Both the position numbers and the translations under genes were made by a program. 34,953 nucleotides of DNA, from positions 1-34,953 of the forward strand of contig JAXDMB010000307.1 in NCBI GenBank assembly GCA_034666325.1, in the 5' to 3' direction. The first letter of the stretch is position 1. Every line of letters begins with the position of its first letter. The stretch is from Vulcanimicrobiota bacterium. GTDB lineage: Bacteria; Vulcanimicrobiota; Vulcanimicrobiia; Vulcanimicrobiales; Vulcanimicrobiaceae. The notes under the pieces are model-generated. The model did no database searches and was not told the DNA's origin. It saw nothing but the letters and a program-made list of their open reading frames with translations. This document shows, in pieces, positions 1 through 34,953 of the stretch.

Positions 1-688
1 CCAGGCCGCCGTCGATGTTGGGCTGCGCGACGAACTCGGCGACGTTCTTCGCGTTCATGCTGCCGCCGTACAGCAGCCGCACGTTCTCGAGGCCCGGGAC
101 GCAGCGGCGAATCTCGCCCATCAGCGCGTCCGCTTCCGGCGGCGAGTCGGCATGGCCCGAGCCGATCGCCCAAATCGGCTCGTAGGCAACCACGCAGCGC
201 GCGACGTCGTCCGCGCCGAGACCGGCGAACGCGAGCATGACCTGCTCGCGCACGCGTGCCGACGCGAGCCCGGCCACGTGTTCTTGCTCCGTCTCGCCCA
301 CGGCGACGATCGGCGTGATCCCGTGGCTGAGCGCCGCACGGACTTTCTCGTTCACGCGCTCGTCGAGCTCGCCGAACAGCGCGCGCCGCTCGGAGTGTCC
401 GAGCACGACCCACTCCACTGCGAGCTCCACGAGCATCTCCGGCGAGATCTCACCCGTGAACGGACCGCTGGACGCCCAGCTCATGTTCTGCGCGCCGAGG
501 CCAATCGGAATTCCGGCGAACATGTCGCGCGCCTGGCACAGCGCCGTGAACGGCGGACAGATCACCGCGTCGACGTGGTGCAGCGGAAGGTCGTGCGCGA
601 GCAAGTCCTTCACGAACGCGCGCGTCTGCGCGATCGTCTTGTTCATCTTCCAGTTGCCCGCGATCAGCGGCTTGCGGGTCGTGCTCAC
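1..688 (-). CDS. tpiA: Triosephosphate isomerase (3' end runs off the window start)
   Basis: Reverse strand from GTG at 688 reads MSTTRKPLIAGNWKMNK, later GAQNM, GPFTGEIS, GHSERR, VVAYEPIWAIG and LLYGGS. The start overlaps the pgk stop (GTGA). Not in the ORF track. Confidence 0.97.
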   Translation of the reverse strand, partial: MSTTRKPLIAGNWKMNKTIAQTRAFVKDLLAHDLPLHHVDAVICPPFTALCQARDMFAGIPIGLGAQNMSWASSGPFTGEISPEMLVELAVEWVVLGHSERRALFGELDERVNEKVRAALSHGITPIVAVGETEQEHVAGLASARVREQVMLAFAGLGADDVARCVVAYEPIWAIGSGHADSPPEADALMGEIRRCVPGLENVRLLYGGSMNAKNVAEFVAQPNIDGGL

Positions 689-1881
689 GATCGTGCGGCG
701 CTCTGCTCCAGCGCGGCGACGCCGGGCAGCGTCTTGCCTTCGAGAAACTCGAGCGTCGCGCCGCCGCCGGTCGACACGTGCGTCACCGCGTCCGCGAATC
801 CGAGCGCATGCGCCGCCGCCGCCGCGTCACCGCCGCCGATCACGCTGATCGCGCCGTTCTTCGTCGCCTCGGCGATCGCTTCGCCCACGACGCGCGTGCC
901 GTTCTGGTATGCCGGCTTCTCGTACACGCCCATCGGGCCGTTGAACACGATCGTCTTCGCGCGCCGCAGCACGTCCGCGTACGCGCGCGCGGTGCGCGGT
1001 CCGATGTCCAGGATCATCCCGTCGCCGACCTGATCCAGCGGCACGGTGCGCGCGGTGTCGTCCGCGTCGAACGCGTCGGCGACGACCGCATCGTCCGGGA
1101 GGTGCAGCGCCACGCCCTGCGCGAGCGACATCGCGATGATGCGCTGCGCCGGCACGAGATCCGGATCGCGCAGCGACTTGCCGACCTCGATTCCTTGCGC
1201 GGCGAGAAACGTGTTCGCCATGCCGCCGCCGATCACGAACGCGTCCACTTTCGCCAACAGGTTCTCGAACACGCCCACCTTGTCGACCACTTTCGCGCCG
1301 CCGATCGCGCACACGAACGGGCGCGCCGGGTCGTTCGTCAGCCGCGACAGCGCCGCGAGCTCCGCTTCCATCAGGAAGCCCGCGTATGCCGGCAAATCGG
1401 CTGCGACGCCCGCGGTCGACGCGTGCGCGCGGTGCGCGGTGCCGAACGCGTCGTTCACGTAGAGGTCGCCCGACTTCGCGAGCTCGTGCGCAAACGCCGG
1501 ATCGTTCGCCTCCTCCTCAGCATGGAAGCGCACGTTCTCGAACAGCACGAAACCGCCGTCCGGCAGCGCGTTAGACGCGGCGACCGCCGCCGGGCCGATG
1601 CAGTCCTCGACGAACCGCACGTCCGTCCCGAGCAATTCGGCGAGACGCGCCGCGAGCGGGCGCAGCGAGTATTTCGAATTGGGCTTGCCGTCCGGACGGC
1701 CGAGGTGCGAGAGGATCACCGTCTTCGCGCCGTGCTCGTGCAGAAAACGCAGCGTCGGAAGCGCCGCTTGGATGCGCGTCTCGTCCGCGATCGCGCCGTC
1801 CTTCATCGGGACGTTGAGATCCTCGCGCAGCAGCACGCGCTTGCCGCTCACGTCCACGTCTCGCAGGGTCTTGAAATGCAT
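685..1881 (-). CDS. pgk: Phosphoglycerate kinase
   Basis: REDLNVP, SHLGRP, ENVRF, YVNDAFGTAHRAHAS, GGAKV and HVSTGGGATLEFLEGK motifs; gap-pgk-tpi context. Confidence 0.98.
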   Translation of the reverse strand: MHFKTLRDVDVSGKRVLLREDLNVPMKDGAIADETRIQAALPTLRFLHEHGAKTVILSHLGRPDGKPNSKYSLRPLAARLAELLGTDVRFVEDCIGPAAVAASNALPDGGFVLFENVRFHAEEEANDPAFAHELAKSGDLYVNDAFGTAHRAHASTAGVAADLPAYAGFLMEAELAALSRLTNDPARPFVCAIGGAKVVDKVGVFENLLAKVDAFVIGGGMANTFLAAQGIEVGKSLRDPDLVPAQRIIAMSLAQGVALHLPDDAVVADAFDADDTARTVPLDQVGDGMILDIGPRTARAYADVLRRAKTIVFNGPMGVYEKPAYQNGTRVVGEAIAEATKNGAISVIGGGDAAAAAHALGFADAVTHVSTGGGATLEFLEGKTLPGVAALEQSAARS

Positions 1882-1888
1882 ACGGCTC

Positions 1889-2650
1889 CTAGCCTTCGAC
1901 GCCGGCGCGGTGAACCCACGGCGCGGCGATGCGTTCGTACGGAACGCGCGTGGGCGGCCCGTTCGCGAACGAGAGCTCCGGCGCCGACGACGATACCGCC
2001 GGAAGGGCGAGCAGCGCGCTGCACACCGTGCCGAACTGGTGCTCCGTCACGACCGTCATCGCGCGGTGCGGGTCGTCTTCGTCGGCGTGCCGCAGCAAAT
2101 CCGTCCAGCTCGACCATTCCTCGCGGGCCGGATCGGGCGGCGGCGCGGCGCGAAATGCCGGGAAGTGCGTCGCGTAGCGCGGCGACCACGACACGTCGAT
2201 GCCGTCCGGCGTCACCATGTGGTGTCCCGGTGCCAGCGCATCGACGCGCATCGCGTGCTCGTCGCTCGCGACGGCGTAGGCGCTCGTGCGGTCGGCGACG
2301 ACCAGCGTGAAGCCGCGATACCGCCGCGCATCGAGTGTGCCGATCGCGTTCGCCGCATCGCGCGCGCCGCGCTCGCGCAGCGCGCGCAGCACGAGATCGC
2401 CGCGGCTCGCCTTTCCCGCGAGCGGGCCGAGACGATCCATGCCGTTGACGATCGTCGCGACGACGCCGTCGTCGTTCACGCCGAACCAGCTTCCGCCGCC
2501 GAGCACGTCACGGCCGGCGACGATTCCGGGCGCATCCGGCCAGTACCGGCCGGGCGGATCGAACGCGCGGTCGAGCCGTTCGTCGCGATTCGCGGCGACC
2601 AACAGCGGCCAGGGTTCGCCCGGCCGCAGCAGCAGCAGTACGGTGCACAT
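1889..2650 (-). CDS. NRDE family (TANGO2-like) protein
   Basis: N-terminal MCT..., AANRDE, AGRDVLGGGSWFGVN, SRG.LV and GTVCS motifs. Confidence 0.9.
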   Translation of the reverse strand: MCTVLLLLRPGEPWPLLVAANRDERLDRAFDPPGRYWPDAPGIVAGRDVLGGGSWFGVNDDGVVATIVNGMDRLGPLAGKASRGDLVLRALRERGARDAANAIGTLDARRYRGFTLVVADRTSAYAVASDEHAMRVDALAPGHHMVTPDGIDVSWSPRYATHFPAFRAAPPPDPAREEWSSWTDLLRHADEDDPHRAMTVVTEHQFGTVCSALLALPAVSSSAPELSFANGPPTRVPYERIAAPWVHRAGVEG

Positions 2651-2709
2651 GCGCTACGAACCGAACCGCTCGGCGATGAAACCCGCCCAGCCGGCGAGCG
2701 CGAGCGCTC

Positions 2710-4716
2710 TCACTGCATGTGGCGTGCGAACCAGTCGATCCAGCGGCCGTAGAGGTCCGCCGTGCGAACCGGGTCGCCCGGAAAGTGACCGTCAACCGGA
2801 TACGCGATGAACGTCGCGTCCTTGCCGTTGTCGCGCAGCGCGCGGTAGTACATCGAGGACGTCGCGAACGGGTCGCGGTTGTCGCCGACGTCCGAGACGA
2901 TGAGAACCGGCGTCGTCACGTCGTGCGCGTACGAGATCGCGGACGCCTTGCGGTACTCGGCGGCGTTGTTGCCGACGAAAGGCGAGCCGTGGAAGAGCGC
3001 TTTGTCGGCGGCCGGATCGTCGGCGGTGCCGTAGTCGGCCGCCCAGTCGTTCACCGACGCACCGGACACGGCCGCGCGCCACACGTGGTATTTTGAGATC
3101 ATCCACGCGGTCATGATGCCGCCGTAGCTCCAGCCGCCGACCACGATCCGGCGGTCGTCCACGATGCCGCGCGCGCGCACGGCGTCGACCGCCGCCATGA
3201 TGTCCTTGCCGGGTCCTTCGCCCGGATCGTACTGCACGCCGCGCTGGTACGCGAGTCCGAGGTTGTCGCTGCCGCGGTAGTTCGGCTGCAGGACGATCCA
3301 GCCGCGCGCGGCCATGAGCTGCGCCTGGCGGTCGAACTGGCGAATGGACGCGGACGTCGGCCCGCCGTGAATGTGCACCACCAGCGGATACTTGCGGCCC
3401 GCGACGTACCCGGGCGGAAGCGTGAGCACGCCGTCGCCGCGCGGCCCGAGCGACGTCGGGAACGTGATCGTCTCGGCCGGCGCGAGATCCAGCCCGGCAA
3501 CCGCGGCGTTGTAGTCGGTCAGCTTCACCGGCGCACCGCCCGCGGCGCGGTAGTAGAGCTCGGCCGGCTGTCTCGAGGACGTCGCGACGAACACCATCGC
3601 GCCGTCCTTCGCGAGCGCGCCGTCGAGCTGCGACGTGACGTTGAGGTCACCGACGTCAACGCGGACCGGTGCGGCGGCGCCCAGCGAAGCGCGCATGACG
3701 GCTGTCGCGGTCGCGTCGTGCGCCGTGAAATAGATTCCGCTCGAATCCGGCAGCCACGCCACGTCGTGCACGGCGCGGTCGAACGGACGCGAGATCGCGA
3801 TGCCGTTGCCGCCGTCGAGCCGCGACACGTACGCTTCGGTGAGCGTGATCTGGTTGTCGCCTTCGGAATGCGTGTACGCGAGGTGCGTGCCGTCGGGCGA
3901 GAAGCGCGGATCGCTCTCATACCCCGCGTGCGTCGTCGGACGGGAAAGCTTGCCGGTCGCGACGTCGACCAGCGCGACGTGCGCGCGCTCGGCGTCGTTC
4001 AGCACCGCGTTCGGCGCGAGCATGAACGCGATCGTCTTGCCGTCGGCCGACCACGACAGGGTCGACTGCGCCTCGCCGGTGGTGACGCTCTGCTCGCCGG
4101 ACGTCAGCTGCTTCGCCGTCCCGCCGCTCGTCGCAATGACGAACAGGTGCACGGGGCGCGGCGGCTTGCGCGTCGTGATCGGCGTGTTGCCGACCGTGAA
4201 CGCGTCGCGAAAGCGCTCCGCGCCGTGCTTCTTGGGCAGCGCGTCGGTGGCCGCGTACGCGATCGCGCCGCCGTCGGGGCGCCACGCGAACTGCTCCACC
4301 CCTTCGGGCGCGTTCGTCACGGGGCGCGCGTCACCGCCGTCCATCGGCATCAGGAACACTTGCGACTTGGCGCTCTCGCCCGATCCCTCGTCCGCGAGGA
4401 AGGCGAGCTTCGTACCGTCGGGCGACCAGCGCGGCTCGGCGAGCCCTTTGCGGTGATACGTCAGCGTGCGGCGCGCGCGCGTCGCGACGTCGATCACGTC
4501 GAGGTCGCGGTCGAGCTTGTCCTCGTTCCAGTTCACGCGCGACACGACGACCACGGCGCGTTTGCCGTCCGGCGAGATCGCGGGCGACGACACCCCGGCG
4601 AGCTTGCGCAAGTCGTCGATCTGCATCGTGCGCGCGCTCGCCGGAGCGCTGACGCACGTCGCCGCCGCGAGAACCGCGACGGCGACGGTGAGAGACGTGC
4701 CGAGCAGCCGCGTCAC
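2710..4716 (-). CDS. Secreted S9 family (prolyl oligopeptidase/acylaminoacyl peptidase-like) serine peptidase with PD40/beta-propeller repeats
   Basis: Signal peptide after GTG at 4716 (overlaps the gap stop), WSPDG/WRPDG/FSPDG repeats, IHGGP, NYRGS, nucleophile GWSYGG, catalytic D (GDNRDP) and H (DGH). The upstream part of the 923-aa ORF is a shadow frame of gap. Confidence 0.93.
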
Positions 4717-5729
4717 GCGACGGTGGACGGGATCTTCGATGCGACCATGCGCGTGAGGTCCGCGAGGCGGCACGAGTAGCCCCACTCGTTGTCGTACCAC
4801 GCCGCGATCTGGATCAAGTCGCCGTTCGCGTTCGTCAGCTTGCCGTCGATGATCGAGCTGTGCGGGTTGCGCTTGAAGTCGCTCGACACGAGCTCTTCCT
4901 CGGTGTACTCGACGTACTCTTTGAGGCCGTTCTCGGCCGCGCCCCTTAGCACCGCGTTCACTTCGTCGCGCGTCGTCTCTTTCTTCACCTGCACGACGAG
5001 GTAGATCATCGACACGGTCGGCGTCGGCACGCGCAGCGCGAAGCCGTCGAACGTGCCTTTGATCTCGGGGATCGTGAGGTACAGCGCCTTCGCCGCGCCG
5101 GTGGAGGTCGGAATGATGTTCGTCGCGGCGTTGCGCGCGCGGCGCAGATCCTTGTGCGGCGCGTCGAGGATGTTCTGGTCGTTCGTGTACGAGTGGATCG
5201 TGGACATGAAGCCCTTCACCCAGCCGAGGTTGTCGACGATCGGCTTCACCGCGGTCGCAAGACAGTTCGTCGTGCACGACGCGTTCGAGATGATCGTGTG
5301 CGCGGCGGGATCGTACTTGTCGTCGTTCACGCCGAGCACGAGCGTGATGTCCTCGCCCTTGGCCGGCGCCGAGATGATCACTTTCTTCGCCCCGCCGCCG
5401 TCGATGTGCGCGCGCGCCTTGGACGCGTCCGTGAAGATGCCCGTCGACTCCACGACCACGTCCACGCCGAGATCGCGCCACGGCAGCTTGCCGGGATCGC
5501 GCTCGGCCAGCACCTTGATGGTCTTGCCGTCGATGGTGATCGCGTCCGCGGACGAGGTGACCTCACCCCCGTACGTCCCGTAGTTCGAGTCGTACTTGAA
5601 GAGGTGCGCGCACTCGGCGGCGCTGGTGAGGTCGTTGACCGCGGCGATCTCCATCTCGGGATACCGCTCGAGGAGAGCCTTGGTGAAGTTGCGGCCGATC
5701 CGGCCGAACCCGTTGATACCGATGCGCAT
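4713..5729 (-). CDS. gap: Type I glyceraldehyde-3-phosphate dehydrogenase
   Basis: [19 protein letters not shown] active site, [28 protein letters not shown]. Confidence 0.98.
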
Positions 5730-5741
5730 AGCCCGTTCGCT

Positions 5742-6659
5742 TTAGGCGAAGGAAACTTCAGGCTCCTCTCGCTCGCCGCGCAGCCGCTTCACGAGCCGCA
5801 TCACGGAGGCCAGCCGGCCGTTGATCGTCGCCTTCCCAACGGGCGGGTGGCAGCGGCGCCCGAGCTCCGCCAGGGTCTCGTCCGGATGGGACAGCCGAAG
5901 TTGAGCCGCCTCGCGGAGCGCGGGCGAGAGGTTCCGCAGGCCGTAGGCGTCGGCCAGATACTGGATCGCGTCGCGCTGCGCCGCCGCCGCCGAGGCGGCC
6001 CGCACGACGTTCGCGGCCTCGGTGTTCACCAGGCGGTGGATGCGGTTCTTGGTCTCCTTGACCGCCCGCACGTCCTCCAGCCGAAAGACCGCGCCCGACG
6101 CCCCGATCGCGCCGAGCACCGTGACGATCGCATCGAGCCCCTTGAGGTACACCACCCGGCGGCCCTTGCGCTGCATCGTGCGCGGCGCGAGCCCCTCGGC
6201 GGCCATCAGCGCCGCGATCCGCTCCGCCCGGGCGGGCTCAGCGGTGACGAACTCGAGGTGATAGCCGTGCTGCGGCGCCGCCACCGAGCCCGCGCACAGG
6301 AACGCCGCGCGCAGCTCCGCGCGGCGTTCGTCGCGGCGTCTGGGCCTCGGCGGCGGGGCGGCGGGCGCCGGGCCGAGATCGATCTCGAACGTCGTCGCCT
6401 TGTAGAGCCGCTGGTCGTGCCCGCGCCGCACCGGCGCCGCCGCGCGCGCGCCCGCTGCGCGGGGCTGTTCCTCGAACAGCGTCCGGGCGAGCCGTGCGAC
6501 GGTCGCGCGCCGGGTCCGGAACGTCGTCTCGCCGCCGGCTTCGATCGCGCCGTAGTAGGCCAGGCCGTTGCGCAGCGCCGCCCGGACGCCCGGATCGGCC
6601 GGCACGTCACGCGCCAGCGCGTCCTTCGCGTCGGCCGAGAGGTTCGAACGCGTCGCCAT
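5742..6659 (-). CDS. whiA: DNA-binding protein WhiA
   Basis: LRAAFLCAGSV..P..GYHLEF, VVYLK, NRIHRLVNTEAAN, LRLSHPDETLAELG...PVGKATINGRL; upstream of gap as in many Terrabacteria. Start taken at ATG 6659. Confidence 0.93.
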   Translation of the reverse strand: MATRSNLSADAKDALARDVPADPGVRAALRNGLAYYGAIEAGGETTFRTRRATVARLARTLFEEQPRAAGARAAAPVRRGHDQRLYKATTFEIDLGPAPAAPPPRPRRRDERRAELRAAFLCAGSVAAPQHGYHLEFVTAEPARAERIAALMAAEGLAPRTMQRKGRRVVYLKGLDAIVTVLGAIGASGAVFRLEDVRAVKETKNRIHRLVNTEAANVVRAASAAAAQRDAIQYLADAYGLRNLSPALREAAQLRLSHPDETLAELGRRCHPPVGKATINGRLASVMRLVKRLRGEREEPEVSFA

Positions 6660-6772
6660 CAGCCGAACCTTTCGAGTCGCGACGCACACACCCGCCGGGA
6701 CATTCGCGTACGGGAAACCGCGCAGCCTCGTGGAAGGGGCCGCCTTCGCCAAGTGCTCGCAGCGGGGCCGAG

Positions 6773-7777
6773 ATGGAGCAGACCGTTCTCGAAAGCGGCG
6801 CCGAGCGCCGAGCGCGCAACCGGGCGTGGGCCGCGTACGCCTACCACCGCGGCGAGACCGTCCTGCGAAGCTTGCCCGAAGTGTTCGCGATCGAGTCGAC
6901 GGACTTTTGCAACTTGAAGTGCGTCATGTGCCCGCGCGGCGAGCCCGACCTCATGGACCGCCCGCTGGGCAGCATGAGCGACGCGCTCTTCCGGCAGATC
7001 GTCGACGAGTCGGAGTTCTACACCGATCCGGTGTGGTTCCACTGGTTCGGCGAGCCGCTGATGCACCCGAGGCTCTTCGATCAGATCGCGTACGCGAAGC
7101 GCGCCGGCGTGCCGAACCTCGCGATCTCGACGAACGGCACGCTGCTCGACCGCAAGAACGCCGTGAAGATCCTCGACTCGCAGCTCGACCGCATCCTCAT
7201 CGCGGTCGACGGCGCGCGCAAAGAGACGTACGAAGCGGTCCGCAAGAGCGCGACGTTCACGTTCGAGCAGGTCCGCGCGAACATCGAGGCGTTTCTCGCG
7301 CTCAAGGCCGAGCGCGGGAAGACCACGCCCCATACGACGCTCTCGATCATCGTCATGGAGGACAACAAGGATCAGCTCGAAGCGTTCGCCTCGCACTGGC
7401 GCGAGCGCGGCGCCGACGAGATCCTGTTCAAGCCGTTCACCGCGTGGGGAAGCCAGACCGGCGACTTCGCATCCCTGGCGGCGACGGAGCAGCGCGCGCT
7501 CCTGCAGCGCGCGCTGCGCCCGCACCCCTGCCGCTACTTGTGGGAAAGCGTCGTCATCGCGTGGGACGGTCGCGTCGTGCCGTGCTGCTTCGACTACAAC
7601 GCCACGATGGTCATGGGCGATCTCAACACGCAGACGCTCGCGGACATCTGGAACAGCGAGCGCTACGTGCGCTTCCGCGAGCTCGAGCTCGCCGGCAAGA
7701 ACCGTTCGCCGCTGTGCCGGAACTGTTCCGAAGCGCCGGGATCACCGCGCGACCCGAACTATCCCGCGCCCGTCTGA
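6773..7777 (+). CDS. Radical SAM protein with C-terminal SPASM/Twitch Fe-S domain
   Basis: CNLKCVMC (CxxxCxxC), GEPLMHP, STNGTLL; C-terminal PCRYLW...DGRVVPCC...GDLNTQTLADIWNS...LCRNC. ATG at 6773. Confidence 0.92.
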   Translation: MEQTVLESGAERRARNRAWAAYAYHRGETVLRSLPEVFAIESTDFCNLKCVMCPRGEPDLMDRPLGSMSDALFRQIVDESEFYTDPVWFHWFGEPLMHPRLFDQIAYAKRAGVPNLAISTNGTLLDRKNAVKILDSQLDRILIAVDGARKETYEAVRKSATFTFEQVRANIEAFLALKAERGKTTPHTTLSIIVMEDNKDQLEAFASHWRERGADEILFKPFTAWGSQTGDFASLAATEQRALLQRALRPHPCRYLWESVVIAWDGRVVPCCFDYNATMVMGDLNTQTLADIWNSERYVRFRELELAGKNRSPLCRNCSEAPGSPRDPNYPAPV

Positions 7778-7789
7778 GCGGAGCACGCG

Positions 7790-8068
7790 TCAGCCGAGCC
7801 AGTCGACGGGATCGTCCTTGCGCTCCTCGACGATCTCATACATGTCGGCGGGCTTGAGCGACGGCAGCACGCGCTCCGGAACCAGCAGCACGCGCACGGT
7901 GAGAAACTTCGTGCGGTAGTGGATCACCAGCACGTCGCCGACCTTCACCTCGTAACCCGGTTTGAGACTGCGCCCGTCCTTGGTGATGCGGCCCGCTTCG
8001 ATGCCGTCCTTCGCCTCGGCGCGCCGCTTCGCGAGCCGGGACACCTTGAGGAACTTGTCGAGCCGCAT
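7790..8068 (-). CDS. yabO: S4-domain RNA-binding protein (YabO/RqcP/Hsp15-like)
   Basis: MRLDKFLKVSRLAKRRAEAK...G.I..DG...KPG.EVKVGD, 92 aa from ATG 8068. Confidence 0.9.
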   Translation of the reverse strand: MRLDKFLKVSRLAKRRAEAKDGIEAGRITKDGRSLKPGYEVKVGDVLVIHYRTKFLTVRVLLVPERVLPSLKPADMYEIVEERKDDPVDWLG

Positions 8069-8128
8069 AGGTGGAGCGGTGATTTCAAACCGAACGGCGA
8101 GTGTCCCCCGCGCGGCGAAGAGCGCGCC

Positions 8129-9148
8129 ATGCCGTTCTCGACCACGATCGCCGGAAGTCTGCCGAAGCCCGCCTGGCTCGCGGAGCCCGAGCGGATCTTT
8201 CCCACGTGGCGGCTCGAAGGCCCCGATCTGCTCGCCGCGCAGCGCGACGCGACGCGCATCGCCGTGAGCGAACAAGTGCGCGCGGGAATCGACACGGTGA
8301 CGGACGGCGAGCAGGCGCGCAAGCATTTTGTGCACGGCTTCGCCGAGCGGCTTGCCGGCGTGGACGGGCTCAAGCGCCAGAAGCGCGGCATCCGCGACGA
8401 CCGCTACGAGGCGCTCTGCCCGACGGTCACCGGCGAGGTGCGCCGCACGCATCCGGTTCACGTCGAGGAGATGCGCTTCGCGCGCACGCTCACCGACGGC
8501 CCGCTCAAGATCACGATCCCCGGTCCGATGACGCTCGCCGACACGGTGGTGGACGAAGCGTACGGGAACCGCGCCGATCTCGCGTTCGCGTTCGCGCGCG
8601 CGATCCGCGAAGAGATCGCCGAGCTCGTCGCCGTCGGCGTGGACGTGGTGCAGCTCGACGAGCCCGCGTTCAACGTCTACTTCGACGAGGTCGCTGCGTG
8701 GGGAATCGACGCGCTCGATACGGCGCTGAGCGGCGCGACGTGCACGACCGCGGTGCACGTGTGCTACGGCTACGGCATCCCCGCCAACGTGCAGTGGAAA
8801 TCGAACTTGGGCGAGCGCTGGGACCAGTACGCGCACGTGCTGCCGCTGCTCGCGAAGAGCACCGCGAACCAGATCAGCGTGGAGCTGGCCGGCTCGCACG
8901 TCCCGCCCGAAGTGCTGCGGCTCGCGGGCGACAAGATTCTCGCGGTCGGGGTGATCGACGTCGCGAGCGACCGGGTCGAGACGCCGGACGACGTCCGCGC
9001 GACCATCGAGCTGGCCCGCCGCCACGTCGAGGACGACCGTATCGTCTGCTCGACCAACTGCGGGATGGCGCCGATGGCGCGCGACGTCGCCTATGCGAAG
9101 CTGCGGAGCCTCGCCGAAGGGTCGCTCCTGGCCGGCGGGGGTCGCTAG
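8129..9148 (+). CDS. Single-domain cobalamin-independent methionine synthase (core/MesD-like)
   Basis: TTIAGSLPKPAWLAEPE, DGEQ.R.HFV, PGPMT, QLDEPAFNVYFDEV..WG, Zn ligands HVCYGYG, E (ISVE) and STNCGMAP; 339 aa with no N-terminal folate-binding barrel. Confidence 0.88.
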   Translation: MPFSTTIAGSLPKPAWLAEPERIFPTWRLEGPDLLAAQRDATRIAVSEQVRAGIDTVTDGEQARKHFVHGFAERLAGVDGLKRQKRGIRDDRYEALCPTVTGEVRRTHPVHVEEMRFARTLTDGPLKITIPGPMTLADTVVDEAYGNRADLAFAFARAIREEIAELVAVGVDVVQLDEPAFNVYFDEVAAWGIDALDTALSGATCTTAVHVCYGYGIPANVQWKSNLGERWDQYAHVLPLLAKSTANQISVELAGSHVPPEVLRLAGDKILAVGVIDVASDRVETPDDVRATIELARRHVEDDRIVCSTNCGMAPMARDVAYAKLRSLAEGSLLAGGGR

Positions 9149-9534
9149 AGCGAGCTCGACACCGGAACGTACTTGTCCGCGATGCCTGCGAGAACCGGCA
9201 GCCGCAGCGCGGAGCCCTGGAACGCGCGAATGGTCGTGGCGATCAGCGCGATGAAGAAGACGATCATCACGAGCAGGCCGAGGAGCCCGGTGAACGCGTA
9301 CAGCGGCCACATGTTGGCGAGCCCGATCACCACGTTGACGATCGACAGCAGCACGAAGAACGCGACGTACGCGATGCCCAGCACGATCGACTGAACGGCG
9401 ACGAAGCGCACCCACTGCTGCGGCGGCTTGCCGAGCAAGATCACGAGTCCGCCGACCCAGCTGAAGAGCGCGGCGAGCCCGGCGGCCACATTGGGCGCAA
9501 GACCGAACGAAGACTGGGACTGATCCTGAATCAT
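9145..9534 (-). CDS. Small 3-TM membrane protein (DUF4870-like)
   Basis: GLAPNVAAGLAALFSWVGGLV...VRFVAVQSI...RLPVLAGIADK pattern; three hydrophobic segments. Confidence 0.75.
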   Translation of the reverse strand: MIQDQSQSSFGLAPNVAAGLAALFSWVGGLVILLGKPPQQWVRFVAVQSIVLGIAYVAFFVLLSIVNVVIGLANMWPLYAFTGLLGLLVMIVFFIALIATTIRAFQGSALRLPVLAGIADKYVPVSSSL

Positions 9535-9735
9535 TAGCGACCCCTTTGCAGAACGATATGTGCTCGAAGCAAACGGCCCGTTCCGTCCATGAGACGGGCA
9601 CTCCGCAGATTCTCCCGGCCGTCGCTTACCGTTCGCTTACCACCGGCCGGTCGCCTCGTCGGATGTAACGGCCTCGGCTCGCGCGACCGATTCATCATCC
9701 GGTTGTCTCGGATATCAGCCAAACCGCTCGCGGGC

Positions 9736-10161
9736 CTACGCGCGGAATGCGCGCTGCGACGCTTTCGGCGTCACGCACGTGCCGCGGGCGCGCACGACCA
9801 GCACCGGCTCGTCCAGCACGTCGGCCGCCGACGGCGATACGTCGGTGCGCGACGCGATCACCTTGTGCGCTTCGAACTCCATCGTGCGCGAGGTGTTGCC
9901 GGTGCGCGTGATGCGGCCGCGCGCTTCGATGTAGTCGCCGGCGTAGACCGGCGCCTTGAACTCCACCAGATCGTACGCGACGAACAAGCCTTCGTCGCCG
10001 TCGTGCCGGATCAGCAGCTCGGTCGCGACGTCGCCGAACAAGCCGAGAATGCGCGCGCCGTCCACGAGGTTGCCGCCGTAGTGCGCGTCGTGCGCGCTCA
10101 TCCGCAGGCGAATCAGCACCTCGCCGGCGGACGGGGCGACATCGCCGCTGCCCGGCGTCAC
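9736..10161 (-). CDS. kal: Hotdog-fold 3-aminobutyryl-CoA ammonia-lyase-like protein
   Basis: [62 protein letters not shown]......GNTSR.MEFEA.KVI is characteristic of Kal. The GTG at 10161 overlaps the mazG stop. Confidence 0.88.
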
Positions 10162-11348
10162 GCCGCCGTCTTCGCCTGCTGCCACAGATCCTCGAGCTCG
10201 TCCAGCGACATGTCGTTGAGCTGCTTTCCGCCCGCGATCGCATACGCTTCCATGTAGCGGAAACGCCGCTCGAACTTGTCGTTCGCGTCGCGCATCGCGC
10301 CTTCGGCGTCGATGCCGAGCCGGCGCGCGAGGTTCACCACGGTGAAGATGACGTCGCCCAGCTCTTCGCGCACGTGCGGGTCTTCCGGCTTCAGATCGCC
10401 GGCGCGCAGCCGCGCTTCGGCGAGCTCGCGCAGCTCTTCGGACAGCTTCTCGGTGATGTCGCGGGCGTCGGTCCAGTCGAACCCGACGCGCGCCGCTTTC
10501 TCCTGCATCTTCTGGCCGCGCTGCAGCGCCGCCATGTGCTTGGGAATGCCGTCCAGCTTCGACGTGCGCTTCTGGCCGACGGCCTCTTCGGATTTGAGCT
10601 GCTCCCAGTTGGCCCACACCGCGTCGACGTCGGCGACCGCGACGTCGCCGAACACGTGCGGATGGCGGCGGATCATCTTGTTGGACAAGCCGTCGATCAC
10701 GTCGGCGACCGAGAAGCGGCCGCGCTCGGTCGCGAGTTGCGAGTGGAACACGATCTGGAACAGCAGATCGCCGAGCTCTTCGCACAGCTCACCGTCGTTG
10801 CCGTGCTCGATCGCGTCGACGACCTCGTACGTCTCCTCGATCAAATAGCGCACCAGCGACGCGTGCGTCTGCTCGCGGTCCCACGGGCACGAGCGCCGCA
10901 GCCGCGCCATGATCTCCACGAGATCGTCCCAGGTGTGGTGCGTGGAGCCCGGCGGCAGCGGGATGAGCGGCATGGTGATCGACGCGGACAGCGTCGCGCG
11001 CGGCATGCCCGGAATGATCTCCGCGTCGACGCCGCGGCGCTCGAGCGCGCGCAGCAGGATCGGCAGGCCGAGGAAATCGGACAGCGGGTTGCCCAGCACG
11101 CCGAGCCCGAGGTCGCGGTGGTCGACGCGCTCGACGAACCCGTCGATCACCTCGCTGGAACCGCGCATGAACAGGCCTTGATCGGATATGAACGTGCGCT
11201 CGATCGCGACGCCGTCGCTTTCCAGAAAGCGCACGAGCTCCGGCGGCGCGAGCACCGTCGCGGCGCGCCCCACGGCGCGCAACGACTCGCGGCTGCCCAG
11301 CGTGAGCAGGCCGGGGTCACCCGGTCCGAGGCCAACGATGCGAATCAC
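10158..11348 (-). CDS. mazG: YabN-type tetrapyrrole methylase-like/MazG nucleoside triphosphate pyrophosphohydrolase
   Basis: N-terminal [13 protein letters not shown]; MazG domains [12 protein letters not shown]...EETYEV...EELGDLL...[11 protein letters not shown] and EELGD...N.KFERRF. GTG at 11348. Confidence 0.94.
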
Positions 11349-11365
11349 GGCCGTGCGAGGGTTCG

Positions 11366-11395
11366 CGAGGCGGGGTCGTTCCGACTCCCGCCTCG
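11366..11395. other. Intergenic GC-rich stem-loop between prsA and mazG
   Basis: CGAGGCGGG-GTCG-ttc-CGAC-t-CCCGCCTCG inverted repeat, no U-tract. Confidence 0.55.
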
Positions 11396-11401
11396 GCCTG
11401 T

Positions 11402-11418
11402 CCTGAGCCCGTCGAAGG
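11402..11418 (-). repeat. Short dispersed REP-like motif, copy 1
   Basis: CCTTCGACGGGCTCAGG, 12 nt after the prsA stop; 15/17 identical to 26967-26983. Confidence 0.45.
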
Positions 11419-11430
11419 GCGTGGCGGGTG

Positions 11431-12450
11431 CTACTTGGTCGCGGCGGGCGCGGGAGCTGCGCTCGCCGGGGCTGCGCTCGCAGGCCCCGCACTCGCCGGC
11501 GCCGCACTGGCCGGCGCGGCGGCGCCGCTGGCCGCTGCGCCCGGCGACGGAACCGGCGGCGGGAACGCGTCCTTGTAGCGGTCGTCGTACACGTCGATCT
11601 TCGCGGTCTGGCGCAGGCTCGCGACGAACGCCGGCGCGGCTTGGCCCTGCTGCTGCTGCGTGAGCGTCGTCTTGATCTGGTCGTGCGCGCTCGCGAACGT
11701 CGCCTTCTGGGCCGGCTTCTTGTCCACGACTTGGATGATGTGGTAGCCGAACGGCGACTTCACCGGACCGACGATCTGGCCGACCTTCGCGCCGAACGCC
11801 GCGTCCTGGAACTGGGGCACCATCTGACCCCGGCCGAAGTAGCCGAGATCGCCGCCCTTGTCCTTGGAAGACGGGTCGGTGGAGTACTGCTTGGCGAGCG
11901 CGTCCCAGTTGCCGCCGGCCTTCACCTTCGCGAGCACTTGCTTCGCGACGTTGGGGTCGGCCACCAGGATGTGGCGCGCCTTGACCTGCTCGGGCTTGTC
12001 GAACAGCTGGTGGTTCTTGTCGAAGTACGCCTTGAGGTCCGCGTCGCTGACGTGGATCTGCGGCGCGACGGCCTTCTCGAGCACGATCTGGCCCTTGAGG
12101 ATGTTCTGGACGTCCTGCTCCGTGTAGCCCTGCTGCTTGACCATCGAGTCGAACTGGCCCGCCGGATACTTCGCCTTGATCTCGGTCTCGCGCTTGTCGA
12201 TCTCGGCCTGCGTAACGTCGACCTTCTTGTCGCGCGCGTACTGGTCGAGCAGCGTCTGCTGCACCATTTGGGACAGCACTTGCTTGGCGGCGGCGCTCGA
12301 CTCGAGCTTGCGGTCGAGGTCGGCGCGGCTGATCGCCTGGCCGTTCACCGACGCGACGTTGCCGCCGCCCGAACTGTTGGCGCACGCGGCGAGTGAGAAG
12401 CAGAGCGCGGCCGTGCCGAGTGCGGCGGCGGCGCGGAGTATTCGGGACAT
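11431..12450 (-). CDS. prsA: PrsA-type parvulin peptidyl-prolyl isomerase/foldase lipoprotein
   Basis: Lipobox SLAAC, VKARHILV, LAKQYSTDPSSKDKGGDLGYF..GQMVPQF, PVKSPFGYHII. Confidence 0.93.
   Translation of the reverse strand: MSRILRAAAALGTAALCFSLAACANSSGGGNVASVNGQAISRADLDRKLESSAAAKQVLSQMVQQTLLDQYARDKKVDVTQAEIDKRETEIKAKYPAGQFDSMVKQQGYTEQDVQNILKGQIVLEKAVAPQIHVSDADLKAYFDKNHQLFDKPEQVKARHILVADPNVAKQVLAKVKAGGNWDALAKQYSTDPSSKDKGGDLGYFGRGQMVPQFQDAAFGAKVGQIVGPVKSPFGYHIIQVVDKKPAQKATFASAHDQIKTTLTQQQQGQAAPAFVASLRQTAKIDVYDDRYKDAFPPPVPSPGAAASGAAAPASAAPASAGPASAAPASAAPAPAATK
11461..11520. repeat. Four imperfect 15-bp tandem units encoding the A(A/G)PAS repeat tail of PrsA
   Basis: gctcgccggggctgc/gctcgcaggccccgc/actcgccggcgccgc/actggccggcgcggc. 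Confidence 0.7.
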
Positions 12451-12567
12451 CGGATCTCCGTACAGGGGGGACGACGTGAAAAGAGCGGAGGCCGTTGCCC
12501 ACCGCGCGACCTGCCCCGGATTCGGGGCACGGCCTTCCCCTCCTCCGGATCGCCTTTCCGGCGCCGG

Positions 12568-13110
12568 CTAGTCCTGCGGCAGCTCCCCGCGGGCCGGCGT
12601 GCGCTTCTCGAGCTCCTTGGCGACCTCGTGCGGGTTGGTCGGCAGGGTAAGCTCCTGGGCCTCGCGGTCCTCGCGGTTCTCCACCTGCGGCATGTCGTAG
12701 CGCAGCTCTTCCAGCAGCTGGATGATCTTCGCGGCTTTGCGCTCCGCGAGGATGCTGATCTGCAGGTGCAGTCGCGAGCGCTGCTCCTCGATCTCGCTCA
12801 TGCGGTTCTCGGTCGTGAGGATGAGGATCGTCATGAGCAGCGCCGCCAAGCCGATCACGCCGTCGAGCCAGTAATATGGCGGCGGATCGATTTGCGGCCG
12901 TCCGCTCAGGGCGAGGGCCGCATTGATCGCGATCCAGATCGCGACGACCACCAGGATGACGCCGACCGTGCGCGGGCGGCCGACCAGCAGTGTGAAGCGC
13001 TCGATGGCGCGCTGCTGCAGCGACGCGCCCGCCAGCGCTTTGCGCTCGAGCTCGGCCGTCGACTCGATGGCGTCGTCGATCTGGCCCGGGAGTCTCTCGT
13101 CGCGCCGCAC
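12568..13110 (-). CDS. DUF1003-type membrane protein
   Basis: Two TM helices around DPPPYYWL, ILILTTENR, LQISILAERKAAKIIQLLEELR; start approximate. Confidence 0.8.
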   Translation of the reverse strand: MRRDERLPGQIDDAIESTAELERKALAGASLQQRAIERFTLLVGRPRTVGVILVVVAIWIAINAALALSGRPQIDPPPYYWLDGVIGLAALLMTILILTTENRMSEIEEQRSRLHLQISILAERKAAKIIQLLEELRYDMPQVENREDREAQELTLPTNPHEVAKELEKRTPARGELPQD

Positions 13111-13198
13111 CTTACGGCATACCCGCTCGCACGCTGCCTGCCACGCGCGTCCGCCGCCACAGGGGAAGCGGCACGCCGTGCGGCGGATCGACTGCGCG

Positions 13199-14788
13199 AT
13201 GAGCGAGCCGGTGCTGCTGGTCCTCGGCCTCGCGGCTGCGGTCGCGTTCGCGATCGTTTCCAAGCGGTTCTCGCTGCCGTACCCGATCGTGTTCGTGCTG
13301 GCCGGCACCGCGCTCGCGTTCGTGCCGGGGCTTCCGCCCGTGCGCATCGCGCCGGAGTGGATCTTTCTGTCGATCCTGCCGCCGCTGCTGTTCAGCGGCG
13401 GCTGGTCCACCGATCTCACGTTGTTCCGCGGAAACTTGCGATCGATTCTGCTGCTCGCCGTCGGGCTGGTCGTCCTGAGCACGGTCGTCGTCGCGCTCGT
13501 CGCGCACCGCATCGTTCCGGAGCTGACGTGGCCCGCGGCGTTCGTGCTCGGCGCGATCGTGTCGCCGCCCGACGCCGTCGCCGCGATCGCGACGTTCGAG
13601 CGTTTCGCCGTGCCGCGGCGCATCGTCGCGGTGCTCGAAGGCGAGGGGCTCGTCAACGACGCGACGGCGCTGGTGATCTACCGCTTCGCGGTCGTCGCGG
13701 CGGTCGCCGGCGGGTTCTCGCTGGCCGGCGCGGCGGGCGCGTTCGTGATCGTCGCGCTCGGCGGGATCGCGGTCGGCGTCGCGGTGGAATGGTGCGTCGA
13801 GCGGCTCGCGCGCGCGCTCAACCGGTTCGAGCTGAGCGACTCGCTCATCGACAACTTGATCATCATCGGAACGCCGTACGCCGCCTATCTCGGCGGCGAG
13901 GCGCTGCACGTGTCGGGAGTGCTCGCCACGGTGGTCGCGGGAACGCTGCTCGGGCGGCGTTCGCCGGTCGTGTACTCGCCCGAGACCCGGCTTGTCGGCG
14001 AGAACGTGTGGGCGCTGTGGATCTACGTCATCAACGCCTACGTGTTTCTCGCGATCGGGCTGCAGCTGCGCGGCTTCGTGCAGAGCGCGGACGCGCGCGC
14101 GCTGTTGCCGGCAGCGCTCGCGATCAGCGCGCTGCTGATCGTCGTGCGCATCGGGTGGGTGTATTTCGCGAACTGGCTTCCGCGCGCGCTGTTTCCGCGG
14201 CTGCGCGAGCGCGATCCGTTCCCACCGTGGCAGAACGTGGCGCTGGTCGCTTGGACGGGCATGCGCGGGATCGTGTCGCTCGCCGCGGCGCTCGCGCTCC
14301 CGCTCACCGCGGCGAACAGCGCGCCGTTTCCGGGCCGCGACGCGATCGTGTTCATCACGTTCGTCGTCATCTTCGTGACGCTGGTGGGCCAAGGACTCTC
14401 GCTGATTCCGCTCGTGCGGTGGCTGCGGCTGGGCCGCGACGAGGGCGACGGCGACGCGCGCGAGATCGAGGTGCGCGTGGCGGCGCTCGAAGCGGGCGTG
14501 CGCAAGATCGACGAGCTCGGCGCGCGGGAGCTGACACGCGAGGAGCGCGAGGTGCTCGAGCGCCTGCGGGACGAGTACGTCCACCGCATCGAGCACCTGC
14601 GCTCGCACGCCACCGGCGCCGGCGAGGACGAGACCCCGGCCAGCCGCTTCGACCACGAAGCGCAGACCGCAGCGCTGCACGCCGAGCGCCGCGCGATCAG
14701 GGAGCTGCGCGACGGCGGGGAGATCCCCGACGACATCTTCCGCAAGGTCCAGTACGACCTGGACCTCGCCGAGACGCGCTTGTTCTAA
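13199..14788 (+). CDS. CPA1 family Na+/H+ antiporter (YjcE/NhaK-like)
   Basis: LPPLLFSGG, GAIVSPPDAVA, LEGEGLVNDATALV, VSGVLATV, GMRGIVSLAAALALP. ATG at 13199. Confidence 0.93.
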   Translation: MSEPVLLVLGLAAAVAFAIVSKRFSLPYPIVFVLAGTALAFVPGLPPVRIAPEWIFLSILPPLLFSGGWSTDLTLFRGNLRSILLLAVGLVVLSTVVVALVAHRIVPELTWPAAFVLGAIVSPPDAVAAIATFERFAVPRRIVAVLEGEGLVNDATALVIYRFAVVAAVAGGFSLAGAAGAFVIVALGGIAVGVAVEWCVERLARALNRFELSDSLIDNLIIIGTPYAAYLGGEALHVSGVLATVVAGTLLGRRSPVVYSPETRLVGENVWALWIYVINAYVFLAIGLQLRGFVQSADARALLPAALAISALLIVVRIGWVYFANWLPRALFPRLRERDPFPPWQNVALVAWTGMRGIVSLAAALALPLTAANSAPFPGRDAIVFITFVVIFVTLVGQGLSLIPLVRWLRLGRDEGDGDAREIEVRVAALEAGVRKIDELGARELTREEREVLERLRDEYVHRIEHLRSHATGAGEDETPASRFDHEAQTAALHAERRAIRELRDGGEIPDDIFRKVQYDLDLAETRLF

Positions 14789-14881
14789 CCGGGCAAGAAG
14801 CTGGTCGCGCTCCTCGGCTGGCCGATTGCACGCTGTGCAGCCGCGCGGCGCAGACCTCTTCCTTTGGTGGCGCGGATAGGT

Positions 14882-14887
14882 TAGAAT
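14882..14887 (+). promoter_or_regulatory. Putative -10 box for a leaderless emrB-like transcript
   Basis: TAGAAT 6 nt before the GTG at 14894; no Shine-Dalgarno sequence. Confidence 0.5.
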
Positions 14888-14893
14888 GCCGCG

Positions 14894-16447
14894 GTGACCA
14901 ATGGGGCGGCGCGGGCGTCGAAGTCCTATTTGCGTCTCGTCACTATTGCCGTGCTCATCCCGAGTTGGATGGCGCTCATAGACGGGACGGTAGTTAACGT
15001 TGGGCTCGACACGATGGCGGGGAATCTCGGCGCCTCGATCGACGAAGCGTCGTGGATCTCGTCGATCTACGTGCTTGCCGGCATCTTCGTCATGCCGCTC
15101 ACCGGCTGGGTGGCGACCAACCTGGGCCGCAAGCGGGCGTTTCAGTACGCGGTCGTCTGCTTCACCGCCGGATCGCTTTTGTGCGCGATGGCCGGTTCGC
15201 TGGAGCAACTCGTCGCGATGCGGTTCGTGCAAGGCATCGGCGGCGGGCTGCTGATGCCGCTCGCGATGGCGGCGCTGGTCGACGCGTATCCCGCCGAAGA
15301 GCTGTCGTCCGCGTTCAAGGTGTACGGCGTGTCGGTGATGGCGGGGCCGGCGCTCGGGCCCGCGCTGGGCGGCTGGATCCTGTCGAACGCGACGTGGCCG
15401 TGGATCTTCCTGATCAACGTTCCGCTGGGCATCGTGTCGCTATTCCTGATCGGCGCGGTCGTGCGCGATCAGAGCGAGCGCGGCGAGCGAAGCGCCTTCG
15501 ACTGGGGCGCGCTCACGATCATGGTCGTCGGGTTCGCGGCGCTGCAGTACGTCGTGCAAGAAGGGCCGCGGCATCAGTGGTTCGCGTCGTTCGACGTCAC
15601 GCTCGCGGCGGCGGTCGCGTGCACCGCGCTGTTCATTTTCGTTCGCATGCAGCTGCGCGCCGCGGTGCCGCTCGTCGACTTCAGACCCGTCGCGATCCCG
15701 TCGTACGCGGTCGCGATGGTGCTCGCGCTCATCACGGGCGTCGGCTTCACCGGGACGGCGCTGATCGCGCCGCTCTACATGCAAGACGTGTTGCGCTACG
15801 GACCCGACATGGCGGGGTTCGTCATGGTCCCGAACGCGGTCGGCGTGATCATCGGCACCGAGATATCCGGGCGGCTCAGCAAATGGGTGCCGGCGGGCTG
15901 GCTGTCGGCGGTAAGTCTCGCGCTGTGCGCCGGCGGTACGTTCTGGTTCGCTTTTCTGGGCGACCGCCCGGGGTTCGATCACGCTCTCATGCCGCGTTTC
16001 ATCCAGGGATTCGGCGTCGGGCTGCTCTACGTGCCGCTGAACGTGCTGATGATGTCGCAGGTGCCCAAGCGCCTGGTCGACGCCGCGTCGGGCCTCGGCG
16101 CGCTGACGCGCCAGGTGAGCGCCGGACTCGGCTTTGCGATCCTGGGCACGCTGATCGTTCAGAACCGGATCGCGGCGACGTCCTTGACGGCGAGCCGCGT
16201 GCGCCACGCGACGCTGTTCAGCGATCCGGGACTCGTCGCGATTCAGCGCTGGTTCGCGGCCCACGGGTATTCGAACGGCGACGCGTCCGCGCTGTCGATG
16301 CCGGTCCTCGGCGAATTGGTCGCGCGCGCCGCGACGTCCGCGGCGTACTCCGAGACGTTCTTCATCGTCGCGATCCTGTTCGTCGTGTCGATCCCGTTCT
16401 TGCTCCTGTTCAACCTCGTTCCGCGAAAGGCAGCCGACCCCGTATGA
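14894..16447 (+). CDS. DHA2 family (EmrB/QacA) MFS efflux permease
   Basis: DGTVVNV, WISSIY, MPLTGW..NLGRKR, RFVQGIGGG, GPALGPALGGWI...WPWIFLINVPLG. Confidence 0.92.
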   Translation: MTNGAARASKSYLRLVTIAVLIPSWMALIDGTVVNVGLDTMAGNLGASIDEASWISSIYVLAGIFVMPLTGWVATNLGRKRAFQYAVVCFTAGSLLCAMAGSLEQLVAMRFVQGIGGGLLMPLAMAALVDAYPAEELSSAFKVYGVSVMAGPALGPALGGWILSNATWPWIFLINVPLGIVSLFLIGAVVRDQSERGERSAFDWGALTIMVVGFAALQYVVQEGPRHQWFASFDVTLAAAVACTALFIFVRMQLRAAVPLVDFRPVAIPSYAVAMVLALITGVGFTGTALIAPLYMQDVLRYGPDMAGFVMVPNAVGVIIGTEISGRLSKWVPAGWLSAVSLALCAGGTFWFAFLGDRPGFDHALMPRFIQGFGVGLLYVPLNVLMMSQVPKRLVDAASGLGALTRQVSAGLGFAILGTLIVQNRIAATSLTASRVRHATLFSDPGLVAIQRWFAAHGYSNGDASALSMPVLGELVARAATSAAYSETFFIVAILFVVSIPFLLLFNLVPRKAADPV

Positions 16448-17838
16448 GCATCGTCGCGGACGAAACGACCGAAGAACGCATCAGCAGCGGCGCAAGAGGG
16501 ATCGGGACGAAGGCCAGCGTGGTCGCATCCGCCGTGAAGCTGCCGGCTCCGCGCCCGCCGTGGCTGCGCATCGCGGCCTGCGCCGCCGTCGCCGCCGTCG
16601 CGCTTTACTTCGGCGGGCACTGGCTGCTGGTCGACCGCCACCGCGTCTACACGGACGACGCGCTGATCGACACGAACCAGGTGTTCGTCACGAGCCGCGT
16701 CGCGGAGCGCGTCGCCCGCGTGGTGGTCGAAGAGAACCAGTTCGTGCGCCGCGGGCAGACGCTGGTGGTGCTCGACGACGCGAACGAACGCGCGGCGCTG
16801 GACCTCGCCGAGCAGAACCTCCGCTCGCTGCGCGCGTCCGCGAACGCCGCCGGCGATGCGGCCGCGCTCGAAGGCCAGCTGCAATCGGCGCAGGTGCAAG
16901 AGCAAACCGGCGGCGTCGACGCGGCGCGCAAATCGGCCGCCCTCGCGGAATTGCAAGCCACCGCGGCGTCGCGCGGCGTGGCGGTCGCGCAAGCGCAAGT
17001 CGCGTCGGCACGGTCGCAGCTGTCGTCCGCGTTAGCGGCCGTGCCGGCCGCGCGCGAGACGCTGCGCAAGGCGCAGGCGGACCGCGAGCGCTTCGACGCG
17101 CTCGCGCGCGAAGGCTATGTGGCGCCGGCCACGCAGGAAGCCGCGGTCGCGACGGTCGCGCAAGCGCGCGCGGCGGTCGACGCGGCGGTGGCGCAGAGCG
17201 AAGCGGCGGCCGCGTCGGTGCGCATGGCGCAAGCCGCGCTCGAGCAGCAGCGCGCGAACGCGACGGCCGCCACGAGCGGGACGTCCGCGTCCGCGGCGCA
17301 GATTCCGATCGCGCAAGCGAAGACCGCGGCCGCCGCCGCGCCGTCGCGGGTCGCGAACAAACGCAACACCGCCGCGGCGGCGGGCTCGCAGGCCGACGCG
17401 ATGGCGGCGCAAGTGCGCATCGCCCAGCTCGCGCTGCGCGACACGCGCATCGTGGCGCCCGTCGACGGCTGGGTGTCCGCACGCAACGCGGAAGAGGGCC
17501 AAACGCTCAACGCGGGCCAAGCCGTCGTGACGATCTCGCCGGCGAACCGCATCTACGTCACCGCGAACTACAAGGAGACGCAGATCAACCGCATCCGGCC
17601 CGGCATGCCGGTCGAGATCTCGGTCGACGCGTGCGGCGGCGCGAAGGTTCGCGGCACCGTCGTCGGCTTCGCGCCGGTCGCGCAGAACGCGCTGTCGTCC
17701 ATGCCGTCGCTGTCGGCGCCGACGAACTTCGTCAAGGTGACGCAGCGCGTGCCCGTCCGCATCGCATTGCCGCGCGCAACCAAGACGTGCGTGTTCCGGC
17801 CGGGAACGGCAGTAGAGACGTCCATCCTTGGCGACTGA
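16444..17838 (+). CDS. HlyD/EmrA family membrane fusion protein
   Basis: ATGA overlap with the permease; one TM, TDDA, lipoyl half-motifs (V.ENQFVRRGQ.L; I.APVDG.V), long Ala-rich coiled coil, ANYKETQ, NFVKVTQRVPVRI. Confidence 0.92.
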   Translation: MSIVADETTEERISSGARGIGTKASVVASAVKLPAPRPPWLRIAACAAVAAVALYFGGHWLLVDRHRVYTDDALIDTNQVFVTSRVAERVARVVVEENQFVRRGQTLVVLDDANERAALDLAEQNLRSLRASANAAGDAAALEGQLQSAQVQEQTGGVDAARKSAALAELQATAASRGVAVAQAQVASARSQLSSALAAVPAARETLRKAQADRERFDALAREGYVAPATQEAAVATVAQARAAVDAAVAQSEAAAASVRMAQAALEQQRANATAATSGTSASAAQIPIAQAKTAAAAAPSRVANKRNTAAAAGSQADAMAAQVRIAQLALRDTRIVAPVDGWVSARNAEEGQTLNAGQAVVTISPANRIYVTANYKETQINRIRPGMPVEISVDACGGAKVRGTVVGFAPVAQNALSSMPSLSAPTNFVKVTQRVPVRIALPRATKTCVFRPGTAVETSILGD

Positions 17839-17986
17839 GAACACGGTCGTGTTGCTCGGCGACGCGGAAGCTTCCGGCGGCGATCGCGCGAGCACCGTTC
17901 GCACAGGAGTTCAGGCGGACGTCGGTAATCCGTGCGGCGATGGGCCGCGTCAGGAGCACCGGCGGCTTCCGCCACGAAAGCACGTC

Positions 17987-19465
17987 GTGCTGAAGGCCGC
18001 CGAGCACGCTCTCACGCTCGAACGGTTCTACGAAATCGCGACCGAGGGCAGGCGCGCGGAGATCGACGCCGCCCTTGCCCGCTTCCCTGCGTCCGAACGC
18101 ATCCGCAATCCGATCGCCATCGGCCTGCGCGCGATGAAGTCCGTGAGCGACGGCGACGTTCCGGGCGCGACGGCGCTGCTGAAGCGCGCCACAGCGCACT
18201 GCGGCGGGCGAGAACGCCAATATCTGCTGGAACTTCTCACGCCGCTGCTCCTCAACGCGAATCGAATCGACGAGACCGAAGAGGCACTCGCGGCGACCGA
18301 CGACAGCACGCCCGAGCTCGCGCCGGCTTTCATGGCAACGCGCGCCATCGTCGCGGCACGGCAAGGGAACGACGCGGCGAGCGCGGGGCCGGCGCGCGAA
18401 CCGCTCGACAAAGGACGGGCGGTCGAAAATCCGGCGATCGTCTGCCGCGTTCTGAACCGAACCGCGATGGCAGCGTTCTATCGCGAGGACTTCGACGAGG
18501 CCCAGGACCGCGCGCTGGAAACGGCGCGCTGGTACGAGCGGTTCGAAGCGCATCGAAACGCCGCGATGGCATACTCCCTGCTCTATCTGCTCGCGAACGA
18601 CTGGGTCGGCGACCCCGACGTGGCGCGCTATTACGCACGGCGCATCACGATGAGCGCGCACCTCGGCGAAGACGCCTCGATGGAAAACTACGGCCTTCTC
18701 GCGCAGCTCGATATCGCCGCGGAAGCGGGCGACGTACGCCGCTTCACGTCCCTGCGCGGGCGGCTTCTTTCCCGGCCATTGAACGAACAATACCGCGAGC
18801 GCTACTCGGCGACGATCTCCGAGGTGTTGTCCATGGGCTGGGCTGGGCGTTTCGACACGGCACGCGTCGCGCTCACGTCGCTGCGGCAGACCGAGTCGCT
18901 TTCGCTGGCCGAACGCGCGCTGTGCGACGCGCTTCTCGCCGTCGCGGCACTTTCGACTTGGCACGTCGATCTCGCTCGCCGTATCGCGCGCCGAACGATC
19001 AGCGAAACCGCGGAGCGCTCCGGCAGCGAGCCCCTCTTCGACGCGCGGCGCCGCAGATATGCACGAATTCTGGCCGCCGCCGTGTGCATCGTCCTCGGCG
19101 ATACCGTTCGCGGGCGCCGCGCGCTTTCGCGAACGGTGGATCCGGAGCAGCGGTTCGCGGCGATCGTCGGCAACGACGGGATCGACATGGACCGGGTCCC
19201 GCCGATGATGCGCGGGTATGCGCTGTTCTTGAACGAATCGTGCCGCGCGGCGAATCTGGCCCGCCCGGCGTATACGCTGACCGGCGCCGAGATCGAGGTT
19301 CTCAAGGCGCTGCCGACCGGCATGACGCTTGCGACGATCGCCTCTTCGCTAGGTAAGTCGAGGAAGACGGTCGAGCGTCAGGTCGGGAACATCTACGCGA
19401 AGCTGCACGTCGCCAACCGCGCTCAGGCGATCCAGCGCGCACGCGACCTCGGTATCTATACCTGA
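17987..19465 (+). CDS. Helical-repeat (TPR-like) sensor domain fused to a C-terminal LuxR-type HTH regulator
   Basis: C-terminal LTGAEIEVLKAL..G.T...IA..LGKSRKTVERQVGNIYAKLHVANRAQAI; Ala/Leu-rich helical N-terminal ~430 aa with no receiver or Walker A motif. Start uncertain (17828 TTG or 17987 GTG). Confidence 0.85.
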   Translation: MLKAAEHALTLERFYEIATEGRRAEIDAALARFPASERIRNPIAIGLRAMKSVSDGDVPGATALLKRATAHCGGRERQYLLELLTPLLLNANRIDETEEALAATDDSTPELAPAFMATRAIVAARQGNDAASAGPAREPLDKGRAVENPAIVCRVLNRTAMAAFYREDFDEAQDRALETARWYERFEAHRNAAMAYSLLYLLANDWVGDPDVARYYARRITMSAHLGEDASMENYGLLAQLDIAAEAGDVRRFTSLRGRLLSRPLNEQYRERYSATISEVLSMGWAGRFDTARVALTSLRQTESLSLAERALCDALLAVAALSTWHVDLARRIARRTISETAERSGSEPLFDARRRRYARILAAAVCIVLGDTVRGRRALSRTVDPEQRFAAIVGNDGIDMDRVPPMMRGYALFLNESCRAANLARPAYTLTGAEIEVLKALPTGMTLATIASSLGKSRKTVERQVGNIYAKLHVANRAQAIQRARDLGIYT

Positions 19466-19480
19466 ACTAAATTTTCCGAA

Positions 19481-19503
19481 AAACCGCGATACGGCGCGGG
19501 TTT
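19481..19503 (+). terminator. Possible weak terminator hairpin after the LuxR gene
   Basis: AAACCGCG-atacgg-CGCGGGTTT imperfect inverted repeat, short U-run. Confidence 0.3.
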
Positions 19504-19512
19504 GCGGCGGGA

Positions 19513-19557
19513 ATGAGGCGTTTGCCCCATGCGCCGGGGCGCCCCCGGAGATATGCT
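19513..19557 (+). promoter_or_regulatory. Putative activator box (18-bp inverted repeat) plus -10 element
   Basis: ATGAGGC-gttt-GCCCCAT (19513-19530, 6/7 arm match) and TATGCT (19552-19557); box centre about -42 from the inferred +1. Confidence 0.55.
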
Positions 19558-19596
19558 CTGTCCACTTCCGCTCGTCATTCGAAGAGGGCTTTTATC

Positions 19597-19692
19597 ATGG
19601 CTGAAGCGACGCATGTCGTTTGGTCGGTTTTCAATGCCGTACTATCCGTGTTGCACACCGGCCTGCCCGGAATTCCGCCGGTAACGAACTAG
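19597..19692 (+). CDS. Unannotated 31-aa peptide MAEATHVVWSVFNAVLSVLHTGLPGIPPVTN
   Basis: GAAGAGGG SD-like sequence 8 nt upstream of ATG; TAG at 19690-19692; next ORF begins 4 nt later; first gene after the putative promoter. Confidence 0.65.
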   Translation: MAEATHVVWSVFNAVLSVLHTGLPGIPPVTN

Positions 19693-19696
19693 CACG

Positions 19697-20065
19697 ATGT
19701 ACCAGCTTGCCAGTGACGCTCGTCATCTCGACACGACGCGCCTGTTCATCCAGACGTGCACCTCGATGGCGGCGAGCTCGGATAACATGAATTTGGTCGA
19801 GTCCGTGACGACGCTCGTCCGCAACGTGCTCGACGGCGCCGACATCAAGCCGTTGCGCGACTTCCTCACGCGGGCCGAAGAATGGTGCAGCGATCTCGAC
19901 GACGTTCTCGCCGCGGCCGGACAAACGGTAATCGACGAGATGAACGATTTCTCGCGCATCGGGCTGCACGACGTGGTGAACCGGGTGGCGCAGATCGAGC
20001 GCGATGCTCTGGGCATCCGGCGCTCGAGCACGGGAACCACATTGCGCCCGGTGTACGCCGGCTAG
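19697..20065 (+). CDS. Hypothetical 122-aa helical protein
   Basis: Protein-like composition; fills the gap between the peptide and HD-GYP genes with 4-nt and 12-nt spacers. Confidence 0.75.
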   Translation: MYQLASDARHLDTTRLFIQTCTSMAASSDNMNLVESVTTLVRNVLDGADIKPLRDFLTRAEEWCSDLDDVLAAAGQTVIDEMNDFSRIGLHDVVNRVAQIERDALGIRRSSTGTTLRPVYAG

Positions 20066-20077
20066 GATCCCGAGATC

Positions 20078-21139
20078 ATGCGTGACGACGACATCCTGAA
20101 CGATGCGCCGCATTCCAGCCGCGCGCACATCGCGGAGCTTCTCGGCGAACGACGCGTCGAGCTGTCGAACGGCATCGTCGCGCGCTTGCAGCGCCGCCAA
20201 GGCGTCTGCGTCTCGCCGCTGATCGTGCGGACGCTCGTCCACGCGCTCGCCAACTCCATCGCGGACAGCGCCCCCGACGTCATCGTCCACTGGTCGCGCA
20301 TGGTGCGCCACGCTCATCCCGCCGCGCTGGTCGTCGCCATGGTCGACGCCGCGTGCGAGGCGGTCGAGGAGCTCGCGCACGACGAGCACGGCGACCTCGC
20401 GACGATCGTCGTCTTCCTCGAGATCGTCAAAGCGCGCGCCGCCGCGCAGATGTTCGACGACATGCCCGCGCCCCGCAACGACGCCGACGCGGCGTCGTAC
20501 GCCGCGATCGAAAGCCTGCTCGCGATGCTGCGTGCCCGCGACGACGCGACGTGCAACCACTCCCGCGCCACGGGCGAATGGGGGCGGCGCATCGCGGCGC
20601 GCATGGGCCTCGACACCGTCACCACCGAGCGCATCGTGCGCGCCGGCATCCTGCACGACATCGGCAAGATCCGCGTGCCCGACGCGATCCTGCTAAAACC
20701 CACCGCGCTCGAAGCGCACGAGTGGGAGATCATGAAGCGCCACGCCGAAGCCGGCGCCGAGATCCTTTCGCAGATCCCCGCGCTCGCGCAATACGCGCCG
20801 ATCGTCGGGACGCATCACGAATGGTTCGACGGGCGCGGCTATCCGTACGGCTTGCGCGGAGACGAGATTTCACTGGAGTCGCGGGTGGTCAGTGTCGCCG
20901 ACTCCTTCCATGCGATGACCAGCGACCGTCCGTACCGGCGCGCGCTCACCTACGGGGAGGCGATCGCAGCGCTGGCGGACGGCCGCGGCCGCCAATGGGA
21001 CAAAGAGATCGCCGACGTCATGATCGCCTTGGCTGCGGAAGATCGTACCAGCTCCGCCGACGCGAATTTGCTTTCGGCGCTCACCTCGCCGTTCTTCGGC
21101 GGCGGCGCGAAGCTAACCGGAGACGTCCGGGCGGTCTAG
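20078..21139 (+). CDS. HD-GYP domain cyclic-dinucleotide phosphodiesterase with N-terminal helical domain
   Basis: RD..T..HS, LHDIGK, K.H...GAEIL, HHEWFDGRGYP.GL.G.EI, VADSFHAMTSDRPYR. Confidence 0.93.
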   Translation: MRDDDILNDAPHSSRAHIAELLGERRVELSNGIVARLQRRQGVCVSPLIVRTLVHALANSIADSAPDVIVHWSRMVRHAHPAALVVAMVDAACEAVEELAHDEHGDLATIVVFLEIVKARAAAQMFDDMPAPRNDADAASYAAIESLLAMLRARDDATCNHSRATGEWGRRIAARMGLDTVTTERIVRAGILHDIGKIRVPDAILLKPTALEAHEWEIMKRHAEAGAEILSQIPALAQYAPIVGTHHEWFDGRGYPYGLRGDEISLESRVVSVADSFHAMTSDRPYRRALTYGEAIAALADGRGRQWDKEIADVMIALAAEDRTSSADANLLSALTSPFFGGGAKLTGDVRAV

Positions 21140-21298
21140 CGGCTCCTCGCGGGCGCGGCCGTCGCAGCCGCACATGCGCGGCGGCTCGAGCCGCGTTCCC
21201 GGAACCCAGTACTCGCACGCCGGCGCGTGCATCCGCCGCGTATGGCCGCAGCACGGCAAATGCTCGTCGGCCGGAAGAACCGGCCGTCCCTCACCCAT
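21113..21298 (-). CDS. Possible small Cys/His-rich metal-binding protein
   Basis: MGEGRPVLPADEHLPCCGHTRRMHAPACEYW...RMCGC; fills the mfd/HD-GYP gap and overlaps the HD-GYP 3' end by 27 nt. Confidence 0.45.
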   Translation of the reverse strand: MGEGRPVLPADEHLPCCGHTRRMHAPACEYWVPGTRLEPPRMCGCDGRAREEPLDRPDVSG

Positions 21299-21348
21299 GC
21301 CGCCAAGGCTACGGCATCCTCGCACCTCGAGTCAACGGTGCGCGCGTA

Positions 21349-24891
<3,543 letters not shown>

Positions 24892-24908
24892 GGCCTCCTA
24901 GAGTACCA
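24892..24908 (-). promoter_or_regulatory. Putative extended -10 promoter of mfd
   Basis: Minus strand TGG-TACTCT-aggaggcc-GTG. Confidence 0.4.
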
Positions 24909-24912
24909 CGCG

Positions 24913-26394
24913 TCAGGGTGTCCGGCGATGGACTTTCCACTGGGATGGAGTCCCGTTGGTCGTGCGCTTCTCCGCCGCTTTGCTCACCAGCAGCCCGTGC
25001 AAATAGACCCCGAGCGAACGCGGGTCTTCGGACACGCCGAGCGCCTTGGGCGAGCGCGCGTCGTCGGTCCGCAGCACGAGCCGGTTGACGCGGCCGGCTT
25101 CGAGCGCGACCGGCCCGCACAGGACCGTGCGCGGACCCGGCGCCGGGAACAGCTCGGTGTCGCCGCTGGTGACGTCGATGATCGGCGCCTCGGTCGCAAT
25201 CGCCGTCCCGCGAAACAAGGTCGCACCGTTGAGCTCCACCGCGACGCTCTTCGACGATTGCGGTCCGACCAAGATGCAGCTCAGCTCGACCGAGATCACG
25301 TACTCGCCGCTTTTCTCGACGGTGAAGAACAGGTCGGCATCCGTGCTCCCGCTCCACACGCCGCCCTCCTCGAGGACGTTCCACGCGGCGCCGAGGAACC
25401 GTCTCGTGCTGTCCGGAGCTCCGTACCGGTAGCGCACACCGGGCGTGAGTTTCTCGACGAACTCGGCCAGCTCGCCGACCGCGTCGTCACCCGTGCCGAT
25501 GAGATGTTTTTCCGGCCACGAAGCGATCGCGTCTCCGAACGCCGCGTCGACGCGCGCGCGCTCTTCCGCCGTCAGGATGATCCGCGTTTCGGTTTGCGGC
25601 TGTACGAGCCGGCGCGTGTCGTGAAGCGGGATACCGAGAAAGTGTTCCAGCCGCGCGACGACGTCCGCGCTGCGCGCCACGAGATCCTCGAACTTGACGA
25701 CGTAGCACGCGGCGGGATCGTCCGCGACGTGTGACATCAGCGCCAGAACGTTTTGGCGGTATTCCGCAATGGCGCCGTCGATGTCGGTGATCTCCCACTC
25801 GTCCGCGCCGATCTGCGTCAGGTTGCGCCGGTTCATCATCGAGTTGATGGTATCGAGCGGGTTGCGCACCATGAACAGATAGCGAATGTCGCTGAAGTAC
25901 GGCGACAGCGCGGCGCGGCCGTCGGCGACCACCGAGCCGGGCGTCTTCGAACCGATGATCTTGACGTCGCGTTTGCCGACCGTCGCTTCGACGACCGCGG
26001 TCACGATCGCACCGAACCGCTGTTCCGTCGGATAGTGCTCGTACGGCGGGTCGCCGAAGTCGTTGAAGTACGCGGTCTCCGACTCGACGTCGGTGAGCTC
26101 GAAGCCTTCGGGAGCGAGCGCGAAGCGGCGTCCGGTCTCCTCGTCGTACGCGAGCAGCACGCGCAGATCGCGCACGAGCGCGTCCAGCGAGTACTCGTAG
26201 ATCACGGCGCCGTCCGGGCTGGCGTTGATCATCGCGGCGATGAGCGTCGTCCCCGAACGCGGGCAGCCGCGAATCAAGAGGACGTGCGGCGTCGCGAGCG
26301 GGGCCGGCGGTTCGCGCCGCCGGCGGAAAATCTGAAAAGCGGTCGGGCTCGGCGCCGCGGCCGGAGTCGGGATCGGAGCGGGTGGGGCGTCCAT
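24913..26394 (-). CDS. PAPS-dependent sulfotransferase family protein with C-terminal beta-sandwich domain
   Basis: 5'-PSB loop IRGCPRSGTTLI, KTP, 3'-PB motif VRNPLDTINS, VKFEDLV; C-terminal W...E.GGVWS...DPRSLGV. Start taken at ATG 26394. Confidence 0.82.
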   Translation of the reverse strand: MDAPPAPIPTPAAAPSPTAFQIFRRRREPPAPLATPHVLLIRGCPRSGTTLIAAMINASPDGAVIYEYSLDALVRDLRVLLAYDEETGRRFALAPEGFELTDVESETAYFNDFGDPPYEHYPTEQRFGAIVTAVVEATVGKRDVKIIGSKTPGSVVADGRAALSPYFSDIRYLFMVRNPLDTINSMMNRRNLTQIGADEWEITDIDGAIAEYRQNVLALMSHVADDPAACYVVKFEDLVARSADVVARLEHFLGIPLHDTRRLVQPQTETRIILTAEERARVDAAFGDAIASWPEKHLIGTGDDAVGELAEFVEKLTPGVRYRYGAPDSTRRFLGAAWNVLEEGGVWSGSTDADLFFTVEKSGEYVISVELSCILVGPQSSKSVAVELNGATLFRGTAIATEAPIIDVTSGDTELFPAPGPRTVLCGPVALEAGRVNRLVLRTDDARSPKALGVSEDPRSLGVYLHGLLVSKAAEKRTTNGTPSQWKVHRRTP

Positions 26395-26463
26395 CGGTCC
26401 ATGCCCATTCGGAACGTTCGGTGCGCGGCCATGCCGTCCACACCGCGTTCTCATTCGGCAGTG

Positions 26464-26503
26464 GTGGCAGTGTATTGACAAGAGTGCCAGCGAGCGATAA
26501 AAT
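26464..26503 (+). promoter_or_regulatory. Housekeeping-sigma promoter overlapped by a CIRCE-like (HrcA) operator
   Basis: TTGACA (26475-26480)-17 nt-TAAAAT (26498-26503); GTGGCAGTG-N9-GAGTGCCAG (26464-26490) versus CIRCE consensus TTAGCACTC-N9-GAGTGCTAA; directly upstream of hsp20. Confidence 0.8.
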
Positions 26504-26565
26504 TGGTGGTGCCAGAATTATGGCCGCCCCGCCAAGGCGGCGATCTTCGGAGGATTCAAGGAGAC

Positions 26566-26955
26566 ATGGCTGATCTGATGGTTCGCCCGAACGGCGGGAG
26601 CCGCGGGCTCGTGAGCGACTTGTTCGGATTCGACCCGCTGCGCGCGGTGTTCGGCAATGCGCCGCAGTACGGCGGCAGCGTCAGCGGCGACGTGCAGAAG
26701 ACCGAGGACGGCTGGAACGTCGAGATTCCGGTACCGGGCTTCAAGCCCGATCAGATCGACGTCACGGTCGAGGACCGCGTGCTCACGGTTACCGGCAAGA
26801 CCGAGCGGCGCTCGTTCCAGCGCTCGATCCTGCTTCCGGAAGAGGTCGATGCCGAGACGATCGGCGCGAAGGTCGAGCACGGCATGCTGAGCCTGGCCCT
26901 CCACTTGCACCCGAAAGCGCAGCCCCGCAAGATCGAAGTCAAAGTCGTCAACTAG
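26566..26955 (+). CDS. Hsp20/alpha-crystallin small heat shock protein
   Basis: AAGGAG SD then ATG 26566; VEIPVPGFKPDQIDVTVEDRVLTVTG, FQRSILLPEEVD...AKVEHGML...PRKIEV. Confidence 0.94.
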   Translation: MADLMVRPNGGSRGLVSDLFGFDPLRAVFGNAPQYGGSVSGDVQKTEDGWNVEIPVPGFKPDQIDVTVEDRVLTVTGKTERRSFQRSILLPEEVDAETIGAKVEHGMLSLALHLHPKAQPRKIEVKVVN

Positions 26956-26966
26956 CGCTCGAGCGG

Positions 26967-26983
26967 CCTTCCACGAGCTCAGG
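26967..26983 (+). repeat. Short dispersed REP-like motif, copy 2
   Basis: CCTTCCACGAGCTCAGG, 11 nt after the hsp20 stop. Confidence 0.4.
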
Positions 26984-27015
26984 CTCCGAAGCTCGCCCCG
27001 CGATGATTGACGGAA

Positions 27016-27052
27016 GCCCCGCGCTAAATCGACCTGCGCGGGGTTTTTGTTT
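27016..27052 (+). terminator. Intrinsic terminator after hsp20
   Basis: CCCCGCGC-11 nt loop-GCGCGGGG followed by TTTTTGTTT. Confidence 0.82.
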
Positions 27053-27058
27053 GCGGCG

Positions 27059-28669
27059 CTATCGCTCCAGGCGGACGGGGAGCGAGTAGGTCGTGCTGCG
27101 GCCGTCGGCCGTCGTCGCGACGAACTCTACCTGGTAGCTCCGGCCGAGCAAGAAGAAGGGGATGCCGCTCGGGAGCTGCTCCTGGCCGGCGAAGTACCCC
27201 GGCGCGCCTTGCGGGACGGCGATCTCGTGGCCCATCGTGCGCGCGACGACGGTGGTCACGTCGGTGCTCGTCGTGATCCGGACCAGCAGCAGGCCGCCCT
27301 TGTGGAGCACCCGGTCGTTGAGCGCGATCTCGAGGATGCGCGGCGCGCCGGCCGGGCCGGGGCCCGGTGCGACGACGTACGCGAACGGGTTCGGCGACGC
27401 GCTCGCCTGCGGGGCCGGCGTCGCCGGCGCGGGGGTCGGCGTCGGCGGGATCGGGGTGGTTGTCGCCGCGGGAGCCGGCGCGGGCGTCGCGACCGGCGGC
27501 GGCGCCGGCGGAGCCGGGTTGGGCTGCGGCGAGGGCGCGGGGGCGAGCGCGAGGAGCAAGGGGAGTGCGTATAGGGCGAGCATCGTGCCTCCGAGCAACG
27601 CCGGGTCGCGGAGCGCGGTTCCCGGGACGGCGTCCTGGACGTACCCCGCGACGCCGGTGAACGATGCGGCGAGCAGCGCGGCGGATGCGGGCGTGCGCCC
27701 CGCGAGCGCGATGACCGGCACGAGCCAGATCGCGTACCACGGAGCGGGCGACGGCAGAAGGACCCAGCCCGCCAGCGTCGCCCCGGCGAGGACGTCGCCC
27801 CCGCGCAGCGCGCGAGCGACGGCCGCCAGCGCGAGGGCGCCCAGCACGCCGCCGACGGCGAGCGGAATTGGGGATCCGGACCAGGCTGCGAGCGCGGGCG
27901 CGCCGATCAGCGACACGCGCGGCGGACCCGCAGCATGGTCCACCCCGTGCACGACCGACGACCACGCCAGCGGCGCATAGGCGACCGCAAGGGCCGCGAA
28001 GGCGACGGCTGCCGCGACGCCGCGCTGCCCCGCGGACCCGTCTCGCGCCGTGCGCACGTTCGCAATCGGGCCCGCTTTGGCGCGCAGGCCGGTGAGCGCC
28101 GCGACGAGCGGGACGACGGCGATCGCTTTCACTGCGGTCGCCGCGACGAGCAGCGCGAGTCGTGCGGTCTCGCCCCGCATCTGTCCCGAGAGCAGGACGG
28201 GCGCGAGCCAGAAGACGTCGTTGTGGCCTTCGGCCGCACTCCAGAGCACGACGGGGTGAAAGGCGAGCAGCGACGCGAGCCGCGGGCGGGTGCGCCCGGC
28301 GAGCGCGATGCACCCCAGCAGCGCGAGCGCGGCCAGGACGCGCAGCACGAGGATCGTTCCGCCCGGCCCCAGAGGCCGCGTCGCCGCGACGACCAGCGCG
28401 CACGGGACCGTGAACAGCGGCCCGTAGACGTCGCGCGGCAGCGAGCCGTCCCACGCGCGCAGCGCGGCGTCCAGTAGCGGATCGGCGAACGGCGCGACGT
28501 CCGCCGCGCGGTAGGCGTGCGCCCACGGATCGGCGCCGTGCGCAAGGAGCGCGCCGTAGGCGGCGTACGCCCACACGTCGGCCGACAGCCGGACCGGCAC
28601 GGCGAGCGCGCAGGCGAGCGCGAGCGCTGCGACCGCGAGACGGACCGGCACGCCGGGGCGAATGCGCAC
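27059..28669 (-). CDS. GT-C type (MptA/MptB/GT87-like) membrane glycosyltransferase fused via a Pro/Ala/Thr linker to a C-terminal Ig-like domain
   Basis: LSADVWAYAAYG...DPW, DVYGPLF, HPVV...AEGHND, AVK, PWYAIW and multiple TMs, then a PAP-rich linker and a ~90-aa beta-rich domain. Start approximate. Confidence 0.78.
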   Translation of the reverse strand: MRIRPGVPVRLAVAALALACALAVPVRLSADVWAYAAYGALLAHGADPWAHAYRAADVAPFADPLLDAALRAWDGSLPRDVYGPLFTVPCALVVAATRPLGPGGTILVLRVLAALALLGCIALAGRTRPRLASLLAFHPVVLWSAAEGHNDVFWLAPVLLSGQMRGETARLALLVAATAVKAIAVVPLVAALTGLRAKAGPIANVRTARDGSAGQRGVAAAVAFAALAVAYAPLAWSSVVHGVDHAAGPPRVSLIGAPALAAWSGSPIPLAVGGVLGALALAAVARALRGGDVLAGATLAGWVLLPSPAPWYAIWLVPVIALAGRTPASAALLAASFTGVAGYVQDAVPGTALRDPALLGGTMLALYALPLLLALAPAPSPQPNPAPPAPPPVATPAPAPAATTTPIPPTPTPAPATPAPQASASPNPFAYVVAPGPGPAGAPRILEIALNDRVLHKGGLLLVRITTSTDVTTVVARTMGHEIAVPQGAPGYFAGQEQLPSGIPFFLLGRSYQVEFVATTADGRSTTYSLPVRLER

Positions 28670-28710
28670 GGCCAGGGCTTCGCGACGGCGCCGCACGAAT
28701 CCGCAGCCGG

Positions 28711-30000
28711 ATGGATGACGGCTGGCTGCGGCGCGCTCTGGCGGCCAAACGCGACGGCGGGGCGCTCGACGACGGCACGTGGGCGCGCATCGTGGACGGC
28801 TACGTGGACGGCGAGATCGACGACGCCCCGGTGGCCGCGCTCGCGATGGCCTGCGCGATCCAGGGCATGGCCGACGGCGAGATCGCCGCGCTGACCGGCG
28901 CGATGGTCCGCTCCGGTGACGTGATCGCGTTCGGCGGCCCGGGCACGGTCGTCGACAAGCACTCGTCGGGCGGCGTCGGCGACACGGTGTCGCTCATCGC
29001 GGTGCCGCTCGTCGCGGCGTGCGGCGTACGGGTCGCCAAGCTCTCCGGCCGCGCGCTCGGGCACACCGGCGGCACGCTGGACAAGCTCGAGGCGATCGAG
29101 GGCGTTCGCACGGACCTGTCGCCGGACGCGTTCGTCGCCCAGGTGAACGCGATCGGCTGCGCGATCGCCGCGCAGTCCGAGCGGCTCGTGCCGGCCGACA
29201 AGAAGCTCTACGAGCTGCGCGACCGCACCGGAACGGTGCCGTCCGTCGGGCTCATCGCCGCGTCGATCGTGTCGAAGAAGATCGCCGGGGGCGCCGGCGC
29301 GATCGTGTTCGACGTGAAGGCCGGGCGGGGCGCGTTCATGCGGACCGTGTCAGACGCGACCGTGCTCGCGCAAACGCTGGTGCGGCTGGCGTCCTCGTTC
29401 GGCCGGCGCTCGAGCGCGCTGGTCAGCGACATGGAGGAGCCGCTCGGAGCCGCGATCGGGAGCGGGATCGAGGCGGTCGAGGCGCGCGACTTTCTCCGCG
29501 GGGACGACCGCGATCCGCGCCTTTCCGAGGCGGTGTTCGCCGTCGTGCACGAGATGCTGCGGGTGGGCGGCATGCCCGAGCGCGAGATCGAGCCGCGCGC
29601 GCTCGACGCGCTGCAGTCGGGCGCCGCGTACGAGCGGCTCGGGCGTCTGGTGGAGGCGCAGGGCGGCCGCGCCGCGACCCTCGACGCAATCGTCGCGCAC
29701 CCGCACCGGGCGACCGCGAGCGCGGCTGCGGGCGGCGTCGTGACGGCCATCGACGCCGCCGCGCTCGGCGAGCTGGCGCGCGATGCCGTCGCGTCCGACG
29801 GTGCGTTCGCCGGAATCCGGCTCGTCGCGCGCGTCGGCACCGCCGTGCGCGCGGGCGACGTGCTCGCGGCGTGCGCCGGGCCGTCGCTCGACCCCGGCGC
29901 CGTCGCGCGCGCCTTCACGGTGGGCGCGGAAGCGCCGCCGCCGCGCAAGCTGGTCGAAGCCGTGGTGAGGGATGCGGCGCCGGGGCCGTTGGTGAACTAA
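28711..30000 (+). CDS. pdp: Pyrimidine-nucleoside/thymidine phosphorylase
   Basis: KRDG, VDKHSSGGVGD, KLSGRALGHTGGTLDKLE, PADKKLYELRD.TGTV, ASIVSKK, DVKAGRGAFM. Confidence 0.93.
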   Translation: MDDGWLRRALAAKRDGGALDDGTWARIVDGYVDGEIDDAPVAALAMACAIQGMADGEIAALTGAMVRSGDVIAFGGPGTVVDKHSSGGVGDTVSLIAVPLVAACGVRVAKLSGRALGHTGGTLDKLEAIEGVRTDLSPDAFVAQVNAIGCAIAAQSERLVPADKKLYELRDRTGTVPSVGLIAASIVSKKIAGGAGAIVFDVKAGRGAFMRTVSDATVLAQTLVRLASSFGRRSSALVSDMEEPLGAAIGSGIEAVEARDFLRGDDRDPRLSEAVFAVVHEMLRVGGMPEREIEPRALDALQSGAAYERLGRLVEAQGGRAATLDAIVAHPHRATASAAAGGVVTAIDAAALGELARDAVASDGAFAGIRLVARVGTAVRAGDVLAACAGPSLDPGAVARAFTVGAEAPPPRKLVEAVVRDAAPGPLVN

Positions 30001-30003
30001 GAA

Positions 30004-31074
30004 ATGAATGGTGACGCAGCGAGCTCAGCGGTGAACGGCCGGACGGCCGGACGGGTCGTGGTGACGGGCGCGGCGGGCCTGATCGGCAGCGCGCTCGTGC
30101 GGCGCCTCAACCTCGACGGAATCGACGACATCATCGCGGTCGACCGGCTCGGGACGAGCGAGAAGTGGCGCCACCTCGTGCCGCTGCGGTTCGCCGAGTA
30201 CTTCGACGCCGAGGAGTTTTTCGCGCGGATCGCGCGCGAGCCGGGCGCGTTCGGCGAGATCTCCGCGGTGTTCCACCTCGGCGCGTGCTCGTCCACGACC
30301 GAGCGCGACGCGTCGTATCTGGTCGCGAACAACGTGCGCCGCTCGCAAGAGATCGCGCGCTGGGCGCTGGAACTGGGCGCGCGCTTCGTCTACGCGTCGT
30401 CGGCCGCGACGTACGGCGCTCGCGAGAGCGACATGCGCGAGGATCTCGATCCGCACGCCCTGCGCCCGCTCAACATGTACGGGTACTCCAAGCACCTGTT
30501 CGACCAGTGGATGCGCCGCGAGAACCTGCTGGGCCGCGCCGTCGCGATCAAGTACTTCAACGTCTACGGGCCCAACGAAGACCACAAGGGCACGATGCGC
30601 AGCGTGGTCGCGAAAGCGTACGACCAGATTCACGAGCGCGGCGCAATCGAGCTTTTCAAGAGCTATCGCGACGGCGTCGCGGACGGCGAGCAGACGCGCG
30701 ATTTCCTGTACGTGAAGGACGCCGCGGCGATCACCGCGTTTCTCGCGCGCGCGCCGCGCGCCGCCGGAATCTACAACGTCGGCTCGGGCACGGACCGCAG
30801 CTGGAACGACCTCGCGCGCGCCGTGTTCGCGGCGCTCGGCGCCCCGCCGCGCATCGAGTACGTGGAGATGCCCGAAGCGCTGCGCGGCAAGTACCAGTAC
30901 CGCACGGTCGCGACGATCGACCGGCTTCGCGCGGCGGGCTGGACGCAGCCGATCACGTCGCTCGAAGACGCCGTCGCGGACTACGTGCGCGGTTATCTCG
31001 TGACGGGCGCCGTGCTCGGCTCGGAATCGGACGGTGCGTCGAGCCCGCTGCCGACGTTGTCCGCAACGAGGTAG
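30004..31074 (+). CDS. hldD: ADP-L-glycero-D-manno-heptose 6-epimerase
   Basis: VTGAAGLIGS, FHLGACSSTTE, YASSAATYG, PLNMYGYSKHLFD, YFNVYGPNEDHKG.MRSV, RDFLYVKD, GKYQY.T.A. Confidence 0.92.
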   Translation: MNGDAASSAVNGRTAGRVVVTGAAGLIGSALVRRLNLDGIDDIIAVDRLGTSEKWRHLVPLRFAEYFDAEEFFARIAREPGAFGEISAVFHLGACSSTTERDASYLVANNVRRSQEIARWALELGARFVYASSAATYGARESDMREDLDPHALRPLNMYGYSKHLFDQWMRRENLLGRAVAIKYFNVYGPNEDHKGTMRSVVAKAYDQIHERGAIELFKSYRDGVADGEQTRDFLYVKDAAAITAFLARAPRAAGIYNVGSGTDRSWNDLARAVFAALGAPPRIEYVEMPEALRGKYQYRTVATIDRLRAAGWTQPITSLEDAVADYVRGYLVTGAVLGSESDGASSPLPTLSATR

Positions 31075-32021
31075 AGCGGGCGGCCCTTGATCTCGTCGTA
31101 GACGCGGCCCACGTATTCGCCGAGGATTCCGATCGTGATGAGCTGCACGCCGCCCAGGAACAAGATCGCGAAGATCGTCGAGGTGTAGCCGGGCAGGTTG
31201 TAGCCGGTGAAGATCTTGATTCCGATCTCGACCAGCCCCACGACGAACGCGACGGCGCTGACGATGAAGCCGAACCAGGTCGCCAGCCGCAGCGGGATCT
31301 CGCTGAACGCGGTGATGCCGTCGATCGCGAACTTGAGCATCTTCGACACGGGGTATTTCGACTCGCCCGAAAAGCGCTCGGCGCGGTCGTACTCGATTCC
31401 CGTCTGCTTGTAGCCCACCCACGACACCAGACCGCGAATGAAGCGATGCCGTTCGCGCGAGTCGCGCAGCGCGGCGACGACGCGCCGGCTCATCAACCGG
31501 AAATCGCCGGTGTCGACCGGGATCGACACGTTCGTGAGCCGGCGGATGATGCGGTAGAACAGCGCGGCGGTGAACAGCTTGAAGCGGCTCTCGCCGCGGC
31601 GCCGCCGGCGCGTGGCGTACACGACGTCGTACCCGTCGCGGAACTTGGCGAGAAAGTCGTCGATCAGTTCCGGCGGGTCTTGCAGGTCGCCGTCCATCAG
31701 CACGACGGCGTCGCCGCGCGCCGCGTCGAGGCCCGCGGTCGCCGCGATCTGGTGGCCGAAGTTGCGCGAGAGCGAGATCACGCGCACGCGGGGGTCGGCG
31801 TGCGCCGCGCCGAGCAGCTTCTCGAGGGTCGCGTCCCGGCTGCCGTCGTCGACGAGGATCATCTCGTACGCGGCGGGCGCGACGCTCAGGCCGTGGATCA
31901 CGTTGCGAATGCGGCGAAGGAGCTCGTCGATGTTGTTCGCCTCGTTGAAGAGGGGAACGACGACGCTGAGCGTGGCGTCGGCACCGCGGCGCACCGCGAG
32001 CTCCCGCGGCGGAGAGAACAC
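30993..32021 (-). CDS. GT2 polyprenyl-phosphate glycosyltransferase (GtrB/YkoT-like)
   Basis: SVVVPLFNE, VDDGSRD, LSRNFGHQ.A..AG, MDGDLQDPPE, DTGDFRLMSR, two C-terminal TMs, GEYVGRVYDE.KGRPLY. Confidence 0.93.
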   Translation of the reverse strand: MFSPPRELAVRRGADATLSVVVPLFNEANNIDELLRRIRNVIHGLSVAPAAYEMILVDDGSRDATLEKLLGAAHADPRVRVISLSRNFGHQIAATAGLDAARGDAVVLMDGDLQDPPELIDDFLAKFRDGYDVVYATRRRRRGESRFKLFTAALFYRIIRRLTNVSIPVDTGDFRLMSRRVVAALRDSRERHRFIRGLVSWVGYKQTGIEYDRAERFSGESKYPVSKMLKFAIDGITAFSEIPLRLATWFGFIVSAVAFVVGLVEIGIKIFTGYNLPGYTSTIFAILFLGGVQLITIGILGEYVGRVYDEIKGRPLYLVADNVGSGLDAPSDSEPSTAPVTR

Positions 32022-32094
32022 CTTCGCGTTGTTCTCGCCGCTCCCGCGCTCTCACTTCAGCTTCTGGCGTTGCGCCTCGGAGGTCCCGCCCGTC

Positions 32095-32646
32095 GTGAAA
32101 TCACTCGCTGCCGCGCTCGCGACGGCCGTCTGCCTGACCGCATGCGCGCGCGGAACGACGACGAGCACCACGGCCGGCACTGCGGGCGCAACCAGCACCG
32201 CGACGGCCGCCGCCGGCGCGCCGACATTGGCGCCGGCCGCTTCGACCGTGCCCCCTGCTGCAACGCCGCCCGCCGTCACGACCGCGCCCGGTGCTGCAGC
32301 GCATGCGCCGGCGACGGCCCGCGCGGGCGAGCGTGCGGCTGGGTCGAAGGCCGCCCCGCCGCCCGTCGTGCCGCAGATTCTCGGCGCGAGCGTCAGCCCG
32401 AGCGTGGTCGGCTCGGGAACCGTCGTGAACGCGGTGGTTCGCACGACGCCCGGCGTCGTGAGCGTGACGGCGTTCGCGGCCGGTGTGTCGGTCCCGGTGC
32501 CGCGCGTCGGATCGGGTGTGTTTTCCGGCAACACGACCATCCCGCAACTGCCGCCGTTCGCGCACGGCAGCTACCCGGTGACGTTCGTCGCGCGCGACGC
32601 GCGAGGTGCGTCGACGCAGAGCGCGGTCTCGGTGACGGTGCGATGA
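32095..32646 (+). CDS. Putative lipoprotein: Thr/Ala/Pro-rich linker plus C-terminal Ig-like domain
   Basis: GGAGG upstream, GTG at 32095, MKSLAAALATAVCLTAC lipobox, low-complexity linker, beta-rich C-terminal domain. Confidence 0.8.
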   Translation: MKSLAAALATAVCLTACARGTTTSTTAGTAGATSTATAAAGAPTLAPAASTVPPAATPPAVTTAPGAAAHAPATARAGERAAGSKAAPPPVVPQILGASVSPSVVGSGTVVNAVVRTTPGVVSVTAFAAGVSVPVPRVGSGVFSGNTTIPQLPPFAHGSYPVTFVARDARGASTQSAVSVTVR

Positions 32647-32680
32647 GGGCACCGGCGCGCCGGGCGGGGAACCGCCGACG

Positions 32681-33067
32681 GTGATGCTCGCGCCCGTTTT
32701 GGCCACGGCCCTCACCCTCGCGCAACTCGTCGCCGAGCCGGCCGGCGGCTTCTCGCACGTGGGCCCGACGCCGCCGCCGCACGGTTATCCCGCGATCAAA
32801 TCGGTGAACATCTCGACCACTGACGTTCACGCGGGCCGCCCGGTGCACGGTGCAGTCGAAACATCGGACAACGTGCACTACGTCGAGGCGCGCATCGAAT
32901 ACCGCGCCGTCGCGATGCACCAGGACGCGCCGGGCAAGTTCTCGCTCACGTACAAAGTCCCGTGGTGGCTCCCGCCGTGGCTGCGCCACGGCTACACGCT
33001 GCAGATCATCGCGCGCAGCATCGACGGCGTCGAAACGGCACGCGAGATCCCGATCACGGTACACTGA
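32681..33067 (+). CDS. Putative secreted protein consisting mostly of the same Ig-like domain
   Basis: Hydrophobic N-terminus MLAPVLATALTLAQ, PTPPP linker, domain alignable by eye with the upstream lipoprotein. Confidence 0.78.
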   Translation: MMLAPVLATALTLAQLVAEPAGGFSHVGPTPPPHGYPAIKSVNISTTDVHAGRPVHGAVETSDNVHYVEARIEYRAVAMHQDAPGKFSLTYKVPWWLPPWLRHGYTLQIIARSIDGVETAREIPITVH

Positions 33068-33087
33068 CGCCCCGGCCGTCGCGCGCG

Positions 33088-34953
33088 TTACGGCGCTATA
33101 GGCGAGAGCGTTCGCAGCGCCGCGATCGTTTCTTCGGCGAACGCGGCTTGATACGCGAGCATGTCGGGAACGTCCGGAAAGCGCGCGTCCGATCGTTTGC
33201 CGCCGATTCGGCAGCGGCTGCCTTCTGCGAGCAGCGTTCCCCGCGCAACCAGCGTGTCGAGCGCTTCGGCGGTGCAGCGTTCGGCGTCGCGTGCGAGCTC
33301 CGGGTCGATGAACGCGCCGGACGGCAGTGCATCGCGCAGCCGCGCGACGCCGTCGCCGGCTTCGCCGCGGTCGAACGGCAGGTCGACCGCGAGCAGCCAC
33401 TGTGCGAGCAGGGCGCTCGTCGTGACAGGCCGTGCCGCAGCGAGCGACGTCGCGAGATCGTTCGGGTCTGTCGGTTGCACGATGCGGTACAGCATCGAGA
33501 GCCTTCGGCCGCGGAACGGGTCGAACGCGATCGCTGCGAGGCGCACGTCCGCGATCGGCGCCAGGTGGTCGACGATGCCTTTGAGCGGGCGCATGCGGCC
33601 GTCGGTGCTGTAGAAACCTTCCGGCGTGACGAAGAACGTCGCGCCGCGGCGCACGACGCTCACGATGCGCGCGATGTCTTCATCGACGCCGGCGCGCAGC
33701 GCGCTCATCAGCTCGCCGCGGTACGGCTCGAGCACGTGCGACAAGCGCGCGTACGTCGCGCTCGCCGCAAAGAGCCTCGGCGCGAGCAGATCCGCCAGCG
33801 TCTTCGTCCCGGGCGGCAGCGCCGCGATCACGCCGCCGCGAAACACGAGCTCGAGCGACAGATCGCCGTGCTTCGCTTGCAGCGTGTGCGCCAAGCTTCG
33901 CAGCGGGCGCGATGAGAGCTCGTTCTCGAGCGGCAGCATTCCGAGCGCCACGAACAGCTCGCCCGCGTTCACGTTGCGCATCAGCGGCGCCAGCCACGGC
34001 ATGCGCAGCGCGAAGAAACCCGGCTCGTACATGCGCCGCGACGACGCGGTGAACAGCGGTCGCCACGGGCCTTGCAGGAAGGCGCGCTCCACCACGATTT
34101 CGGACTCGTCTTCGTGCTGGTGGTTCGCGATCAGCACCGTCGGGCCGCGTTCGCGCGGCAGCCGCCCCCACTGCCGCACGCGCATGCGCAACGCGAACAA
34201 CGGCTGGCGGATCGCGCACGTCAGCGCCACGAGCAGCCGCGATCCCAGCGGCCACAGCGGGCGGTGCCCGACGCGCAGCACCCACAGCGAACCGATCGCG
34301 AAGCACACGCCGGCCGCGCCGAACAGCAACCGGTATCCGCCGGCCGTCGTTCCGCCGTGCGCGATGATCCACGCGCCGATCCCCGGCGCCGCCACCGCGG
34401 GCAGGCTCGACAGCGTTCCCCACACGCCGAGATCGCGCGCGACGTCCCCGATCTCGGGAATCGCGTCGAGCGCGAGCGCCCACCCGACCGCGAACACGCC
34501 GCCGAAGCCCAAGCCGAACAGCGCGGCGTAGACGAAGATGAGCTTCACGTCCGGAAAGAGCGCGAAGCCGAGCGCCGCGAGCGTCATCGGCACGCCGGAT
34601 AATGCGACGGTGACGCGGCGGTCGAGCTTGTCGGAGATCTTTCCCGCGCCGATGCTCGACACGATCGCGCCGAGCAGCGCCGCGCCCGCGACCATGCCCG
34701 TGCCGAGCGACGCGTCGTGCACGTGGAGCACGTCGCTGAAGAAGTACAGCACGTACGTGTTGAGCAGCGTCATGCCGAGCACGATCCAGCCGCGCGCGAC
34801 GACCGTGACCCACAGGTCGTGGCGGTCGCGAACGACGGCACGCGTCGGTGCCGGAACGCTCGGCGGCGAGCGCGGAATCGTCGCGAGCGACACCGCCGCG
34901 ACCGACACGGCGACCACCATCGCAAAGAGCGCGTGCTGCGGTGAAAGCAACGC
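33088..34953 (-). CDS. MFS transporter fused to a PlsC-like acyltransferase domain (5' end beyond the window)
   Basis: MFS motif A-like GKISDKLDRR and C-terminal half TMs, then GPTVLIANHQHEDE, FFVTPEGFYSTDG.MRPLKG and an AI.FD acyltransferase block. Confidence 0.82.
   Translation of the reverse strand, partial: ALLSPQHALFAMVVAVSVAAVSLATIPRSPPSVPAPTRAVVRDRHDLWVTVVARGWIVLGMTLLNTYVLYFFSDVLHVHDASLGTGMVAGAALLGAIVSSIGAGKISDKLDRRVTVALSGVPMTLAALGFALFPDVKLIFVYAALFGLGFGGVFAVGWALALDAIPEIGDVARDLGVWGTLSSLPAVAAPGIGAWIIAHGGTTAGGYRLLFGAAGVCFAIGSLWVLRVGHRPLWPLGSRLLVALTCAIRQPLFALRMRVRQWGRLPRERGPTVLIANHQHEDESEIVVERAFLQGPWRPLFTASSRRMYEPGFFALRMPWLAPLMRNVNAGELFVALGMLPLENELSSRPLRSLAHTLQAKHGDLSLELVFRGGVIAALPPGTKTLADLLAPRLFAASATYARLSHVLEPYRGELMSALRAGVDEDIARIVSVVRRGATFFVTPEGFYSTDGRMRPLKGIVDHLAPIADVRLAAIAFDPFRGRRLSMLYRIVQPTDPNDLATSLAAARPVTTSALLAQWLLAVDLPFDRGEAGDGVARLRDALPSGAFIDPELARDAERCTAEALDTLVARGTLLAEGSRCRIGGKRSDARFPDVPDMLAYQAAFAEETIAALRTLSPIAP

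Follow-up and report, generated by a model that had tools for sequence, protein, structure and literature searches.

The locus raises the question of whether a transcriptional regulator and a 31-residue open reading frame encoded behind it form a peptide-receptor pair, and whether the output of such a pair would be the turnover of c-di-GMP, as a sequence-only reading of this DNA had proposed. The window, by which is meant the whole stretch of 34,953 nucleotides that was analysed, comes from a member of the Eremiobacterota, and the features under study are collected in Table 1. The cassette is real and the initial observation was confirmed. The gene order regulator, 18-bp palindrome, small peptide gene, helical protein and HD-GYP was found in 35 distinct orthologous Eremiobacterota loci, and mfd adjoins the orthologous cassette in 25 of the 26 loci with enough flank. 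The peptide gene starts 131 nt past the regulator stop codon, and the tight three-gene unit led by the tiny peptide gene stood as described, with gaps of 4 nt (peptide gene to helical protein) and 12 nt (helical protein to HD-GYP). A viral contig collection gave 146 pattern matches, of which none was a relative, and a plasmid collection gave no match, so nothing in these collections hints at a mobile or phage (arbitrium-like) context.

Table 1. Features of the cassette, by position in the window.
Feature	Position	Strand	Description
Regulator gene	17987..19465	+	492 aa, GTG start; TPR/SUPR-type helical superhelix (residues ~11-425) and C-terminal LuxR (GerE) HTH
A-tract ... T-tract repeat	19479..19503		Imperfect inverted repeat, a short way upstream of the palindrome
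Palindrome	19513..19530		ATGAGGCGTTTGCCCCAT, 18 bp, ATGAGG-N6-CC(C/T)CAT; operator at which the regulator is predicted to bind
-10 box	19552..19557	+	TATGCT, 21 nt past the palindrome
Shine-Dalgarno-like sequence	19581..19588	+	GAAGAGGG, ahead of the peptide gene; most orthologues have GGAG or GGAGG
Peptide gene	19597..19692	+	31 aa, predicted signal precursor
122-aa protein gene	19697..20065	+	All-helical, invariant F-x3-C-T-S motif
HD-GYP phosphodiesterase gene	20078..21139	+	353 aa; ~135-aa N-terminal domain and HD-GYP domain

The regulator had been read as a helical-repeat protein with a C-terminal LuxR HTH and neither receiver nor ATPase, and both Pfam and an AlphaFold model bore this out. 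GerE/LuxR at residues 430-485 (PF00196, E 9e-11) was the sole Pfam match above cut-off; no receiver, ATPase or autoinducer domain was found with Pfam, nor a Walker A motif or AAA family. In the model (92-row alignment, pLDDT 91) helices run through residues 11-425 with the HTH after them, and the N-terminal repeats are TPR repeats. The Pfam TPR models missed the regulator itself and matched its homologues only below cut-off; close homologues are mostly 483-512 aa long. Aligned with VIA-align, the model matched Rap (8rte; Z 19.5, rmsd 4.8, 330 aligned), NprR (5dbk; Z 18.8, rmsd 4.7, 307 aligned) and domain III of MalT (1hz4; Z 18.5, rmsd 4.2, 309 aligned), the last tied with other TPR proteins, and Z ranged from 17.6 to 19.5 over the Rap and NprR chains. 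Eukaryotic TPR proteins match the fold as well as or better than Rap and NprR, so the TPR fold alone is no proof of a peptide ligand. Profile A2 reached RapJ (E 0.006), RapF (0.16) and NprR (0.44) more weakly than eukaryotic LGN TPRs (1e-5). The best Atlas matches were to PF17874 TPR_MalT (score 0.93, 159 shared features), and the TPR profile of the regulator retrieved, across the host family, Walker A proteins of ~880 aa with a TPR and LuxR HTH architecture. The regulator is homologous to MalT-like STAND regulators over their final two domains and has no ATPase, the loss of which in the short branch we infer from a FastTree receptor tree with neither root nor clade test. MalT-type activators oligomerise in dependence on ATP and inducer, the inducer of MalT being a sugar, maltotriose. 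All 87 regulator rows with a peptide carry Arg158, which is invariant in rows without one too.

The palindrome and -10 box of the sequence-only reading were both recovered (Table 1). The centre of the palindrome lies ~42-43 bases ahead of the predicted transcription start, an activator position overlapping -35, and in the orthologues the distance from palindrome to -10 box is 21-22 nt, with a variable intervening sequence. A promoter ahead of the peptide gene was absent from the list of a generic sigma-70 scan, consistent with the absence of a recognisable -35 box. A palindrome with 5 or more of 7 arm matches, placed 21-24 nt ahead of a TANNNT box, was found in 51 of the 80 loci, whereas 200 shuffles gave 2.0 +/- 1.4 such loci (maximum 8), and the palindrome varies between clades as the recognition helix of the HTH varies. 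The window's own genome, which is 88.5% complete, has a single strong site (28.2 bits versus 13.1 for the next) and hence no second strong palindrome that would speak for a wider regulon. In five genomes a looser palindrome pattern picked up chiefly GTG..CAC variants rich in G+C. Tracts similar to those of the A-tract/T-tract repeat occur in most of 34 orthologous regions; the RNA fold of the repeat was no better than that of shuffles (z -1.1), and it may either terminate the regulator gene or belong to the promoter as an upstream element.

An RBS-led small ORF is present in all 35 distinct orthologous loci, and the expectation that homologues would have both a small ORF downstream and the palindrome held; longer alternative ORFs across the intergenic region (51-59 aa) showed no conservation in the orthologues. 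The peptide has a hydrophobic N-terminal helix followed by a conserved tail, (I/L/V)-P-P-(V/I/L)-x-x-COOH, which in the window is GIPPVTN, and in 33 of 35 orthologous loci exactly three residues follow PP before the peptide ends. Five of the 35 orthologues (L034, L035, L049, L055 and L056) encode a 10-residue version only, the hydrophobic leader gone and the tail kept, which suggests that the active portion is the tail and backs the earlier suggestion of an active C-terminal fragment. The clade of 10-residue peptides nests among leader-bearing orthologues in a FastTree tree, and the short form is derived in a family that otherwise has leaders. Among 16 sister pairs dN/dS was 0.23 in the last six codons (0.38 without the shared prolines) versus 0.57 in the leader, a pattern indicating that the ORF is under coding selection. 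Peptide lengths across relatives range from 10 to 60 residues at a constant tail register, and in several relatives a single Pro or E-P replaces PP. The gap to the next gene is mostly 1-14 nt, and ~25-55 nt in the leaderless clade.

The leader lacks a basic n-region, Lys or Arg occurring in the first six residues of only 3 of 87 peptides and Asp or Glu in those of 32 of 87. Many peptides are hydrophobic enough for membrane residence, and in 10 of 87 the hydrophobic stretch is followed by a long hydrophilic linker. Of the peptides with a terminal Cys, 11 of 29 have another Cys within 14 residues, as do 12 of 58 of those without, a rate only modestly higher in the former and counted on related rows. 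Tails differ between the three paralogous loci of one genome (G000), and in the FastTree tree the tail types follow the receptor clades; this agreement is also expected from linkage alone. Co-variation between receptor columns and peptide tail amounted to one tail trait with only 7 independent pairs, and a co-fold of the regulator with the full 31-aa peptide (with alignments) scored 0.06 against a mark of 0.32, the fold of the peptide being uncertain, and so speaks neither for nor against binding.

The regulator family comprises 245 clusters at 50% identity (E up to 1e-30), and its tie to the peptide was scored by a fixed rule, namely an RBS and a short hydrophobic ORF with Pro near the C-terminus behind the scored gene. 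Of the 126 family members with an HTH, 82 have a peptide behind them by this rule (57 of the 84 short rows and 25 of the 42 STAND rows), as has 1 of 10 family rows without an HTH, while the other LuxR-HTH genes that were scored gave 0 of 16. Within the own genome it selected 6 of 1,305 long genes, 3 of them the family's own loci, which leaves a background of 3 in 1,302 unrelated genes. Among the 27 short and 17 STAND rows where it failed, some look like threshold misses, tandem copies or frameshifted records and others truly peptide-free. The genes downstream vary: HD-GYP alone, a small HTH-like protein, Hpt with a response-regulator HD-GYP, or a RiPP-like precursor with an ABC transporter. 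From these counts by class and the differing downstream genes, the peptide is tied to the regulator family and not to the downstream gene. To the proposed output by way of c-di-GMP it must be added that HD-GYP is the commonest output of the family loci but not the sole one.

The HD-GYP enzyme was described as intact, and its HD, HHE and GYP motifs were indeed found, with the metal-ligand residues H161, HD193-194, H222 and HH246-247 and the motif DGRGYPYGL. Its family membership suggests that it would hydrolyse c-di-GMP or cGAMP. The 122-aa protein matched no family in Pfam or NCBIfam, nothing at E 0.001 with Foldseek and nothing above chance in the Atlas search. Its best fold match was 3zta (Z 11.3, rmsd 6.1, 110 aligned), followed by 3pmc (Z 8.2) and 2bnl (Z 7.5), all below the caution level of ~13 for helical proteins; it may tentatively be read as a non-haem globin-type domain of the RsbR-N, MtR-N and pXO2-61 kind. 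An origin as a copy of the HD-GYP protein's N-terminal domain was rejected (hhalign probability 0.3%).

LpxC and Omp85 were each found in 5 of 5 relatives searched, Omp85 not being found in the own, 88.5% complete genome, and by these markers the host is diderm, with an outer membrane. The own genome has 15 matches to family-5 peptide-binding proteins as well as M50 proteases, both of which are, from controls, common in bacteria generally. No transporter or peptidase is constant in the cassette. The upstream EmrAB-type genes were set aside as peptide exporter, an EmrA-type gene occurring in only 17 of 28 loci. Hints of export are the long linkers in 10 of 87 peptides, the paired Cys, and the peptide-binding proteins and M50 proteases of the own genome.

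The explanation that is somewhat favoured is an RRNPP-like autoinduction loop of peptide and receptor that arose from the MalT/STAND family, in which we infer the binding of peptide to receptor, the export and the sign of the regulation. The HTH of the regulator would very probably bind the palindrome and activate the operon of peptide, helical protein and HD-GYP from about -43. The mature signal would probably be the last 6-10 residues (here ~GIPPVTN), released once the hydrophobic leader brings the precursor to the membrane, and the tail peptide is likely to bind in the TPR groove, replacing the switch that depends on ATP in the long forms. With somewhat less assurance, the peptide would exit the cell and re-enter through an oligopeptide permease, and with export and return the loop is proposed to count cells. 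The HD-GYP protein would with high probability degrade c-di-GMP, and the 122-aa protein might possibly be its partner. Peptide-driven activation would make the loop self-amplifying, with a predicted drop in c-di-GMP. Among the observations that run against this explanation, 10-residue peptides cannot use Sec, and the leader without basic n-region is unlike the canonical RRNPP propeptide as given in the accessible text of PMC10075063.

The same two features fit a peptide that acts inside the producer cell only, where it would bind the regulator as a brake or timer, shutting the operon off or locking it on. The absence of a dedicated exporter from the cassette and the place of the peptide gene first under the palindrome, which is compatible with feedback of either sign, are in keeping with this too. 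Such action is nevertheless unlikely, since in most peptides a hydrophobic leader is retained and evolves under purifying selection (dN/dS 0.57), some have long linkers and paired Cys, the clade-specific tails suit private channels, and leaderless peptides of 8-10 residues act between cells in Firmicutes according to the accessible part of PMC10518010. That the regulator senses a small molecule, with the peptide no more than an output that either sits in the membrane as a small protein or signals to another receptor, is less probable again. The MalT-like receptor domain, the many peptides hydrophobic enough for the membrane and the sizeable minority of family members without a detected peptide would agree with it, but five orthologues drop the hydrophobic part and keep the tail, and the peptide accompanies the regulator family across unlike target operons, with 0 of 16 among other LuxR-HTH genes.

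Pro-Pro is a known ribosome-stalling motif, and MgtL and TnaC are examples of translational leaders. The small ORF could be a leader of this kind, PP being invariant near the stop and the gaps to the next gene mostly 1-14 nt, in which stalled ribosomes would gate the next gene. This is very improbable in view of the gap of ~25-55 nt in the leaderless clade, the replacement of PP by a single Pro or by E-P in several relatives, the length of 10-60 residues at constant tail register, and an ORF that follows the upstream regulator family and not one downstream function.

Whether the Eremiobacterota independently evolved MalT/STAND-derived peptide quorum sensing, with the ATPase later lost in a large branch, the leader in some, and several private channels, we judge to be evenly poised. 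If true, an outer-membrane bacterium would have private channels that differ from one another in tail and operator and feed into c-di-GMP turnover or RiPP production, and ATP-switched STAND activators of transcription would have gained a gene-encoded ligand and been turned into receptors for Pro-rich peptides. The same signalling logic would then occur in a two-membrane phylum with a receptor family unrelated to that of Bacillota. Since every locus of this large family brings receptor, operator and candidate ligand together, the hypothesis is testable in a laboratory host with synthetic peptides. The natural intermediates with and without ATPase, and with and without peptide leader, make STAND sensor switching directly testable, and orthogonal peptide-inducible switches may emerge from the family. 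A literature search, at abstract level and covering few subscription papers, found no description of this regulator-peptide system.

Among known systems, RRNPP(A) (PlcR/PapR, NprR/NprX, Rgg/SHP, Rap/Phr, AimR/AimP) is the one against which the pair had been set. As the accessible text of PMC10075063 gives it, a TPR receptor of ~250-500 aa adjoins a propeptide gene of 10-100 aa with an RBS, the canonical propeptide has a Sec signal with basic n-region and hydrophobic region or an SHP profile, the last 4-10 residues are the mature signal, and peptide signalling via a cytoplasmic receptor is a Bacillota trait. The cassette shares the receptor size (492 aa) and TPR superhelix, the small RBS-led gene (31 aa) beside the receptor, the hydrophobic leader with C-terminal residues as likely mature signal, and the palindromic box over the peptide gene. 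It differs in the HTH, which is LuxR-type and C-terminal (residues 430-485), whereas RRNPPA receptors have it at the N-terminus or not at all in the accessible text of PMC12700828; in the host, a diderm Eremiobacterota as opposed to Bacillota and mobile elements; in the leader, without basic n-region in 84 of 87 peptides of the family; and in STAND ATPases as homologues. With its C-terminal HTH and a host outside Bacillota the regulator is not an RRNPP member, and of the earlier comparison the peptide-receptor pair is supported while the receptor is of MalT/STAND type without ATPase and no RRNPP protein with a moved HTH. In MalT/LAL STAND activators, too, a LuxR HTH at the C-terminus comes after a TPR/SUPR sensor domain; the difference lies in the N-terminal STAND ATPase, which the ~880-aa homologues have and the window regulator lacks; no description of an adjacent peptide gene for MalT was found in the literature search. 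The leaderless hydrophobic peptides of 8-10 residues that act between cells in the RopB/SIP type of Firmicutes (accessible part of PMC10518010) resemble the 10-residue forms of 5 of 35 orthologues, the window's own peptide having a leader, and receptor family and phylum differ. The HD-GYP protein is like phosphodiesterases of the 4mcw, 4r8z and 5z7c class in its catalytic domain with metal-ligand and GYP motifs, which aligned at E 5e-34 to 1e-24, and unlike them in a ~135-aa N-terminal domain that has no consistent Pfam family match. The lux box overlaps the -35 region, and with LuxI/LuxR AHL circuits the cassette shares a LuxR-type HTH, a palindrome overlapping -35 and a signal gene first in the regulated operon; its four proteins have no autoinducer-binding domain or synthase in Pfam, and the putative signal is instead a gene-encoded peptide.

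The cassette is real and conserved. All the parts named in the sequence-only reading were found in the window (the whole of contig C307 in the host's own genome, G000), and the three-gene unit has gaps of 4 and 12 nt between its ORFs. Names on close relatives place the host group as Eremiobacterota (Vulcanimicrobiota). Orthologous loci were defined by at least 55% identity and a 122-aa gene behind, giving 35 distinct loci (L numbers denote family loci in relatives). As that reading had expected, a small ORF led by an RBS followed the regulator homologues in all 35, about 130-145 nt past the regulator stop, and the palindrome was near-invariant over 35 distinct upstream sequences. The regulator start codon lies inside an inverted repeat (17960-18002) that is imperfect.

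Coordinates of the cassette, its neighbours and family members elsewhere in the own genome (G000; C numbers are contigs)
Feature	Position	Strand	Remark
MFS transporter and HlyD/EmrA-type gene	within 14894-17838	+	upstream neighbours; kept in 17/28 orthologous loci
Regulator	17987-19465	+	ORF, 492 aa; LuxR HTH the sole Pfam family above cut-off
Palindrome	19513-19530		predicted operator
-10 box TATGCT	19552-19557	+	
Peptide ORF	19597-19692	+	31 aa
Helical-protein ORF	19697-20065	+	122 aa
HD-GYP	20078-21139	+	
mfd	21349-24891	-	convergent, downstream; kept in 25/26 orthologous loci
Second cassette	G000:C425:838-3453 and downstream	-	871-aa frame: Walker A, TPR, LuxR HTH; own palindrome
Third family member	G000:C349:14671-17490 and downstream	-	939-aa frame, 41-aa peptide
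HTH-less STAND/TPR homologues	G000:C299:4874-8779, G000:C456:1-2721	-	overlap directly with HD-GYP genes

The peptide ended in PP plus exactly three residues in 33/35 orthologous loci, the exceptions being L004, which has one Pro, and L058, whose record contains several frameshifted genes. The 29 aligned leader-bearing peptides were 21-71% identical to that of the window, with only Met1 and PP invariant. Over 16 sister pairs (411 codons) drawn from the receptor tree, dN/dS was 0.57 in the leader vs 0.23 in the last six codons, or 0.38 with the shared prolines, favoured by the selection rule, set aside. Five orthologues (L034, L035, L049, L055 and L056), a clade starred in the receptor tree and nested in the leader-bearing group, encode 10 residues only, for example MAPSIPPVTL, and this natural leader deletion would mark the tail as the functional unit.

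Upstream of the operon, ATGAGG-N6-CC(C/T)CAT and the following GCG were nearly invariant, and 18-19 freely varying bases separated them from TATGCT. Since the palindrome is centred at about -42 to -43 and a consensus -35 is absent, its placement suggests the geometry of an activator site, as in lux-box-type promoters. At least 5 of 7 arm matches stood 21-24 nt before a TANNNT box in 51 of the 80 peptide loci, whereas 200 shuffles gave 2.0 ± 1.4. Across the family the palindrome varies along with the HTH recognition helix: KSRKTVERQV occurs with ATGAGG..CCTCAT, RSVYTVQAHI with CTA(G/C)T..A(C/G)TAG, RTINTVR(S/T)HV with CTCGTCC..GGACGAG and RSVNTVYNHT with (C/A)TAGTCAA.., a match that gives the strongest support to the view that each regulator reads the box behind its own gene. 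From the single strong site in the own genome (88.5% complete) the regulon seems to be local, and the regulator seems not to act on its own gene. The second-best site (G000:C117:7184, 13.1 bits) lies in A+T-rich sequence, has a GATAAT box at similar distance and is a possible weak regulon member.

Residues 430-485 of the regulator form the LuxR HTH. The N-terminal helical repeats claimed from the sequence were borne out by an AlphaFold model (92 sequences, pLDDT 91) that is helical over residues 11-425, with the HTH after. Structural alignment grouped it with TPR superhelices: chains of eukaryotic APC/C and LGN scored Z 19-22, and Rap (8rte, Z 19.5, rmsd 4.8, 330 aligned), NprR (5dbk, Z 18.8, rmsd 4.7, 307 aligned) and MalT domain III (1hz4, Z 18.5, rmsd 4.2, 309 aligned) were tied. 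Sequence is more telling on kinship. When only the TPR part was made into a profile (A2; 34 rows, of which one came from an unpublished genome), it matched at E 1e-10 in 198/219 other host-family genomes and in 0/81 from the phylum's other families, tallies that include three unpublished genomes. Most weaker matches fell within open frames some 880 aa long that combine a Walker A motif with the AAA_22 and GerE families, which is the MalT/LAL architecture, and the best Atlas matches carried TPR_MalT; the window regulator thus matches a MalT-like STAND activator in its sensor and DNA-binding domains and lacks the ATPase. Given how widespread the long form is, loss of the ATPase is the simpler account of the short form, on a tree that is unrooted. 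The family is a large one, comprising 245 clusters at 50% identity (E up to 1e-30).

One fixed peptide rule (an RBS and a short hydrophobic ORF with Pro near the C-terminus behind the regulator gene) was scored on 136/143 family rows, 7 being dropped for an unpublished genome or less than 270 nt downstream. A peptide was found in 57/84 short HTH-bearing rows, 25/42 STAND rows with HTH and 1/10 rows without HTH, mostly frameshift fragments. The own-genome background was 6/1,305 long genes, three of them regulator-family loci, with 0/16 among the other scored LuxR-HTH genes. The rows being related, this tie is best read as enrichment rather than a test of independent events. Tail types track receptor clades (PPVCN, PPLGL, IPLCG, EP(L/V)CI, PP(T/S)(V/I)G), as linkage alone would also give. 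Behind the peptide stands HD-GYP in 41/84 short and 29/42 STAND rows; elsewhere the place is taken by a small HTH-like protein or other regulators and, at C349, by a RiPP-like precursor with an ABC transporter.

The own genome holds three regulator-peptide pairs with different tails (C307, C425 and C349). On C425 a 25-aa peptide ends in VPPMGN, the HD-GYP gene shares its N-terminal domain with that in the window (45% identity) and the 122-aa gene is absent. On C349 the peptide precedes a 57-aa Ser/Thr-rich precursor (matching a lanthipeptide family weakly, at E 0.003, which is below cut-off) and the transporter, possibly a peptide-controlled RiPP cluster resembling Rgg/SHP in streptococci. No peptide gene was found behind the HTH-less homologues on C299 and C456; the start of the former is overlapped, at the contig end, by a peptidase fragment that we take from its motif to be subtilase-like. 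Pro-kuma_activ has five matches elsewhere in the genome.

Several variants were also seen. Extra short-regulator copies without their own peptide, tandem or divergent, adjoin peptide-bearing loci (L096/L097/L155, L166, L173, L062, L053, L066) and are possible heteromeric partners or eavesdropping receptors. A small ORF, about 55-70 aa long, HTH-like in pattern and bearing a DF(L/I/V)xG motif, recurs behind the peptide in many paralogous loci, just after it in L007, L008, L011, L012, L026, L027 and L159-L162, and is retained in L013, where no peptide was found. In L024 (G024:C1:2545478-2549929; G024 is a relative's genome), a regulator paralogue, the helical and HD-GYP genes lie upstream and divergent instead of downstream. 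L014, L017, L018 and L019 form a clade with peptides ending C-x5/6-C, candidate disulphide-closed signals, in operons running on to an Hpt-like protein and a response-regulator HD-GYP. A 54-aa ORF with a strong RBS, hydrophobic N-terminus and G-M-M-P-P-D repeats (G000:C161, ~6600-6770, +), downstream of an enoyl-CoA hydratase-like gene with no family regulator adjoining, may be a multi-copy or orphan signal precursor.

Metal-ligand and GYP motifs are retained in the HD-GYP domain, which could be aligned to solved phosphodiesterases of c-di-GMP and cGAMP; the N-terminal domain of this enzyme could be assigned to no family. The search with the 122-aa protein gave 181 homologues, and none of the 120 listed had a Pfam family; its model has five helices (pLDDT 82), and the best fold match, a tentative one, is to a stressosome domain of non-haem globin type (3zta, Z 11.3, rmsd 6.1, 110 aligned). 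From gene order we guess that it is a partner of the phosphodiesterase.

We lean, with rather more belief than doubt, to a peptide-switched activator. The leader would carry the precursor to the membrane, and the tail would be released, exported and then come back into the cell; bound in the TPR groove it would enable the HTH dimer to switch the operon on from -43, so that peptide and HD-GYP rise together and c-di-GMP falls. The host is a diderm, since LpxC was found in 5/5 genomes searched, its own among them, and Omp85 in 5/5 relatives; Omp85 was not found in the own genome's incomplete assembly. Its 15 matches to family-5 peptide-binding proteins, plus M50 proteases, would be enough for import and processing but are not specific.

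Export is hinted at by a long hydrophilic linker after the hydrophobic stretch in 10/87 peptides and by paired Cys in 11; Lys/Arg within the first six residues in only 3/87 counts against classical Sec export. The peptide might instead be a purely intracellular brake, which we consider unlikely. Less probable again is a regulator that senses a small molecule with the peptide as output. A ribosome-stalling leader is very improbable.

Literature searches found no published account of a peptide/TPR-LuxR cassette, which is apparently undescribed; its mechanism we infer. It resembles RRNPP signalling in its way of working and agrees with the receptor size, TPR and adjacency criteria in the accessible text of PMC10075063, but differs in two defining features, HTH position (as far as the accessible text of PMC12700828 goes) and host group, and because of these it is not filed there. 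The regulator is a relative of MalT/LAL but without the ATPase, and the peptide forms of 10 residues parallel the leaderless communication peptides described in the accessible part of PMC10518010.
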